From positions 203,685-267,684 of the forward strand of contig JAWSUS010000001.1 in NCBI GenBank assembly GCA_033549025.1: 64,000 bases of DNA, read 5' to 3'. How positions within the stretch are numbered: position 1 is the stretch's first letter; every line of letters starts with the position of its first letter. A model generated the notes under the pieces. The model saw nothing but the letters and a program-made list of their open reading frames with translations, did no database searches and was not told the DNA's origin. Of this stretch, positions 1 through 64,000 are shown one piece after another. Source of the DNA: Desulfuromonadales bacterium (GTDB lineage Bacteria; Desulfobacterota; Desulfuromonadia; Desulfuromonadales; SZUA-540). Both the position numbers and the translations under genes were made by a program.

Positions 1-254
1 GAGAGGATGATGACCAATGCTTCGGGGTTCTCGGCGACGATCTGCCGGGTCGCCTCGATGCCGTGCAGAACGGGAATGGACATATCCATGACCACGATGT
101 CGGGACGCAGCTCACCGGCCAGACGCACGGCGCTCAGCCCGTTGTTGGCGGCGGCGACAATCTCCATCCCCTCATGCGCGGCGAAGAGGGCTCGCATGCA
201 CTCGTGGAAGACTTCGTGGTCGTCGACAAAGAGGATTCGTATCTTGCTGTCCAT
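1..254 (-). CDS. NarL/FixJ-type response regulator, receiver domain (runs off window start)
   Basis: Not in ORF track. Manual translation MDSKIRILFVDDHEVFHECMRALF...PDIVVMDMSIPVLHGIEATRQI...; DD pocket and phospho-Asp present. Alternative in-frame ATG at 269. Confidence 0.85.
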   Translation of the reverse strand, partial: MDSKIRILFVDDHEVFHECMRALFAAHEGMEIVAAANNGLSAVRLAGELRPDIVVMDMSIPVLHGIEATRQIVAENPEALVIIL

Positions 255-280
255 AGACTTGTCCAACATCTGCTCCCGGT

Positions 281-1840
281 TTATTCCCATTCAATGGTTG
301 CAGGGGGCTTGCTGGAAATATCATAGACGACGCGGTTGATGCCCTTGACCTCGTTGATGATGCGGTTGCTGATGCGGGCGAGATCGGCGTAGGGCATGGG
401 GTACCAGCCAGCGGTCATGAAATCCTTGGTTTCGACCGCACGCAGGGCCACCACGTACTCGTAGGTGCGGCCGTCGCCCATGACCCCGACACTCTTGACG
501 GGCAGAAACACGGCGAAGGCCTGGCTGATCTTGTCGTAGTGCCCGCTGCTGTAGAGCTCTTCAATGTAGATGGCGTCGGCACGGCGCAGGATGTCGGCGT
601 ACTCTTTTTTGACCTCGCCGAGAATGCGCACGCCCAGACCGGGCCCCGGGAAGGGGTGACGCCAGACCATCTGCCGGGGCAGGCCCAATTCCTCGCCGAT
701 GGCGCGGACTTCATCCTTGAAGAGTTCACGCAAAGGCTCCAGCAACTGCAGCTTCATGTAGTCGGGCAGACCACCGACGTTGTGATGGCTCTTGATATTG
801 TGGGCCTTGCCCGTTTTCGCCCCGGCCGACTCGATGACGTCGGGGTAGATGGTCCCCTGCGCCAGCCATTTGGCATCGCTGAGTTTGCCGGCTTCCTCTT
901 CGAAGATGTCGACAAAAAGGCCGCCGATGATCTTGCGCTTGCGCTCGGGGTCGCTCACCCCGGCCAGGCCAGCGAGGAAACGGTCCTCGGCATCGACGCG
1001 GATGACCTTGACGCCCATGTTCTCGGCGAAAGTGGCCATGACCTGATCCCCCTCGCCCAGCCGCAGCAGGCCGTTGTCGACAAAGACGCAGGTGAGCTGC
1101 TCACCGATGGCCCGGTGAATGAGGGCGGCGGCTACAGAGGAATCGACGCCGCCGGAGAGGCCGAGGATGACGCGATCGCGGCCGACCTGCTCGCGGATGC
1201 GGGCAATGGCGTCTTCGATGATGTGCCCCGGGGTCCAACTGCCGCTGCAGCCGCAGATCTTGCGCACGAAGGTGTCGACGAGAATTTCGCCGCGGGGGGT
1301 GTGGTTGACCTCGGGATGGAACTGGACGCCATACAACCGGCGGTCCACGTTCTGAATGGCGCACACCGGCGCGTTATCGGTGTGAGCAACGACCTCGAAA
1401 CCCGCGGGAAGGCGCGAGACGTGGTCGCCGTGGCTCATCCAGACCGGGCTGCTGCCTTCGACGAAGAAACCGTCAAAGAGCGGGCCGGGCTGGCCCTGAC
1501 TGTGCAGATCGGCATGGCCGAATTCCCGCTTGCCCGCCGGCACCACCTCCCCGCCGAAATGACGGGACATGAGCTGCATGCCGTAGCAGATGCCGAGGAC
1601 GGGAACGCCCAATTCGAACAAGGCCTCTTCCACGGCCGGTGCCCCCTGGTCGTAGACGGACTTGGGCCCGCCGGAGAGGATGATCCCCCGGGGCGCGAAA
1701 TCGCGGATGGCCTGCAGGTCCATGTCGTAAGGATGCAGTTCGCAGTAGACATGGGCTTCACGCACCCGGCGGGCGATGAGCTGCGTGTACTGGGAGCCAA
1801 AATCGAGAATGAGTATCTTTTCGCTATGAATATCGGACAT
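281..1840 (-). CDS. guaA: GMP synthase (glutamine-hydrolysing)
   Basis: [27 protein letters not shown]-terminal KPPATIEWE; start MSDIHSEK behind GGAG RBS. Confidence 0.98.
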
Positions 1841-1881
1841 GTTGACTCCGTATGGGGCACGAGGCGTGGCGCCTATCTGCC

Positions 1882-3390
<1,509 letters not shown>

Positions 3391-3444
3391 TTAATCGATG
3401 ATGCTATGCAATCTCGGCGGTCTGAGTCAAGGAAAAATACCACG

Positions 3445-4515
3445 TCAACTGGGGATGAACATGTTGCGGTCGGCGATGCGGTCGAGAAGCCCGACGAGCA
3501 GGCGCACCGTGTTCTCCAGATCGCTCAGGGACAGCAATTCCACCGGGGTATGCATGTAACGCAGCGGCACGCTGACCAGGGCCGCCGCCACCCCGCCGCG
3601 GGAGAGCTGGATGACATTGGCGTCGGTGCCGGTGGCCCGGGGAGCGCCCATGACCTGATAGGGGATATTCTCGTCGCGGGCCGTCTGCACCAGCAGCTCG
3701 AAGAGGACGGGATTTATGTTGGCGCCGCGGGCGAGGATCGGCCCCTTGCCGACGCGAAAGTCACCGATCTCCTTCTTGTCGACATCGGGATAGTCGGTGG
3801 AATGCCCTACCTCGATGGCGATGCCCACGTCGGGGTTGACGCCGTAGGCGCTGGTGGTGCCGCCGCGCAGGCCGATTTCCTCCTGCACCGTGGAGACGCC
3901 GAAGAGATCCACGGGCGAGCTGCCGCGCCGGCGCACTTCCTTGAGAACCTGGGCGACGATGAAGGCGCCCATTTTGTCGTCAAAGGCGCGGGAGGTGACG
4001 CGGTCGCCCTGCAGCCGCTGCAGTCCCACGGCAAAGGTGGCCGGATCGCCGACGGCGACCAGGGCCTCGGCCTCCTGCCGGTCGCTGCAGCCGATATCGA
4101 TGAACATGTTCTTGAACTTGGCCACCGTATCGCGCTCTTTGGCCTCGATGAGGTGGATGGGCTTTTTGCCGATGACACCGGGAATGCTACCGGCAGCGGC
4201 ATGCACCCACACCCGCTGGCCGGGGACCAGATGCGCGTCGACACCGCCGATGGGGCCGAAATAGAGGAAACCGTTGTCGTCGATATACTTGACCATCAGG
4301 CCGATTTCGTCGCAGTGGCCGGCCAGCATGACACGCGGAGCATCCTCCCGGCTGGCCCGCACGCGCGCCATGACATTGCCCATGACGTCGGTTTCGACGG
4401 TATCGGCTACGTCCGCCAGCTCCTGGCGGAAAACCCGCTGGGCCGGCTGTTCGAACCCGGAAGGACTGGGGGCTTCGACAAATCGCTTGAAAAAATCAAA
4501 ATCCTGCTCGTTCAT
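3445..4515 (-). CDS. M42 family metallo-aminopeptidase
   Basis: PSPSGFE, GHCDEIG, AFDDK, QEEIG, GTDA, RYMHTPVE; start trimmed to MNEQDF. Confidence 0.92.
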   Translation of the reverse strand: MNEQDFDFFKRFVEAPSPSGFEQPAQRVFRQELADVADTVETDVMGNVMARVRASREDAPRVMLAGHCDEIGLMVKYIDDNGFLYFGPIGGVDAHLVPGQRVWVHAAAGSIPGVIGKKPIHLIEAKERDTVAKFKNMFIDIGCSDRQEAEALVAVGDPATFAVGLQRLQGDRVTSRAFDDKMGAFIVAQVLKEVRRRGSSPVDLFGVSTVQEEIGLRGGTTSAYGVNPDVGIAIEVGHSTDYPDVDKKEIGDFRVGKGPILARGANINPVLFELLVQTARDENIPYQVMGAPRATGTDANVIQLSRGGVAAALVSVPLRYMHTPVELLSLSDLENTVRLLVGLLDRIADRNMFIPS

Positions 4516-4544
4516 AAAAAACCTCACTTTTTAGGCTTCAGGTC

Positions 4545-5219
4545 TCACTCACCATTTCTGACGGCCATCACCCCCAGGGCCTTGCGCACCAACTGGTCAC
4601 TGTTGCGGCGGGCCTGTTCAAACTGCTCTTCGGTCAGGCCGGCACCCAGGGCAATCTTGCGGGCCATGGCCAGAGGCGTCAGATCTCCCGGCGCGTGGCT
4701 GTCCGTATTGACCACCAGAGGCGCGCCCTGTTCCAGAGCCAGACGGGCGACATGACCATTGGTCAGGCTGTGCCCCTTGCGGGTGGTAATTTCCAGACAG
4801 ATACCCCGGCGGGCCGCCAGCGTGGCCTCTTCGGCTGTGATCAGGCCGGGATGGGCCAGAATGTCGACGTCTGCCTCCAGAGCCGCGCGGTTGGTACCGG
4901 GCGCGACCGGCTCGACGATCGTTTCGCCATGGCAGACGACAATCTGGGCACCGAGGCGACGGGCCTCCTGCACGGCGGTCAGAATCATGGGCGGTGGCAC
5001 GTGGGTCAATTCGATGCCGGCCAGCACGGTAAAGCCCCAAGCCTTGCCCAGGTCGGCAGCGACGCGGACAAGACGGGGGATGATGAGATCCATATTGGAA
5101 AAATCGCCATGGTCGGTGATCGCCAGGGCGCGATAGCCAGCGACGGCCGCCCGCCGGGTCAGTTCGGCAGGAATCAGTTCGCCGTCGCTGTAGATGGAAT
5201 GGGTGTGCAGATCGATCAC
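4545..5219 (-). CDS. PHP-domain phosphoesterase (histidinol-phosphatase-like)
   Basis: DLHTHS, ITDH, AHPG, NTDSH metal-binding motifs. Confidence 0.9.
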   Translation of the reverse strand: MIDLHTHSIYSDGELIPAELTRRAAVAGYRALAITDHGDFSNMDLIIPRLVRVAADLGKAWGFTVLAGIELTHVPPPMILTAVQEARRLGAQIVVCHGETIVEPVAPGTNRAALEADVDILAHPGLITAEEATLAARRGICLEITTRKGHSLTNGHVARLALEQGAPLVVNTDSHAPGDLTPLAMARKIALGAGLTEEQFEQARRNSDQLVRKALGVMAVRNGE

Positions 5220-5221
5220 GA

Positions 5222-6676
5222 TTAATCCTTTTCAATAGACTGTCGAAAGGGCGCCGCCAGCTGCTGGAGACAGCGAAGCAGGCTCTGACGCCGGTTGTCG
5301 GTCAGGGCGGTGGAATCGAAAGGGAGAACCTGAACCCCGAACCGCCCGGTGAAGAAGCGCTCCGCCTCAGTAAAATCTCCTTCGCCGTCAAGAACGATGA
5401 CGCCGAAAAGACGGCGAGCGAAAGAATGCCACAGGGGAGTTGCGTTGGCCAATGAGGGAAGCGCAACGAGCCTGAGATAAAAGGCCTCATTGAGGTTGAG
5501 GCGACCGGCGTCGCCCAGAGGCAGCCCTTCCCCCAGATCGAGAAATTCCCGGCGCGCCTCGAACTCCTCCAGCCCCTGCAACGCCTGCAGAAAGCTGACT
5601 ATCCTTTGTTGCGAACGGGCCAGCAGAATCAGCTTGCCACTGGCGCGTTCGGGAAGCGTATCGGCCGGCACCAGACGATTCCTGACCGCCAGAACATCCT
5701 CGCTGCTGAGCAGGGGTTGACCGGCCGTCTTGGCAGCAGCGGAAGACCGCACCTCGATCAGACCGCGATCCAGGAGGCCCTGGAGAATCTGCAACACCTC
5801 AAAGTCGGGCCGCGAGCAATGGTCGACGAGATCACCGCAGCGCGGGTAGTAAGCGAGCAGATCGAGGATTTCCCAGGTGACGGGCCGCAGATCTTCGGAT
5901 ATCCGCTGCCGAGGCACTTTCAAACCCAGCAGAAGATCGGGCGCCGGCAGGGATTGCCTTTGCTGCACCAGTTCATCGTTCTGCCGAAGACCCTCCATAA
6001 GGAGATGATCCATGGGCAAATGGATACTGGCTTCCACATCGACCCGGGTGGGTGAAAAAGCAAAGCGGCCATCACCCCAAGTGAGCAGACGATAAAAAGC
6101 TTTTTCACCGCTGACCTGCCCGGTTTGCGCATGAATGACGCAGCCGTCCAGCAGATAGATCGTCCCTTGGCCCTGCGGGCGAGTAAGGGTCAGAACGCCC
6201 TCTTTCTGATTGAGACTCAGAACCTGAAGGAGATCAATCAGCGACAGCCGGCTGAGGCTCCCTTCAAAGTCGGTCTTCTTGCGGCTGACTTGGCGGGCCT
6301 GACCGGCCCGGCGAAAGAACGCGTGAATATCGGCCAGCAGCTGCTCGGCGTTGAAAGGACACGGGACAAAACGATCTTTGTGCCGCCGGAAGCCATCGAC
6401 ATTTTCTCCCTCTTTACCGACATAGAAGATCGGAATTCCCTCGGTGCGACCGTTTCCCCGCAACAGCTGGCCGAAACGGCTGGCTGAAAGCCCCGGCAGC
6501 CGGGTATCGACCAGGATAAGCTCCGGCGGCGTCTTCAGGGCCTGTTCCAGGATTCTGGCACTGTCCCCGTCACATGTCACCTGGTAGCCCTGCTGTGACA
6601 GCAGAGGGACCAGGGGAGAAAGGTCGTCCGCGGACGAGGCAATCAGGATTTGGGCGGTCGGAGAGGCCATGGTCAT
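5222..6676 (-). CDS. Atypical response regulator with DUF4388/PATAN domain and C-terminal GTPase-like region
   Basis: Receiver-like N-terminus (LILVDTRLPG); FEGSLSRLSLIDLLQVL...G.IYLLDG.VIHA..GEKAFYRLLTWGDGRFAF is DUF4388-like. Confidence 0.8.
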   Translation of the reverse strand: MTMASPTAQILIASSADDLSPLVPLLSQQGYQVTCDGDSARILEQALKTPPELILVDTRLPGLSASRFGQLLRGNGRTEGIPIFYVGKEGENVDGFRRHKDRFVPCPFNAEQLLADIHAFFRRAGQARQVSRKKTDFEGSLSRLSLIDLLQVLSLNQKEGVLTLTRPQGQGTIYLLDGCVIHAQTGQVSGEKAFYRLLTWGDGRFAFSPTRVDVEASIHLPMDHLLMEGLRQNDELVQQRQSLPAPDLLLGLKVPRQRISEDLRPVTWEILDLLAYYPRCGDLVDHCSRPDFEVLQILQGLLDRGLIEVRSSAAAKTAGQPLLSSEDVLAVRNRLVPADTLPERASGKLILLARSQQRIVSFLQALQGLEEFEARREFLDLGEGLPLGDAGRLNLNEAFYLRLVALPSLANATPLWHSFARRLFGVIVLDGEGDFTEAERFFTGRFGVQVLPFDSTALTDNRRQSLLRCLQQLAAPFRQSIEKD

Positions 6677-6677
6677 C

Positions 6678-8525
6678 CTAGATCAGAGCTTGCAGACGGT
6701 ACTGCTCCTGGAGTTTGGCAATCAGGTTTTCGACAAAAAAGAAGTCGCAGCTGTGAAAACCGGCCACTTTGCCCTCAGCCTGCCGGGTAAAGAGGGCATA
6801 GGCATGGTCTTCGTTGAGGTAAAGCAGAAAATCGACCTGCGAAAAGCGCGGGTCGTCGATGTAAATGGGATGGATGCGCTGGTAGTCCCAGGTGACCCGC
6901 CCCGCGCCCCCTAAGAGGAAAAGGGAGGTCGCCGACTGCTCAAGGCCATCGATTTGACCAAGGGCTTGGCGGGCGGCCTCAAAATCAGCACATCCCCGGT
7001 AAACGATGCCTCGCACCCGGTTCGATTCGACCACCTCGCGGCAAAAGGCCTCCATCAGCGCATTCACCCGGTCGCGATCCAAACAAAAAGGGCTGCTCTC
7101 CGTATTGGATGTAACGGTGACAGAGGACTTTTGATCGAGCAAGCCGTCGACGATATCCCAGAAGGAGAGCGATTCCATGTCGGCGCGCCGGAAAAGGCTG
7201 TCGGGCAGCTGGGCGATGTTTTTTTCCACCGTGGCACGAAGAGCGGCAAAAGAGGTGCCATCGACAGGAAAGGAAGCGGAACGCATGTACACGTCCAGAT
7301 CGACCTGTTTTTTCGGTCCGACCACGCAGAGCTGCCCGGCCAGCGCCTTGCGGATGCGTTTCTGGGCCACCAGCGCCCCCCAGTAGTCCGTTTCGGGCAG
7401 CAGAATAAAATACTGATCGGGCGATTCCATGGCCAGAATGTCGGCATCCCGCAGGACGGACTGCACGGTGTCAGCCAGACGCTCCACCACGTCACCGAGC
7501 TCCCGATCGAGAAACCGGCAGGCGACCTCCCGGTAATTGGCGACAACCAGCTTGATCAGCGACAGGTTTCGGCCATAGCGGTCGCAGCGCCGCAATTCAC
7601 GCTCGAGGGTGTCGGTAAAAAAGGCCATGGTGTAGCCGCCCCCCGGCCGCACCCGAAAACATTGTCGGTCAAAACGACGACGCTGCAGGCTGCCGGCAAG
7701 GGCGCTGGCAGCGAACTCGCCGACGGCATCGGCAACAGCCTGATCCTCACGGCTGAAGTCGGGCCTCTGCACAGGGCGCTCTACCCGAACAAAGGCCAGA
7801 GGCTCCACGCCGGCTAGCAGGGGGAGCCAGAGAGCGGCGCCATGATCCATAGTGACCGCCTTGCCCCCGTGAATAAGCCGGCGTTCTACTTCGTTGGGGC
7901 GAAAGACCTCATCCCCTGCCGGGGGAACGGAGCGCCCACGACCGCTCTGTAAGCGATATTGCCGACCACCGTCCTCGGCCAGCCAGAGGACGGCTCCTTG
8001 CGCTTTAAGCAACTCCATGAGGGTGTCGAGAATCAGATCGCCCAGACGATCCGGATCATTCACCTTCAAAAAAACGAGACATTTGCGATACGCCAGGAGA
8101 ATGGAGAGAAATTCGAGATTTTCGCTGAACAGCTTGGTCCGCTCGACGTGGAGCGCTTGCCGGAAGAGGACGCGGTTGATGAGCAGAAGGAATTCCTCGG
8201 CATTGACCGGCTTGAGAATATAATCGGCGACGCCACGCTTCATGGCTTCTACGGCCAGGGTCACGTCATGCTGGGCCGTTACCACGATCACTTCCTGTTC
8301 CGGATACAGCCGCTTGATAGCCTCCGTGGTCTCGACACCGTTCATACCCGGCATTTCCATATCGGTGATGACCAGATCGAAGCCCTTCTCCTCACGGAGG
8401 ATATCCAAGGCCTCCTCGCCGCTAGCGGCCACACGAACCTCGTAACCCTCGTTGCTCAGAAGGTCCCGGTAAAATTCGCGGAAGAATTTTTCGTCGTCTA
8501 TAGCGAGAAGTCTGCCTTTGGCCAT
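6678..8525 (-). CDS. Response regulator with GAF-like region and degenerate GGDEF domain
   Basis: LAIDDE..ITDMEMP..ILKP receiver; LERELRRCDRYGRNLSLI..LRDADILAMESPDQYFILLPET GGDEF fold lacking the signature. Confidence 0.8.
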   Translation of the reverse strand: MAKGRLLAIDDEKFFREFYRDLLSNEGYEVRVAASGEEALDILREEKGFDLVITDMEMPGMNGVETTEAIKRLYPEQEVIVVTAQHDVTLAVEAMKRGVADYILKPVNAEEFLLLINRVLFRQALHVERTKLFSENLEFLSILLAYRKCLVFLKVNDPDRLGDLILDTLMELLKAQGAVLWLAEDGGRQYRLQSGRGRSVPPAGDEVFRPNEVERRLIHGGKAVTMDHGAALWLPLLAGVEPLAFVRVERPVQRPDFSREDQAVADAVGEFAASALAGSLQRRRFDRQCFRVRPGGGYTMAFFTDTLERELRRCDRYGRNLSLIKLVVANYREVACRFLDRELGDVVERLADTVQSVLRDADILAMESPDQYFILLPETDYWGALVAQKRIRKALAGQLCVVGPKKQVDLDVYMRSASFPVDGTSFAALRATVEKNIAQLPDSLFRRADMESLSFWDIVDGLLDQKSSVTVTSNTESSPFCLDRDRVNALMEAFCREVVESNRVRGIVYRGCADFEAARQALGQIDGLEQSATSLFLLGGAGRVTWDYQRIHPIYIDDPRFSQVDFLLYLNEDHAYALFTRQAEGKVAGFHSCDFFFVENLIAKLQEQYRLQALI

Positions 8526-8618
8526 ATGCTCACAGAGGACTGCTGGCTTTTCAGACGTGGTCTTTCAGGGTTGCAAAAAGATCGGACGGCTGGTCAAAGG
8601 CCGAGCCGTCCGGATTCT

Positions 8619-9950
8619 TCAGGAAACCTGCAGGTCGCCTAGATGGGAATTTTTATACACGCGCTTGATGCGGACCGGCACGATCTGGCCGATCAGGTCG
8701 CGGCTGCCATGAAAGTTGACAATGCGGTTCCAGGTCGTGCGGCCGAAAAGCTGCCCGCCGCCCTGGCGGCTTTCCCCTTCGACCAGCACATCGAGCACGT
8801 TGCCCTGATCGGCCGCCCAGATCGAGGCGGAGGCCGACTCCTGCAGCGTGATGAGGCGCCCGAAGCGCTGCTGCTTGATCTCCGGGGTCAGATCGTCTTT
8901 GAGCTTGGCGGCGGCGGTTTCGGGGCGGCTGGAATAGAGGAAGGAGAAGACGTCGGCGTAGCGCACCTCCTCCATGAGCGACAGGGTATCGGCGAAATCG
9001 GCTTCGCTCTCTCCGGGAAAACCGACAATGATATCGGAGGTGATGCGAATCTCGGGACAAACTTCCCTGAGGCGGCGGACGATGCGCAGGTACTGTTCCC
9101 GGGTGTAGCCCCGGTTCATGCTGTGGAGGATGCGATCGGAACCGCTCTGTACCGGCAGATGCAGGTGCCAGCAGAGCTTGTCGAGAGCGCCGAAACAGTC
9201 GATCAGCTCGTCGGACAGATCTTTGGGATGCGAGGTGGTAAAGCGGATGCGCTCGATCCCCTCGATCTCCTGAACGCGGTGCAGCAGCTGGGCGAAGGAA
9301 ATTTCGCCCTCTTCCTTGCGCCCATAGGAATTGACATTCTGGCCGATCAGGGTCACCTCGCGCACACCCTGCCCAGCCAGATGCCGGACCTCGTCGAGAA
9401 CCTCGGCACTGGGGCGGCTGACCTCGCGTCCCCGCACATAAGGAACGATACAGTAGGAGCAGAAGTTGTCGCAGCCCTGCATGACGGTAACGAAACGGCT
9501 GACCGACTCGCCCGGAGCACGGTCGGGAAAGAGACGCAACCGGGTGTCGCGGTCGAGAAATTCCGTTTCGAGACAGCGGGCGCGATTCTCTTCCACATCC
9601 CGCACCATGTCCGGCAGCTTGTGCACATTATGGGTGCCGAAGACCAGATCGAGATAGGGCAGCTTGTCGAGCAGGCGCTGCCCTTCCTGCTGGGCGACGC
9701 AGCCGCCGACACCGATGATGAGGGCAGGGTTTTCTTCCTTGATGGGCTTGAAGCGCCCCAGATGTCCATAGACCTTGCGTTCGGCCTTGTCACGGATGGA
9801 ACAGGTGTTGAGCAGCACCAGATCGGCGCTTTCGGGCGCTTCGACCTGCCGGTAGCCGATCCCTTCCAGCAGAGCGACGATCCGCTCCGAGTCCACCACG
9901 TTCATCTGGCAGCCGAACGTTTCGAGATAAAAGCGTTTTTCCAAAGTCAC
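8619..9950 (-). CDS. miaB: tRNA-i6A37 methylthiotransferase
   Basis: TFGCQMN, NTCSIR, GCDNFCSYC radical-SAM motif, C-terminal TRAM domain; GTG start. Confidence 0.96.
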   Translation of the reverse strand: MTLEKRFYLETFGCQMNVVDSERIVALLEGIGYRQVEAPESADLVLLNTCSIRDKAERKVYGHLGRFKPIKEENPALIIGVGGCVAQQEGQRLLDKLPYLDLVFGTHNVHKLPDMVRDVEENRARCLETEFLDRDTRLRLFPDRAPGESVSRFVTVMQGCDNFCSYCIVPYVRGREVSRPSAEVLDEVRHLAGQGVREVTLIGQNVNSYGRKEEGEISFAQLLHRVQEIEGIERIRFTTSHPKDLSDELIDCFGALDKLCWHLHLPVQSGSDRILHSMNRGYTREQYLRIVRRLREVCPEIRITSDIIVGFPGESEADFADTLSLMEEVRYADVFSFLYSSRPETAAAKLKDDLTPEIKQQRFGRLITLQESASASIWAADQGNVLDVLVEGESRQGGGQLFGRTTWNRIVNFHGSRDLIGQIVPVRIKRVYKNSHLGDLQVS

Positions 9951-10036
9951 GCGATCAACAATCCTTCGGGAAATAGGTGTCCGGGATGGTAATCAATCGA
10001 ACCGTCAAATGTCAAACGCTAAAACGCAAAAGGGAC

Positions 10037-10513
10037 TCAGCCCCTATCTGCGCCACGTTCACACAGGGGCTCGAGCAAGGTTGTAAGCGTTTCGGGATGT
10101 TCGAGGCAGAAAAGCCGTCGAGGACGCGCGTCAGGGTGAAAGTACAATCTCACGCTAGCGAGCTGGGAGCCATGCCGATCCATCCTGAAGTCGGCGAGGT
10201 CGGCAAGCTCCCGCGCACTGTGGTCACACAGCAGGCCGCCGCGCCAGTGCAGACGGCGATCCGTCAGGATGTAGTCGACGCGCCCCCAGAGGCACCGGTT
10301 AAATACCGGCAGCCCGACGGTCAGCAGCAGCCCTGCGAGCAGCGGAAAAAGGCTCAACCAAATGGGCCAAAAAGGCCATCCGGCCAGGCCGAGACAGATA
10401 AGTAGCACGCCCAACCAGTTCAGGCGCCAGTGCCGAAAGGTATAGCAGCGGGGAGCCGGACGGCCTCGCCAGAGAATCTGCTCGCCCTCGTACAACGGGG
10501 GTTGCCAGCTCAC
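10037..10513 (-). CDS. Membrane protein with bacterial PH-like domain
   Basis: GEQILWRGRP start, two hydrophobic helices, YILTDRRL; 4-nt overlap with upstream gene. Confidence 0.65.
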   Translation of the reverse strand: MSWQPPLYEGEQILWRGRPAPRCYTFRHWRLNWLGVLLICLGLAGWPFWPIWLSLFPLLAGLLLTVGLPVFNRCLWGRVDYILTDRRLHWRGGLLCDHSARELADLADFRMDRHGSQLASVRLYFHPDARPRRLFCLEHPETLTTLLEPLCERGADRG

Positions 10514-11823
10514 TGCCTCCCACCCAGAGCCTGTATCCGTCCGGCAGCCGCCTGGCCGAGCTTGCCCTGAGGATCGGCCTTGGCGACCGCCTGGTAAAGT
10601 TCCAGAGCCTTGGCGGTCTGCCCCGTCTTCTCGTAAGCCTCCGCCAGCAGATAGGCCCCCTGCAGACCGGGCATCAGTTCCATGGTCTTTTCCAGCTCCG
10701 CAACGGCAGCCTGGTTTTCGTTACGCTGGAGATAGACGTAACCCAGCCCCATACGCGATTCATAGTAGTTGCCATCGAGGCGGATGGCTTCCTGCAGGTA
10801 GCGCCGGGCCGGCGCCAGATCGCCCATGCGCAGCGAGGCCAGTCCCAGACCGGTGTAGATGAGGGCTTCCCCCGGCGCCGCGTCCAGAGCCTGCAGATAG
10901 GTCTCGATGGCGGCGGGCATATTGTTCTGGGCTTCAAGCTGCTGGGCGGCGTCATAGAGTTCATAGGCTTTTTTCTTGGCGCGGATGCCGACCGTGGCCT
11001 TCAGGAAGGGGTCTTCCCGGAAGGAAAAATCACCGGCCGTCAAGGTAGCGGCGTAGTGCGAGCGCACATAATCCTGGTTGGCGAGCATACGCTCCTTGGA
11101 AAAAGGGTGGGTGCGAAAGAGGCCGCTAAGCCACATGGGCTCGGAACTCCCCTCGATTTGGCGGTAGAAGAATTCCTGCAGCTGCACGCTGCCCAGCGGG
11201 TTATAGCCAGCCCTGACCATGTAATCGATCCCCAGGCGGTCGGACTCGCGCTCCTGTTCACGGCTGTAGGAGCTGTCCAGCAGTTGGGCGGCGATCTGCC
11301 CCGCCTGCTGGGCCGCAGGTCCGTACGCGGACTGTCCTGTCACGCCGGAGAGCACGGCCATGCCCACGCCCAGCAAGGTGCCGCGCTGCATCCCCGACAC
11401 GGAATGACGAGCCGTCACATGCCCGATCTCATGCCCCAGCACGGCGGCCAGCTGGGCCTCGTTTTCCAGCTCTACCAGCAGGCCGCGGGAGATGGCGATA
11501 TACCCCCCGGGCAAAGCGAAGGCGTTGGGAGAGGAATCGTTCACCACCTTGAACTGATAGGGCAGCTCGGGGCGCTCGCTGTAGCGACCCAGCTTGGCGC
11601 CAACCTCCTGAACATAACGGCCCAGAGCCGGATCGGGATACTCCCCTTTCATCTGCTGAACAACCTGGGGATAGCTTTTTTGGCCCATGGCGATTTCCTC
11701 TTCGGTCGAAACCTGAAAAAGGGCCAGCTCTTTTTTGCCGGTGACGGGATTGACGGCACAGCCGCCCAGCACCAGGGAAAACAGCAGCGAGAGAAGAATA
11801 ACCGTGTGGATGAGCGGTTTCAT
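10510..11823 (-). CDS. M48 family metalloprotease lipoprotein with TPR repeats (BepA/YfgC-like)
   Basis: Lipobox LGGC, NAFALPGG, HEIGH zinc motif, YSREQE, THP, C-terminal TPRs. Confidence 0.92.
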   Translation of the reverse strand: MKPLIHTVILLSLLFSLVLGGCAVNPVTGKKELALFQVSTEEEIAMGQKSYPQVVQQMKGEYPDPALGRYVQEVGAKLGRYSERPELPYQFKVVNDSSPNAFALPGGYIAISRGLLVELENEAQLAAVLGHEIGHVTARHSVSGMQRGTLLGVGMAVLSGVTGQSAYGPAAQQAGQIAAQLLDSSYSREQERESDRLGIDYMVRAGYNPLGSVQLQEFFYRQIEGSSEPMWLSGLFRTHPFSKERMLANQDYVRSHYAATLTAGDFSFREDPFLKATVGIRAKKKAYELYDAAQQLEAQNNMPAAIETYLQALDAAPGEALIYTGLGLASLRMGDLAPARRYLQEAIRLDGNYYESRMGLGYVYLQRNENQAAVAELEKTMELMPGLQGAYLLAEAYEKTGQTAKALELYQAVAKADPQGKLGQAAAGRIQALGGRQ

Positions 11824-12051
11824 GGCAGAGGACCTCCTTGTCGCAAGATATCCATGGAAATTTAAATATTAATGCGGATATTCCAGTCATGCAACCCTTC
11901 AATCGCAAGGAGGTCTGCTCCGAAGCACCCGCGGCAACCCAATATTTTTTTCTGGCTTTTACTGAAAACATCCCCTACAATTGGAGGGTTTTCCCGTCAG
12001 CCGCAATCAAAGAGAGTCGCAGAACTCAAAAGAGGAGTCACAGAGAATCGT

Positions 12052-13863
12052 ATGCCTGAAAAAATTCGCAATATCGCTATTATCGCCCACGTTGACCATG
12101 GCAAGACAACCCTGGTGGATGCCATGCTCAAGCAATCCGGGGTGTTTCGTGAGAACCAGGTCATTACCGAAAGGGTCATGGACAGCAATGATCTGGAAAA
12201 GGAACGGGGCATTACCATTCTCTCCAAAAACCTGTCCATCCACCACGGCGGCCTGAAAATCAACATCGTCGACACCCCCGGCCACGCCGATTTCGGCGGT
12301 GAAGTGGAGCGCGTCCTCAAAATGGTCGACTCGGTTCTGCTGCTCGTGGACGCCTTCGACGGCCCCATGCCCCAGACCCGCTTTGTCTTGAAAAAATCCC
12401 TCGACCTCGGGCTCAAGCCCATCGTGGTCATCAATAAGATCGACCGCCCCGGCGCCCGCCCGGTCGAGGTGGTCAATATGGTCTTCGATCTCTTCTGCGA
12501 ACTGAACGCCGACGACAAACAGCTCGACTTCCCCATTGTGTACGCCAGCGCTAAAAACGGCTATGCCATGCGCGAACTCGAAGACGAGTCCAAGGACCTG
12601 GAACCCTTGTTCCAGATGATCGCCGAGCGCGTGTCGGCGCCGGAGGTCAACCCCGACGCGCCCTTCCAGATGCTGGTGACCAACATCGACTACAACGACT
12701 ATATCGGGCGCATCGCCACCGGCAAAATCTTCAACGGCCGCATCAAGGCCGGCAGCACCATCGCCGCCATCGACCGCGAAGGCAAGATCACCCGTGGGCG
12801 CGTCAGCAAACTGCTGGGCTACGAAGGCCTCAAGCAGGTCGAGCTGGAAGAGGCTTCGGCTGGCGACATCGTCACCATCGCCGGTTTCGACGACGTTGGT
12901 ATCGGCGAAACGTTCGCCGACGCCGCCAACCCCATCGCCCTGCCCTACGTGGCCATCGACGAGCCGACCCTGTCGATGAATTTCATCGTCAACGATTCCC
13001 CCTTTGCGGGTCTGGAAGGCAAATTCGTCACCTCCCGCAACATTCGCGAGCGCCTTATGCGCGAACTGCGCACCAACGTCTCTTTGCGAGTGGAAGACAC
13101 GGACAACACCGACACCTTCAAGGTGTCCGGGCGCGGTGAACTGCACCTCTCCATCCTCATCGAGAACATGCGCCGCGAAGGCTACGAACTCTCTGTCTCC
13201 AAGCCCGAGGTCATCTTCCGCGACATCGACGGTGTGCGCTGCGAGCCGATGGAATACCTGGTTATCGACGTCCCCGAGGAGTTTCAGGGCACCGTCATCG
13301 AAAAGCTCGGCACCCGCAAGGCCGAAATGGTTTCCATGCAACCCATGGAAGGCGTCAACCGCCTCGAATTCGTCATCCCCGCCCGGGGGCTTATCGGTTT
13401 CCGCAGCGAGTTCCTCACCGACACGCGCGGCACCGGCGTCATGAATCACACCTTCCACGAATACGCCCCCTACAAGGGCCCCATCAGCAGCCGGAAGAAC
13501 GGCGTCCTTATCGCCCTGGAATCCGGCGAAACCGTGGCATACTCGCTCTTCAACCTGCAGGATCGCGGCATTCTTTTTGTTGCACCGGGGGTCAACGTCT
13601 ACGAAGGCATGATCATCGGCCAGCACGCCAAGGAAAACGATCTTATCGTCAACGCCTGCAGAGGCAAGAAGCTGACCAACGTACGCGCTTCCGGCTCCGA
13701 CGACACCGTCCGCCTGACGCCGCCGCGCATCCTAACCCTTGAGCAGGCGCTCGAATATATCGATGACGATGAACTGGTGGAAGTAACGCCGAAATCAATC
13801 CGGCTGCGCAAAAAATATCTCGACGCCAACGATCGCAAAAAACACGAGAAGAAAAACAAATAA
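12052..13863 (+). CDS. typA: Translational GTPase TypA/BipA
   Basis: [54 protein letters not shown]. Confidence 0.98.
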
Positions 13864-13893
13864 AAAATCTTTGCTTCGCGTTAGCCAGCGACA

Positions 13894-13920
13894 AAAAGGC
13901 CCCGAATTTCGGGGCCTTTT
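13894..13920 (+). terminator. Intrinsic terminator after typA
   Basis: AAAAGGCCCCGA-ATT-TCGGGGCCTTTT hairpin followed by a T-rich tail. Confidence 0.85.
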
Positions 13921-14122
13921 CTGTTTCTTTTTCGGAAGAAGCTATCCGTTCCCCTGCCAGGCATAATAGTGGTTTATTCTGAAAATATCCCTTTTATTTC
14001 AACCGGTTAATGGCGCACCCCTCCTCTTTTGCCCAACCTTCCCCGGTAAATATAAACAAACGGTATGGCCAATAAAACAAACAGAACGCTAACATATTGT
14101 TTTAAAAAAGTTTTTTTGCATT

Positions 14123-14156
14123 TTTGCCTTGCATTAAGGCAAAGAGTTCTTATAAT
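14123..14156 (+). promoter_or_regulatory. Sigma70-type promoter with overlapping inverted repeat
   Basis: TTGCAT(14129)-16 nt-TATAAT(14151); TTTGCCTT-N5-AAGGCAAA dyad over the -35. Confidence 0.6.
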
Positions 14157-14210
14157 GGACAGAACTTTTGGTAAAAAAAACCAAATAACACCAGACGAAG
14201 GAGAAAAGAG

Positions 14211-14381
14211 ATGGAATGCCCCATCTGCAAGAACACCAAGCACATTGAACTGAACTCTCACCCCGATGGTTTCGCCAAAAATCTGCAGGAATGCGGCGAC
14301 TGCGGCCTGCTGTGGATTCGAAACGGCAAAGACGCCATCATCGTTCGGGACCCCTCCCAGAAACTGGCAGCCAACCAGTAA
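14211..14381 (+). CDS. Small Zn-ribbon protein (56 aa)
   Basis: Below ORF-track cutoff. MECPICKNTKHIELNSHPDGFAKNLQECGDCGLLWIRNGKDAIIVRDPSQKLAANQ; two CxxC; AAGGAG RBS. Confidence 0.8.
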   Translation: MECPICKNTKHIELNSHPDGFAKNLQECGDCGLLWIRNGKDAIIVRDPSQKLAANQ

Positions 14382-14410
14382 GAGGCCCCAGATACAGCTC
14401 TCCCCCACAG

Positions 14411-14459
14411 AAAACGCCACCAGGCTCCCGCTGTAACGGGAAAATGGTGGCGTTTTTTA
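14411..14459 (+). terminator. Intrinsic terminator between convergent genes
   Basis: AAAACGCCACCA...TGGTGGCGTTTT stem with inner TCCCG/CGGGA hairpin and T tract. Confidence 0.7.
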
Positions 14460-14487
14460 TTTTCTGTTCCATCCTGCCGATCGGCCG

Positions 14488-15498
14488 CTACCGGGACGGT
14501 GACGTACCGATAAACCCCAGCCGCTCAATCAGAATCTGGGCAAGCTTCTCACCCAGCTTTTCCCGCGCCAGAGTATCGGCCCGGGAGGCAATCTGCGAGC
14601 CTTCGCGCACGTTCACCCGCACGGCGTCGAGAATCCTGCCATCCGGCTCGACAAACTCCACCTGGGCCGCGGCGGCAACCCAGTTCCAGGGATCCGAGGC
14701 CTTGTAGGCATCGACGCTGATATGCCCCAACAGCCGCACGTCGCCGGCAATCGAAGGGGCCAGCTGAATGCCCAGCCCGGTCAACGACTGGATGACCGCC
14801 CCCCGCACAATGCCGTCGCGGTCATCCTGAAGATCGATGCCGACCTGAATCGTGCCGGCCACTTCATCGGCTTTGGCCGCAATGGCGGCAGGGGAGTAAG
14901 GGGGTTCCGCCACCCAGCCGGAGGGATCGGTGATGCGCAGGTCGGCGGCCAGAGCGCTCCGTAGCTCCAGGGCTTTCAGAGCCTGCAGATAGTGGCCCAG
15001 CGCCCTGAAACGCGTGCTGGCCTGTTCCGCCTGACGGACCTGGGTCATGGCGCTCTGGTCGGCTTCGTTCATCTCGGCGCGCAACGCCTGGCTGGCCTTC
15101 AGACTATCCAGCACAGCGAGGGCATGCCAGGTGCCGGCCTTCTCATTCTGCCAGACCTCGGCGATGTGAACTCCAGAGAGGACTTTGTCGCTGGTGGCGA
15201 CCAGGTCGGCCTGCATCGCCTGCCGGTAGCCGGTACCGGCGACGTTGCCGGCACGGTTGAGCCACTCGGACTCAGTGCTGACTTCCCGTGAGGCAATATG
15301 CACCGTAAATATCTTGGCCAGCTCCGAGCGGGCACGGTTTTCAGCTTCCGCCCGGGTGGAGGCCATCCCCACCCCCACCAGATAGGCCTGCTCAGGATAG
15401 AGCGCGCTTTTTCCCAGGGTCCACTCGGGGGGTTTGGGCGCACAGGACGCCAGCAGCACCAGGGTCAGCAGACCCGCCAGCACACCAGTCCATCTCAT
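14488..15498 (-). CDS. LPP20-family lipoprotein
   Basis: Lipobox LASC; PEW..YLVGVG..AENRARSELAK LPP20 pattern. Confidence 0.8.
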   Translation of the reverse strand: MRWTGVLAGLLTLVLLASCAPKPPEWTLGKSALYPEQAYLVGVGMASTRAEAENRARSELAKIFTVHIASREVSTESEWLNRAGNVAGTGYRQAMQADLVATSDKVLSGVHIAEVWQNEKAGTWHALAVLDSLKASQALRAEMNEADQSAMTQVRQAEQASTRFRALGHYLQALKALELRSALAADLRITDPSGWVAEPPYSPAAIAAKADEVAGTIQVGIDLQDDRDGIVRGAVIQSLTGLGIQLAPSIAGDVRLLGHISVDAYKASDPWNWVAAAAQVEFVEPDGRILDAVRVNVREGSQIASRADTLAREKLGEKLAQILIERLGFIGTSPSR

Positions 15499-15528
15499 GA
15501 TGAAACCTCCTTGAAATACTTGATTGCC

Positions 15529-16812
15529 TCAATAAATCCGTAGCGTCACAAAGCGAACGTCCGCTTCGGCCGATCGCACCTCGCAAATCCAGCTGTCTTG
15601 ACCATCCCGTATTTTGATCTGGCGACCACCATCCGGATCAGGCAAAAGCGCCAGGTAAATTTCAGCCGGCAGCATCGACCAGGACCTCAAATCAGCCTGT
15701 TCCGTGATCAGCGCCGTGATCTGCATGGCCAGGCCGGCCAGCGGACCGTTATCTTTTTCGATCTGGCGGGCCGCCACCTGCTTGGCCGTCGCCCGGGCAA
15801 TGGCCTTGGCGAGGATGCGGCCGTTGTGATCCTCCAGACTGGCCCGGGCCACTTTTTCCACATCCTCAACCCGCTCGGGCCTCACCCAGCCATCGCCCTC
15901 AAGGGAGACTTCCAGCCGCCGTGCCGGCTGAGGACGATCGACAAACTCGGGCAAGGCCAGCTTGACGGGAAAACCTTGCGACGTGGGAAAGAGGGCGAAG
16001 ACCTCCTGCTTGACCGGCACCAGCCCAGAGGCAACGATAACAGCGATGACCGGCCGCTCATCTTCCTCGGCCAGCTCGAGCGCCTCAGCCTGTTCCCGGT
16101 AGTGGTGATATTCCTCCAGCAGGCCCGAGCGTCTCGCAGTAAGTAACAGGCGGTTCCAGAGAAAAACGGGTGCCCTCACCCCATATTTCGGATAATTGCT
16201 TTGATAGAGTTCGAGGCTTTTGCGGTAAGCGATGAAGGCATCGTTATGTTCCCCCAGAGCCTCGTAGATCAGGCCGGTGAGCAGCCGCAGATAGGCACTC
16301 TCCTTGAACCGGTCCCCGCCGCCGAACGTGTCGGCAAAATAGTTCAGCTTCTGGTCGATCTTGCGGCTCTCGATGCGGGCGCCCTCAAGGTCGCTCAGGT
16401 TCAGAAAATTCAGGGCCTTGTAGTAGTTGAGGTAGACCGTTTCGTAATCGGCCCCGCTGTAGGCGATAAGATGATCGTTGGTGACAAAGCTGAGGGTTTC
16501 GGCCGACAGACTGCGGGTAAACAGCTGTTCGACCAGGCGATCGGCCTCCTCGAAGACCTCGTTGCTGCGCCTGTACTCGCCCTCAAGGTGCAGGAGGAGG
16601 CCCTTTTCCATCAGAAACAACAGGCGGTTTTTGTCACTACGGGCCAGCGAGGACTTCTCCAGAACAGTCAGGGCGCCGTCGTACTCACCCGACAGAGCCA
16701 GGGCAGAGCTGCGCTCCAGCGCTCTGCGGTAATCAGCGCAGCCTGTCAGGGCAGTCAGAACCAGCACGCCAGCCAGCAGTGCCCTTCCCCACCCCATTTG
16801 TCCTCGTGTCAT
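15529..16812 (-). CDS. COG3014-type TPR-like lipoprotein
   Basis: Lipobox LTGC; YSGADYE..YYKALNFL..ARIE; C-terminal EQADLRSWSMLP; start trimmed to MTRGQ. Confidence 0.8.
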   Translation of the reverse strand: MTRGQMGWGRALLAGVLVLTALTGCADYRRALERSSALALSGEYDGALTVLEKSSLARSDKNRLLFLMEKGLLLHLEGEYRRSNEVFEEADRLVEQLFTRSLSAETLSFVTNDHLIAYSGADYETVYLNYYKALNFLNLSDLEGARIESRKIDQKLNYFADTFGGGDRFKESAYLRLLTGLIYEALGEHNDAFIAYRKSLELYQSNYPKYGVRAPVFLWNRLLLTARRSGLLEEYHHYREQAEALELAEEDERPVIAVIVASGLVPVKQEVFALFPTSQGFPVKLALPEFVDRPQPARRLEVSLEGDGWVRPERVEDVEKVARASLEDHNGRILAKAIARATAKQVAARQIEKDNGPLAGLAMQITALITEQADLRSWSMLPAEIYLALLPDPDGGRQIKIRDGQDSWICEVRSAEADVRFVTLRIY

Positions 16813-16838
16813 CGCCACCAATACCGCCGCCGGGCCGA

Positions 16839-17441
16839 TTAGAGTTTGAAGCGGGCCCGCTCGACGAACTTCTTGATTTTCTTCTCGCCCAACCACACCT
16901 TGCGGTTATCGGCCATGTCGATCAACTCAAGGTTCACCTGGTAGAAGACGACCATCTCCTTGCCTTCACGATCGACAATGGAGTTGATGGAGCCGATGAG
17001 CATGAAATCCGCGCCGGCTTCCATGCCCGGTGCCTTGCGCGTCTCCGGCGAGGCGTGAATATCCTGGTCGAGACGCTCCTCGCGCACCCCCTCGCGCTCT
17101 TCAGAAGAGGCGACAAAATTGGCCCGGCCCGAGTTGATCAGCGCCCTTTCCAGGTCTTTGGTGAAGGTTTCCGTGCTGATATGTTCCGACGAACGATTGC
17201 GAACCTGGCCGACGATAATGTCGGGGGTCTTGCCGGTGCGGGTCACAAATTGCGACAGCCAGGGCCTGTTCAGGCAATCCTGCACCATGGCTTCGGCCAC
17301 CAGACGGCTGTCCGTATCGTTCCAGCGACCCGACAGGTCCCGTACTTCATCCGTATCGATGCGGGTCACCTTGGTGCCGCAGCCGACCAGTCCCAGAAAC
17401 AACACCAGCAGAATAAAGTGAAAAAAGCGCCATCGAATCAT
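16839..17441 (-). CDS. lpoB: Penicillin-binding protein activator LpoB family lipoprotein
   Basis: Lipobox LVGC; DLSGRWNDTDSRLVA, VRNRSSEHI, GADFML.GSI, YQVNLELID...VW. Confidence 0.8.
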   Translation of the reverse strand: MIRWRFFHFILLVLFLGLVGCGTKVTRIDTDEVRDLSGRWNDTDSRLVAEAMVQDCLNRPWLSQFVTRTGKTPDIIVGQVRNRSSEHISTETFTKDLERALINSGRANFVASSEEREGVREERLDQDIHASPETRKAPGMEAGADFMLIGSINSIVDREGKEMVVFYQVNLELIDMADNRKVWLGEKKIKKFVERARFKL

Positions 17442-17446
17442 TTATT

Positions 17447-18004
17447 CTATCTCCTTCCCTCTTCCAGACGGATCTCGTCAAAAGCCTTCTCGGCATTGGA
17501 ATGGACAAATCCCCGCAGGTCGGGATCCATCTCCTTCATCTGCTCCAGGGTCGCCTTGACGCCATCCAGATCGAGGCGGACCAGGGAGTAGATGGTGTTG
17601 GTCTCGGGGTCCTTCCAGCGGTCAACGACCTTCGCCCCCTTGACCGACACCTGGGTAAAGGTCTTGAGACTCTGCTCCACGTGCTGGGACTCCATCTCCT
17701 GCCGCCCCATGGCCGCCGCCGTCGAAGTCTGATAATCGCGATAGAGGTTGGCTACATAGGTATCGAGCTGCTTGGCGATATCGGCCCGAGCCCGCTGATC
17801 GGCGGTCTGCACCGCCAGCGTCTGGCTGGAAATGCCGGCCACGGCGCCGACACCGTAGAAGACCCGGTCGCCTTCCTTCTCAAAGGCGCCGCTCCCCTGG
17901 TTGACCCAGTCGGGACCACCGGCCACGAGTTTGTGTTTGCTGCTGCAGGCGACCAGTGACAGCAACGCCAGAATAACCACCATTGTCCTGAGAAAAATTT
18001 TCAT
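17447..18004 (-). CDS. LPP20-family lipoprotein
   Basis: Lipobox LVAC; PDWV..FYGVG..ADQRARADIA..GAKVVDRW; first gene of the operon. Confidence 0.8.
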   Translation of the reverse strand: MKIFLRTMVVILALLSLVACSSKHKLVAGGPDWVNQGSGAFEKEGDRVFYGVGAVAGISSQTLAVQTADQRARADIAKQLDTYVANLYRDYQTSTAAAMGRQEMESQHVEQSLKTFTQVSVKGAKVVDRWKDPETNTIYSLVRLDLDGVKATLEQMKEMDPDLRGFVHSNAEKAFDEIRLEEGRR

Positions 18005-18194
18005 CCTGATAACTCCTTTTACCCTTAAAACGAACCACGGCTGAAAAACATCCGCAACAGGGAGTATCCCTTTGACATTATGGAAGTCTAGCAGGAATAC
18101 CTGGAATTATCATGGGAAAAATGGTATGACACCCTACCAGAAATTGATGCCCGCCCCGTCCTCACAGACCTTTTCACCCCGAGGAGATTACGCC

Positions 18195-19322
18195 ATGACC
18201 GCTGCCTTTTTTTCGCCATTTCGCCTTAAAAACCTGGAGCTCACCAACCGCTTCGTCCGCAGTGCCACATGGGAAGGGATGTGCGACGAAAAGGGCGAGC
18301 CTGGCAAGAAGCTGGAAGATTATTACCGGCAACTGGTACGTGGAGGCGTTGGCCTGATTATCTCGGGATACACCTTCGTCCGGGCCGACGGCAAACAGCT
18401 GCCGGGCAAGATGGGCATCGACCGTGACGCCCTGCTGCCGGCGCTGCGAAGCCTTACCGATGCCGTGCATGACGAAGGTGGTCTGCTGCTGTGCCAGTTG
18501 GTTCACGCCGGTGGGCAGACCAGCAGCAAGACCATCGGCACCATGCCGCTAGCACCTTCAGCCATCGATTTTCCCAGCTACGGCGAGACGCCGCGTGAAA
18601 TGACCCAGGCAGATATCCGCAGCCTCGTGACGGCTTTTGCCGAGGGAGCGACCCGGGCCCAAAAGGCCGGCTTTGACGGCATTCAACTGCACGGCGCCCA
18701 CGGCTATCTCATCCACCAGTTTCTTTCCCCCCTGACCAACCAGCGCCAGGACGAATACGGCGGCGACCTGGAAAACCGCAGCCGTTTCCTCTTTGAAGTC
18801 TATGCGGCGGTGCGTGAGGCCGTGGGGGTTGATTTCCCGGTAACCATCAAGCTGACGGCGGCGGACAACCTCCCGGAGGGCTTTACGGTTGAAGACGCGG
18901 TGAAGGTAGCTCAAAAGCTGGATTCCCTGGGCATTGACGCCATTGAGGTCAGCTCCGGCAGCGCCGCATCCGGAGCCGAATCCCCCGTGCGTCAGGGAAT
19001 CGACACACCAGCGGACGAAGCCTACAACGCTTCCTTCGCCCGCCGCATCAAAGAGGGTGTTTCCGTTCCCGTCATGGTGGTTGGCGGCCTGCGCTCCTGT
19101 GCCGTCATGAAACACCTCCTGGAAAATGGCGACGCTGATCTCTTTTCGCTGAGCCGCCCCCTGATCCGCGAACCCGCTCTGATCCGGCGCTGGCAGCAGA
19201 ACGAGGACCACCGGGCCACCTGCATTTCGTGCAATGGCTGTTTTCGTCCCGGCCTCAAGGAAGGGGGCATCGACTGTGTCGTCGAGAGGATCGAAGAGAA
19301 AAATCGTAGCCCCGTCATCTGA
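18195..19322 (+). CDS. NADH:flavin oxidoreductase (Old Yellow Enzyme family)
   Basis: NRFVRSAT, QLVHAG, GFDGIQLHGAHGYL, SRPLIREP, CISCNGC; GAGGAG RBS before MTAAF. Confidence 0.93.
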   Translation: MTAAFFSPFRLKNLELTNRFVRSATWEGMCDEKGEPGKKLEDYYRQLVRGGVGLIISGYTFVRADGKQLPGKMGIDRDALLPALRSLTDAVHDEGGLLLCQLVHAGGQTSSKTIGTMPLAPSAIDFPSYGETPREMTQADIRSLVTAFAEGATRAQKAGFDGIQLHGAHGYLIHQFLSPLTNQRQDEYGGDLENRSRFLFEVYAAVREAVGVDFPVTIKLTAADNLPEGFTVEDAVKVAQKLDSLGIDAIEVSSGSAASGAESPVRQGIDTPADEAYNASFARRIKEGVSVPVMVVGGLRSCAVMKHLLENGDADLFSLSRPLIREPALIRRWQQNEDHRATCISCNGCFRPGLKEGGIDCVVERIEEKNRSPVI

Positions 19323-19350
19323 ACCGCATCATGCGACCGTGGCTTTGGAC

Positions 19351-19379
19351 TTGAAAAAAGGGAAGGTTGCGACTATATT
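19351..19379 (+). promoter_or_regulatory. Candidate sigma70 promoter
   Basis: TTGAAA-17 nt-TATATT about 50 nt upstream of amrA. Confidence 0.5.
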
Positions 19380-19429
19380 GGCGCCGACTTTGACGCCCAA
19401 AACGATGATTCGGTTTGTCGGGAGGTTAT

Positions 19430-19981
19430 GTGGAAAAAGAACTCAATGCCAAAGAGAAAGAGACCTTGCTTGCCATCGCCCGCAAGGCGATTGAAACCTA
19501 TGTCCGCACCGGCGAAACCTACGTCGAGCCCCGCGAGGAAAAGATTCTCAATCGGCGCAACGGCTGTTTTGTCACCATCAAGCAGAAGGGCCAGCTAAGG
19601 GGCTGTATCGGCAACTTTCAATCCGAGTTGCCCCTTTTCAAGGAAGTTGTCGAAATCGCCATCTCTTCGGCGACCCGCGATCCCCGTTTCTATCCCATTA
19701 AAGAAGAGGATCTTGACGATTTCTCCCTGGAAATCTCGGTGCTATCTCCCTTGAAAAAAATCGAGGATATTTCGGAAATCGAAGTCGGCAAACACGGCAT
19801 CTACCTGGAAAAAGGCTACTATCGGGGGGTCCTGCTCCCCCAGGTGGCAACTGAGCATGGCTGGGACCGCGATACTTTCCTCAAGCAGACCTGCATCAAG
19901 GCGGGCCTGCCGCCGGAAGCCGCCAAAGCCGAAGACACCGAAATCTACATCTTCAGCGCCCAGGTTTTCGGCGAAGACTAA
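19430..19981 (+). CDS. amrA: AMMECR1-domain protein (AmmeMemoRadiSam protein A)
   Basis: GCFVTI..LRGCIG..RDPRF..EISVLS..GVLLPQVA; GTG start after GGAGG. Confidence 0.9.
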   Translation: MEKELNAKEKETLLAIARKAIETYVRTGETYVEPREEKILNRRNGCFVTIKQKGQLRGCIGNFQSELPLFKEVVEIAISSATRDPRFYPIKEEDLDDFSLEISVLSPLKKIEDISEIEVGKHGIYLEKGYYRGVLLPQVATEHGWDRDTFLKQTCIKAGLPPEAAKAEDTEIYIFSAQVFGED

Positions 19982-19985
19982 ACGC

Positions 19986-20021
19986 AAAAAAACGGCCTCT
20001 TAAGTGGGGCCGTTTTTTTTT
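19986..20021. terminator. Bidirectional intrinsic terminator
   Basis: AAAAAAACGGCCTC...GGGGCCGTTTTTTT between convergent genes. Confidence 0.85.
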
Positions 20022-20038
20022 GCAACACCTCAAAACCA

Positions 20039-20587
20039 TCAACCATCCTTGAACAGGTCGCTGGGAGCAGCCTTCTGCTGTCCCTTCTGCACGCCGGGCG
20101 AACTCGAAGCCCTGTAAACGAATTCCCAGTCCCGGTATGCCGCCTTCCCCTTGAACCCGCTGTTCTCTTCTGAAAAGTTGTCCTGCTGGAAGGGCTTCAG
20201 GCTGCTGGAACTGCGCACCCCCATGATGCGACCGCCGGGATCTCTGATCAGCACCCATTCCCCCCCTGTCATCGGCTCCGGATAGAGCCGGCGGATGTGG
20301 CGCCGGATTTCGAGGCTGCGCGGATCTTTGAGCAAATCGTCCAGCGTATTGGGATAACTTCTCGCCTGCGGCCTCTGCCCTGCTCCGCTGGAAAAGAGGT
20401 AATAACTGCCAATCGCCTTACGGTACTGCTCCCCCCGCCACAGCAGCTCTTTTTCCCGCGCCTGCTGCACAACCGTCTTCCAGCTTGAGCCCGCCAGGCC
20501 GGCGGTCAATCCCACCACCGTCACCATGACCAGAACCATCATCAGCGTCAGGCCGCGCTGGTTTTTCAGAGGCTGCAAAAAGATCAT
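20039..20587 (-). CDS. Type II secretion minor pseudopilin (lacks Glu5, GspK-like N-terminus)
   Basis: NQRG/LTLMMVL prepilin site; REKELL..G..YRKAI..YP.TLDDLL.DPR..RRLYPEPMTG. Confidence 0.8.
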   Translation of the reverse strand: MIFLQPLKNQRGLTLMMVLVMVTVVGLTAGLAGSSWKTVVQQAREKELLWRGEQYRKAIGSYYLFSSGAGQRPQARSYPNTLDDLLKDPRSLEIRRHIRRLYPEPMTGGEWVLIRDPGGRIMGVRSSSSLKPFQQDNFSEENSGFKGKAAYRDWEFVYRASSSPGVQKGQQKAAPSDLFKDG

Positions 20588-20605
20588 TCTTCGCTCACCA
20601 GGTCA

Positions 20606-22462
20606 TCATTGCAGAGTAAAAGTCCAGACGTCACTTTCGCTGACAGCACCGTGGCTGTCCTCGGTGACGACTTTCCAGTAATACGTCCCCGGCGCCAGAC
20701 CGTCAACCTGATATTTCACGATCTCAACAGGTGTCGGCGTGACGCTTCCCGAACTGCCACCGCCCCCACCTCCGCCACAGGAAACCAGCAACCAACCAGC
20801 CGCCACCAGACATAGCAGCAACGATATCGCGCCATGGCGTCGTTTTGACCACAGGCCCGCGCCCAGCAAGAGTCCGGTCCCCAGTAAAAGGATCGTCGAT
20901 TCAACAAGTGACGTGTCAACGTAAGTATACGGTGAAAATTCAGCATTTTCAGCATAAACAAGGGTTTCTGTCAAAGGGTCGCCATTGGCATCCGTTCCCC
21001 TCGCCCACTCGAACACCACCGAGGAACCGACAAGATCAGCGCCATTTGCCGGGGCGCGAAGCTGGGCGGCGACGGGGGGAACGTTGAGCTGCTTGTAGGC
21101 GGCGAGGGCGTTGACCAGGCCGTAGCCGTAGTAATTATCTGGACCTGCCTCGCCGAGATCCGTTGCCCCGCCTGTCAGGGCCCTTTCCAATTCAGCGGAG
21201 GAAGCGTTGGGAAAAGCATCGAGCAACAAGGCCATGACACCTGCCACATGAGGCGTGGAGAACGAGGTGCCGGAGTAAAGCGCGTACGGAAAAGAAGGGT
21301 CGTTGGTAGAGGTCTCGATATATTCGCCGGGGGCGGTCAGCTCGGGATAGATGGAGCCATCACAGGTCGAAGGCCCGACAGCGCTGAAGGTCGAGACGAC
21401 CAAGGTCTTGCTGACACTTCCCACAGCCACCGACTCCGGGTAATTTGCCGGACTGATGTCACCCGTTTGTTCTGTATTGCCTGCGGCAAAAACCACCGCT
21501 ATCCCAAAAGACTTAAGCGCGCTGACAGCTGGTTGGAAGTCAAGAATACATCTATTGACTTCGTCATCAAAGCCCCAGGAATTATTGACAATATCGGGAG
21601 CGTCATCGGTTGAATCTACCCCGTCAGGGTTAAGCATCCATTGAAAGGCCAGGAGTATCTTGGAGTTATCCGCATTCCCCTCGTCATCGAAAATTTTAGC
21701 TGCAATCCACTGGGCCGCCGGAGCAACACCAATACCGTTGTCACCCAAGATAACACCAGTGACAGCCGTTCCGTGCCCTGAAGCTTCAGGATCTGCGGGA
21801 TACAAGGGGTCATACGGAAGTGTCGTGTTTTTATACGGGTCAAACCAGCCGCCGTTTTCACGCCACTTGGCTGCCAGGGCCGGATGCGTCACATCAACGC
21901 CGCTGTCCATCACGCCCACGACGACACCTTCCCCTTCGTATCCTTTGGCCCACAAATCCGGGACCTTTACGGCGCCCAGGTTATCCCAGGCACTAGTCAT
22001 GGCAATGGCCTGAGGCGCAGGCGAACTCAGGCGAATGACCTCGTCATAGCGGATGGATTCCACCTCGGGCAGTGCGGCGAGGTCTTCTACTTGGGCAGCG
22101 GTCAACTGCACCGCCAGCGCGTTGATAAGCCAGAGGGGACGCTCTCCCGTTACCCTCTGCTGACGGAGATAGCGGATAACGTTCTGCTGGCTGCCGACGG
22201 CGTGGCTCCGGAGATAACGGATGAGTTTGGCGCGGGCGGCGGCCCGCTCTTCACATCGCCTCATCCCGCGCACCGCGAAAGACTCTACCTCCGGCGGCGC
22301 CGCAAATTGGATGATGACCGGAACAACCTCGTCCGCGGCTGTGGATTTCAAAGTACCCTGAAGCCTTTGATCCAGAACCGCTCCGGAGGCGCCGCCGATC
22401 ATGAAGCTCGTCATGAAAAAAAGAAGCAGCAACGCCGGGCCACTGTATTTTTTTAAATTCAT
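20606..22462 (-). CDS. S8 family (subtilisin-like) serine protease, secreted
   Basis: Signal peptide, propeptide, triad motifs MDSGVD / GHGTAVTG / SGTSFSTPHVAG, oxyanion AAGN; C-terminal beta domain with internal hydrophobic segments. Confidence 0.93.
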   Translation of the reverse strand: MNLKKYSGPALLLLFFMTSFMIGGASGAVLDQRLQGTLKSTAADEVVPVIIQFAAPPEVESFAVRGMRRCEERAAARAKLIRYLRSHAVGSQQNVIRYLRQQRVTGERPLWLINALAVQLTAAQVEDLAALPEVESIRYDEVIRLSSPAPQAIAMTSAWDNLGAVKVPDLWAKGYEGEGVVVGVMDSGVDVTHPALAAKWRENGGWFDPYKNTTLPYDPLYPADPEASGHGTAVTGVILGDNGIGVAPAAQWIAAKIFDDEGNADNSKILLAFQWMLNPDGVDSTDDAPDIVNNSWGFDDEVNRCILDFQPAVSALKSFGIAVVFAAGNTEQTGDISPANYPESVAVGSVSKTLVVSTFSAVGPSTCDGSIYPELTAPGEYIETSTNDPSFPYALYSGTSFSTPHVAGVMALLLDAFPNASSAELERALTGGATDLGEAGPDNYYGYGLVNALAAYKQLNVPPVAAQLRAPANGADLVGSSVVFEWARGTDANGDPLTETLVYAENAEFSPYTYVDTSLVESTILLLGTGLLLGAGLWSKRRHGAISLLLCLVAAGWLLVSCGGGGGGGSSGSVTPTPVEIVKYQVDGLAPGTYYWKVVTEDSHGAVSESDVWTFTLQ

Positions 22463-23820
22463 AGAACCCTCGCAAGGAAACCTCTGGTTTCAACCGGGGG
22501 AGGAATTGCGATCCGTCGTGAGACGGAAGGCTTTGGTTGATAGGTGTAGCCGTCAGCCTGATGCACGATCCGGCAGTGCCGGTAAGATATGCCCTGGATC
22601 GTTCCGAAGGCCGTCGCGATATTGAATCTGCCGCTGGTTCTAACGGCGACACGGCCCAAGTGCAGACCGGCTCTTTTGCCGGAGGGAACGACGGCTTTAA
22701 CCTGGTCACCTGTGCGAAACCCCTGCACGAAGCGAGCACTCTTGGCGCTGGTGCGGGGGATGCCGAAGCGATCCATACGGCACATCTGACGGCTGCCCCG
22801 TCCCGTGGCGGTGATGGATAAAGGGGCCTGGTCGGGTTTCAGTCGCACGGTATCTCCAGACTCACCCACACATGCCGCGTCAATCCAGTGGGCCTTGGGA
22901 TAGTGCAGCCCAGTGCGGTTGTACTTGGTCCGACCGCCAGACCAGAAAGAGACGGGTAGCCCCAGCGTTTTAACCGCATGGCCGATGGCGTAGCGGGTGG
23001 CGTTGACGGCAGCGGAATCATTGAGCGGTCGCTTTAATTGACCAAGGATCTTTTGGAGCTGTTCCGGCCGGTCAGCCAGAAATTCCTGCACGGGCCGATT
23101 GCCTTTGCGTTCGTTGCAGTCCCGACACGACAGGGTAAGATTACTGATCCGGTTGGAGCCGCCTTTGCTTCTGGGAACGACATGCTCGATCTCCAGCGGC
23201 ACATTCTCGTCCCCACAATAAACACAGCGTCGCTGCCATTTTTCCAACAGATACTCGCGAACCTCGTAACCAAATAGCGTCCCTTGCTGGTATTCCACGC
23301 CACTAATCTCCGGGTTCTCGGCTTTCTGCAAATCAAACCTCACCGTTTCGACCGCAACGCTGGTGATCGGGCAGAGTCGTTGCAGCCGCTTTGCCAGCGT
23401 CAGGACGTTGTTGACTCTGGACTGCAGTGACGGTGGCAACCAGCCTTGTGGCCGAGTCCGGTTATCGAACCGGGGCGCACGGTAGCGGGTCTTGCGATGA
23501 CGCCGTGAACGCCGGATCGCCCGACGGCTTTCGAGGGCTTTTTTGATGGCTGCGCCTCGGTGGTGCAGTTCCGCGCACCAGAGAACGGTATTGGCGGAGT
23601 CGTGGTTGCCTACGAGGGCAACACCGGTGGTCTTGCTGCCCGGATCGAGCTTGAGTTCGACCGATTGCACATCCCCGCCGGTGCGGTGCTTCAAAACAAT
23701 AGTGAACGGGTAGCGGCGATACACCGCCGCCTTTCCGTTTCGCAGGAGCATTCTGGCCCGTGCCGGCGAGCAAGGGGAAAGGGGTTGTTTGGTATTGTCG
23801 AGTACAAAGACTCTCTGCAT
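22459..23820 (-). CDS. iscB: RNA-guided endonuclease IscB (453 aa)
   Basis: PLMP-type start MQRVFVLD..PLSPC; RuvC-I LKLDPGSKTTG; Arg-rich bridge RRAIRRSRRHRKTRYR; RuvC-II VETVRFD; HNH CVYCG..EIEHVVPRSKGGSNRISNL..CRDCN; RuvC-III HWIDAAC. Confidence 0.96.
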   Translation of the reverse strand: MQRVFVLDNTKQPLSPCSPARARMLLRNGKAAVYRRYPFTIVLKHRTGGDVQSVELKLDPGSKTTGVALVGNHDSANTVLWCAELHHRGAAIKKALESRRAIRRSRRHRKTRYRAPRFDNRTRPQGWLPPSLQSRVNNVLTLAKRLQRLCPITSVAVETVRFDLQKAENPEISGVEYQQGTLFGYEVREYLLEKWQRRCVYCGDENVPLEIEHVVPRSKGGSNRISNLTLSCRDCNERKGNRPVQEFLADRPEQLQKILGQLKRPLNDSAAVNATRYAIGHAVKTLGLPVSFWSGGRTKYNRTGLHYPKAHWIDAACVGESGDTVRLKPDQAPLSITATGRGSRQMCRMDRFGIPRTSAKSARFVQGFRTGDQVKAVVPSGKRAGLHLGRVAVRTSGRFNIATAFGTIQGISYRHCRIVHQADGYTYQPKPSVSRRIAIPPPVETRGFLARVL

Positions 23821-24097
23821 CGTTGTACCTTTTAAGTACCGGGTTACCCCGGCTTTCTCGCCTTGCGGCGGTAAAGTCTCCCTCGGCAAGGTTGTGAAAC
23901 GGTTTAACGTAGACGGCACCGACGCTTTACCCAGAACGTCTTTTAACCGGCTACCGCAGAGCCTGGAACTGGGAGGGCATTCCAGGGTGCCTATTTCGTT
24001 TCCAACGTAGCCCGTCAGCGATCTCTCGCTGGTGGCTGTGCCCGGTCAATCCAGACTTGTTGCTACAAGCCTCTGACTTCAGTCAGGGGTGATTGAC
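22463..24097. mobile_element. Non-autonomous IS200/IS605-superfamily element carrying iscB and omega RNA (ISC/OMEGA)
   Basis: Left flank TTCAT (22458-22462). Left hairpin GAAA-CCTCTGGT-TTCA-ACCGGGGG (22477-22500); right hairpin CAAG-CCTCTGAC-TTCA-GTCAGGGG (24066-24089); terminal TGAC at 24094-24097. No terminal inverted repeats, no target duplication, no tnpA. Confidence 0.9.
23830..24097 (-). ncRNA. HEARO / omega RNA scaffold of IscB (guide would extend 5' into the flank)
   Basis: GTCAATC pairs with GATTGAC; hairpins CCCTGAC-TGAA-GTCAGAG, CTTGT-AGCA-ACAAG, CAGCGA-GAGA-TCGCTG; GGCTACGTT motif; CCTGGAA/TTCCAGG stem whose CTCCC loop can pseudoknot with downstream GGGAG; GNRA hairpins CGCC-GCAA-GGCG and CCGGG-GTAA-CCCGG. 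3' end approximate. Confidence 0.9.
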
Positions 24098-24628
24098 CGT
24101 CTGTGACCTCGCTGTTTACGGATTACTATACATTCTACTGCACTGTGCTCTCCAAGAACAGCCATCAAAATCATCTGACCAGGCGATACGGGACATCCGC
24201 TTTGCGATTTAACCGGATTGTTTCCAGCAGTTCGGGCAATTGACCAGTCGTTGGCTCATTCGAATGGCCTTCTTCACCTTCTGAAAAAGTCCGAGCAACC
24301 TCAATACTTTCTCACCCGTTGGGGCATTTCCCCTATGGCCTTTCAGCCAAACGGCAGACAGTTCCTAACCGCCGTCAGAAAAATCATCCTAAAAACCTCA
24401 ACAAAGATCTGTTAAAATAGACCCTGCCTTAAAAAGTTCGCGAATCCCCCCATTTCGACCTAGGGCAAACCCCCTTACCTGAGCATGTGGTCGATCAGCT
24501 AGGCAACCGTGCCTGACAACCCCGCCGAAAGAGCAGATCACCCTTGGTGCAGCTCTTGCAAACAAGCCTTTCGGCGCTATTATTTCAGGGTCATGCCCCT
24601 TTTTTAATGTAAGTATATTGGCGACATC

Positions 24629-25837
24629 ATGGGCACTTTTCGATGCAAAATAGGGACCGCTGACGGGCGGATCCTGGAAAAAGACCTGGATGCCGCCAGC
24701 AAGGGGATCCTGAAGGAGAGCCTTGAGGATCAGGGCTTCCATGTCTTTCGCATCCAAAGACGCGGGCTGCCCCTCTCAGGGGCCCTCAGCGGTCAGCAAG
24801 GGCGTCTGAGCAGCAGCCGCTTTCTCTCTTTCAATCAGGAATTCCTGGTTCTGCTGCGGGCCGGGCTGCCCATCCTGCAGGTACTGGACACCATCATGGA
24901 GCGGATGGAGTCAGGGCGCCTGCTGGAAATCCTGCGGGAAATCCGCGAGGATGTCAAAGGAGGCAGCTCCATCAGCGAGGCCTTCAACAGATTTCCCACC
25001 GTCTTTCCTTCCCTTTATATCGCCTCCATCCGGGCGGGGGAACGCACGGGTGAACTCCCCGTGGCCATCGAGCGTTTTATCGCCTACCAGAAACGGGTGG
25101 AGGCCATCAAAAGCAAGGTTCGCAACGCTTCTTTCTACCCGATCCTGCTATCGACGGCGGTGATTGCCGTGGTCCTTTTTCTCATGCTGTTCGTCATCCC
25201 CCGTTTCACGCAGGTCTACGCTGATGCCCAGGTAGAGCTGCCCCTGATGACCCGTTTTCTCATCACCGTCTCTCAGGGCATGGGAAAGGCAGCACCCCTG
25301 CTGGTGCCGCTTGTCATCCTGCTGGCTTTCATGGCCCGGGGATTTCTGCGCACCGAAAAGGGATATTGGCTGCGCGACAGGCTCAAACTGGTTCTTCCCT
25401 TTTTCGGTCAGCTTTTTAAAGACTATGCCCTGCTCAGTTTCTGCCGCACACTCGGCACCACCCTGGCCAGCGGCATCCCGGTGGTGCAGGCGATGCAGAT
25501 GTCCCGTGGCACCCTGAATAACCGCCTGCTGGAAGAGCGGCTGAGCCTGGCTGTCCGCCGGGTCCAGGAAGGCACCTCGCTGTCGGAAGCCCTGGAGGAG
25601 ACCGGTTTCTTTCCCAAACTGGCTCTGCGCATGATCGGCGTGGGCGAAACAGGCGGTTCTCTTTCTTCCATGCTGGAGGATGTCGCCATGTATTACGAGG
25701 GCGAGGTGGAAAAGAGGCTCGACCGTCTGACCACCCTCATCGAACCGGCGATGATGATGACCATAGGCCTGCTGATTGGGGCTATCGTCGTCGCCATGTA
25801 CCTGCCCATTTTCCAGCTTGCCGGCACGGCCGGCTGA
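24629..25837 (+). CDS. gspF: Type II secretion inner-membrane platform protein F
   Basis: LLRAGLPILQ.L..GERTGEL..YP; VGETGGSL..LIEP..MYLPIF. Confidence 0.93.
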   Translation: MGTFRCKIGTADGRILEKDLDAASKGILKESLEDQGFHVFRIQRRGLPLSGALSGQQGRLSSSRFLSFNQEFLVLLRAGLPILQVLDTIMERMESGRLLEILREIREDVKGGSSISEAFNRFPTVFPSLYIASIRAGERTGELPVAIERFIAYQKRVEAIKSKVRNASFYPILLSTAVIAVVLFLMLFVIPRFTQVYADAQVELPLMTRFLITVSQGMGKAAPLLVPLVILLAFMARGFLRTEKGYWLRDRLKLVLPFFGQLFKDYALLSFCRTLGTTLASGIPVVQAMQMSRGTLNNRLLEERLSLAVRRVQEGTSLSEALEETGFFPKLALRMIGVGETGGSLSSMLEDVAMYYEGEVEKRLDRLTTLIEPAMMMTIGLLIGAIVVAMYLPIFQLAGTAG

Positions 25838-25856
25838 CGATATCGGGAGTTCGCGG

Positions 25857-27590
25857 ATGAATTTTGAGCGCAAAAAGATCGGGGAAATCCTGGTGGAGAT
25901 GGGGAACCTCACTCCTTCAGAGGTTAATCTGATCCTCGAGGAGAAGGGCGACAGCTACCGGCGTTTCGGCGAAACGGCCATCGCCAAAGGGATGCTCAAA
26001 GAGGACATTCTCGCCCAGGCTCTGGCCCGCCAGTTCCGCATGGAGTATCTTGATCCCGATTCGTTCAGCCTGGATGCGCAGCTCTATGCCGCCATTCCCA
26101 CCGGCCTGCCCGCCCGCTTCAATTTTCTTCCGATACGGCAACAGGGGGATGCCCTGGTGGTGGCCGTGGGCGACCCCACGGACGTAGCGGCTCTGGACAA
26201 TCTCGAGGTTATTCTCGGGCGTCCGCTCATACTGCAGGTGGCGCCGGCCGAAAGAATCCATCTTTTTCTCGAGCGCGCGGACGGGGGCTCCAAGCATGTC
26301 CTCAAGGAGGTGTCGGAAGACTTCAAGCTGCAGCTGGTAAAGGAGACGGACAAGGGGGAGGAAGTGCTCTCCATCGAGAAGCTGACGGCGGACACCAGCC
26401 CCATCATTCGCCTGATCGACTCGACCCTCTACGACGCCCTGGGCAAACGGGCCAGCGACATTCACATTGAGGCCAGCCACGAAGGGGTGATCATCAAATA
26501 CCGCGTCGACGGCGTGCTCTACCGCGCCACCGAGCCTCTCGACGGCCGTTTCCAGAGCCCGATCATCTCCCGCATCAAGGTCATGAGCGAACTCGACATC
26601 TCCGAGCGCCGCGTCCCCCAGGACGGCCGCTTCAAGGTGCGTCTGGGCGGCAAGTCCATCGATTTCCGTGTCTCCATCATGCCCAGCAGCTTTGGCGAGG
26701 ACGCCGTCATCCGTATTCTCGACAAAGAGGCCATCGCCTCCGACCTCAAGGGGCTGACGCTGGAGGCCCTGGGCATCAGCCCGCGAGAGATAGAACGTCT
26801 GCGCCGCATGATCCGCGAGCCCTACGGCATGGTGCTAGTCACGGGGCCGACGGGCAGCGGCAAAACGACCACCCTCTATGCCGCCCTGTCTGAAATCAAC
26901 AACGATCAGGAGAAGATCATCACCATCGAGGATCCGGTGGAATACCAGGTCTCCGGTGTGGTGCAGATCCCCGTCAACGAGAAGAAGGGGCTGACCTTTG
27001 CCCGCGGCCTGCGCTCCATCCTGCGCCACGACCCCGACAAGATCATGGTGGGCGAAATCCGCGACCCGGAGACGGCCCAGATCGCCGTGCAGTCGGCACT
27101 GACGGGACATCTGGTTTTCACCACAGTGCATGCCAATAACGTCTTCGACGTACTCGGCCGTTTTCTGCACATGGGTATCGATCCCTACAACTTCGTCTCC
27201 TGTCTCAACTGCGTCGCCGCCCAGCGCCTGGTGCGACGCATCTGCCCCAAATGCAAAAAACCCGTGCACTATGATCGTCAAACCCTTGAGCAGTCGGGCC
27301 TGAGCTTTGAGCAGTACGGCGATTTCACCTTCTACGAAGGAGCCGGCTGCGAAGACTGTCACGGCATGGGCTACAAAGGGCGCAGCGCCATTGTCGAACT
27401 GCTCGATCTCAACGATGAACTGCGGGAGCTGATCGTCCAGAAAGCCCCGGTCACCCAGCTGAAGAAGGCCGCCAGAGAGGCGGGCACCATCTTCCTGCGG
27501 GAAGCGGCGCTGGAAAAAGTCTTTGCCGGCCTGACCAGTCTGGCGGAAATCAACCGGGTAACCTTTATCGAACAGGTGGAGCCATCGTGA
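25857..27590 (+). CDS. gspE: Type II secretion ATPase E (PulE/PilB family)
   Basis: ASDIHIE, PQDGR, GPTGSGKTTT, TIEDPVE, LRHDPD.IMVGEIRD, Cys pairs CPKC/CEDC. Confidence 0.95.
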   Translation: MNFERKKIGEILVEMGNLTPSEVNLILEEKGDSYRRFGETAIAKGMLKEDILAQALARQFRMEYLDPDSFSLDAQLYAAIPTGLPARFNFLPIRQQGDALVVAVGDPTDVAALDNLEVILGRPLILQVAPAERIHLFLERADGGSKHVLKEVSEDFKLQLVKETDKGEEVLSIEKLTADTSPIIRLIDSTLYDALGKRASDIHIEASHEGVIIKYRVDGVLYRATEPLDGRFQSPIISRIKVMSELDISERRVPQDGRFKVRLGGKSIDFRVSIMPSSFGEDAVIRILDKEAIASDLKGLTLEALGISPREIERLRRMIREPYGMVLVTGPTGSGKTTTLYAALSEINNDQEKIITIEDPVEYQVSGVVQIPVNEKKGLTFARGLRSILRHDPDKIMVGEIRDPETAQIAVQSALTGHLVFTTVHANNVFDVLGRFLHMGIDPYNFVSCLNCVAAQRLVRRICPKCKKPVHYDRQTLEQSGLSFEQYGDFTFYEGAGCEDCHGMGYKGRSAIVELLDLNDELRELIVQKAPVTQLKKAAREAGTIFLREAALEKVFAGLTSLAEINRVTFIEQVEPS

Positions 27591-28492
27591 TTCGACGCAC
27601 CTATCTGGGACTGGACCTGCATGCCGGCCAAATCGCCGCCGTCGCCCTGCGTCGCCAGGGCAAAGGCTCCCTGTTGACGGGATCGGCCACCTCCCCCTTG
27701 CCCATGGACATCCTGAAGCCGTCCCTGCGCGATCCCAACATTCTCGACCCTGGGGCCTTTCAGAATAAAATCCGCCAGGCTCTGGGGCCATTGGCCGGGC
27801 GGGAGGACCGCATCGCCCTGTCTCTGCCTGAAGGATCGGGAAGGCTGCTGCTGACGGACACGGATACGGCTTTTGCCTCCCACGAAGAAGGGCGTGACAT
27901 CCTGCGCTGGCAGCTTAAAGCCCAGTTTCCCGCCGACCCCAAAGAAATTCAGCTGGACTACCAGGTGGTTGGAAAAACCGAGGGCGGGCGATACCGGCTG
28001 GCCGTTGCCTTTGCGACCCAAAGGGTCCTGAGTCAGTATGAAGAAGTCCTGTCACAGATCGGCTTCAATCCGGCCCATATCGATTTTCACACCCTGAACC
28101 TCTACAACTACTACCGGCCTCGCATCGATCTGGGGGAAGATTTTTTTCTCGTCGCCATCGAAGAAAATTCCTTGAGCCTGCAGTTTTTCCAGGGGCACCA
28201 CCTCGGTTTCCATCGCAGCCGCGACATCGAACCTTCCACCGAAGCCCTCTTTCAGGAACTGCTCAGAACCCTGGTCGGCTGCGCCAAAGATTTCCCCAAA
28301 TCCAGCCGGGCTGCCGTTTATCTGCACACCAACTGGCCGAACCGGGATGAGTTGTCCGACCCTCTCCGCTCAGCCTTTGGGCGCGAGCCGATACATCTCG
28401 ATCCCCATATCGATCGCATGGGTTCCGTTTCGGCCCTCATCCGCCCCCAAGATCTGGCCGCCGCTATCGGCGCGGCCGAACGTATGATGTGA
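27587..28492 (+). CDS. PilM/GspL-like cytoplasmic assembly protein
   Basis: YLGLDL start, LDYQ, C-terminal AAAIGAA; position in the F-E-M-N-O-P-D operon. Confidence 0.75.
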   Translation: MIRRTYLGLDLHAGQIAAVALRRQGKGSLLTGSATSPLPMDILKPSLRDPNILDPGAFQNKIRQALGPLAGREDRIALSLPEGSGRLLLTDTDTAFASHEEGRDILRWQLKAQFPADPKEIQLDYQVVGKTEGGRYRLAVAFATQRVLSQYEEVLSQIGFNPAHIDFHTLNLYNYYRPRIDLGEDFFLVAIEENSLSLQFFQGHHLGFHRSRDIEPSTEALFQELLRTLVGCAKDFPKSSRAAVYLHTNWPNRDELSDPLRSAFGREPIHLDPHIDRMGSVSALIRPQDLAAAIGAAERMM

Positions 28493-28500
28493 GGCTTTTG

Positions 28501-29061
28501 ATGAAACCACAAATCAATCTCGCCAGCCGTTCTTATATCAATCGCCGGGGCCTTAATGCGCTGTACGCCGTACTCACGGTTCTCTTTCTTCTCCTGCTGA
28601 TTCTCAGCGGGCGCACTCTATTTTCGCTGCAGGCAAGACAGAGCCAGACCGAAACACACCTGGCCGAAGTCAGACAGACCCTGGGTTACCTGAAAAACGA
28701 TAAAAACGCCAAGCAGACCACCAGCGAGCTGGCGGCTCTGCGACAGGAAATCGCCTGGGCCAACGCCATACTGCTGCAGGATAGTTTCCGGTGGACCGCC
28801 CTGCTCGGCCACCTGGAAGAAGTCATCACGGAGACCACCCGCATCCGGGCGATTCAGCCCCAATTCAAGGAAGGGTCTCTCAAAATCAGCGGCGTGGCAA
28901 AGAACGTGACGGCTCTGCAGGATTTTCTCGATCGGATCGTCGCCTCGCCCCATTTTACCAGCGTCTATCTCTTCAGTCAGAGTCGGGTGGAAATCAAGGA
29001 TGCCGGCGGGCGCCCCCGCGAGGCGTTGAATTTTTCTCTCGAACTCAAGGGGGCCTTCTGA
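28501..29061 (+). CDS. PilN-domain protein
   Basis: INLASR N-terminus, single TM, coiled coil, LKISGVA. Confidence 0.8.
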   Translation: MKPQINLASRSYINRRGLNALYAVLTVLFLLLLILSGRTLFSLQARQSQTETHLAEVRQTLGYLKNDKNAKQTTSELAALRQEIAWANAILLQDSFRWTALLGHLEEVITETTRIRAIQPQFKEGSLKISGVAKNVTALQDFLDRIVASPHFTSVYLFSQSRVEIKDAGGRPREALNFSLELKGAF

Positions 29062-29062
29062 T

Positions 29063-29638
29063 ATGAGCAGAGAGCACCTGATTCTGACTGCCTGGAAGCA
29101 GAATAAATTGTGGCCAAGCCTTTTGATGGTGCTGCTGCTGGCCAATGTCGCCCTTTTTGTGGTGGGAAACCAGGTCATCGCCCCGAAGGTGATGCGCCTG
29201 GAAGAACAGCTGGTAAAAAACCAGGCGGAAGCCCGGCTTGCCCGCCAGCAGGGAACCAACGCCGCTACTCCTGAAAATATTCTGATCCGCGGCAGGCAGG
29301 ATCTGCAATCCTTCCGCGAGGCGATACCGGGTAAGGAAACATTCAGCGAGTTGATCGGCGATGTGTCCCTGCTCGCCAACCGCGCCGGCCTGGAAATTGA
29401 CCAGATCACCTACGCCCCCGAGGAAAAACCGGAAGAAAAGCTTCTGGTCTATTCTCTATCCTTTACCGTTTCGGGAAGTTACCGACAGCTCAAAAAATTC
29501 ATTCATTCCCTGGAGCACTCCCCCCGGCTGATTGCCATACAGGAGCTTTCCCTGAGCGGCAGCAGTGAAAAACAGCAGGAAGGTGTCAGGATGCAGATAC
29601 GCCTTTCCACCTACTTCACTTCGGAGGTGGAACGATGA
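29063..29638 (+). CDS. PilO/GspM-like protein
   Basis: TM plus VSGSYRQLKKFIHSLEHSPRLIAI. Confidence 0.8.
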   Translation: MSREHLILTAWKQNKLWPSLLMVLLLANVALFVVGNQVIAPKVMRLEEQLVKNQAEARLARQQGTNAATPENILIRGRQDLQSFREAIPGKETFSELIGDVSLLANRAGLEIDQITYAPEEKPEEKLLVYSLSFTVSGSYRQLKKFIHSLEHSPRLIAIQELSLSGSSEKQQEGVRMQIRLSTYFTSEVER

Positions 29639-30366
29639 ATAAAAAAAATCTGCTCGTGCTGCTGCTTGCCCTGCTCGGCCTCTCAGTCGCCTACGCGATT
29701 ATTCAATACCCCCGCCAGCAGAAAATCGCCCAAGGAAAATCGCCTGCCGCCAGAACCGCGAAGGATGACCTTTCGACCAGGGTGAGCGCCGATCCCGATC
29801 GCGTCCGACTCGATTTGCTGACCCCGGCCGATGAGTCTTTTGCCGCCCCCCAAAAAGATCTCTTCGGGCCTTTGTACCGCCCGGTGGCCCGCACCTCAAA
29901 GCCGGCGGCTCGCCCCCAGGTGAAGACGCCCGCGCCACCCCCTCCCCCACCACCGCAGCCCGTCCAAAAACCGCTGGCGCCCCTGCCTCGTTTTACTGTC
30001 CTGGGCTCGCTGGAAAAGGCCGGAGATAAACAGGTTTTTCTCTCTCTCGGTTCCGAATTGTATCTGGTCAGGCAAGGTAGCCGTTTTGGTCCTGGAGAAA
30101 AATTCCGTGTCGTCGACATGACTGACCGTCAACTGAGCATTCGCATGACCGGCGAAGACCGACTGATCACGTTGCCGCTGGTGGACAAAACGGCGGGGAA
30201 ACCCCTGGGGATCAAACGCAAGGTTTCAGCGCCCCTGCGTGAGCCGCTGCCGGCTACGGCAGAGCCGGTGGAACTGACCCTGCCTGAGAGCCCGACCCCG
30301 CAAGAACCACCGCCCGAGACTCCCATGGAAAGCGGCTCGGTTCCGTATCTGAAAATGCCCGAATGA
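29635..30366 (+). CDS. PilP/GspC-like proline-rich assembly protein
   Basis: N-terminal TM, KDLF, Pro-rich linker, FTVLG..VFL..YLVRQG homology region. Confidence 0.65.
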   Translation: MNKKNLLVLLLALLGLSVAYAIIQYPRQQKIAQGKSPAARTAKDDLSTRVSADPDRVRLDLLTPADESFAAPQKDLFGPLYRPVARTSKPAARPQVKTPAPPPPPPPQPVQKPLAPLPRFTVLGSLEKAGDKQVFLSLGSELYLVRQGSRFGPGEKFRVVDMTDRQLSIRMTGEDRLITLPLVDKTAGKPLGIKRKVSAPLREPLPATAEPVELTLPESPTPQEPPPETPMESGSVPYLKMPE

Positions 30367-30389
30367 CGCCTGCCAAGAAGAGGTGCTTT

Positions 30390-32777
30390 ATGATGAGATA
30401 TATCCACAAAACCATCGCCGTCACCGTGCTGACTTCCTTCCTTCTGGCCGGTTGCGCTGGCCGCCAGGCTTTCCGGGATGGTGAACAACTACTGAATGAA
30501 GGCCGCTACGATCAGGCGGTGGCCAAATACGCCGAAGCCGTGGCCAAAAAACCGGACCGGCAGGAATACCGGATGAAACTCTTCACCGCCCGCGCCGAAG
30601 CCGGGCTCTGGTACCTGGAACAGGGGCAGAATCATCTGGAGAAGGAACGCTATGCCGAGGCAGTGGTCGCCTTTCAGCAGGCAGCTGCCCTCGATCCCAG
30701 CCTGGAAACGGCCAATCAGAAGCTCAAACTGGCCGCAACCCGTCTCAAAGCCCAACAGGCAACAGCGGAGGCCCGCCAGTTCTTCGACACAGACCGCCTG
30801 CCGCAGGCCCGCAAGAGCATCGAATTGGCGCTCCAGCTCGATCCCGACAACCAGGAAGCCAGGGCACTTCAAGAAGAAATCACCGCCGTGCGAATGACCG
30901 TCATCGACGGCTTTGAATTGGCGATAGCTTCCTCAGAGCCTCTCACTTTACGCTTCTCGGACACCAATATTCGCGATGCTTTCGGGATTCTCAGCCGACT
31001 GTCAGGCATCAACTTCATCTTCGACGAGGATATTCGCAGTCAGAAAGTCACCCTCTTTCTTGAAAAAGCCACCTTTGCCCAGGCCCTCGAACTCCTACTG
31101 ACCATGAACGACCTGAACAAGAAGGTCCTGAATCCCAAAACCCTCATCGTCTATCCCAAAACCCGCGACAAGCTCAAGCAATACGAAGAGCAGATTATCC
31201 AGACCTTTTACCTGTCTAACATTGAAGCCAAAAAGGCCGTCAACCTATTGCGCACCATGCTGCAGCTGCGCAAGATCTACGTTCACGAAGAACTCAACGC
31301 CCTGGTCATCCGCGATACGCCCGATGTCATCCGCCTGGCGGAGCAGGTTATCGCCGCGTCGGACCGACCGGATGCCGAAGTCGTTTTTGATCTGGAATTG
31401 ATCGAGGTGAAGCATGACGATACCATGACTCTCGGCCCAAAACTGAAGAGCTACCAGGTCGCCGGCGGCCTGGCCAAAGAAGGCGTCGATACAATTTCAG
31501 ATTCGATCACCCTGCGCAACTTCAACAACCTGGATTTTCTCTACACCATCCCCAGTGCCACTTTCGACTTTCAGAAGCAGCTGACCGATTCGGAGACCCT
31601 GGCCAATCCTAAAATCCGGGTCAAGAACAAGCAGAAAGCCAAGGTTCATGTCGGCAGCCGGGATCCGATAATAACGGCCACGATTTCCGACAATGGTGTG
31701 GTTTCGGAGAACATCCAGTATGTGGATACCGGCGTCAAGCTCGACGTCGAGCCCCTCATCAATCTGGACAACTCGGTCACCACGAAAATCACCCTGGAAC
31801 TCAGCAATGCCCAAAAAGGGTCGGCCACCCCCAACGGCACCGTTCCCCTCATTATTACCACCACCAACGCCCAGACGGTGCTGAGTCTGAGCGACGGGCA
31901 ACGGACCATCATCGGTGGTCTGATCAAGGATGATGCCTCCAAAACCAAAACCACCTTCCCCTTTATCGGCGCCATTCCCATCATAGGCGACCTGATTTCG
32001 GGGCACAGCGATATCAAGACCAAGCGGGAGATCCTCCTTTCCATCACGCCGCATATCGTCCAAAATGTCGACCTGCCCAAATCCAGCGTGGCCACCATCT
32101 GGTCCGGCGGCGAGGATAGTCTCAAGGCCGGCCCCATGCTCGGTTCCTTTGCCGATGAATTCGCGGCCGAAGTGGAGCAGACACCCAAGGCCGTCGTTCC
32201 TGCCTCCAGACCTGCGCCCGAAACGGCGGCACCTGTACCTGAAATGACTGCGCCTGAAGCGGAGGCACCTGCACCCGAAGCTGCGCCAGATGCTCCGCCG
32301 CAAGCCGTGGCAGAGGAGGTACCGACCGAGACGGTCGCGCCACAGCAGGAAGCCGTCATTCCGACGGAAAGCCAGCTGCTTCTATCAGGCCCATCCCTGG
32401 TGAATGCGGGTGAAGAGTTTCCTGTCGCGGTCAAAGTGAACGACGTCACCGAACTGCATAACGCCCCGGCGGTCGTGCTCTATGACCCTGCCCTGCTGGA
32501 TTTTGTGCGAATTGAAGAGGGGAACTTTCTTCGCCAGAAGGAGGCGGCAACCCGCCTGGAGGTCTCCCCTGAGCAGGAATCGGGGCAGGTGGTTATAGAC
32601 TACCGGCAGGAGACCGAGGGGCAGGGAGCTTCAGGACAGGGAGAGCTTTTTCACATATATTTCAGGGCAAAAACCCCTGGGGAAACCTTCCTGCATTTGG
32701 ATACCATCGGCTTCCAGAATGCCCAGGGGCAGCCTGTGGCCGTCGATCCCGCTGAATTTTTTCTGGAGGTTAAATAA
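30390..32777 (+). CDS. gspD: Type II secretion secretin with lipobox, TPRs and C-terminal cohesin-like domain
   Basis: LAGC lipobox; TLANPKIRVKN, QYVDTGVKLDVEP, IIGGLI, EILLSITPHIV; C-terminal GEEFPVAV..YDPALL..SGQGEL. Confidence 0.9.
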   Translation: MMRYIHKTIAVTVLTSFLLAGCAGRQAFRDGEQLLNEGRYDQAVAKYAEAVAKKPDRQEYRMKLFTARAEAGLWYLEQGQNHLEKERYAEAVVAFQQAAALDPSLETANQKLKLAATRLKAQQATAEARQFFDTDRLPQARKSIELALQLDPDNQEARALQEEITAVRMTVIDGFELAIASSEPLTLRFSDTNIRDAFGILSRLSGINFIFDEDIRSQKVTLFLEKATFAQALELLLTMNDLNKKVLNPKTLIVYPKTRDKLKQYEEQIIQTFYLSNIEAKKAVNLLRTMLQLRKIYVHEELNALVIRDTPDVIRLAEQVIAASDRPDAEVVFDLELIEVKHDDTMTLGPKLKSYQVAGGLAKEGVDTISDSITLRNFNNLDFLYTIPSATFDFQKQLTDSETLANPKIRVKNKQKAKVHVGSRDPIITATISDNGVVSENIQYVDTGVKLDVEPLINLDNSVTTKITLELSNAQKGSATPNGTVPLIITTTNAQTVLSLSDGQRTIIGGLIKDDASKTKTTFPFIGAIPIIGDLISGHSDIKTKREILLSITPHIVQNVDLPKSSVATIWSGGEDSLKAGPMLGSFADEFAAEVEQTPKAVVPASRPAPETAAPVPEMTAPEAEAPAPEAAPDAPPQAVAEEVPTETVAPQQEAVIPTESQLLLSGPSLVNAGEEFPVAVKVNDVTELHNAPAVVLYDPALLDFVRIEEGNFLRQKEAATRLEVSPEQESGQVVIDYRQETEGQGASGQGELFHIYFRAKTPGETFLHLDTIGFQNAQGQPVAVDPAEFFLEVK

Positions 32778-32780
32778 CCT

Positions 32781-33272
32781 TTGATGGTGGTTGGACGTTT
32801 GTGCAAAAATGAGCGGGGCCTGACCCTGATTGAGATGATCATCGCCGTGACCATCCTGGCGATCCTGGCGTCCGCCGTCATCCCCTTTGCCGAGGTCAAC
32901 GTCAAACGCACCAAAGAACTGGAATTGCGCCGCAGTCTGCGACTGATGCGCACCGCCATCGACGACTACAAGGCCGACTATGACAAGGCCGTCGCCCAGA
33001 AGAAGATATCTGCCGTCGTCGGTGAAACAGGCTACCCGGAATCCCTGGATATCCTGCTGGAGGGCACGGACTGGGGCGGACTATATCCCTACAAGCGCAA
33101 ATATCTCCGCCGCCTCCCCCGCGATCCCTTCGATCAATATGGTGATAGCTGGGGATTAAGAGCCTACGGGGACGATCACGATTCTACGGTCTGGGGCGGA
33201 AACGATATCTATGATGTCTACTCGCAGAGTGATCTGACCGCCCTGGACGGCACCCCCTACAACACCTGGTAG
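32781..33272 (+). CDS. Type II secretion pseudopilin (PulG-like)
   Basis: RG/LTLIEM prepilin motif; YLRRLPRDPF; LDGTPYNTW. Confidence 0.88.
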   Translation: MMVVGRLCKNERGLTLIEMIIAVTILAILASAVIPFAEVNVKRTKELELRRSLRLMRTAIDDYKADYDKAVAQKKISAVVGETGYPESLDILLEGTDWGGLYPYKRKYLRRLPRDPFDQYGDSWGLRAYGDDHDSTVWGGNDIYDVYSQSDLTALDGTPYNTW

Positions 33273-33278
33273 AGAGTT

Positions 33279-33686
33279 ATGAACCCTATTTTTCGACATC
33301 GAACGGCGGCCGGTTTCACCCTGATCGAACTGCTGATCATCATGACTATCATCGGCATTCTCTTTGCCATTGCCGTTCCGAATTACAAGCACAGCCTGAT
33401 CAAGGCCCGCGAGTCGGTGCTGATGGAAGACCTGTTCCAGATGCGCAGCGCCATCGATGCCTATTTCGCTGACAACGGCCGCTATCCCGACTCCCTTGAA
33501 AACCTCCAGGAGGGCAAATACCTGCGCACCATTCCCCGCGACCCTTTCACCCGTTCGTCGGAGACCTGGGTGACGATTCCCCCCGCCTTCTCGTCCTCCG
33601 GCGAACTGGCCGAGGGTCAGGTTTTCGATGTGCGCAGCGGCAGCGATCTCATCTCCCTCGGCGGCACGCCTTATAAAGATTGGTGA
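33279..33686 (+). CDS. Type II secretion pseudopilin (OxpG-like)
   Basis: G/FTLIELL; KARESVLMEDL..MRSAID.YFAD.GRYP; YLRTIPRDPFT. Confidence 0.88.
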   Translation: MNPIFRHRTAAGFTLIELLIIMTIIGILFAIAVPNYKHSLIKARESVLMEDLFQMRSAIDAYFADNGRYPDSLENLQEGKYLRTIPRDPFTRSSETWVTIPPAFSSSGELAEGQVFDVRSGSDLISLGGTPYKDW

Positions 33687-33739
33687 GCGCGTCCGAGAAT
33701 TTTCCTTGCCCGTCTTCCCCCGTATTCACAGGAACCTGC

Positions 33740-35221
33740 ATGCCCGACCAAAACTTTCTCAACGACAACCAACACCTCGACATTTTTAAGGATCTGATCG
33801 ACCAATCTTCAGACGCCATCTTTATCGTTCATCCTGCCAGCGGCCAGGTTCTCTACGCCAACGAGCAGGCCTGCAGCAATCTTCAGTATTCCCGCACCGA
33901 GCTCACCAGCCTGCACCTCTGGGACTACGCCGGCAACGTCACCACTCCCGAAGAGTTTGCGAACTTCCGCGATCAGATGAAAACGATCGGACAGCGCCGC
34001 TTTGAGACCTATCAGCGCACCCGCTCCGGCGAAAAAATTCCGGTGGAGATCAACGTCCGTATGATTCATTGCCAGGACGAGGACTACCTGGTCTCCTCAG
34101 TCCGGGACATCCGCCGCCGAAAAGCTTATGAAACCAGCCTGATCAACGAGCGCAACAAACTTGAAGGGGTCATCTCGGCCATCGAGGATGGCATAACGCT
34201 GGTAAGCCCCGACTTCACCGTGCTTTATCAGAATTCAAGCCACCGGGCCAAACAGGGGGATCAGGTGGGGCGCCCCTGCTACCTGGCTTACCATGGCCTC
34301 GAAACCGTCTGTGAAGGGTGCCTGGTGGCCAAAACACTGCAAGACGGCAAGAGCCACAAAAGGCAGGTCGAGGCGTTGAACGCGGAAGGCCGGCTGTATT
34401 TCGAAGTGATCTCCTGCCCAATTCGCGATGCGGCAGGAAAGATCACCTCCGTCGTGGAATCGGTGAGGGACATCACCCGGCAAAGACTGGCGGAAGAGGC
34501 CCTGCGGGAATCAGTACGGCTGCGCACCGATTTTATTTCCATCGCGGCGCATGAACTGCGCACCCCGCTGGCTGTCGTTATCGGTTACGCCGAACTGCTG
34601 GAGGCGTCGGAAGGCTCGGAAGAGTTCACGCCAGAAGAGAGGAAAGAATTTGTTGAGGAAATTCTGGCCAAGTCCAGTGCCCTCAACAAAATCATTGATG
34701 AGCTGCTGGATCTCAGTCGCATTGAAAGAGGCCAGAAGCTCACCATTGACCTCTCTCCGATCAATATGCTGGAGCTACTGCAGAAAATCTGGCGTTCCTA
34801 TATCAATCTTTTTCCAAGGTACCGTTTTGATGTCAGCATAGCTGAGGGCATGCCCCCCACCTTCGAGATCGATGCGACCCGGTTTAGACAGGCACTGGAA
34901 AATATTCTCAACAACGCCATTAAATATTCCAGCCCCGGTTCGTTCATTCACCTCAGCGCCGAGGAAGTTCCTGACGGCTTAAAGCTTACGGTCCGCGATG
35001 AAGGCATCGGCATGACGGAGGATGAGGTGGAGCGGATCTTTGAACCATTCTACCGGGCCAGGCCCGACGATCCGACCGTCCGCGGTCTGGGCCTGGGCAT
35101 GAGCCTGGTCAAGCACATCATCGATGCGCATCACGGCCAAATCAACATCAAGAGCGTCCCCCTCGAAGGAACGACCGTTACCCTCTTTCTGCCCCGGTCG
35201 CCCTTCACCCCCGCCGACTGA
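33740..35221 (+). CDS. PAS-PAS sensor histidine kinase
   Basis: Two PAS/PAC units, HELRTPL H-box, NILNNAIKYS, DEGIG, GLGLG. Confidence 0.92.
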   Translation: MPDQNFLNDNQHLDIFKDLIDQSSDAIFIVHPASGQVLYANEQACSNLQYSRTELTSLHLWDYAGNVTTPEEFANFRDQMKTIGQRRFETYQRTRSGEKIPVEINVRMIHCQDEDYLVSSVRDIRRRKAYETSLINERNKLEGVISAIEDGITLVSPDFTVLYQNSSHRAKQGDQVGRPCYLAYHGLETVCEGCLVAKTLQDGKSHKRQVEALNAEGRLYFEVISCPIRDAAGKITSVVESVRDITRQRLAEEALRESVRLRTDFISIAAHELRTPLAVVIGYAELLEASEGSEEFTPEERKEFVEEILAKSSALNKIIDELLDLSRIERGQKLTIDLSPINMLELLQKIWRSYINLFPRYRFDVSIAEGMPPTFEIDATRFRQALENILNNAIKYSSPGSFIHLSAEEVPDGLKLTVRDEGIGMTEDEVERIFEPFYRARPDDPTVRGLGLGMSLVKHIIDAHHGQINIKSVPLEGTTVTLFLPRSPFTPAD

Positions 35222-35254
35222 TTCCGGGGTCATGCCCGGGAGCCGGAAGAAGAA

Positions 35255-37693
35255 TCAGGCAAGGGTCAGAATCTGATCGGTCACCTCGGTAAACGCCACA
35301 TCGTGACTGATCAAAAAGAGCTGATCGTACCAGTGCTCCGTCACTTCTTCCTGGCCGACGTCGATGGCCCTGAAAGCCTGGGCCAGATTTTCCCGGCGAG
35401 TCGCGTCAAGGTTGGAAGTCGGTTCGTCAAAAAAGGCTAGACGGGCGCCGATAGTCTGCAGCATGGCCAGCCGCAAGGCCACCACGGCGCTCATGGTCTG
35501 GCCGCCGGAGAGCTGATCATCGGCCCGTTCGCGTAGTTGACCTTCAACCAGGTCGCGCAGCACAATCTGGTAATTCTCGCCCCAGGCCAGTTCCTCATCG
35601 GCTTCCGCGATGATCCGGTAGATGCGGTTGGCCCGCTGGCTGATTTCTTCGCGGAAGCGTTCGGACAGATACCCCGATACATGGCGAAACACCCGGTTGC
35701 GCAGAAACTTGACCAGCTCCTCCTTCTCCCGGTACACCCTGATCTGCTCCTGTTTGGCGGCGATATCCTTTTCGATCTGTCTGAGCTTGTCAACCTCGGC
35801 CTTCAGGCGGGCACCGTCGGCAGCCAACCCTTTAACCTGTTGCCCGAGCGCGTTGACTCCCCCCAAAAGCGCGTCTCTCTGTTTGCGAAGCGCCTCATGG
35901 GCGGCGGCGCCATATTCCTTACCCGCCTGGCTGTGGGCTGTTTCCCTGGCCGTCAAGGTCTCCCGCAATTGGCCTAGAAGGTTTTCGAACTTTTCTAGTT
36001 CGGCACGACGCCCGACCAGTTCGGCGGCCTGCTGCTGGTTGGCGACATAAAGGTCACGGGCCGGCTGGTGTTTAGCTTTCTCCTTTTCGGTGGCCTCAAT
36101 GTCGGCCTGCAAGCCGCGATACCCCTCCAAAACTTTCTGTTTTTCATCCAGTTGATGCTGAGCTAAGCGCTGTTCCTTTTGCAGTTGGGCCAAGCCTTCG
36201 GCCCGGCGCTCATTGGCCTCACGCCGCAAGACAAGGCTGGCAAGCTGCTCGTCTACGCCCTGGAGTCTGACAGTAACGGATTTGATCTCATCGCTGGCCC
36301 GGCTTGCCGCTTTCTCTTCCTGCTCGGACAGCTGAATTTCATGCAGAAGTCGCTGGCGCTCTTTATCCAGCTCAGAAAATCGGACCGAGAAGACATCCTC
36401 CGCCGGCTTTTCGGACAGATTGAGACAGGGCTCCTGGAAAAAAGGGCAGATACCCTCGGCGAGTTTTTCGCTCCCCTCCGCCAGAGCGCCCCGACGCCCA
36501 TCGAGCTGCCCGAGTTGTTGACGCAAACCTTCAAGACGCTGGCGAATTTCCGGCAGGCGCGCCGCCAAAGCCTGCTGTTTCTCATCCAGCGCCAAAGCCT
36601 TACGACTTTCGGCCAGACTCTTTTCTTCGGCAGCTAGGTCCTGCCGGGCTTTTTCGATGGATTGAGACTCGACGGTGTGGCGCTCCCCCAAAACGCTAAC
36701 CCGGGTTCTAAGCTCGGCAGCTTCCTGTTCAAGCCGCCGCTGCGCCTTGACCTGCTCCCGCAGGGCGCTCAAACGGGCCTCGGCCTCTTCGAAAGCCTTC
36801 TTGCCCGGGGCGGTCTCCTCGATAATTTTGCCGGCCTTTACCGCTTCATCGACCAGCAGTTTCTGTTTGCCGATCATTTCATTGCCGTTACCGATCCGCA
36901 CGTTGAGACTGTCGATCTCCTTTTCAAGCTCCTTGAGCTCCTTTTCGCGTTGATCGGCACCAAGCAGTTGCGTTTCCAGCTCCTTGAGCCCTTGCTGCTG
37001 AGCGGCAAGATCAGCCTCGGCCTGCGCAAGTGCTTTTACGGCGGCCTGGGATTCGGCTTTCTTCACAGGCAGCTCGAGGACCTGACTCTGCAAGGGGCCA
37101 ATGGCGCTTTCGAGCGCATCCACCTTCGCCTTGATGGCAGCGGTCAGCACCTTGGTCTCGTTGAACGTCTTGCGCCAGGCATCAATCCCGAGGATTTCAT
37201 CGAACTTGTCACGACGTCTGGCCGGCTGTTTGATGACGAAAGGCCCGAGGAATTCGTGCTGAAAGGGGCCGATTACCAGCTCGAACTGTTCGGCCAGAGA
37301 ACGCCCGCCACTGAGCCCGAGCAGTTCTTTGAGGCGCGCCTCGGTCTCCTTGGCGTCCTTATGCTCCTCGACCTCGAAGGTGCCGCCGACCTCCTTGGCC
37401 AGCAGCCATTTAGAAGGAGTTCCCACGGTTCGACTGACCCGATACCGTTCATCACCGGCCCCTTGAAAGACCACCGCAATCTCGCCCCGTTTGGCGCCGA
37501 TGGTGACAAACCGGTCGATATTGCCGACAAAACTCTGAGCGTCAACCCCGAACAGCGCATAACCGATCGCCTCGAAGATGGTGCTTTTGCCGACTCCGTT
37601 GGGGCCGGAGAGGACGTTGATCCCCGGCGAAAAGGCCAGCTCGGTATCGCGATGCGATTTGATGTTTTTGAGATGGATGGAAAGAATCTGCAC
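35255..37693 (-). CDS. sbcC: SbcC/Rad50-like SMC ATPase
   Basis: GPNGVGKST Walker A, long coiled coil, LSGGQ signature, FFDEPT Walker B; GTG start. Confidence 0.88.
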   Translation of the reverse strand: MQILSIHLKNIKSHRDTELAFSPGINVLSGPNGVGKSTIFEAIGYALFGVDAQSFVGNIDRFVTIGAKRGEIAVVFQGAGDERYRVSRTVGTPSKWLLAKEVGGTFEVEEHKDAKETEARLKELLGLSGGRSLAEQFELVIGPFQHEFLGPFVIKQPARRRDKFDEILGIDAWRKTFNETKVLTAAIKAKVDALESAIGPLQSQVLELPVKKAESQAAVKALAQAEADLAAQQQGLKELETQLLGADQREKELKELEKEIDSLNVRIGNGNEMIGKQKLLVDEAVKAGKIIEETAPGKKAFEEAEARLSALREQVKAQRRLEQEAAELRTRVSVLGERHTVESQSIEKARQDLAAEEKSLAESRKALALDEKQQALAARLPEIRQRLEGLRQQLGQLDGRRGALAEGSEKLAEGICPFFQEPCLNLSEKPAEDVFSVRFSELDKERQRLLHEIQLSEQEEKAASRASDEIKSVTVRLQGVDEQLASLVLRREANERRAEGLAQLQKEQRLAQHQLDEKQKVLEGYRGLQADIEATEKEKAKHQPARDLYVANQQQAAELVGRRAELEKFENLLGQLRETLTARETAHSQAGKEYGAAAHEALRKQRDALLGGVNALGQQVKGLAADGARLKAEVDKLRQIEKDIAAKQEQIRVYREKEELVKFLRNRVFRHVSGYLSERFREEISQRANRIYRIIAEADEELAWGENYQIVLRDLVEGQLRERADDQLSGGQTMSAVVALRLAMLQTIGARLAFFDEPTSNLDATRRENLAQAFRAIDVGQEEVTEHWYDQLFLISHDVAFTEVTDQILTLA

Positions 37694-37720
37694 AGGCCAA
37701 CCCTTTTCGTATCTTAAGAA

Positions 37721-38956
37721 TCAATCCAGCAATGCCAGCAACTCGCCGCCATCGACATCACCCTTTTTCACGGCCTCACGCAGGCGGACTGCGAGCTGGA
37801 CGAGTTCCTCCTCGCGTCCCTGATAATCGCTGCCGGACAGGATCAGATCGTGCAGAACTTCCAGCTCGATCTCTTCCAGGCTCTTTTTAGTCGCCCCCGC
37901 CTCCCCGGTACTGCTGACCAGGGAGAGATGGTTCTTGATCTCGACATGCAAGGGTTCAAACAGTTCTGCCAGGGTCAGTTTCAGTCGCTCGCGGCCGAGC
38001 TCAAAGGGATGGAAGCCGACGCGGCCGACCAGCTTCAATTCGAGCAGCGGCGGGCGCTTATCGCCGGCGGGTTCTATCCTGGCTGCCACCTGGTCGCGAA
38101 ACAGCGCGAGCGCCTGGTCAGCGTTCTCGGCCCCCTGCAGATCAATCGTCTCGACAAACATGGGACGCGGCGAGGTGTTCCGGAATTCGGGGGTAAACAC
38201 GCCATTTTCGAAGGTGACGACATAGTACCCCTTGTCGTACTTCTCCTCCCCAAAGTTAACCCGCTCCGGCGAACCGGGATTAAAGGCATAGGCCTTCCCC
38301 GCCGGCGTTTCAATGACATAGGGCTTGTGGCCGTGGCCAAGAGCGACATAACCGAATCGCTCTGCCAGCGGGTGGGCTTCCTGCAGCTTCATGTTGCCAA
38401 TTTCGACGGGCGAATATTTCCAGATGCCGACGTGAAAGAGCAGCAGGTTATGTTCCGTGTCAATGGCCTCAACGATACGGTTAACGTGGGCGCCCGCCTG
38501 CGCGCCGATATATCCCAAGCCATAGAGATTGACCTCACCGATGCGCAGATGTCCCCCCATGCCCGCATCCTCATCAAAGGGATCAAAGCGGTAGTCGCCT
38601 TCGCCGGTCCGCGAGGGGCGCAGCAGCCGCAGATACCCCATGTGCGACAGGGCTTCCATCCACGAGATGTTATCGCGGCGGTGAATCCAGTCGTGATTCC
38701 CCTCGATAGCCACACAGGGGATGCCGGCATCCTTGAGGGGCTGCAGCGTCTCGATGGTTTTGGCAAAGGTGCGTGGCAGGATCTGGCCGACGTGAAAAAG
38801 GTCCCCGGCAATGAGCACGGCATCGACTCGTTCGTGGACGGCATCGCGAACGATGGTCGCCAGAGTGGCGAAGAAGTCGTCATAGCGCTCCTTCTCGCCA
38901 TCGGAGCCTCGGTAGGTTTTTCCTAAATGGATATCCGCCGTATGGATGAAACGCAT
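37721..38956 (-). CDS. sbcD: SbcD/Mre11-like metallophosphoesterase nuclease
   Basis: HTADIHLG, AGDLF, GNHD, ALGHGH, PGSPER; adjacent to sbcC. Confidence 0.88.
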   Translation of the reverse strand: MRFIHTADIHLGKTYRGSDGEKERYDDFFATLATIVRDAVHERVDAVLIAGDLFHVGQILPRTFAKTIETLQPLKDAGIPCVAIEGNHDWIHRRDNISWMEALSHMGYLRLLRPSRTGEGDYRFDPFDEDAGMGGHLRIGEVNLYGLGYIGAQAGAHVNRIVEAIDTEHNLLLFHVGIWKYSPVEIGNMKLQEAHPLAERFGYVALGHGHKPYVIETPAGKAYAFNPGSPERVNFGEEKYDKGYYVVTFENGVFTPEFRNTSPRPMFVETIDLQGAENADQALALFRDQVAARIEPAGDKRPPLLELKLVGRVGFHPFELGRERLKLTLAELFEPLHVEIKNHLSLVSSTGEAGATKKSLEEIELEVLHDLILSGSDYQGREEELVQLAVRLREAVKKGDVDGGELLALLD

Positions 38957-39008
38957 AATCAATCCAGTCCTTGAAGACTAAAAGAGGCAGCCGGGCACAG
39001 CGTGGCCC

Positions 39009-40697
39009 TCACTTTGGGAAGAGCTTGCCGAAGGCCTCTTCCTGGGCGGGGGTGCCGATAAGAATTAACGCATCGTCTTTTCGCAGCACGGTTTCCGGCG
39101 AGGGCACAACAACAGGGTCGGCCATACCGGAAACTTCGAGGGCCACAATGGAACAGCCGGTCCTTTCCCTTAGGTGGGAGGCGGCAATGGATTTCCCCAC
39201 CAACGCGGCTGGCAGAGGGCGACGAAAGATATTGATTCCTTCGGTGAGAAACACCGATGTCTTGGATTCGATGATATTCAGCAGAATGCTCCCCCCCACC
39301 GAGGCGCTGGACACGACGAAATCGGCGCCCGCCGCATAGAACTGGGCGACGTTTTCATCGGCAGTGGCCCGTGCCACGATGCGGATGTGGGAATGGGCGT
39401 GCCGGCTGGCCAGGGTGAGAAAGAGATTGGTGTTGTCATCGTTCGTGGTGACAATAAGCCCACGAGCCTTATCAATACCGCTCTTCATCAAAAAATGACG
39501 GACCGTGGCATCGCCATAAATGGGGACGTGCTCTTCGCAGTAGGGGTTTTCCTGGCGGTCGACCAGGATGAACGGTACCGGCTTGCGATCAAGGAAACTG
39601 GCGGCGGCACAACCGACGCGGCCGTGCCCAAGAATAAAGATCAGATCATCATTCGCCTGCTCACCCGTCAACTGTTCAAGGGATTCCAGCTGCTCCCGGG
39701 TTCCCGCCAACACCATCAGGGCGTCATCCTGCAATAGGGTATCGGCGGCGGGAAGGGTCAGATTCCCCCGCTCCCACAGGCCGATCACGGCCAGCCCGGT
39801 CTGTTGACGGATCAGGGAGTCTGCCAGAGACAGTCCGGAAAATGGCGTGCCATGCACGGGGATTTCCGCAATGACGAGCTTGCCGAAGCTGTCGATGACG
39901 TGGGCCATGGCCCCCTTGGTCGTGGCCCGCGTGGCCAAGTAGTTCCCCAGAATTTTGTGCAGGGGGATAACCTGATTGGCCCCGGCCAGGCGCAGCAGAT
40001 CGCCATGCTCCGCCTCGGACACCAAGGCGACAATAGGCGTTTCGCAAAGGGAGCGAGCCGTCAGACACAGGTTGACGTTTTCGGGGTCGCTGAGGTTGGC
40101 AATGATATACCGCGCCTCGGCAACCCTTAGACCTTGAAGCACTTCAGGGTCGGTCGGTGAACCGACCACCACCTTGACACCGTTGTCCTCAAGGTTTATT
40201 GCTTCGGTGGCATCTTCGGTCACCACCACGAAAGGGATCTGGCGGGTTTTAAGTCTTCGAATCAGGTTGCGGGTGACGGAATCGACGCCAAAGATCAGGA
40301 CATGCCCTGAGGTCTCCGGCGGCAGATCAACATCCGGTCGGTGGCTCAGGCGGTACTCGATCCAGGGGGCCAGAAACAAGCTGACCAGAGTAAAAGGGAG
40401 GATGATCAGCAGAAAAACCACCCCCGAGACCGTCACCACCGCAGCAAAAATATAGCCGGGGTCGCTGTGAAAGGTAATGTCCCCGAACCCCAGGGTCGTC
40501 ATCACCGTAATGGACCAGTAAATCCCGGCAATCAGCGAAAACTCACGCCCTTCCAGATGCCACATGAGATAGCGGAAGAGAACCGCATACAGCAGGATCA
40601 TGCCGGCCAGAAAAATACAGTAATAGGTCAGGTACTTAAGGTTCTTGACCACTCTGCCGCGGAGAAAATAGGCGAGTTCCGACGCGATTGTTTTCAT
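39009..40697 (-). CDS. Potassium channel protein with tandem RCK (TrkA-N/TrkA-C) domains
   Basis: TM-pore-TM with TTLGFGD filter; ILGHGRVG Rossmann motif. Confidence 0.9.
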   Translation of the reverse strand: MKTIASELAYFLRGRVVKNLKYLTYYCIFLAGMILLYAVLFRYLMWHLEGREFSLIAGIYWSITVMTTLGFGDITFHSDPGYIFAAVVTVSGVVFLLIILPFTLVSLFLAPWIEYRLSHRPDVDLPPETSGHVLIFGVDSVTRNLIRRLKTRQIPFVVVTEDATEAINLEDNGVKVVVGSPTDPEVLQGLRVAEARYIIANLSDPENVNLCLTARSLCETPIVALVSEAEHGDLLRLAGANQVIPLHKILGNYLATRATTKGAMAHVIDSFGKLVIAEIPVHGTPFSGLSLADSLIRQQTGLAVIGLWERGNLTLPAADTLLQDDALMVLAGTREQLESLEQLTGEQANDDLIFILGHGRVGCAAASFLDRKPVPFILVDRQENPYCEEHVPIYGDATVRHFLMKSGIDKARGLIVTTNDDNTNLFLTLASRHAHSHIRIVARATADENVAQFYAAGADFVVSSASVGGSILLNIIESKTSVFLTEGINIFRRPLPAALVGKSIAASHLRERTGCSIVALEVSGMADPVVVPSPETVLRKDDALILIGTPAQEEAFGKLFPK

Positions 40698-40783
40698 TGC
40701 ACCTCACCGGCATCGCAAAAAGATTATCTTTTAAATTGCACACTTTTATAGCAAATCCCACTCATCGGCGCAAACAAAGGGAA

Positions 40784-40832
40784 CAAAAAAACCAAAAAGA
40801 CAAACCCCGCAGCTAAAAATGCGGGGTTTGTC
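40784..40832 (-). terminator. Intrinsic terminator
   Basis: GACAAACCCCGCA/TGCGGGGTTTGTC 13-bp stem, T tracts on the minus strand. Confidence 0.8.
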
Positions 40833-40929
40833 AATAATCTGGACCCTACCTGGGAGTTAAGGCATGGTTTTTGTTCTAAACGCCATTGCTGATAAAATCG
40901 TATACGAACCGGCCGCAGTGCAGTCGGTG

Positions 40930-41184
40930 TTACCTCTTCCGAAAGATGCCAAGCTTGCCCAGGACGAAGATGAGCAGCGCCGCGCCAGAGAGTGCAACCA
41001 CGAAGCGCAGAATGCCGCCTGTGGGCGCCATCCCCAGTTGTCCGGCGAGCCAGAAGCCCAACATCGAGCCCAACACGCCTACCAGAACATTGGCGATCCA
41101 GCCCATTTGCGCATTGGTCTTCATGAGGATGCTCGCCAGCCAACCGACAATTCCGCCAATAATCAAAGTGATGATCCAACTCAT
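40930..41184 (-). CDS. GlsB/YeaQ/YmgE family small membrane protein
   Basis: LIIGGIVGWLAS..GWIANVLVGVLGS..VALSGAALL. Confidence 0.88.
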   Translation of the reverse strand: MSWIITLIIGGIVGWLASILMKTNAQMGWIANVLVGVLGSMLGFWLAGQLGMAPTGGILRFVVALSGAALLIFVLGKLGIFRKR

Positions 41185-41238
41185 GTCTGTCCCCCCCGGA
41201 ATGTGCAGAAATTTCCCTCGGCGCTCGTGCCGACACGA

Positions 41239-41820
41239 CTAACGCATCGACTTTCCAACCATCCTCATGATGTCATCCAGCGGATTGCCGTCGCCGTTCA
41301 GATCAAGCATCGAGGCGAGCCCCGAGGTTGGGGATTTTTGACCGCCCAACAAGCCTCCCAACAGACCGCCGAGCCCACCACTCTCCGAGGAGCGCTGCGG
41401 TTCGATGGCGCTGACCCCGGGTTGCTTCGCCATGTAACCCGTAACCAGCATCGCCAGCATCGGCAACATTTTCTTAAGAAGGGACGGTTCGAGCCCTGTC
41501 TGCGAAGCGGCATTCTGCGCAACCGCACGGCTGACATCCTTGGAGCCGAAGATCTGTCCAAGAACGTCATTGCCGCCTCTCACGTCCGTCGGTTGCGACC
41601 CCAGCACCTGGTCAAGCAAGCCCCCACCGCCGAGTTTTCCGAGCAGTCCGCTGAGACCGTCGACGCCCCCGGGCTGAGACTGCGCCTGCTTTTTGAATCC
41701 GCCGAGAATCGCAGGGACGAGGGCCTCGGCCCCACTCGCAGCCTGGGTCTCGCTAATGCCCAATTCACGAGCCATGGACTGGAGTCCTCCCATCTGCGCA
41801 AGAAGGTCAGTGATCTGCAT
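41239..41820 (-). CDS. DUF937-like Gly-rich protein
   Basis: LVPAILGG..GNDVLGQIFG..KKMLPMLA..LDLNGDGNPLDD; AGGAG RBS. Confidence 0.75.
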   Translation of the reverse strand: MQITDLLAQMGGLQSMARELGISETQAASGAEALVPAILGGFKKQAQSQPGGVDGLSGLLGKLGGGGLLDQVLGSQPTDVRGGNDVLGQIFGSKDVSRAVAQNAASQTGLEPSLLKKMLPMLAMLVTGYMAKQPGVSAIEPQRSSESGGLGGLLGGLLGGQKSPTSGLASMLDLNGDGNPLDDIMRMVGKSMR

Positions 41821-41854
41821 GTGTCTGCTCCTTTAATTGTGTTGCTTCACCGAC

Positions 41855-42244
41855 TCAGTTCAGGAGGTCTTGGGGCACATTTCCGCCGTTGGCGGCAATG
41901 CGTGCGAGAACGGTTTTGTGCAGCCAAACATTCATTTTCGCTGAATCTCCCATCAAATCATCCGGGCAGCCCAACTCCTTGGCCATGGCCTTACGCGCAG
42001 TGAAACTGCTGTCGATATCGAGGAGCTTCAGCAAGTCGACAATGGAGGTCCGCCAGTTCAGTTTCTGTGGGTTAGCCGCCGCACGCTGCTCCAGTTGCGC
42101 GACGACATCGACAAGCGTGACCGCCTTGGGTGCTGGCGTTGCATCCTGTCCCGTGCCTGGGGGTGCCTCGGTGGAAGCGGTGGCGGCAGCTGCGCTGTCG
42201 CTTTCGATGCCAAGTTTGGCGAGAATCTTGCTGAAGAATCCCAT
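41855..42244 (-). CDS. DUF3597-like protein
   Basis: KLNWRTSIVDLLKLLDIDSS..SAKMNVWLHK..AANGGNVP; start MGFFSK after AGGAG. Confidence 0.8.
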   Translation of the reverse strand: MGFFSKILAKLGIESDSAAAATASTEAPPGTGQDATPAPKAVTLVDVVAQLEQRAAANPQKLNWRTSIVDLLKLLDIDSSFTARKAMAKELGCPDDLMGDSAKMNVWLHKTVLARIAANGGNVPQDLLN

Positions 42245-42376
42245 GGTCGCTCCTTTCATGGTGTGCTTGATGGTTTGTCCATGTTGATAAGGACACGAAG
42301 GTTCAAGTCCATTACATTCTACTTCCTTACCGCACTTTGTCGACTGATCAACAAGGACACAAACAGTCAAAAGTCC

Positions 42377-42414
42377 AAAAAAAAGGCGAAACAGCTAAAT
42401 AGCCGTTTCGCCTA
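42377..42414 (-). terminator. Intrinsic terminator after tRNA
   Basis: AGGCGAAACGGCTA-TT-TAGCTGTTTCGCCT followed by a T run on the minus strand. Confidence 0.8.
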
Positions 42415-42422
42415 TACTTTCT

Positions 42423-42509
42423 TGGTGCCCGGGACGGGAATCGAACCCGTACAGCCATAAGGCCGAGGGATTTTAAGTCCCTTGCGTCTGCCAGTTCCGC
42501 CACCCGGGC
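42423..42509 (-). tRNA. tRNA-Leu (anticodon TAA)
   Basis: GCCCGGG acceptor stem, anticodon loop CT-TAA-AA, long variable arm, GGTTCGATTC T-loop, encoded CCA; 87 nt. Confidence 0.97.
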
Positions 42510-42601
42510 AATGCAGCGCTAAAACTAATCAATTTGACCGGGAAGTGTCAACCGAAAACATGGTATGTTACGGGCATTGATCAACTTTCAAAGGAGACTG
42601 C

Positions 42602-43042
42602 GTGAATAACCAAACCCTCGAATGTCCCCGATGCGGGGAGGCTGTCACCGTCTATCGCAACCCTGTCCCCACCGTGGATATCATTATTCGCCGCGGCAAC
42701 ACGATCGTCCTGATCAAACGTAAAAATCCGCCGCTAGGTTGGGCCTTGCCGGGCGGATTTGTCGATTACGGCGAATCCCTGGAGGAAGCGGCGGTGCGAG
42801 AAGCGAAGGAAGAAACGGGGCTGGAACTGACCGAACTGACCCAGTTCGGCGCCTATTCGGACCCGGCGCGGGATCCCCGTCAACACACCATCTCTTTTGT
42901 CTTTACCGCCAGGGGGCAAGGCACGCTGGCCAGTGGCGACGATGCCGCTGAGGCCGGCTGGTTCGACCTGGATAATCTGCCGGCCCCCCTGTGCTTCGAT
43001 CACGCCAAAATCTTGCAGGACTACCGGGACAGACAGGAGTAA
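42602..43042 (+). CDS. NUDIX hydrolase
   Basis: [23 protein letters not shown]udix box; RDPR; FDH. Confidence 0.93.
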
Positions 43043-43048
43043 TTTCAG

Positions 43049-43879
43049 TCAGTCAAAGAAATGGATTTCGGGCTCTTCGGGGAGCAGGCCATATTTGGCG
43101 CTAAGATGGAAAAAGTGCCGCACCCCACGAAGGTGCTCTTCACCCAGGTCATAGGACATGCACTGCCAGTAGTCCACCAGGCCCTCTTCACCCATCCACG
43201 CTTTTTCCGGGGTCTCCGCCGCCAGCTCTCCCAGGTTTGCCATGGCCCGCTTGCGGGATTGCGCCAGCTGCCGTCTTAGAGCACGCAGGGCATCCCCTTT
43301 TTTTTCTGCCGCATCGCGACGCAAAATCCACAGCGCAAAAACAAACGGCAATCCGGTGAAACGCTTCCACAGGCCCCCCAGATCATAGATCTGCTGTCCT
43401 TCGACACGATTGCGGGCAGCCCGCAGCGCCCGATCGCCGATCAGAAGCGCGGTCTTTCCCTCGGCGATCAGCTCTTCAACGGGGCGATCAGGCACGGTGC
43501 TGCGGAAATTTTCGCACCCCAGGTATTCTCGCAGGAGAACCTGAAGGAGATTGATCGAGGTAGCGGATTCGCCTGTCAGATAAAACACCTCATCTTTCAA
43601 GTCTTCCAGATTTCTGGGTGAAAACAGCAGGACGCTCTGGACGTCGCCGAAGGAACTGATGGAATGTTCCGGCAAAAGGAGGTACTGACGCCAGTTGCGG
43701 GCGTATTCAAAGGAGGACGAGGGGCTGACGTCGATATCGCCTTCGTGAAGCATGGCATTGAGACTTGAAGGAACACCCTGCACGATGCGGGCGGCATGCC
43801 CTTCCAGCGTTGCGGGCAGAAAGTGAAAAAACGGGACGCAGTTAATATAGTGGATGTGGCCGATATTCAATACTGTCAT
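43049..43879 (-). CDS. mqnA: Chorismate dehydratase (futalosine menaquinone pathway)
   Basis: IGHIHYINCVP, SVLLFS, SATS, LLIGDRAL, DLG..W...TGLPFVFALW. Confidence 0.9.
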   Translation of the reverse strand: MTVLNIGHIHYINCVPFFHFLPATLEGHAARIVQGVPSSLNAMLHEGDIDVSPSSSFEYARNWRQYLLLPEHSISSFGDVQSVLLFSPRNLEDLKDEVFYLTGESATSINLLQVLLREYLGCENFRSTVPDRPVEELIAEGKTALLIGDRALRAARNRVEGQQIYDLGGLWKRFTGLPFVFALWILRRDAAEKKGDALRALRRQLAQSRKRAMANLGELAAETPEKAWMGEEGLVDYWQCMSYDLGEEHLRGVRHFFHLSAKYGLLPEEPEIHFFD

Positions 43880-45378
43880 GGTTTCATTCGCAAAACAGGG
43901 TCAGTTGCGAGAGGATCCTCTACAGCGGATACATAGATGCCCTGGCTTTCGAGGAGCATCCCGGTAACCCGCAGGTATTCCGTCACGCTTTGGTTATAGT
44001 CGACCAGGGCAAGGGTATGCTCGGTGCGGGCCAGCGAGAGGTCTTCTTCTCCTTCCAAAACGTCCCGGGTAGTGGCAAGCCCGACTTCCTGGCGTTTAAG
44101 CAGAATGTGCAGCTTTTTATCGGCCAGCGCCGTGCCAAGCTCGGTGACCTCGATCTTTTTCCGGCTGACCTCCAGGGTACGCACTGCCTGACGAATATCA
44201 CGGCGAACTTCCTGCTTCTTCTGGGCAAGCTGGGCCTCCTGGCTTTTACGCAGCAGAGCGCTCCGGTGAGCTTCATAGCGAGCGGCACGATTGCCGAGCG
44301 GATACGACAGCGTCAAGCCCACCTCCCAGTTTTCAAAATCGCCCGAAGCCATCTCATCGTGACTGTCGGCGTAACCATCTCCCAACCCTTTGTATCCGTA
44401 GCTGGCCACCAGGTCGACAGCGGGAAGCTGCTGATTTTTGGCCAGGGTGTTTTCCAACTCAAGCTTTTCAAGCTGCCGGAGGTGGCGCTGAATTTCCGGA
44501 CGCCGGCGCAAGGCCTGCTGATAACCCTCCTCTCCATCGACGACCAAGGCCTCGGCCGCCAGGGAAGTTTCCGTCAATTCGGGTGAAGCGTCAGCAGCCA
44601 CCAGAACGGCCAGCTCATCCAGGGCATCACGATAGGCCTGTTGGGTCTCCAACAGTTCTCTTTCGCGCACATTGAGGCCAACCTCGGCTTCGAGGATTTC
44701 ATGCTGCGGCAGAACTTCGGCCTCGACGCGGGCCTTGTTCTCGGCCAGAACCCGGCGGGCCAGCGCGACAGAGGCTTCGCGCGTACGCAGGGTTTCTCGC
44801 ACACCCAGGGCCTGAAAATAGGTATCCCGCACCTGGGCTACCAGCTGAGAGGCCCTCAGCAGCAGGTCCGTCAAGGAGGCTTCTCGCTCCTTGGTCGCCA
44901 AAACGATAGCCTGTTCGGTAGGCAACAGCCCTAAATTTTTGAGGAGAGGCTGACGCAGGGTCAGGGCTACTTCGCCGGTATAGGCCGGGTTGATAGCCCC
45001 AGCCGGTTCGTCGTCCTGCCGACGGGAAGCATAGACCAGCCCGACATCGGCGCCCGTGGGAAGCTTCTGCAAAAGCGAAAAGGAGAGCTGTCGGTAGCGG
45101 CTTTCCGCCCCCCTGAACGAAGGGGTATAGAACAGATTGAGGGGCTCCTGCCCCTGCCCTTCGGTGTAGGACAGCTCGGCCCGGGGATCGTACAGGCCGA
45201 ATCCTTTCAGCTCCAAGGCGCGGCTGGCCCGGTGCTGCAGCTGTTGGGCCTTGAGATCGAGATTGCGTTCGATGGCAAGACGTTGTGCCTGCGCCAGGTC
45301 AAGAGAAAGAGAGGGAGCGGCCCAAACATCCTCCTGGAAAACGACCAGAGCTATCAGAAGAACCAAAAACCATCTCAT
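43876..45378 (-). CDS. TolC family outer-membrane efflux protein
   Basis: Signal peptide, AIERNLDL, LRQPLL, two OEP-like repeats, LSYPLGN. Confidence 0.88.
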   Translation of the reverse strand: MRWFLVLLIALVVFQEDVWAAPSLSLDLAQAQRLAIERNLDLKAQQLQHRASRALELKGFGLYDPRAELSYTEGQGQEPLNLFYTPSFRGAESRYRQLSFSLLQKLPTGADVGLVYASRRQDDEPAGAINPAYTGEVALTLRQPLLKNLGLLPTEQAIVLATKEREASLTDLLLRASQLVAQVRDTYFQALGVRETLRTREASVALARRVLAENKARVEAEVLPQHEILEAEVGLNVRERELLETQQAYRDALDELAVLVAADASPELTETSLAAEALVVDGEEGYQQALRRRPEIQRHLRQLEKLELENTLAKNQQLPAVDLVASYGYKGLGDGYADSHDEMASGDFENWEVGLTLSYPLGNRAARYEAHRSALLRKSQEAQLAQKKQEVRRDIRQAVRTLEVSRKKIEVTELGTALADKKLHILLKRQEVGLATTRDVLEGEEDLSLARTEHTLALVDYNQSVTEYLRVTGMLLESQGIYVSAVEDPLATDPVLRMKP

Positions 45379-45776
45379 TGAAATTCGATGCGGGCGATGT
45401 CGCTGGTGCGAATCTGGTAGTTTCCGTAAGAAGTTTTCCCATAAAACATGGCTCTTTTGCGGCTGACAACCTTGAGTGTTTCTCCCGATTTCAAGGCCAG
45501 CCTGGCCTGAACATCTTCCCCGCTGATATCACCAAATTCGATGGATTTTAAGTTCCGGAAAAATACCGTCACCTTGCCGTCCCCCAACCATCCCTCGAAG
45601 TACGTGTTTCCATCCATGGAAAACTGGGATATCGCCGTATTGGTGCCGCTGCGATCGAGCAGACTGACCGCATGATTTTCGTCAGGTTCAGGGACCGAAC
45701 CCTGCGGACCGCCTCCCATACCCAACAGGACCAGGGCGCCCAGAAGGACAAAAATGGACAGCCACACACGTTTCAT
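45375..45776 (-). CDS. Hypothetical exported protein
   Basis: Signal-like N-terminus, AGGAG RBS, 4-nt overlap with the TolC gene. Confidence 0.7.
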   Translation of the reverse strand: MKRVWLSIFVLLGALVLLGMGGGPQGSVPEPDENHAVSLLDRSGTNTAISQFSMDGNTYFEGWLGDGKVTVFFRNLKSIEFGDISGEDVQARLALKSGETLKVVSRKRAMFYGKTSYGNYQIRTSDIARIEFQ

Positions 45777-45815
45777 TAGGGTCTCCTTTCGGCAAAGACT
45801 ATTTCTGGTAGGTGC

Positions 45816-46667
45816 TCAACAACCACTCTGGAGAGGTTGACGTGAATCCTTGAAGGTCCATTCCGGGTTTACGTACCGTGTGCAGGCAAGCTGTTGGGCC
45901 AGCGTCCACTCGGCTGCTGTTACCTGATCTGGCACCAGGGTAATTCCGAGGCAGCGGATAAAGGTCTCAATAAGTTTTAGCTCCAGCATATCAATCGTGA
46001 CAGGATGATCAAGCCAGCGGTTGACCCAGCCAATCTTCTGGCCGTAGGCGGACACCCCCTGCCCTTTACAGTCGACTGCCCCAGGAGTCAACACCCGATA
46101 GAGGACATCCAGATCAAGATCCAAGGGAATAGAGCCGTGCTGGAGAAAAACCCCATCCCCTCGCTTCTGCGAGCTTCCGGCGATTTTACAACCCCGACAG
46201 GTCAACTCATAATGTGACACAGCGGTAAAGCAGGCGCTCTCAGGCGCTGTCCTGGGTACTTTTTCGCTAAGCTGTCCGGGGGCCAACTGCACATCGAGCC
46301 CGCAGTCCCTGAGGGTCTGCCCGACGATATCCGCGATTATACGGTAACTGGACAACACCCCCGCCGGAAAAAGGCTTGTGCGATCGGGAGAGACCACTGA
46401 GTAGGTTACCTCCCGATCATGCAGCACCGCTCTGCCGCCTGTCATGCGCCGCACGACCTGAATCCCCAGTTCCGCACAGGCCCCCAGGTTGACGGCCTGG
46501 TGTGTTCGCTGGGCGTATCCCAGGCTCACTGTCGGCGGCTGCCAGCGATAGAGCCTTAGCACAGGCGGCGACTGACCGCACCGGACGGCCTCCCACAGAG
46601 ACTCATCCAGAGCCATATTAAGCGAGCCGGAGAGCGGCCCGGTCTGCAGAAGCCGCCACGAAGACAA
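45816..46667 (-). CDS. Lipoate-protein ligase / octanoyltransferase (LipM-like)
   Basis: NMALDE, LRLYRW, RRMTGGRAVLH, KIAGSSQ, QHGSI. Confidence 0.88.
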   Translation of the reverse strand: MSSWRLLQTGPLSGSLNMALDESLWEAVRCGQSPPVLRLYRWQPPTVSLGYAQRTHQAVNLGACAELGIQVVRRMTGGRAVLHDREVTYSVVSPDRTSLFPAGVLSSYRIIADIVGQTLRDCGLDVQLAPGQLSEKVPRTAPESACFTAVSHYELTCRGCKIAGSSQKRGDGVFLQHGSIPLDLDLDVLYRVLTPGAVDCKGQGVSAYGQKIGWVNRWLDHPVTIDMLELKLIETFIRCLGITLVPDQVTAAEWTLAQQLACTRYVNPEWTFKDSRQPLQSGC

Positions 46668-46720
46668 GCGCCTACCCCCAAAGAGAAAAAGCCAGGAAGG
46701 CCCCTGACTTTTTCCGTCTA

Positions 46721-48058
46721 CTAGAAGAACAGTCGTTCCATGAAACCTGTATCAACCTTGCCTTCCATGAAATCCTTGTTCGCCATAATGCGTTGATGCA
46801 AGGAGATGGAAGTGCGTATCCCCTCGATAATATATTCATCCAGGGCCCGTGACATGCGCTGAATGGCTTCTTCACGCGTATCCGCATGGACGATGAGTTT
46901 GGCAATCATGGAATCGTAGTGGGGAAGAACCGTGTACTTGTCATAAACGGCACTGTCCACCCGTACGCCAAGTCCGCCGGGGGTGTGATACCCATCGATC
47001 TTTCCGGGAGAGGGCGTGAACTTCACCGGATCTTCCGCATTGATGCGGCATTCGATGGCATGACCGTGGAACTTCACATCCGATTGCTTGTAGCGCAGGG
47101 GAAGCCCGTAAGCTGAGCGTATCTGCTCTTTGATGATGTCGATGCCCGTGATCATCTCGGTGACGGGATGCTCCACCTGAACACGGGTATTCATCTCCAT
47201 GAAATAGAAGCTGCCATCCTGATCCAGGAGAAATTCCATGGTGCCGACACTGGTGTAGTTGACCGCCTTGGCTGCGGCTACGGCACACTCTCCCATCTTT
47301 TTGCGGACGTCGGGGTTCAGCACCGGGCAGGGGGCCTCTTCGACCAACTTCTGGTGACGACGCTGGATCGAGCAGTCACGCTCGCCGAGGTGAATCACGT
47401 TGCCATGCTTGTCGGCCAGAATCTGGATTTCCACGTGGCGCGGCTTTTCGCAGAACTTCTCGATGTAGACGTCAGGGTTGCCAAATCCGGCCTGGGCCTC
47501 GGAACGGGCTGCCGCGAAGGCATTGCCCAAAGAAGCCGGCGAATGGACCACCTTCATGCCGCGACCACCGCCGCCGGCGGTCGCCTTGATGATGACCGGA
47601 TAACCGATCTCATCGGCAATGCGCTTGGCCTCTTCAACGGAAAAGACGCCCTCTTTGGTGCCGGGGAGAATGGGGACACCGGCCTCGGTCACGGTCTGGC
47701 GGGCCCGGATCTTGTCTCCCATGCGCCGCATGTTTTCAGGTGTGGGACCGATGAAGGTGATGCCGCAGTTGGCACAGATTTCAGCGAACTCAGCGTTTTC
47801 CGACAAAAAGCCGTAGCCGGGATGAATCGCCTCGGCGTCGGTGACTTCGGCGGCGCTGATAATGGCCTGCATGTTCAGATAGCTTTCCGAGCTGGGAGCC
47901 GGGCCGATGCAGATACTCTCGTCGGCCATTTTGACATGCAGGGCCTCGTGGTCAGCCGTCGAATGGACCGCAACGGTTTTGATCCCCATTTCCTTGCAGG
48001 CGCGGATGATGCGCAGGGCGATCTCTCCGCGGTTAGCGATCAGGACCTTGTGAAACAT
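46721..48058 (-). CDS. accC: Acetyl-CoA carboxylase biotin carboxylase
   Basis: [41 protein letters not shown]. Confidence 0.97.
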
Positions 48059-48144
48059 GGATTCATCTACTCCTATAAATGCTTCGATAATTCGAAAGAG
48101 TCAGCCGACGAAAGGCGGCCGCCCCGAGAGCGCTCTATCAAAAA

Positions 48145-48624
48145 TTAGAGCTTCTCGACCACAAAGAGAGGGTCTCCGAATTCCACAGGCTGAGCGTTCT
48201 CTTTGAGAATTTCAACGACCTTGCATTTGAAGTCGGCCTCGATTTCGTTCATCAGCTTCATGGCTTCCACAATGCAGAAGACCTGACCCTTTTCGACAAT
48301 GGAGCCAACCTCGACATACGACGCCGATTCCGGAGAAGGCGCACGGTAGAAGGTACCGACAATGGGGGAATTGATGATTTCCTGCCGCTCGCCGAGGACC
48401 GGACCAGCAGCCGGTGCCGCCGGAGCGGGGGCAACGGGTGCCTGCATGACAGGGGCAGCAGCCATAGCCGGAGCAGCCATTTGAGCCGGAGCGGTCACAT
48501 GAACGATCTCCTGGGTCTTGCCACGGCGGATGGAAATCTTTTCTTCCGTGTTCTCCATTTCGAATTCGGTGATATCCGTTTCCGTGACCATCTTGATCAG
48601 TGTTTTCAGATCCTTGATATCCAT
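48145..48624 (-). CDS. accB: Biotin carboxyl carrier protein
   Basis: Ala/Pro linker, SPIVGTFY, EAMKLMN biotin site. Confidence 0.97.
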   Translation of the reverse strand: MDIKDLKTLIKMVTETDITEFEMENTEEKISIRRGKTQEIVHVTAPAQMAAPAMAAAPVMQAPVAPAPAAPAAGPVLGERQEIINSPIVGTFYRAPSPESASYVEVGSIVEKGQVFCIVEAMKLMNEIEADFKCKVVEILKENAQPVEFGDPLFVVEKL

Positions 48625-48708
48625 TTATATCCTCCTGTTATTTTTCGTGAAACACCGGGATGGCTCAAGAAAGCCCACCCTCTGAACATGCGATATGCCT
48701 CCACCCTC

Positions 48709-49782
48709 TCAACAGGGCAGAACGGTATAGCTTTTGGGTATTTTAGTCACGGTGCGGTAGCCGTCCCTGGTCACCAGCACCATATCCTCGATGCGAACAC
48801 CGCCTGTCCCGGGCAGATATATGCCCGGTTCGATGGTAAAAACCATGCCCTCCGCCGCCACATCTTCGCTTCGCGATGACAATGTGGGTGCTTCATGAAC
48901 CTGCAGGCCGACTCCGTGCCCTAAGCCATGGCCGAAATAATCGCCGTAACCATGGGCCTGAATATGTTCTCGTGCCGCCGCGTCAACATCCTGAAGCCGT
49001 ACCCCCGGACGCACCAGCTGCATGGCCCTGTCATGGGCCTCCAGGACAATATTGTAAATGTCTCGCAGCCTGGATGGAACCTCACCGACTGCAAGCGTGA
49101 CGGTCTCATCAGAATGGTAGCCGTCAAGGCGCGTGCCAAAGTCGATGGTTACGAGATCCCCTTCAGCAATCACCTTGTCCGAAGCGACTCCATGGGGCAA
49201 TGCCCCGCGAAGACCGGAAGCGACGATCAGGTCAAAGGATCGATCCTCCCCTCCCCGGCGCCGCATGGCAAACTCCAAGGCCAGCGCGATATCTCTTTCG
49301 GACACGCCCGGCCTGATCTGGGGCTGTATCTCAAAAAAGGCCTCAGCGGCAATAGTGGCGGCTTTCTCAATGCAAGCCACCTCGTCAGCCTCTTTAGTCG
49401 CCCGCAGGTCTCGGAGTTCTTTTCCGAGAGGGATCCATTCCAAGGCAAGGTTGCTTTCTTTCAAGCGCTGGAGTTCAGCGCATGTCATCGCCTCTGCCTC
49501 AAAACCGACCCGCAGGCATCCTTCGGATAAAAGGAAGGATGTCACGCCTTCTGCCTTGAGCCGGTATTCTCTCACCTCTGCCGCCATGACCTGCTGACGG
49601 GCCTGAGACGTGTATCGAGAATCCGTAAGGAAGCAGGTTTTTTGGCGGGTGAGGACCAAAACGCCGTCCGACCCGGTAAAGCCCGAGTGATAGCGAACAT
49701 TGGCCAGCCCGGTAAAAAGCAGGGCGTCCAGGTTGTGACCCGCCAAAATGGACTGGGCAAAGGCGGTTCTGTCTTGTACCAT
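48709..49782 (-). CDS. Xaa-Pro aminopeptidase (M24)
   Basis: [30 protein letters not shown]. Confidence 0.93.
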
Positions 49783-49808
49783 AACGGGCTTTTACCCTCA
49801 ATAACTAT

Positions 49809-50243
49809 CTATTTCAGTCTCGCTAAAAGACCGCGAATAGCCAACTTGTAGCCAATGGCCCCCAATCCGGCGATCTGCCCGAGAACGACAGGGGCCACAT
49901 ACGAATGCCGCCTGAATTCCTCTCGCGCATGGACATTGGAGAGATGGACCTCCACCGTCGGAATGGCCACCCCCGCAATGGCGTCACGAAGGGCGACACT
50001 GGTATGGGTCAGCCCCCCGGGGTTGATGATCATTCCGGCTATCCCTTCGGTCCGGGCGGCGTGAATGCGATCGATAAGAGCCCCTTCGTGATTGGATTGG
50101 AAAAAAACGAGGGTAACGCCGAGTTCCCGCCCGAGATCGGTCAGTTGCCTATTAACATCTTCAAGGGTCTCATGACCGTACACTTCCGGTTCGCGAGTGC
50201 CGAGCAGATTGAGATTGGGGCCGTGCAATACAAGGAAGGTCAT
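49809..50243 (-). CDS. aroQ: Type II 3-dehydroquinate dehydratase
   Basis: [33 protein letters not shown]. Confidence 0.97.
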
Positions 50244-50252
50244 AATGGGCCT

Positions 50253-50612
50253 CTATTGAAGGGCTTCCAGAAACCTGGGCGCCTCTTTCATAAGGAGATA
50301 GCGTCCTTTGCCAAAGTTGCCATCAGACCCAACCGTCAGCGCCACAAAATAATCCTGCCCCAGGGCGCGCAAAATGACATAAAACTGGGAAGTCCTGATG
50401 GCCACTTCTTCCATGGCCCCGGTGCCAAGCACTTCAATGGTTTTCCTGATGTCTTTCAGGATATTGGCATATTCGACGGAAACGAGTTGCAGGTCGACAT
50501 CGTCAAGGGGCAGAAAATACTGGTCGATGGCGATGCCGTCATAGCCCATCAGGACGGCGCCCACGCCGCCAGGAGTCTTCTCCACGATTCCCTGCAGCAT
50601 TTCAGCGAACAT
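50253..50612 (-). CDS. mglC: Roadblock/LC7 domain protein, MglC-like
   Basis: MGYDGI, VEYAN, DYF, DGNFGKGRY match my recollection of Myxococcus MglC; lies between pilQ and accB. Confidence 0.7.
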   Translation of the reverse strand: MFAEMLQGIVEKTPGGVGAVLMGYDGIAIDQYFLPLDDVDLQLVSVEYANILKDIRKTIEVLGTGAMEEVAIRTSQFYVILRALGQDYFVALTVGSDGNFGKGRYLLMKEAPRFLEALQ

Positions 50613-51474
50613 CCATTTTCCTCCTGTAAATCGATTCCAGCCAGCCGTTCAGGACCGTGAGCAAATCGGGACGCGGCGAAGGCTCGACCGATGGGGGTGA
50701 TATAAGATTCTCCACCTCGGGCGGAACGGCAGGGGTAAGCGAAGTATCCTTCAAAGGCGGCGTTAGGGCAGCCTTTTCGGCAGCGCCCCCCTCAGTCTCC
50801 AGAATGCGTTGTTGCAGATCGGTGAGCTTCTGCTTGACAACCGTATTCTGGGGGTCTGCCCGCAACAGGTCCCGATAGACCTTCAGGGCCCGCTGCAAAA
50901 ATCCCTGCCGAATATAAATTTCGGCGATAGTAGCAGTGGTGATCGGCTCAGCTGCCCTATCAGCTGTGTTTTCAAGAGCTTCGGAAGGTTCAGGGGCGGC
51001 GGGGGATACACCGGGCGAAGGGCCAATTCCGGCTGGTTGTGCCTCCCCCCCTTTTGCTGTCCGTTCTGTCGGCTGCGCTTTGATGGCCTCATCCTCTGCG
51101 GTCAGAGCGGCTGCTTTTCGCTGCCACTGCAGAGCCAGCTCCTGCTCCCCCAAGAGTCGGCAGGTCCGGGCGAGTTCATTGATCGCTTGGATGTTTTCAG
51201 GTTCGAGGGTCAAAGCTTTTTCAAAAGCTTGCCGCGCATCGGCCAATAATCCCTTCTCGACCTGAATACGCCCCAGGGCAAGAAACCCGCCAGGATACAG
51301 GGGTTGAGAAAGGGTACCCTGCAGGGCGATATCGAGCGCGTCATCGAGCAAACCCATGCTTCGGTACGCCTCGGCCAAGGGCACAAAGACCGTGGATTTC
51401 GGGTCACGAGACAGAATTTCAGTGTAGGAAGCGATTTTTCCAAGAAGGGTGGAGGCGGGAGAGCTGTTTGACAT
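50602..51474 (-). CDS. TPR protein
   Basis: DPKSTVFVPLAEAYR TPRs; TATIAEIYIRQG; C-terminal LNGWLESI. Confidence 0.8.
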   Translation of the reverse strand: MSNSSPASTLLGKIASYTEILSRDPKSTVFVPLAEAYRSMGLLDDALDIALQGTLSQPLYPGGFLALGRIQVEKGLLADARQAFEKALTLEPENIQAINELARTCRLLGEQELALQWQRKAAALTAEDEAIKAQPTERTAKGGEAQPAGIGPSPGVSPAAPEPSEALENTADRAAEPITTATIAEIYIRQGFLQRALKVYRDLLRADPQNTVVKQKLTDLQQRILETEGGAAEKAALTPPLKDTSLTPAVPPEVENLISPPSVEPSPRPDLLTVLNGWLESIYRRKMDVR

Positions 51475-51483
51475 GCGCGATAC

Positions 51484-52578
51484 CTAACCTTCTGACAAGT
51501 TATGCAAAAGAGGGGCGAAAAGGGCCTCCGGGTCAGGAACATCTCTAACCAGACAGTCCCCGATTCCCTTGTTGAGCACCATGCGCAGAACCCCCTGCTT
51601 GACTTTCTTGTCCCGTCCCATGGCCTGCAGATATTGTTCAATTGAAAACGATGGGAAGGAAACCGGCAGCCTGAAGCCAACCAACAGGTTTTTGATGGCC
51701 TGCACATCCTGACGGGTGCAGAGCCCAAGAGACATGGCAACCTCGGACGCGAATGCCATTCCGATCGAAACCGCCTCTCCATGGCGAAAGGTGCCATACC
51801 CGGTCAGCGTCTCAACCGCGTGTCCAAACGTGTGTCCAAAATTGAGTATAGCCCTTAAGGAGCTTTCTTTTTCATCAACTTCTACAACATCCGCCTTGAT
51901 TTGGCAAGACATCTTTACCGCGTGGATAAGCGCCTGAGGGTCCTGTTTTAAAAGCCTGCCCCCGTGAGAACAGAGCCATTCAAAAAACGTGTCATCACGG
52001 ATGATGCCATACTTGACAACCTCGGCCAGCCCTGCGGAGAATTCACGTTCAGGCAAGGAAGCCAGAGTTTCCACATCAATATGAACGTGGACGGGTTGAT
52101 AGAAAGCCCCGATCAGATTTTTACCAAGGGGGTGATTGATCGCCGTTTTCCCCCCGACAGAACTGTCAACCTGCGACAGCAGCGTGGTTGGAACCTGCAC
52201 GAATGGAACTCCGCGAAGAAAGGTGGCGGCGGCAAAGCCAGTAATATCACCGATGACCCCTCCCCCAAGCGCCAGCAGTCCCGAAGAGCGGTCGAAACGC
52301 TTTTCGATAAGCGCATCATAGATTTGCTGCAACGAAGAGAAATTCTTAAATTCTTCCCCATCGTCAATAAGGATCGTAGTGGGTGAGAAATTGTGGGTCG
52401 TCAGGATCTCCTCAACACGCTGTCCGTATAATCCATGTACAGTCGGATTGCTGATAACAGCGACTTTCCGCGGGAAGGAAGCCGCGGCTAGGGCCACACC
52501 TAATTGGTCAAGAATTCCCTGACCGACCCAGATCGGATAGCTTCGCTCCCCAAGACCAACGACAATTTTTTCAGGCAC
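51484..52578 (-). CDS. aroB: 3-dehydroquinate synthase
   Basis: GGGVIGD, PTTLLSQVDSSVGGKT, LNFGHTFGHA, HGEAV, DKK; GTG start. Confidence 0.96.
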   Translation of the reverse strand: MPEKIVVGLGERSYPIWVGQGILDQLGVALAAASFPRKVAVISNPTVHGLYGQRVEEILTTHNFSPTTILIDDGEEFKNFSSLQQIYDALIEKRFDRSSGLLALGGGVIGDITGFAAATFLRGVPFVQVPTTLLSQVDSSVGGKTAINHPLGKNLIGAFYQPVHVHIDVETLASLPEREFSAGLAEVVKYGIIRDDTFFEWLCSHGGRLLKQDPQALIHAVKMSCQIKADVVEVDEKESSLRAILNFGHTFGHAVETLTGYGTFRHGEAVSIGMAFASEVAMSLGLCTRQDVQAIKNLLVGFRLPVSFPSFSIEQYLQAMGRDKKVKQGVLRMVLNKGIGDCLVRDVPDPEALFAPLLHNLSEG

Positions 52579-53116
52579 GATGAGTCTCCCCTGAGAGCAT
52601 CTCAACAATGGTAAGTGCTACTTCAGATGGCTCTTGATTCTTCACAGCCACCCGAAGATCGGCTTGTTCGTACAACGGCTGTCTTTGGGCAAAAAGAGCC
52701 TGTACGTTTTCGAGGTCTTTACCGGTGACGAGGGGGCGGTCAGGGCAATCGGCTATCCTGGAAACAATGGTTTCCCAGTCATTTTCAAGATAAACGACCG
52801 TACCCAAACGACGCATCACGTCCCAGTTCCTGGCGCGACCCACTATACCGCCGCCGGTAGCCACAACACAATGCGTTCTTTGCGTCATCGCCTCCAGGGC
52901 TTCACTTTCAAGCGTCCTGAAATACTCTTCGCCTTTGATGGCAAATATATTTTTGATCGAAGTTTTGGCTCTTTCTTCAATCCAGTGATCCAGATCGACA
53001 AATTCACGTCCGGTTAAAGCTGCTAACACCCGACCAACGGTAGTTTTTCCTGCCCCCATAAAACCGACGAGAATAAGATGGTCAGATTTTTCGTAGGATA
53101 TACGGTTTTCTGTCAT
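52571..53116 (-). CDS. aroK: Shikimate kinase
   Basis: GFMGAGKTTVG, GEEYFR, ATGGG, RPL, R.PLY. Confidence 0.95.
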   Translation of the reverse strand: MTENRISYEKSDHLILVGFMGAGKTTVGRVLAALTGREFVDLDHWIEERAKTSIKNIFAIKGEEYFRTLESEALEAMTQRTHCVVATGGGIVGRARNWDVMRRLGTVVYLENDWETIVSRIADCPDRPLVTGKDLENVQALFAQRQPLYEQADLRVAVKNQEPSEVALTIVEMLSGETHRA

Positions 53117-53150
53117 GGGTTTCTTCGGTTCTCTTCCTGGCCTGCGCTCT

Positions 53151-53188
53151 ATGCAAAAAAGGACAGGTTACCCTGTCCTTTTTTGCAT
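53151..53188. terminator. Terminator-like hairpin after pilQ
   Basis: Perfect 17-bp inverted repeat ATGCAAAAAAGGACAGG-TTAC-CCTGTCCTTTTTTGCAT. Confidence 0.85.
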
Positions 53189-53206
53189 CATCTGAACTAA
53201 TTTTTA

Positions 53207-55828
53207 CTATTCGGAAATAATCCTCGGCGTAATAAAGACCAACAGTTCACGACGGTCATTGGACTTGTTGGTTGACTTGAACAAATGGCCCAATACAGGG
53301 ATGTGCATGAGAATCGGCACCCCTTGCGTGCTATAAGCTTCATTTTCAACGAAAATCCCGCCCAGTACCGTGGTCTCACCATCCTTGAGAAGTAGTTTGG
53401 TCTCCGCCTCTTTTTTGTCGATAGCAGGAGCAGTCGCGCCGGCGACCGTCGTCGGCGTGTTGTTGGAGGCCTTGATTTCCAGAATCACGGTATTGTCAGG
53501 GTTGATGATCGGCTTGACTTCCAATTCCAGGGTCGCATCGACGAACTCAGTCTTGGTTCCTGCATCACTGATCGACTGATAGGGTATCTGGGTTCCCTGA
53601 GAGATCGTAGCTTCCTCACCATTTAGGGTCGTTACCCGCGGCTTGGAAATAACCTTGCTCTGCCCCCGTGTTTCAGAGGCCGCCAGGCGCAGGTCCAGGA
53701 TAGTAGAATCAATACCCACATTGCCGAAGCGGATGCTGCCGCCAAGGCCAGGCGTCCCAACGGTGGAGGGGAGCAAGAAGCTGCCGCCGCCGGCCAATCC
53801 GCCAAGGGTCGGATCCAGGTAAGGATCGCCATCTCCACTGTAGGTGATTCCCCAATTGATACCCAGGTCGCGGCCAAAATTGGAGTTGGCCTCGACTATC
53901 CGGGCCTCGATCATGACCTGCTTCTCGGGTGTATCGAGGATCTTGACGAGTTTTCTCACTTCAGCGATGCGCGAGGCGATGTCACTGACGATAATCTGCT
54001 TGTTACGGGCATCTTCAGTGATTTTGCCGCGCTCGGTGAGCAATTCACGAGCGGGAGCTGAGACGTTTTTCAGATCGGTGTAGCTGACGCTAATCACTTC
54101 CGTCACCAGGTCTTCCAATTGTTCCTTGGTGCGGGCTGCAGTCAGCTTGGCTTCATCCATGGAGCGGATTTTCTCCTTGGGCAAAACGCGGACTACGTTA
54201 CCTTCCTGAATCATGCCCAATTCCTTGATTTCAAGGACGAGATCCAGAGCCTGATCCCAAGGCACATCGATAAGGCGCAGACTGATGTTACCCTTAACCT
54301 CTTCACTGACAATGATGTTCTGGTTGCTCACCTCGGCAATCAACTGCAGAATCTTGCGAATATCGGCATCATCAAAAACCAGGGTCACCTTCTCCCCAGT
54401 ATACTGAGGCTTGGCGACGGGAGTCAGGGTCGTTGGGCTTTCCTCAGACGCGTCAGAGTCCTGAGCCGATACAGTACCACTTTCAATCGGGGCGGCTACC
54501 GCGGTAACCGCGGGAGCTTGTTCCTGGGCTGGTACCGCGAGGCTCACGGTTTCAAGGGGTGCGGGAGCTGCTTCAGCATAGCGGCCATCCTGCACAATGA
54601 ACCGAACCTGATTGCCTTCCGTCTTCAGTTCATAGGGAACGGAACCTTTGAGTTCAGCGGCGAAACGAACGGTCTGACCGGCCTTTTCCTGTACCGTATA
54701 AGGCGTAATGAGCTTGACGGCACTAGGGAAGGCAGAAGCGTCAAAGACGCGACGCAGACTGCGACTGATATTGGCGTTTTTGACATCAAAAGAAACGATA
54801 TTCCCCTTTTTCACAGGCTTGCCGACGGTGGCAGCATGGGAAAGGCTGACCGTGAAGACGGATTGGCCATTTTCCGCACTGAAATCCAGAGCCTCAACAT
54901 CAACAGCGTTTGAAGAGGCATCGACAACCGGTGTCGAAGCCGAAGTCGCGGCGGCAACGGGAGCGGGGCTATCTTTCTTAACCTGCTCGCCGGACGTCCA
55001 GGTCACCAACACCTTGTCCTGTTCACTGTCGACGGTAAAATCCGGCAGTGCGGCACTGGAAGCGTCAAAGACGAAACGGGTTTTGTCCGGATAGTTGCCG
55101 ACCCTTATCTTGTCAAACCCATTCTGGGCCATGAAGGACTTCTCCGTAAAGGCTGGCTTTACCCCGAGAAGATCGACAACCAGGCGAGAGGGCGACTTCA
55201 GTGTGAAGTACTTAAATGAAGGCTCACCCGAAGTCAAGCTGAAAGCCGCTTTACCGGGGGTTACATTCACGGCGGAGATTACCTTGCCTGCAACAGCAAT
55301 TTTCGGTGCCGGTTCAGCGGCCTTCTTAACGGCAGGAGCAGGTGCCGCAGCAGTAGCCGTGGCAGTAACTGGCTTCGACTCGGCCGCGCCGCGGAACGTC
55401 AGGGTAAAGCGCTCTTTGACCAGCGACACATCATAGGCCGAGGGCTTGGAGAGAACCAACTCAACACGCCCCAGTTTGCCGGAAGGAAGTTCGGTGGTAG
55501 AGGCTTTGATTTCCTGTAGAGGGGACTGATTGACGGCTGTCAGGGGAGAAACCGCCGACACATCCATCCCAGGAAAGTCGATGACCACCCGAACTGGGTC
55601 GAAAGACTCGTAAACCGTGTACCGGTATTCTACGGGTTTTTCCGTCACCAACCCTACTACCGGCAAACCATTGGCTTCCTGAACCTGAATCTCGACCAGT
55701 CGGTTAGTCGAGGTTTTGGCCGGACTGTCAGCCGCCCCGGCGTATCCAGCCAAAACAAAAGTGGATACAAGAACAGCAAGTATGCTCACCCTGCCCAAAA
55801 ACAAACCACCAAATGACATACGCTTCAT
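53207..55828 (-). CDS. pilQ: Type IV pilus secretin with AMIN domains
   Basis: AMIN-like P.R.V.D repeats, YTGEKVTL, VPWDQALD, QVMIEARIVE, ELLVFITPRI. Confidence 0.95.
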   Translation of the reverse strand: MKRMSFGGLFLGRVSILAVLVSTFVLAGYAGAADSPAKTSTNRLVEIQVQEANGLPVVGLVTEKPVEYRYTVYESFDPVRVVIDFPGMDVSAVSPLTAVNQSPLQEIKASTTELPSGKLGRVELVLSKPSAYDVSLVKERFTLTFRGAAESKPVTATATAAAPAPAVKKAAEPAPKIAVAGKVISAVNVTPGKAAFSLTSGEPSFKYFTLKSPSRLVVDLLGVKPAFTEKSFMAQNGFDKIRVGNYPDKTRFVFDASSAALPDFTVDSEQDKVLVTWTSGEQVKKDSPAPVAAATSASTPVVDASSNAVDVEALDFSAENGQSVFTVSLSHAATVGKPVKKGNIVSFDVKNANISRSLRRVFDASAFPSAVKLITPYTVQEKAGQTVRFAAELKGSVPYELKTEGNQVRFIVQDGRYAEAAPAPLETVSLAVPAQEQAPAVTAVAAPIESGTVSAQDSDASEESPTTLTPVAKPQYTGEKVTLVFDDADIRKILQLIAEVSNQNIIVSEEVKGNISLRLIDVPWDQALDLVLEIKELGMIQEGNVVRVLPKEKIRSMDEAKLTAARTKEQLEDLVTEVISVSYTDLKNVSAPARELLTERGKITEDARNKQIIVSDIASRIAEVRKLVKILDTPEKQVMIEARIVEANSNFGRDLGINWGITYSGDGDPYLDPTLGGLAGGGSFLLPSTVGTPGLGGSIRFGNVGIDSTILDLRLAASETRGQSKVISKPRVTTLNGEEATISQGTQIPYQSISDAGTKTEFVDATLELEVKPIINPDNTVILEIKASNNTPTTVAGATAPAIDKKEAETKLLLKDGETTVLGGIFVENEAYSTQGVPILMHIPVLGHLFKSTNKSNDRRELLVFITPRIISE

Positions 55829-55832
55829 ATCG

Positions 55833-56363
55833 CTAGACTCCTTCCCGCTGCGGAAGTTGGATTTTTTGAATACTTTGCTGTTCCTGACCCATCATGTCCC
55901 GATAGGTTTCGCGAACCAAGACGGCGTCTTTCTCGACCAGAGTCACCACACCGCCACTGCGACCTACCTTGACACCTCTTTTAAGAATATACGATTTCTG
56001 GTCAGGGGCGATGACCATGGCCACAGGGTCCCCCTTTCCAAGAATAATTCCGATCAATTTAAGTTGGGACAGATCAAATTTTTGAAGAGGGGTCAACTGT
56101 TCCGGCTCGGGCATGGAAGCCCTCCTGACCTGAACGACCGGTTGAAAGGGATCCCTCTTTCCTTCGGCTTTATAGACATAGGGGGGGACTGCCTTGACTT
56201 CCTCAGCGGCAGCGGCTTCTTCTTTGGGTTGTACCGGGGCCTTGGCAACAGGTTTACTAATCTTGGGCACGGTCGTCGGCATATTGCTATCAGAACCGCA
56301 TCCGCTAAGGGATCCCACAACCAGCACCATGGTGAGCATTGGCAAAAATAGTCTGCGCATCAT
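55833..56363 (-). CDS. pilP: Pilus assembly lipoprotein PilP
   Basis: Lipobox LSGC, KRDPF, PLQKFDLSQLKLIGI. Confidence 0.93.
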   Translation of the reverse strand: MMRRLFLPMLTMVLVVGSLSGCGSDSNMPTTVPKISKPVAKAPVQPKEEAAAAEEVKAVPPYVYKAEGKRDPFQPVVQVRRASMPEPEQLTPLQKFDLSQLKLIGIILGKGDPVAMVIAPDQKSYILKRGVKVGRSGGVVTLVEKDAVLVRETYRDMMGQEQQSIQKIQLPQREGV

Positions 56364-56365
56364 GT

Positions 56366-56971
56366 CTATTTCCTCTTCGTATTGGCGGGTTGCGCGGCGG
56401 GCTGATCGACAAATCGGAACGTTGTCGCCATGCAGTCGACCGACAGAATCGTGTCGTCCGAGTCCTTGCTTTTCCCCGCAGAAAGCTTCAGGTTGCCGAT
56501 ATTGACAATACGGGGCAGCTGACCCACTTCGTAGAAGAAAGAAGCGACCTGGTGAAATGACCCAACGAGCTTGAGCTCTACCGGTACGTCGGCATAGAAA
56601 CCGCGCGGCACTTCATTGCCCGGCTTGAACCTCAACACCTCCAATCCCTCGTCGTTGGCCAGCGAGGCGATACTCGACAGGAGGCTGGGGATTTCTTTCT
56701 GGTTGGGCAACTGGGTCAAGGCGGCTTCGAGCTGTTCCGACATTTTCTCGAACTCGGCTTTAAACTGGGGAAGATTGTTGGCAATGCGCCGGTCTTCCTG
56801 CAGTTTGGTTTCAAGAGTCGCGCTTTTTCTCTGCAGATTACGAAGTTCTTCCTGCTTGGGAAGATAAAGCAGATAGACAAAAAGACCAACAATGATCGCC
56901 ACCAGTCCAGCCAAAATAAGGATGCGCTGGTAAAGGGGCAATTTCAGAAGTTTTTCAACACGAGGATTCAT
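56366..56971 (-). CDS. pilO: Pilus assembly protein PilO
   Basis: TM, LPNQKEIPSLL, FYADVPV, GSFHQ, LPRIVNI. Confidence 0.94.
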   Translation of the reverse strand: MNPRVEKLLKLPLYQRILILAGLVAIIVGLFVYLLYLPKQEELRNLQRKSATLETKLQEDRRIANNLPQFKAEFEKMSEQLEAALTQLPNQKEIPSLLSSIASLANDEGLEVLRFKPGNEVPRGFYADVPVELKLVGSFHQVASFFYEVGQLPRIVNIGNLKLSAGKSKDSDDTILSVDCMATTFRFVDQPAAQPANTKRK

Positions 56972-56983
56972 GGTCAGGCCACC

Positions 56984-57550
56984 TCAATTTGTGGAAGGAG
57001 GGTTTTGGGCAGGCATTTGCGTCCGACAGGCAATTTCGAACTTATGCAATACGCTGTCCTTGTTGCGGGTCTGCTCCACAACCTTCAACTCGACATTTTG
57101 ATAATAGTCCGAAGATTCCAACTGTCGCATGAACTGGGCCACGGTCTCCTCGGTCAGGCTGATGCCGCTGATAGCGACACTGCCGCCCGTTTCCGAAAAA
57201 TTGACAATCCACATTTTTTCAGGAATGGACTGACTCAGTTCGTCGAGAAGCCTTACGGGCCCGGTTTTGCCGGCACTGAGCTTGTCCAGAATGTCCAGTT
57301 TTTCCCTAAGCTCTTCCTGGCGCTTCTTGAACTCGGCCACCTCGCCGATCTTCTTTTTCAACGAAGCAATTTCCGCCTCTTTTTGAGCAATGAGGGTCTT
57401 TTCATCACTGACCTTCGAGGACAGATTCATGTAGAGCCCACCACAGGCCAACAGCGCGAGGAGAAGAGTCACAGCAAGAACAGCCAACTGTCCCTTGACT
57501 ATCTCCTTCTTTCTGGTCGCTTTTACGGGTAACAGGTTGATCCGTATCAT
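56984..57550 (-). CDS. pilN: Pilus assembly protein PilN
   Basis: MIRINLLP, TM, coiled coil. Confidence 0.94.
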   Translation of the reverse strand: MIRINLLPVKATRKKEIVKGQLAVLAVTLLLALLACGGLYMNLSSKVSDEKTLIAQKEAEIASLKKKIGEVAEFKKRQEELREKLDILDKLSAGKTGPVRLLDELSQSIPEKMWIVNFSETGGSVAISGISLTEETVAQFMRQLESSDYYQNVELKVVEQTRNKDSVLHKFEIACRTQMPAQNPPSTN

Positions 57551-58605
57551 TTATCCCCCGCCCTCCTCATCGCCAGGCCAACCCCGACGGTAAACATCGG
57601 GCCGACATTCTGGATGTATTCAGGGTCAAATTCCTTGCTATCGACACCCATCAACTCAAATGGATTAAACACTTCCACAGAAATACCCAGCCGCTTTTCC
57701 AGCATCCCCTTGACGCCAGGCGTTTGGGAAACACCACCTGTGATAAAGACTTTGTGAACCTTTTCATCAGCCGACGTCGCCGAGAAGAAGTCGAGAGATC
57801 GCTGTACTTCCTGGGCCAGACTTTCCGTCGCTGTAGCCACAATTTCCTGAACGGAGTCCGAATCGGCGCCTTCCACCTCTTCGCCACGCTTGGCCCGTTC
57901 GCTATCTTCACTATTGAGACCAAGGCGCTTTTGAATTTCGTCGTTGACCATATTGCCGCCGACCTGAACATCCCGGGTAAAGACGGTGTTTCCGGCCTTG
58001 AGGATGTTGACATTCATGGCGCTGGCCCCCATGTTGATCAGGGCAACCACCTCTTCATCTTCAACCCCCAGGCAGGACTCAAAAGCATTCTCGAGGGCAA
58101 AACAATCGACATCCATGACAACCGGCGTCAAGCCGCACTCGTTGAAGACCGCGACATAGTCGTTGACCATATCCTTCTTGGCCGCCACCAAGGTAACATT
58201 CATCACGGAAGGATCGTTCGCATCCGGCCCCAGGATATGAAAATCGAGATTTACCTCGGAGACCTCGAAGGGAATATACTGCTCGGCTTCCCATTGAATC
58301 GAAGCCTCCAGTTCATCTTCGGTCATAAGAGGCAGCTGTATCTTACGGATGATGACCGAATGACCGGACACCGAAGTAGCGACATTTTTTGTCTTGATCT
58401 TGAGGCTTTCCACCAGACCGCGAATGGCGTCCGCCAGAGCGGCAGAGTCCATAATGGCGTTGTCGACTATAACCTCGGTAGGCAATTCGGTCATGCCGAA
58501 AGTCACGAGGTGATACCTCCCCTTGGACTCCCGCAGCTGCACCAGCTTGACAGAACTGGAGCCGATATCGACACCGATCAAATCCTTATTCGACTTGAAC
58601 AACAT
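57547..58605 (-). CDS. pilM: Pilus assembly protein PilM
   Basis: GVDIGSSSVK, EAEQYIPF, RSLDFF, TGG, GLAMR. Confidence 0.95.
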   Translation of the reverse strand: MLFKSNKDLIGVDIGSSSVKLVQLRESKGRYHLVTFGMTELPTEVIVDNAIMDSAALADAIRGLVESLKIKTKNVATSVSGHSVIIRKIQLPLMTEDELEASIQWEAEQYIPFEVSEVNLDFHILGPDANDPSVMNVTLVAAKKDMVNDYVAVFNECGLTPVVMDVDCFALENAFESCLGVEDEEVVALINMGASAMNVNILKAGNTVFTRDVQVGGNMVNDEIQKRLGLNSEDSERAKRGEEVEGADSDSVQEIVATATESLAQEVQRSLDFFSATSADEKVHKVFITGGVSQTPGVKGMLEKRLGISVEVFNPFELMGVDSKEFDPEYIQNVGPMFTVGVGLAMRRAGDK

Positions 58606-58689
58606 GAATTCATCCTCGCAAAAAGGTTGATTGACTGCTGATACTCTTTAAACCACCGACATAGAAAGCAAGGTATATGCCAGCGAATT

Positions 58690-58890
58690 TTAATCTTCAG
58701 GAAAGACCTTATCCTTCTCCGACAGGGGCAATCCCAGCGCCAGGATGATTTTACGCATGGTGGCCATGCGACATGCCTCCCCTCGCTCGATACGATCCAC
58801 CGTCAAAGGTGACACCCCGGCCTTCCGTGCCAGTTCTGCCTTGCTCATAAGCAGGGATTCACGAATATCCTTCACACGGTTTGCGGCCAT
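58690..58890 (-). CDS. XRE-family helix-turn-helix protein
   Basis: IRESLLMSKAELARKAGVSPLTVDRIERG; GGGGAG RBS. Confidence 0.88.
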   Translation of the reverse strand: MAANRVKDIRESLLMSKAELARKAGVSPLTVDRIERGEACRMATMRKIILALGLPLSEKDKVFPED

Positions 58891-58918
58891 CCAGAGTAAC
58901 TCCCCTTACACATAATTG

Positions 58919-58964
58919 TTATGCAAATTGTGCATAATTATATGTCAGTAAAAACACCTGTCAA
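58919..58964 (-). promoter_or_regulatory. Consensus sigma70 promoter with overlapping dyad for HTH-pilMNOPQ
   Basis: Minus strand TTGACA(58964-58959)-16 nt-TATAAT(58942-58937); TTATGCA-N5-TGCATAA at 58919-58937. Confidence 0.7.
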
Positions 58965-59097
58965 GAACTATATTTCTATAACATATTGTTTTTTATAGAT
59001 AATTACACCAAAAACACAAGATAAAGCAAAAGACACCCCACTGCATCACAAGATATAGGGGGCAATAATGACAATTTTTTCAGATAAGAAGGATGGA

Positions 59098-59874
59098 TCA
59101 GGCAAAAAGGGAGAGGTACCAGGAGAGGATTTCATATCCCCAGAAAAGACAAATCAAGGCCCCCAGTGCCAGGAATGGCCCGAAAGGGATGGCCAGACGA
59201 CTGTCGGCCTTCTGGATGAGCATGACCGGCACGCCCACCAGGGTACCGAGAAGGGAACTAAAGAAGATGACGGGGAAAACCGCTTTCCAGCCCAAAAAGG
59301 CGCCGATCATGGCCAGCAGTTTGATATCGCCGCCGCCCATGCCTTCCTTTTTGGTCAGCAGTTCGTAGAGAAAGGCCACCAGATACAGGCTGCCGCCGCC
59401 AATCAGAATACCCAGCAACGAGTCGGCCCAACTGAGCCAAGGGACGAAGAAGGTACATACGAAGCCGATGGGAATGCCCGGCAGACTGATCACATCGGGG
59501 ATGATCTGGTGGTCGAGGTCAATAAAAGTGATGACCACCAGCAGGGCGGCAAAGAGCCAGTAAACCAGCGTGGCGGCCTGCAGCTCGAAGGTCCACAGCA
59601 CCAGCAGGAAAAGCCCGCCGGTCAGGGCCTCAACGGCCGGGTAGCGCCAGGGGATAGGCGTTCTGCATGATGCACAGCGTCCACGCAAAAAAATCCAGCT
59701 TAGGATGGGAATATTCTGATACCAGCGAATGCCGGCACCGCATTGGGGACACCGTGAAGGCGGTGAAATCACCGACTCCCCCGCCGGAACGCGATATATA
59801 CATACATTGAGAAAAGAGCCGATGACGGCGCCGAGGATGAAAGCATAGATCAGGAGTTGTGCAGGAAGGGGCAT
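59098..59874 (-). CDS. pilD: Prepilin peptidase / N-methyltransferase
   Basis: GSFLNVCIYR, CPQC/CASC, IDLDHQIIPD, GMGGGDIK, IPFGPFL. Confidence 0.96.
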   Translation of the reverse strand: MPLPAQLLIYAFILGAVIGSFLNVCIYRVPAGESVISPPSRCPQCGAGIRWYQNIPILSWIFLRGRCASCRTPIPWRYPAVEALTGGLFLLVLWTFELQAATLVYWLFAALLVVITFIDLDHQIIPDVISLPGIPIGFVCTFFVPWLSWADSLLGILIGGGSLYLVAFLYELLTKKEGMGGGDIKLLAMIGAFLGWKAVFPVIFFSSLLGTLVGVPVMLIQKADSRLAIPFGPFLALGALICLFWGYEILSWYLSLFA

Positions 59875-59981
59875 TTAAAAAGCAGTCCTTTTGGATTAGC
59901 CTTAACATCCGCTTTGCAGCTACCCAACGCACGGAAATTCGATCTGCGTTGTCTTTGTAGCGGGACATGGGCCATTGGCCC

Positions 59982-60800
59982 TCACTGGCCGGGTTCAGGA
60001 TAAATCAATTTGAGCGTAGGCGCTTCCCATTGCAGCACATAACCCAAGCGCAAATTCGGTAGCGCAGCCAAGTAGTCAGGGATAAGGTCTTCCAGCGATC
60101 GGGCCTCTTCGCCGTGCTCCTGGCGGTACAGATCCAGAGCGCTCTGAACCATCAAGGCTTTATCAAAATTTTCAACCTCCTTAGCGTAACGCTCCTTAAC
60201 CCCCTCATGCTCTTCATTCTCGTAGAGCACCACCAACATATCCCTACCTGCGGCCAACTGCCCACCCCGGGCTCTCAGTTTACTGCTTAGCGAGGAAAAC
60301 CAAGTGGGCGCATCAGGCATTTGGGAAAGTTTCTCAAATATATCAGCGGCCTCGATCGGATCATTAAGGTACTTAAGATAATTAAAGGCCTGAAAAAAGG
60401 GAAAAAACAGATAGTCAGGATGAGCGGCGACGCCACGTTCAAGGATGTTGTTGGTTTCCGTAGCATACTCTTTGGAAATGTGGGGCAGAAATGACTGGGC
60501 AAAAAAATAAGTGTCTATAAACTTGGGATAGAGTTGCGCGCCTGTGTCGTAGTTCTGCGCCAGATTCGCAGCATAGGTCAGCTCGTCAAGACCCGTCAGA
60601 TTATTTCCACCCGTAAAAATAGCGGTCTTAACAAACAGGGAAAAGCCGGTCATATGCTGGCCATAACCACTGGCCACTTTTAGCGCCGGCGCCGGCATGG
60701 CGGGTGAAAGATAGCGGTCAGTCCAGTGAATTTCATTTTTGAACTGCCACCACAAACCGCCATAAACCAACAGGCAAATCAAGATAAGCAGGCGTTTCAT
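59982..60800 (-). CDS. Pilin-associated membrane-anchored helical protein (myxobacterial PilG / Xap-like)
   Basis: N-terminal TM, ILERG..HP, TPR-like helices; 4-nt overlap with the permease. Confidence 0.65.
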   Translation of the reverse strand: MKRLLILICLLVYGGLWWQFKNEIHWTDRYLSPAMPAPALKVASGYGQHMTGFSLFVKTAIFTGGNNLTGLDELTYAANLAQNYDTGAQLYPKFIDTYFFAQSFLPHISKEYATETNNILERGVAAHPDYLFFPFFQAFNYLKYLNDPIEAADIFEKLSQMPDAPTWFSSLSSKLRARGGQLAAGRDMLVVLYENEEHEGVKERYAKEVENFDKALMVQSALDLYRQEHGEEARSLEDLIPDYLAALPNLRLGYVLQWEAPTLKLIYPEPGQ

Positions 60801-61606
60801 TTGATATCCCGCGCATTGTAGATTTTTGCAGCCAGCACCAGGGCCAATCCGCAATAGAGCACAACATACAGGCTATCGAGCAGCAAACCAGACAGCGGCG
60901 GCAAACCATCCACCAGAATAACCAGCCCCTTGTAATCCCAGCGGTCAAAATTGGGAAAGAAAAAAGTCAGGCCCGTTAACGGGTGCCGACTGACGGAGGT
61001 GCCGCTTTTAAAGAATTCCATGGCCGCCGGCAAACCGTTGCAGATCAGATAGTAGGCGATGGTCAGCAGCAAAACACTAAAACCACCGCGCACCAGGCCG
61101 GAAAAGAGCGCAATCACTGCCAGCAACATGACCTGCAAACACAAAGCCCCACACCAGGACAGCACATACTCGGCCACACCCAGATGACTGAAGAATGCAG
61201 GACCTACCGAACCCTTGATTACCGCCAGAACCACATAACTGACCACAGCCAGCGTGCCATTCAGCACCAGCAACAGGCCGAACAATCCAACAAAAAGACC
61301 GACGACATATTCAGAGCGGGAAATCGGATGGGCCAGAAGCATCTGAATCACCCGGCGCTCTTCTCCCCAACTCATCACCTGCACCGCATGAAAGAGCAGA
61401 AAAAGCATGCCAGAAGCCCAGCCAATGGTCACAACGTAGTCCACCAGCACACGGCCGATATCGCGGGGTACGAAACCGAAGAAAAACAGACCACCGAGTT
61501 CGACAAACAGGGCCAGTAAAAAAAGCCCCAACAGGGCTCGTCGACGCATCCCGTCAATAAAAATCAGCCGCGAAAGAGCCAGGATTCGATTCAGCATAGC
61601 CATCAC
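60797..61606 (-). CDS. ABC transporter permease (myxobacterial PilI / Xap-like)
   Basis: Multiple TMs, EERRVIQMLLAHPISRSEYVVG ABC-2 loop. Confidence 0.85.
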   Translation of the reverse strand: MMAMLNRILALSRLIFIDGMRRRALLGLFLLALFVELGGLFFFGFVPRDIGRVLVDYVVTIGWASGMLFLLFHAVQVMSWGEERRVIQMLLAHPISRSEYVVGLFVGLFGLLLVLNGTLAVVSYVVLAVIKGSVGPAFFSHLGVAEYVLSWCGALCLQVMLLAVIALFSGLVRGGFSVLLLTIAYYLICNGLPAAMEFFKSGTSVSRHPLTGLTFFFPNFDRWDYKGLVILVDGLPPLSGLLLDSLYVVLYCGLALVLAAKIYNARDIK

Positions 61607-62349
61607 GCATCCATACCAATGGTTTTTAAAAAACTATCCACTATTGAAGAAGTGCCACAAGCTTGGGAAAGCTCGGTGGCGGTTCCTTCAAAACGCTTTT
61701 CGCCCTTGTGTAGAATCAACAAGCGGTCGGCGAGCCGGTCTACATCTTCCAGAATGTGGCTGCAAAAAAGAATGGTTTTCCCCTGGTTTTTCAAGCCGGC
61801 AACCAAGTCGGCTATCTGGGCCCGACCAATGGGGTCGAGGCCACTCATCGGTTCATCAAGAATCAGGAAAGAGGGATCATGCAGCAAAGCCAAAACAAAC
61901 CCGGCACGTTGTTGCATGCCTTTGGAGTAACTGCGAACCGGTTTCTTACGCGCCTCCCACAACCCGATAAGTTGCAATAAATACTCAGACCGCTCCTTCA
62001 CCAGTCGTTTGGCCAAGCCATGCGTTCTGCCGACAAAAAGAATAAGGTCAAGGATAGTCAAATTAGGCGGGAAGCTGGCGATTTCGGGGAGATAACCGAT
62101 GTCATGACGCAGCTGATTGTCTCTAACATCTTTGCCGCCAATCTCAATACTCCCCTGGTCCGGGCGAATGAAATCCATCAGCAATCGGATGCAGGTGCTC
62201 TTGCCAGCGCCGTTTGCACCGATCAGTCCGACTGTTTCACGTTCACCAACGGAGAAAGACACTCCTTTTAGGGCCGGCACAGAGACTTGTCCTAATTCTT
62301 TCTCGTAGGTCTTCCATACACTGGAAAAACTGACTTTTTCTATGCTCAT
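61603..62349 (-). CDS. ABC transporter ATP-binding protein (myxobacterial PilH / Xap-like)
   Basis: GANGAGKST, YSKGMQQR, ILDEPMSGLDP, CSH; start trimmed to MSIEK. Confidence 0.92.
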   Translation of the reverse strand: MSIEKVSFSSVWKTYEKELGQVSVPALKGVSFSVGERETVGLIGANGAGKSTCIRLLMDFIRPDQGSIEIGGKDVRDNQLRHDIGYLPEIASFPPNLTILDLILFVGRTHGLAKRLVKERSEYLLQLIGLWEARKKPVRSYSKGMQQRAGFVLALLHDPSFLILDEPMSGLDPIGRAQIADLVAGLKNQGKTILFCSHILEDVDRLADRLLILHKGEKRFEGTATELSQACGTSSIVDSFLKTIGMDA

Positions 62350-62373
62350 ATCAATAAAACTACTCAAGACAAA

Positions 62374-62404
62374 TGGGCGCAAACCCCATCGGGATTTGCG
62401 CCCA
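62374..62404 (-). terminator. Stem-loop after pilA
   Basis: TGGGCGCAAA...TTTGCGCCCA stem; weak T tail, so possibly a stability or attenuation hairpin. Confidence 0.6.
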
Positions 62405-62427
62405 CATTCTCGGATAAAAAACACTAA

Positions 62428-63078
62428 TTAACGGGCTGCCCAGTCAGTAGCATTGGCATGCGTGGGGCTAAGTGCAGCAGAAGTAAAATTGTCAATAGCG
62501 GTTGATGCAGGTACATCACCAACAACCAGGGTAGTTCCTTCACTGGCCTGCGCTTCTGAGAAGAATATTGCAGTCGTGTCACCATCAACACCATAATAGG
62601 TATTACCGTTTACATGTTTTGAAACACCTACAAAGGTCGCATTAGCGCTGAGTGTACCAACTACTTCCGCGTTAGTATTCGATGCCAGCATCACATTATT
62701 CCCCAAAGGAATCTGAACACCCCTGGCAGCCCCCTGTGCTGTTGCTTCAATGACAGGAACAAATGCACCGCCTGCGGGATTACCTGCTGGGCCAGTCAAT
62801 ATATTGGGCGCCGCGCCACCTGCGAACGCAGCAAATACTAGGGGATTTGCCTGCGCAGCCCAGTTAGAGCCACCAAAGACCTGCCAATCAGAAAAGAGCG
62901 CTGCTTGCGAGGTTGAAAGGTTTCGAATATCACTCTGCGCTGAGGAGTTGAATCCACGAACACGATAGGCGGCAAACTGAGGAATAGCGATAGCCGCCAG
63001 GATGCCGATGATCGCGACGACGATCAGCAGCTCGATGAGGGTGAAACCCTTTTCAGACTTTTTGAACTTGGTGAGCAT
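62428..63078 (-). CDS. pilA: Type IVa major pilin (long form, 205 aa mature)
   Basis: KG/FTLIELLIVVAIIGILAAIAIPQF; AGGAG RBS; directly downstream of pilR. Confidence 0.95.
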   Translation of the reverse strand: MLTKFKKSEKGFTLIELLIVVAIIGILAAIAIPQFAAYRVRGFNSSAQSDIRNLSTSQAALFSDWQVFGGSNWAAQANPLVFAAFAGGAAPNILTGPAGNPAGGAFVPVIEATAQGAARGVQIPLGNNVMLASNTNAEVVGTLSANATFVGVSKHVNGNTYYGVDGDTTAIFFSEAQASEGTTLVVGDVPASTAIDNFTSAALSPTHANATDWAAR

Positions 63079-63153
63079 GTTTTTGTACTCCTTTCAGGGG
63101 TTGATGGTTCATGCCAACGAACGGCACTGACTTCGTGTTATGACTTTTGCTCT

Positions 63154-63170
63154 AGCAAGGCACATACCAA
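63154..63170 (-). promoter_or_regulatory. Sigma54 (-24/-12) promoter of pilA
   Basis: Minus strand TTGGTATGTGCCTTGCT, i.e. GG-N10-GC. Confidence 0.8.
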
Positions 63171-63308
63171 AAACACATTTTTAAAGATTTTCTCAGTAAC
63201 ATCTTATTTTTAAACCGTTTTATTTTGCGCCCGCTATTGTTCCAAAAACCTTTTTGACGTTCTAACGCCAAAGGCCCGCAGATAGCCTCCCTTGACTGAC
63301 AATTATCG

Positions 63309-64000
63309 TCACTCTTCGTCCCCATCCGCCTCGATACCAAACTTGGCCAGACGGTAGCGGATGGAGCGGAAGGAGATGCCGAGCAGCTCAGCCGCTTTTT
63401 TACGCACACCACTGGTCTTATCCAAAGCCTTGAGCAGAATATCCTTCTCGATCGCACCAAGATAGGCGTCGATATCCAGGCCGGTGTCGGGAATCTGGCT
63501 GAACTGGCCTTCGGCAGTAATAGAATCGGCGACCAGATTGGTAGGCAGACAATCTTCCGTCAAGTCCTCCCCCTGCCCCAGAACCAGACAGCGCTCGACA
63601 ATATTCTCCAGCTCGCGGATATTGCCAGGCCAGCCGTAGTCCAGCAGGCGGCGCATGGCTTTTTCCCCGACATGCAGTCCTTTTTTACCCGTGAGCTTCT
63701 GGTAGAAATGCTCGATAAGCAGGGGGATATCGTCGCGGCGTTCTCGCAGGGGGGGCAGAGCCAGGCGGATGACGTTGAGGCGATAGAAGAGATCTTCGCG
63801 GAAGGTGCCGCTGGCAACCTCGGCCTCCAGATCTTTGTTGGTGGCGGCCACGACGCGCACATCGACGGGGATGTCGCGGGTGCCGCCGACACGCCGCACT
63901 TCGCGCTCCTGCAGAACGCGCAGCAGCTTGACCTGCATCATGGCGGGCAGTTCACCGATTTCATCGAGAAACAAGGTGCCACCATTGGCCACTTCAAAGA
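63309..64000 (-). CDS. pilR: Sigma54-dependent enhancer-binding regulator PilR (5' part outside window)
   Basis: [38 protein letters not shown]-terminal [19 protein letters not shown]; upstream of pilA. Confidence 0.9.

Follow-up and report, generated by a model that had tools for sequence, protein, structure and literature searches.

IscB is an RNA-guided DNA cutter and the ancestor of Cas9, and the original HEARO description by Weinberg and colleagues in 2009 is said to have noted already that ATGA or GTGA lies beside HEARO elements; the name HEARO is absent from the 2010 Genome Biology paper (PMC2864571). Among the ISC transposons, the element descriptions in Kapitonov, Makarova and Koonin 2016 (PMC4810608) present ISC2-1_HM, ISC2-1_MS and ISC1-1_MA as short (1.3-1.7 kb), non-autonomous and carrying IscB only, as does the element reported here. 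The same descriptions give ISC2 and ISC1 elements a shared 5'-GT(CA) terminus, subterminal hairpins, and insertion 5' of ATGA without target duplication (the target being written with the insertion point between N and ATGA), and their boundaries were likewise drawn from empty sites; the likeness to our element is one of description, and the host lineage differs. A second analogue is ISGst5 of Geobacillus stearothermophilus, which also lacks its own tnpA and which we compare by its published features. In the account of GstIscB given in the main text of Meers et al. (bioRxiv 10.1101/2023.03.14.532601), the guide lies outside the element and is transcribed from host DNA, and the wild-type TAM is TTCAT, the same five bases that flank both copies described below; that system differs in that a trans-acting TnpA and cleavage have been demonstrated for it.

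Two structurally characterised proteins complete the comparison. OgeuIscB (PDB 7utn, 7xht, 8csz) shares the fold and the catalytic residues of the protein described here, but its reported TAM (NNRR or NWRRNA, in the portions of the literature consulted) is unlike ATGA(A). DtIsrB (PDB 8dmb) also has the same fold, and its TAM, given as NTGA or TTGA in the relevant section of PMC9581776, resembles ATGA; unlike our protein it has no HNH domain and nicks only. Identity to OgeuIscB and DtIsrB is 26-28%.

The window, by which we mean the whole 64,000-nucleotide stretch of Desulfuromonadales DNA that was analysed, contains a locus of this kind (Table 1). With high confidence we assign its minus-strand segment 22463-24097 to the IS200/IS605 superfamily as a non-autonomous ISC2-type transposon comprising one omega RNA (HEARO) and one iscB. 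As the first-pass annotation had proposed, it is transposase-less: its 1,635 bp leave no room for tnpA, and none adjoins it. All features sit on the minus strand, a correction to that annotation.

Table 1. Features of the iscB locus, in window coordinates; end hairpins are those of the top strand.
Feature	Positions	Strand	Content	Basis or remark
S8 subtilase host gene	20606..22462	(-)	618 aa, intact	Peptidase_S8, 4.4e-50
Target site and predicted TAM	22458..22462	(-)	ATGAA on iscB strand, TTCAT on + strand 5' of left end	unduplicated
iscB coding sequence	22459..23820	(-)	453 aa + stop	uninterrupted translation
Whole element, very probably ISC2-type	22463..24097	(-)	1,635 bp	second copy and empty sites
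Transposon left end	22463..22530	(+), top strand	two subterminal hairpins	DNA fold -14.5 kcal/mol (short piece, value without shuffle baseline)
Candidate omega RNA 3' extension	23821..23870	(-)	small hairpins	MFE and centroid folds
Omega RNA scaffold, HEARO RF02033	23871..24097	(-)		134.7 bits, gathering score 83, E 5.4e-29
Transposon right end	24030..24097	(+), top strand	nested hairpins	DNA fold -17.5 kcal/mol (short piece, value without shuffle baseline)
Predicted guide segment	24098..24113	(-)	host DNA just outside right end	16 nt is an assumed length
Sigma-70-like promoter match	24125..24154	(-)	TGGAGA-18-TATAGT, host DNA	consensus scan only

The boundaries of the element come from a second copy and from empty sites in related genomes. 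The second copy (G000:C2:278595-280229) is intact, 98% identical, and lies on a different contig (C2, the first being on C1); a blastn-short search of the assembly with the element ends recovers only these two copies of the left and right ends, the left end being kept in copy 2 with four substitutions. Two same-genus relatives, G001 and G002, possess orthologues of the S8 peptidase with an empty site, which in G002 is contiguous and in G001 matches with two base differences, and both are also empty at the site occupied by copy 2. ATGAA adjoins each copy, while the empty sites read ATGAA where copy 2 resides and ATGAC, in the relatives, at the window's site. The ends are thus fixed to the base: the element went in directly 5' of ATGA(A) without duplicating its target, and the two separate insertions, each set against empty sites, are precise and use a short, specific target. 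Read along the iscB strand, the termini are 5'-GTCA and TTCT-3'. Base 24097, which had been taken for both the first base of the omega RNA and the element end, is indeed both, since the agreement between copies begins there and the empty sites of the relatives resume there. The span 22459-24097 suggested by the first-pass annotation therefore holds at this end only, the other end being 22463 according to the empty sites. Positions 22458-22462 are target site, and the IscB stop codon TGA (22461-22459) consequently falls outside the element; the ATGAA target contains both this stop and the ATG of the host gene. DNA folding predicts subterminal imperfect hairpins at both ends, as expected of ISC and IS200/IS605 transposons. 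Copies 2% apart imply that transposition was not very recent, and among 41 genomes of the order that were searched, IscB occurs only in the window's own.

The identity of the protein was correctly anticipated and is now established by its match to the NCBIfam equivalog model for guided IscB (NF040563; 459.9 bits, cut-off 175, residues 4-319 covering positions 1-314 of 314), by its RRXRR and HNH domains, by its catalytic residues and by its fold. The 453-residue frame translates without internal stop. Pfam RRXRR (PF14239) covers residues 4-180 with an E-value of 1.4e-74 and this, with an arginine-rich stretch at approximately 89-117, accounts for the bridge helix that had been read from the sequence. 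The HNH domain occupies residues 199-247 (PF01844, 1.2e-13; PF14279, 5.7e-14), and IscB chains in the PDB are matched with E-values of 6.6e-49 to 1.7e-28. The RuvC residues D59, E158, H311 and D314 and the HNH residue H213 align to D61, E193, H340, D343 and H247 of OgeuIscB respectively, which are named as catalytic in the relevant passages of Kato et al. (PMC9640706), so that the proposed split RuvC is preserved; the zinc-finger HNH is likewise preserved, with H213 and the zinc cysteines C199, C202, C232 and C235. Across 44 relatives these four cysteines, E158, H311 and D314 never vary, and at least 90% have D59. The supposed PLMP start needs qualification: a motif at residues 13-16 does align to the PLMP at 14-17 of OgeuIscB, but it reads PLSP, which is also the consensus of the clade (43 aligned relatives, 44 clade members).

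Residues 320-453 lie outside every sequence model that was matched, and here the AlphaFold model (mean pLDDT 73.4) is informative. It aligns to IsrB and IscB chains through residues 428-432 with Z-scores of 17.5-20.8, the best being DtIsrB (residues 2-431, Z 20.8), with four OgeuIscB entries at 18.9-19.4 (from residue 1 or 2 to 428). A beta-rich domain at approximately 373-429 is predicted to interact with the TAM, and the model accordingly points to the presence of a C-terminal WED / TAM-interacting domain. The last residues, 433-453, make up a tail modelled with low confidence, and their codons fall within the left-end hairpins. The nearest named relative is the IscB of Geoalkalibacter subterraneus (P0011), which aligns to 95% of the query at 74% identity and shares its Pfam domains. 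At 433 residues it is without the C-terminal tail of about 20 residues, whose codons here cross the left end and enter the target site. Thousands of relatives exist, and NCBI's own IscB model recognises this protein. Judged by its sequence, the protein is probably active and reprogrammable; against this, only 10 of 19 uncharacterised IscBs are reported in PMC11666462 to have been identified as active.

Upstream of iscB and on the same strand, the first-pass annotation had remarked on some 270 nucleotides of structured non-coding sequence. This proves to be 277 nt (23821-24097), with a predicted fold of -103.8 kcal/mol (z = -3.0) that none of 200 shuffled sequences equalled in stability, and the covariance search that had been suggested as a check returns HEARO well above its gathering score. 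The match spans the full model (1-211 of 211) and ends 50 nt before the iscB ATG; in reverse complement, its first stem-loops correspond to the right-end hairpins. Copy 2 scores 132 bits, a full HEARO is present at 11 of 12 related loci or copies, and a search of 14 control genomes gave no HEARO match. GTCA begins all 11 HEAROs examined (10 related loci and copy 2), their flanks being unrelated. The small hairpins that fill the interval between the end of the Rfam model and the iscB ATG are a probable 3' extension of the omega RNA; RF02033 is described as being without downstream structural elements in the main text of Meers et al. (bioRxiv 10.1101/2023.03.14.532601).

By analogy with GstIscB in the same account by Meers et al., we place the guide outside the element. 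The predicted guide consists of the last bases of the native 5' leader of the peptidase gene, including its GAGG ribosome-binding motif; this flank differs between the two copies and is unchanged in the empty sites. A search of the window's own genome for the 16-nt guide followed by ATGA found no perfect match elsewhere, the best having three mismatches. A consensus scan for promoters (four sites, against 0.9 expected in shuffled sequence) yields a candidate with 27 nt between the end of its -10 hexamer and the element, and a transcription start about 7 nt past this hexamer would yield a 5' guide of about 20 nt. Sediment metatranscriptome contigs overlap parts of the element, with no 5' end visible and with DNA carry-over a possible source; one joins the guide flank of copy 2 to the omega RNA, one spans the junction between left end and peptidase, and one carries a third flank. 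Gaps in their cover and their depth values are uninformative.

The TAM predicted from the first reading, ATGA(A), is borne out by the bases that flank both copies, the empty sites and most related elements. ATGA follows directly 3' of 15 of the 16 related elements with a readable 3' junction (17 of 18 when the two copies from this genome are included), the exception being ATGG at one locus (L034). It also agrees with the published ISC and GstIscB motifs.

In proposing how the element works, we draw each step from the published biology of the family. Transcription would begin in the upstream host DNA, probably from the promoter that the insertion has displaced from the S8 peptidase gene, and run into the element, so that the transcript would take its 5' guide from some 16-20 host bases at the right end and its scaffold from the first 230-280 nt of the element. 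IscB would bind this omega RNA and cut double-stranded DNA wherever a sequence matching the guide has ATGA(A) after it, the HNH domain cutting the target strand and RuvC the other. A guide match joined to ATGA(A) would exist only where the element is absent, namely in an empty allele or in the joint that a Y1 transposase (TnpA) leaves at the donor site, and for this reason the cut would provoke recombinational re-copying of the element. Mobility itself would require TnpA in trans.

Six Y1_Tnp matches occur in the genome. One tnpA-tnpB element lies on contig C8, one tnpA is divided between the ends of contigs C20 and C59, and there are three longer Y1 proteins. Considered as a partner, the one complete IS605 element, on C8, proved to have different hairpins at its ends. 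Across the assembly, less 9,464 withheld bases of the genome, no Y1 transposase turned up whose ends match, nor any Y1 gene near DNA resembling the element ends.

Mobility may have been lost, given that the assembly yields no cognate TnpA, and this raises the alternative that the locus is a stranded relic, intact in appearance but immobile, in which the nuclease or its RNA is dead and the time elapsed has been too short for decay to show. The 2% divergence between copies is compatible with such a history, as are the six substitutions and two single-base indels that separate the omega RNA of copy 2 from that of copy 1, and a genome of the same order holds a decayed HEARO that has no iscB. Whole-gene dN/dS is 0.62, a weak signal from 17 substitutions in total, and four non-synonymous changes between the copies fall in the last eight iscB codons; over residues 1-430, outside the tail, the ratio is 0.39 (seven non-synonymous, six synonymous), which argues the other way. 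Both reading frames are open over 453 codons and keep all five catalytic residues and all four zinc cysteines, and both HEAROs score far above the gathering threshold. One tnpA, moreover, is interrupted by contig ends, and the 9,464 bases lie outside the sequence searched, so that the partner TnpA could simply be unassembled. On balance we regard a dead relic as unlikely, and prefer to see the locus as an intact, probably functional RNA-guided element.

The position of both copies with respect to host genes deserves separate consideration. In each case an intact gene has its ATG directly at the element's left end and its native ribosome-binding site on the other side of the element, the gene being that of the S8 peptidase in the window and that of transketolase for copy 2. 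The peptidase ATG overlaps the IscB stop codon (ATGA), and 6-10 nt upstream of the host ATG the left end has a Shine-Dalgarno-like GAGG(G). With the ATG provided by the target and the GAGG by the left end, the host gene is probably not silenced by insertion. The same three features might suggest that the host retains the element as a promoter-proximal leader, ribosome-binding site and means of translational coupling for peptidase and transketolase, and not as a selfish nuclease, but we consider this highly improbable, because an ATGA target combined with selection against disruptive insertions gives the same arrangement automatically, because the same-genus relatives express both genes from sites that are empty, and because the evidence gathered contains no sign of host benefit.

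Returning to the element as an RNA-guided nuclease system, we tentatively suggest, at somewhat less than even confidence, that the clade of IscBs targeting ATGA(A) is adapted to dock on start codons, and that this is an evolved strategy and not a mere residue of selection against disruptive insertions. The target motif includes the host ATG, and the left end would supply a Shine-Dalgarno motif in place of the native one; the iscB frame of this lineage also crosses the left end and stops at the target's TGA, overlapping the host ATG. Translation of the downstream gene, even one such as transketolase, would then continue, possibly by coupling, and the element would take control of a host promoter and leader, on which transcription of its externally encoded guide depends. 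Our literature search, which lay outside preprint supplements that could bear on the matter, found no paper stating start-codon docking for HEARO, IscB or ISC, and start codons receive no mention in the portions of Kapitonov, Makarova and Koonin 2016 (PMC4810608) that it covered.

Although complete, the element is an unremarkable copy of an already known small mobile element, and the picture of the IscB family is unchanged by it. Since both copies are intact, two independent empty sites define its ends to the base and its TAM can be read directly from nature, it is nevertheless a low-risk candidate, should a compact IscB (453 aa, falling to about 430 aa if the tail is left off) with a predicted ATGA(A) TAM be wanted. 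For the biology of the family, start-codon docking, if true, would explain how elements inserted before essential genes still obtain the outside transcription that provides their guide.

Both copies of the element in this genome, the window's own (copy 1) and a second on another contig (copy 2), lie exactly between a native ribosome-binding site and a host ATG (window 22458-22470; G000:C2:280222-280234, equivalent to L002:3135-3147 in the extracted locus). Copy 1 separates the native leader from the ATG of a gene encoding a 618-aa S8 subtilase (Peptidase_S8, 4.4e-50), and copy 2 is placed in the same way at a transketolase (Transketolase_N, 2.8e-127). In each case the left end, on the iscB 3' side, supplies a GAGG 6-10 nt upstream of the host ATG, and in this lineage the iscB frame crosses that end to stop at the TGA of the target motif, overlapping the host ATG.

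The boundaries rest on the two copies and on empty sites in two genomes of the same genus. The first base at which the copies agree is window 24097, the start of the element (GTCA), and their agreement ends past ATGAA at 22458. The window's site is empty in G002, with contiguous flanks and 22462 joined to 24098; G001 has that junction too, apart from two base differences, and the site in these relatives reads ATGAC. Copy 2's site is also empty in both, the flank being followed directly by ATGAA. The element is therefore delimited as in the table below, inserted immediately 5' of ATGA(A) without target duplication. The first-pass annotation had placed it at 22459..24097, of which the right end, the first base of the omega RNA, stands, while the empty sites move the other end to 22463.

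Features of the IscB element and its second copy
Feature	Location	Strand	Details
Element (copy 1)	window 22463-24097	-	1,635 bp
iscB ORF	window 22459-23820	-	453 residues, no internal stop (translation)
omega RNA, Rfam HEARO (RF02033)	window 23871-24097	-	whole model, 134.7 bits (gathering score 83), E 5.4e-29
Copy 2	G000:C2:278595-280229		98% identical, ORF intact, 132-bit HEARO

The target has close precedents in known systems. In the accessible portion of Kapitonov et al. (PMC4810608), non-autonomous ISC transposons of 1.3-1.7 kb are described with IscB as sole encoded product, 5'-GT(CA) termini, hairpin ends, no duplication and, in several cyanobacterial and proteobacterial families, the target N|ATGA. 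The available text of Meers et al. (bioRxiv 10.1101/2023.03.14.532601) reports one motif recognised by GstIscB and its TnpA alike, TTCAT on the 5' side of the left end; read on the opposite strand, it is the ATGAA at both of our copies. The flanks of the two copies, the empty sites and this literature all support the earlier prediction of ATGA(A) as the putative target-adjacent motif (TAM). That portion of Kapitonov et al. does not mention start codons, and our literature search found no paper stating the idea of start-codon docking.

This IscB has over 8,000 matches among database proteins, the best outside its own genome at 81% identity and the nearest named relative, from Geoalkalibacter subterraneus, at 74%. 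From 23 related genomic loci we inspected the 3' region in 19, leaving out L033, L042, L045 and L047, where the match was weak or stopped before the C-terminus; three more were dropped from the junction count, namely L036 (no recognisable junction), L040 (locus ends) and L026, whose junction, GTG|ATGA, was recognised only later. Junctions were placed by eye past the conserved hairpin and, where sister copies exist, also by their point of divergence. With our two copies added to the remaining 16, the junction reads ATGA in 17 of 18 (ATGG in L034), and an ORF of at least 89 codons starts at its ATG in 13, two of the other five being cut by the locus end. In the genome of the window such an ORF follows 26.6% of all ATGA sites; against that rate, 13 of 18 has a binomial P of about 7e-5, with one genome as the null and junctions chosen by eye. 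GGAG or GAGG, again judged by eye, occurs within 15 nt before the ATG in 15 of 18. A full HEARO exceeds the gathering score in 11 of 12 sources searched (none in L040); all 11 begin GTCA, and their upstream flanks are unrelated, often with a host Shine-Dalgarno-like motif. The iscB frame also reads through the left end to the target TGA in L027, L028 and L035; most relatives stop earlier.

The protein exceeds the NCBI equivalog cut-off for RNA-guided endonuclease IscB (459.9 bits against 175) and matches Pfam RRXRR over residues 4-180 (1.4e-74), three HNH models and seven different IscB sequences with solved structures (E 6.6e-49 to 1.7e-28). Aligned to those structures, D59, E158, H311 and D314 correspond to D61, E193, H340 and D343 of OgeuIscB, and H213 to H247, which Kato et al. 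(PMC9640706, in the part available) name as RuvC and HNH catalytic residues; C199, C202, C232 and C235 are invariant among 44 aligned clade members. The split RuvC (D/E/H-D) and HNH, previously read as intact, are thus upheld, whereas the supposed PLMP-type start is right in position, aligning with OgeuIscB PLMP (residues 14-17), but wrong in its letters, which read PLSP, the consensus across the 44 members. An AlphaFold2 model built from this clade alignment (mean pLDDT 73.4, pTM 0.61) aligns with DtIsrB over residues 2-431 (Z 20.8) and with four OgeuIscB entries over residues 1/2-428 (Z 18.9-19.4), so that on the predicted fold the C-terminal beta-rich TAM-interacting region, which lies outside every sequence model, is present. 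The tail of about 20 residues is modelled with low confidence (pLDDT <50 at 435-453) and, of the 11 amino-acid changes that separate the copies, holds four. Between their coding sequences there are 17 differences, of which 11 are non-synonymous and six synonymous; dN/dS is 0.62 over the whole gene and 0.39 when restricted to residues 1-430, both from small counts. Elsewhere in the genome, G000:C41:9380-9631 is a weak match to the IscB model over its HNH portion (44.4 bits, below cut-off) with one in-frame TGA, and may be another HNH gene or fragment.

The covariance search suggested earlier returned the full HEARO model well above its gathering score. The structured stretch described upstream of the ORF is also borne out: a 283-nt segment running from 24097 into the opening codons of iscB (window 23815-24097) folds at -103.8 kcal/mol (z-score -3.0; 0 of 200 shuffles fold equally well). 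Further small hairpins occupy the 50 nt between the Rfam model end and the iscB ATG, and RF02033, according to the available text of Meers et al., omits downstream elements of the omega RNA. The omega RNAs of the two copies differ by six substitutions and two single-base indels. The equivalog score, the HEARO match and the conserved catalytic residues together argue for the intact IscB and omega RNA system originally proposed. In a genome of the same order, a degraded HEARO (L054:1445-1674, G011:C17:11744-11973; 51.4 bits, below the gathering score) is followed by no IscB-sized frame: no ORF of at least 70 aa overlaps roughly 2000-2460 of this locus on the HEARO strand, and just past it only two short ORFs start (77 and 78 aa). 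This is probably what remains of a related element, either decayed or RNA-only.

Size, absence of target duplication and subterminal hairpins at both ends (top-strand folds) agree with a transposase-less IS200/IS605-type element. A profile search of the own assembly, less 9,464 withheld bases, gave six Y1_Tnp matches, three of them longer Y1 proteins; by a search of the assembly for the IscB element ends and, for the C8 element, a comparison of hairpins, none is associated with those ends. One Y1 tnpA is split over two contig ends (G000:C20:62880-63122 and G000:C59:1-258), suggesting that the assembly was interrupted there by a repeated IS. On contig C8 an IS605-type element (L003:185-1890) carries a tnpA (133 aa, Y1_Tnp 4.9e-38) overlapping a 435-aa TnpB-like gene with a Cas12f1-like TNB domain; its end hairpins are unlike those of the IscB element. 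In the available text of Meers et al., tnpA is close to only about 1.5% of iscB genes.

Sediment metatranscriptome contigs of at least 95% likeness cover parts of the element, which records presence in an RNA library and is no proof of transcription; one links the copy 2 flank to the omega RNA and one spans the junction of left end and peptidase gene. A further contig (run X2) joins the omega RNA, at window 24097/24098, to a flank matching neither genomic copy, suggesting that a related strain has the element at a third site. A sigma-70-like promoter match, by consensus only, lies outside the element and stops 27 nt short of its right end. Divergent T2SS/type IV pilus genes adjoin the element at window 24629-27590 (+) (T2SSF, 1.3e-60; T2SSE with MshEN domain, 5.2e-130), and the intervening 530-bp intergenic region contains the displaced peptidase promoter region.

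Among 41 genomes searched in the order, only the window's own has an IscB above the model cut-off, and its distribution there is likely patchy and acquired. We regard the element as a genuine IscB/omega-RNA transposon of already known type, intact and with well-defined ends. Its nuclease activity and mobility are plausible. The guide of GstIscB, in the accessible text of Meers et al., lies outside its element and requires transcription from host DNA. Since both copies sit between leader and ATG, the predicted guides would be the last bases of the peptidase and transketolase leaders, ribosome-binding motifs included.

Follow-up and report, generated by a model that had tools for sequence, protein, structure and literature searches.

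What becomes of the translation of a gene when a mobile element is inserted between its ribosome-binding site and its start codon? The question is raised by a 1635-nt element found directly ahead of the ATG of a protease gene in the window, by which the whole analysed stretch of 64,000 nucleotides from a Desulfuromonadales bacterium is meant. The element encodes IscB, an RNA-guided DNA cutter and an ancestor of Cas9. With good confidence, it is read here as a non-autonomous IS200/IS605-type element with IscB, omega-RNA and the target N/ATGA, belonging to a group whose copies have been kept mainly at start codons. Elements of this type are well known, and the window copy alone is ordinary.

The element and its insertion site

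The features of the locus are collected in Table 1. The window element was assigned to the transposase-less IscB/omega-RNA (HEARO) kind of IS200/IS605 elements, and no transposase gene was found inside it. The full Rfam model was matched (RF02033, positions 1-211) with a score of 134.7 bits compared with the gathering score of 83, and model position 1 fell exactly on 24097, which fixed the element boundary independently. The public runs were compared as contigs (X1 and X2, DNA; X9 and X10, RNA). The contigs of three of the four (X1, X2 and X10) departed from the window sequence at 24097, and those of X1 also at 22458; no contig of the four runs spanned the element and the protease by 31 letters, and no joint skipping the element was present among them. 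Excision of 22463-24097 brought GAGGT to 8 nt ahead of the protease ATG on the minus strand, as originally predicted, and the three alternative cuts, displaced by one base, resulted in other junctions.

Table 1. Features of the protease locus and of the inserted element (window positions).
Feature	Position	Strand	Remarks
Host subtilase (Peptidase_S8) gene, 618 aa	20606..22462	-	frame intact
TnpA target / left cleavage motif TTCAT	22458..22462	+	minus-strand ATGAA = protease start codon and predicted IscB TAM
iscB ORF, 453 aa	22459..23820	-	TGA stop overlaps host ATG (ATGA)
Whole element	22463..24097	-	non-autonomous IscB/omega-RNA IS200/IS605 (ISC), 1635 nt, without target duplication
Shine-Dalgarno-like GAGGG, element-borne, putative	22467..22471	-	4 nt before ATG
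Predicted left guide GAAA (+15..+18)	22477..22480	+	foot of left-end hairpin; fits target TCAT by IS608 pairing rule
Left-end subterminal imperfect hairpin	22481..22500	+	read from sequence
Omega-RNA scaffold (Rfam HEARO RF02033)	23871..24097	-	begins at first base of element, directly upstream of iscB
Right end, guide CAAG	24066-24069	+	within right end 24066..24097
Right end, hairpin	24070-24089	+	fold
Right end, cleavage motif TGAC	24094-24097	+	inside element
Host 5' leader	24098..24114	-	original Shine-Dalgarno GAGGT (24106-24110) and 8-nt spacer; now predicted omega-RNA guide
Candidate sigma-70-type host promoter	24125..24154	-	just upstream of element; consensus match only

Two genomes of the same genus as the source, G001 and G002, carry the empty allele at the protease without duplication, and their protease orthologues begin at the same ATG. 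In G002 (L003) the sequence reads through the junction with 17 upstream bases identical, i.e. with an exact match of the leader 24098..24114, followed by ATGAC; G001 (L002) reads through likewise, with two spacer substitutions. The empty allele exists in relatives as it had been foreseen, but its start reads ATGAC and not the expected ATGAA. The second copy in the source genome (G000:C2:278595-280229) is also 1635 nt long, 98% identical to the first, and lies at a different site with different flanks, which shows the past mobility of the element. It docks in the same way at the ATG of a transketolase gene. Both copies (2/2) separate a ribosome-binding site from its ATG, exact empty alleles for both were found in G001 and G002, and at both the insertion adjoins the 4-5-nt target without duplication. 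No target-site duplication or terminal inverted repeats were detected at the element ends, and blastn with both ends revealed no short gene-less derivatives in G000. With a single-protein query, no relatives of the element were found on viral contigs. Six Y1_Tnp matches occur in G000, one of them in a tnpA-tnpB-like pair (L152); around these six, no TnpA with the element's ends was identified.

IscB matched Pfam RRXRR (residues 4-180, 1.4e-74) and HNH (199-247), and it keeps the catalytic RuvC/HNH motifs PLSP, KLDPG, VETVRFD, EHVVP, CNERK and HWIDAAC. HEARO was the sole Rfam match in 22000-24700 at E <= 1; no group I intron was found in that region, and an IStron identity was therefore rejected. 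The two pairs given for IS608 in the available text of PMC5934647 hold for GAAA/TCAT as well as for CAAG/TGAC. The left guide GA[ATG]A was present in 70/87 homologous ends, a count that is partly circular, and the CANG guide in 51/54 homologous right ends. A third guide/cleavage-motif pair is presumed. The subterminal hairpins fold with weak z-scores, -0.97 and -1.59, the former, obtained with 22458-22520, being not significant alone.

The last bases of the element were confirmed to be GAGGG with a 4-nt spacer directly ahead of the ATG. This is a modest Shine-Dalgarno (SD) motif at short spacing, with an anti-SD duplex of -6.4 kcal/mol compared with -6.7 for the host site. GAGGG lies in paired sequence in the predicted mRNA fold, its first G forming the closing pair of the left-end stem and its other bases being matched to the coding region. 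Judged from the sequence, the end of the element seems capable of restarting translation of the interrupted gene. The overlap of the IscB stop with the host ATG (offset +1), absent from the original prediction, offers a possible second route to protease translation. An in-frame IscB-protease fusion was rejected, as the two frames overlap at ATGA and IscB ends there. A promoter scan of the region resulted in 4 sites compared with a shuffle mean of 0.9, and terminator-like hairpins were predicted inside the element on the minus strand; both are consensus matches only.

Gene starts and SD-like motifs at homologous junctions

In the survey of homologous elements, seven ends were re-called to the linker ATG after automatic calling, and seven loci with no intact end (L030, L065, L069, L072, L094, L100, L120) were dropped. 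Frames of 80 codons or more were opened at 58/80 evaluable homologous junctions compared with 348/1963 control flank ATGA sites; at one site per lineage the tally was 26/38, and no long frame was found at 22/80 junctions. Start-like sites made up 28 of the 42 rebuilt empty sites and 120 of the 1901 controls, and an SD-like site was detected in the 5' flank of 21/42 compared with 135/1963 controls. The both-flank test was performed without L024, L052, L061, L098, L111 and L114, where pairs share the 5' flank and not the 3' flank. Among the 68 downstream frames scanned, 39 matched NCBIfam, and 30 of these matches begin within the first 20 residues of protein and profile alike. The matched genes include coaD, glnS (twice), lepA, ilvB-type (twice) and tkt. 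Long frames follow six of the seven copies of G233, and all seven diverge immediately after ATGAA.

With plasmids, the regex caller found 6/24 ends; 22 were placed by eye, and L181 and L182 had no recognisable end. Annotated RefSeq/GenBank starts were met by 10/22 plasmid junctions (9 exactly, 1 within 3 nt), the other 12/22 lying away from them. The rebuilt empty sites and the plasmid junctions uphold the earlier claim that an ATGA target puts elements at gene starts far above the ATGA background.

An SD-like motif was present at the element end in 54/87 sites and in 16/40 lineage representatives, whereas composition-preserving shuffles gave a mean of 2.3 and a maximum of 7. The SD cores cluster at -12 to -8 before the ATG, and their letters differ by lineage (GGAGG, AAGGAG, GGAGAT, GAGG) while the anti-SD complementarity is kept. 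By majority call the end SD is absent in 23/40 lineages; 15/40 have neither an end SD nor a nearby iscB stop, and several of those without SD or stop, e.g. L144 and L151, still dock at starts. Long downstream frames accompanied 40/50 ends with the motif and 18/30 without it, a trend (p = 0.07). The end SD motif is common, not universal. The replacement ribosome-binding site that had been proposed for element ends is supported in part: the motif is enriched, peaks 8-12 nt before the ATG and may restore translation, but is missing in many lineages.

These counts have to be weighed against survivor bias alone, by which any TCAT may be hit, in-gene copies are purged, promoterless ones decay, and the purine-rich linker arises from end structure or base composition, with no benefit to the host gene. 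ATGA is the commonest gene start in G000, and 3.9% of its ATGA sites are called starts. When a retention filter was applied, keeping starts and those intergenic sites that lie no more than 150 nt ahead of a start on the same strand, crude gene calls gave starts as 57% of ATGA and 63% of ATGAA, which is near the observed share of start-like sites (28/42). The lower share on plasmids and the docking of SD-less lineages at starts fit this account too, and a preference for transcribed sites, at insertion or by retention, is already proposed in the available text of Meers et al. Survivor bias alone is nevertheless unlikely, though it carries some weight: the SD-like motif exceeds every shuffle and stands at ribosome-binding distance, its letters vary across lineages with the complementarity kept, and coaD, glnS and lepA lie directly behind ends. 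With such housekeeping genes in that position, some means of restoring translation is probably needed. In many lineages, though not in all, selection for host viability probably keeps the linker motif in place.

Active targeting, in which the transpososome would prefer translation-initiation regions beyond the 4-5-base target, either by extra DNA base pairing between the end and the host SD or by single-stranded DNA near promoters, is considered distinctly improbable. The enrichment of at least 10-fold over all ATGA sites speaks for it, as does its persistence on plasmids, where essential genes are few, and engineered extended end/target pairing can retarget IS608 (PMC5934647, available text). 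However, the retention model gives similar shares without targeting, and half of the 5' flanks (21/42) have no strong SD. The start enrichment is about as large as selection combined with the need for an outside promoter would produce, and may be due to selection rather than targeting. Silencing, i.e. that the insertion shuts off or strongly lowers a dispensable protease and the resemblance to a ribosome-binding site at the locus is chance, is least probable: the subtilase may be dispensable, the short motif is partly paired in the predicted fold, processing may separate the omega-RNA from the transcript, and terminator-like hairpins are predicted inside the element on the minus strand, but the same element precedes a transketolase gene of which no other full-length copy was found in G000, the reading frame of the protease is unbroken, and the docking pattern is family-wide.

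Proposed course of events, precedents and meaning

For retention at start codons, the preferred reading, the following course is proposed. By analogy with IS608, a Y1 transposase acting in trans would paste the element beside TCAT, read by the left-end GAAA guide; on the opposite strand, the element's 3' end would then stand directly ahead of ATGA. Two things would let copies placed between promoter/ribosome-binding site and ATG persist: the reading frame of the host gene is not broken, and guide, omega-RNA and iscB may be expressed from its promoter as a single transcript. As in Geobacillus, the guide would be the host leader including its ribosome-binding site and the TAM would be the start codon, and cutting of empty alleles by IscB would favour the filled allele. 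The host gene would become the last cistron of that transcript, translated from the SD-like linker motif between cut site and left guide; in the window, re-initiation at the overlapping iscB stop/ATG may also contribute.

Parts of this course have precedents, for which the available text of the cited papers was used. The N/ATGA target was described for the ISC transposons ISC1-1_MA, ISC2-1_HM and ISC2-1_MS (Kapitonov, Makarova, Koonin 2016, PMC4810608), and the window element resembles them in being IscB-encoding and non-autonomous, in its 5'-GT end, in insertion just upstream of ATGA without duplication, and in its subterminal hairpins. In the available main text of PMC4810608, 'codon', 'translation', 'ribosom' and 'initiation' do not occur, ATGA is not tied to gene starts, and no end-borne ribosome-binding site is given. 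For GstIscB of ISGst5 from Geobacillus stearothermophilus, TTCAT is both transposase target and TAM, and the omega-RNA guide derives from the 5' flank (Meers et al., bioRxiv 10.1101/2023.03.14.532601, PMC10055086); both properties are shared by the window element, where the TAM and the flank-derived guide are predicted. According to the same authors, the omega-RNA depends on outside transcription, the elements are co-oriented with upstream genes, for which the use of a host promoter was argued, and GstIscB cuts the empty donor joint. The ISGst5 passages found concern the orientation of upstream genes only, with no downstream start codon, ribosome-binding site or stop/start overlap. IS608 of Helicobacter pylori is similar in that a 4-nt guide at the foot of the hairpin recognises a target tetranucleotide outside the left end, the cleavage motif on the right lies inside the element, and excision is seamless (PMC3201880, PMC5934647), but its target TTAC cannot be a start codon and it carries tnpA and tnpB instead of iscB. 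IStrons, which combine a group I intron with IS605/IS607 (PMC4227781; bioRxiv 10.1101/2023.11.20.567912), are alike in outcome, as RNA-guided insertion sequences limiting the cost to the interrupted gene. They splice out of the mRNA, whereas the window element is intron-less, does not alter the frame and seems to bring a new initiation signal with it. Thus, the ATGA target and the reliance on an outside promoter are already published; no prior description of start-codon docking or of a replacement ribosome-binding site was found in the literature searched, in which coverage of the main papers was incomplete.

The importance rests on the docking habit, not on the window copy. Whether ATGA-targeting IscB elements form a large cross-phylum group of 'start-codon parasites' is evenly balanced in our judgement: the target/TAM would be the start codon, the guide the leader bearing the ribosome-binding site, and the linker would repeatedly have evolved a replacement SD, an iscB stop that overlaps the ATG, or both, so that translation of the last cistron continues even where it is a housekeeping gene. 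If true, these elements would be a splicing-free counterpart to IStrons, and an ecological reason would be given for the common ATGA-type TAM of Cas9 ancestors. It would explain why ATGA serves as target and TAM in a widespread group of these ancestors, how a host promoter is obtained for the guide RNA without gene breakage, and why the elements persist ahead of housekeeping genes. The translation of host genes would then be controlled by a transposon end.

Structure of the element and its empty alleles

All testable features place the element in front of the protease gene in the IscB/omega-RNA ISC group of the IS200/IS605 family. Its parts are listed in the table. No transposase was found within 22463-24097. 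The RuvC and HNH motifs, which have catalytic roles, were seen to be retained when the iscB ORF was inspected. The TGA stop of iscB is the TGA within ATGA and thus overlaps the host start codon, a point absent from the original prediction.

Features of the element and of its host gene, in window coordinates
Feature	Position	Strand	Description
Element	22463-24097	-	1635 nt
Omega-RNA	first base 24097	-	full-length Rfam HEARO match, model position 1 at 24097, 134.7 bits
iscB ORF	23820-22459	-	453 codons; Pfam RRXRR (1.4e-74) and HNH
Host subtilase gene	ATG directly after the element's hairpin region	-	618 aa
Left end	plus-strand order	+	target TTCAT, 14-nt linker, GAAA, imperfect hairpin
Right end	plus-strand order	+	CAAG, hairpin, TGAC

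The removal of 22463-24097 restored GAGGT, 8 nt and the protease ATG, which is the junction that had been proposed. When the protease 5' region was compared with 61 genomes, long DNA matches were confined to two of the same genus, G001 and G002. Both were continuous across the junction without the element, as expected of empty alleles, but the next bases were ATGAC and not the predicted ATGAA. The 17 bases upstream were identical to the window in G002, and two changes were present in the spacer of G001. The insertion is without target duplication. Contigs of public runs diverged from the window sequence at 24097 (DNA runs X1 and X2, RNA run X10) and, in X1, also at 22458, so that both element ends are confirmed in other samples.

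One further copy, 98% identical, was found in the window's genome, G000 (C2:278595-280229; loci L016 and L019). It is preceded by AAGGAG plus 5 nt and followed by the ATG of a transketolase gene, the sole full-length one found in that genome. The 3' end of the copy was GAGGT plus 4 nt, and the exact empty allele occurred in both G001 and G002. The filled 5' flank of this copy was also present in run X2.

Several properties of the surroundings were recorded. The C-terminal part of the subtilase (20606-21100) was unusual, with a pair of hydrophobic segments and a Cys ahead of a Gly/Ser run, and gave no Pfam match. A minus-strand terminator-like hairpin with a T run was located at 22425-22445, at the very beginning of the protease coding region; the G001 empty allele shares this T run. 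A type II secretion/type IV pilus-like operon (T2SS F, ATPase, accessory genes) occupied 24629-30366, its start being divergent and about 530 nt from the first base of the element.

In IS608 the fourth guide base pairs with the last base of the target. GAAA/TCAT and CAAG/TGAC both fit the IS608 pairing described in PMC5934647, in which guide base one is matched to target base -3 and guide base two to -4. The ATGA target is thus fixed by the element itself. GA[ATG]A was present in 70/87 homologous left ends, a figure partly built into the junction caller, and CANG in 51/54 right ends. The end hairpins alone showed modest folding (z of -0.97 and -1.59). The Shine-Dalgarno-like GAGGG falls in the linker that separates the guide from the cut site.

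Start-codon docking of homologous elements

Docking on start codons was determined to be a real and quantifiable habit of these elements. The homologous set comprised 135 loci (L017-L151), including some duplicates and some lacking the 3' end. The junction rule, based on the end hairpin, resulted in 94 distinct junctions and in none for 6 loci; after seven were re-called from GTG to an ATG in the linker and seven were dropped, 87 remained, including the two copies of the window element. The junction motif was ATGAA in 59 and ATGAC in 11 of them. An ATG is a precondition of this rule, and the control was therefore drawn from the remaining ATGA sites of these flanks.

Frames of at least 80 codons followed 58 of the 80 evaluable junctions compared with 348 of the 1963 control sites (Fisher p ~3e-25, overstated because the sites fall into 40 lineages and are not independent). 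With one site per lineage, the count was 26/38. Rebuilt from both flanks, 28/42 empty sites were start-like, having a long frame and an in-frame stop at most 40 codons upstream, versus 120/1901 control sites. The enrichment at start codons that the original prediction called for was observed. A Shine-Dalgarno-like site (anti-SD duplex of -6 kcal/mol or below) was present in the 5' flank in 21/42 cases and at 135/1963 control sites. Seven copies in genome G233 shared a common end through ATGAA and diverged beyond it, with long frames behind six.

The 68 downstream frames scanned, each of at least 45 codons, gave 39 NCBIfam matches, and Pfam added more. As read from the table, 30 of the 39 begin at most 20 residues into both protein and profile, among them coaD, glnS (twice), lepA, acetolactate synthase (twice), tkt and fliJ. 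Eight begin further in with no sign of N-terminus loss, and one (L117) looks truncated.

Unrelated IscB lineages in different phyla occupied start codons of the same host gene families. Recurrent hosts were glnS (L055, L111), acetolactate synthase (L039, L050), a hydrogenase-4 membrane subunit (L093, L139) and, on plasmids, parA-parB (L163, L164). The locus pairs L024/L052, L111/L114 and L061/L098 had an identical or almost identical 5' flank and different genes behind the 3' end, the mark of either recombination between copies or assembly chimeras.

For a check with outside annotation, 24 of 54 matching plasmid records were hand-picked from the 45 matches listed to avoid near-duplicates. The element end was set by eye in 22 of them, and 10 of these 22 junctions lay at a start annotated in the incomplete gene table (nine exactly, one within an ATGATG): 10/17 with ATG and 0/5 with GTG. 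GTGA rather than ATGA was found behind the related elements L045, L146, L161, L176 and L184; that of L045 opened a 116-codon frame, and the plasmid GTGA cases missed annotated starts.

Probable ribosome-binding sites at the element end

The proposed replacement ribosome-binding site at the element end is likely, judging from sequence, but not universal. Shine-Dalgarno-like ends were detected in 54/87 sites. With one representative per lineage the count was 16 of 40, whereas 300 composition shuffles averaged 2.3 and never exceeded 7. Their cores peaked 8-12 nt upstream of the ATG, with letters varying between lineages. The iscB stop lay at most 14 nt from the ATG or overlapped it in 17/40 lineages by raw count. 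One or both features were present in 25/40 lineages; the other 15 had neither, mostly with T-rich linkers, and many were still at starts. A long downstream frame followed 40/50 Shine-Dalgarno-bearing and 18/30 other ends (p = 0.07). The GAGGG of the window element had an anti-SD score of -6.4 versus -6.7 for the host's own site and was partly paired in the predicted fold.

According to established work on the family, TnpA would insert the element at the target by peel-and-paste, and the omega-RNA would draw its guide from the 5' flank, with empty sites being cut. Transcription may read into the element from the host promoter, for which a weak candidate consensus lies at 24154-24125. The host gene would be translated with the help of the linker motif, by re-initiation at the stop/ATG overlap, or by both routes; ribosomes completing iscB could open the partly paired GAGGG, and selection may act on the linker.

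Probable retention and relation to known systems

With a crude gene caller, ATGA was the commonest start in G000 (1104/2867 genes). Starts made up 3.9% of all ATGA sites. The share was 21% when only start and intergenic sites were counted, and 57% (63% for ATGAA) when starts were pooled with sites no further than 150 nt upstream of a start on the same strand. The purging of within-gene insertions alone falls short of the observed two thirds, whereas purging combined with a requirement for an external promoter comes close to it. This requirement is argued by Meers et al. (bioRxiv 10.1101/2023.03.14.532601, PMC10055086): with the guide located in the flank, transcription has to begin beyond the element. 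Retention is accordingly preferred to a model in which start codons are sensed. The lower start share on plasmids agrees with retention, although the plasmid set represents other lineages.

The N|ATGA target was already described by Kapitonov et al. 2016 (PMC4810608), whose main text is silent on codons, translation, ribosomes and initiation. TTCAT as both target and TAM appears in Meers et al., and nothing on the gene downstream of the element was found in the portions covered. Neither start-codon docking nor replacement of the ribosome-binding site was found in term searches of PMC13180657, PMC9581776, PMC13565253, PMC9755519 and PMC11666462; the Shine-Dalgarno mentioned in PMC9581776 is that of IsrB itself. 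No such statement emerged from the literature search, which covered main texts and abstracts of mostly open-access papers. IStrons are the nearest functional parallel (PMC4227781, bioRxiv 10.1101/2023.11.20.567912). A mobilising TnpA was not identified in G000. At L152:185-1890 (G000:C8), tnpA lies beside an ORF resembling TnpB; the pair may form an autonomous IS605 element and is a candidate helper, with no match established between its ends and the IscB element's.

The observation behind the original prediction is confirmed and its interpretation partly supported: the element itself is of a known kind, and its start-codon docking is a quantified habit.
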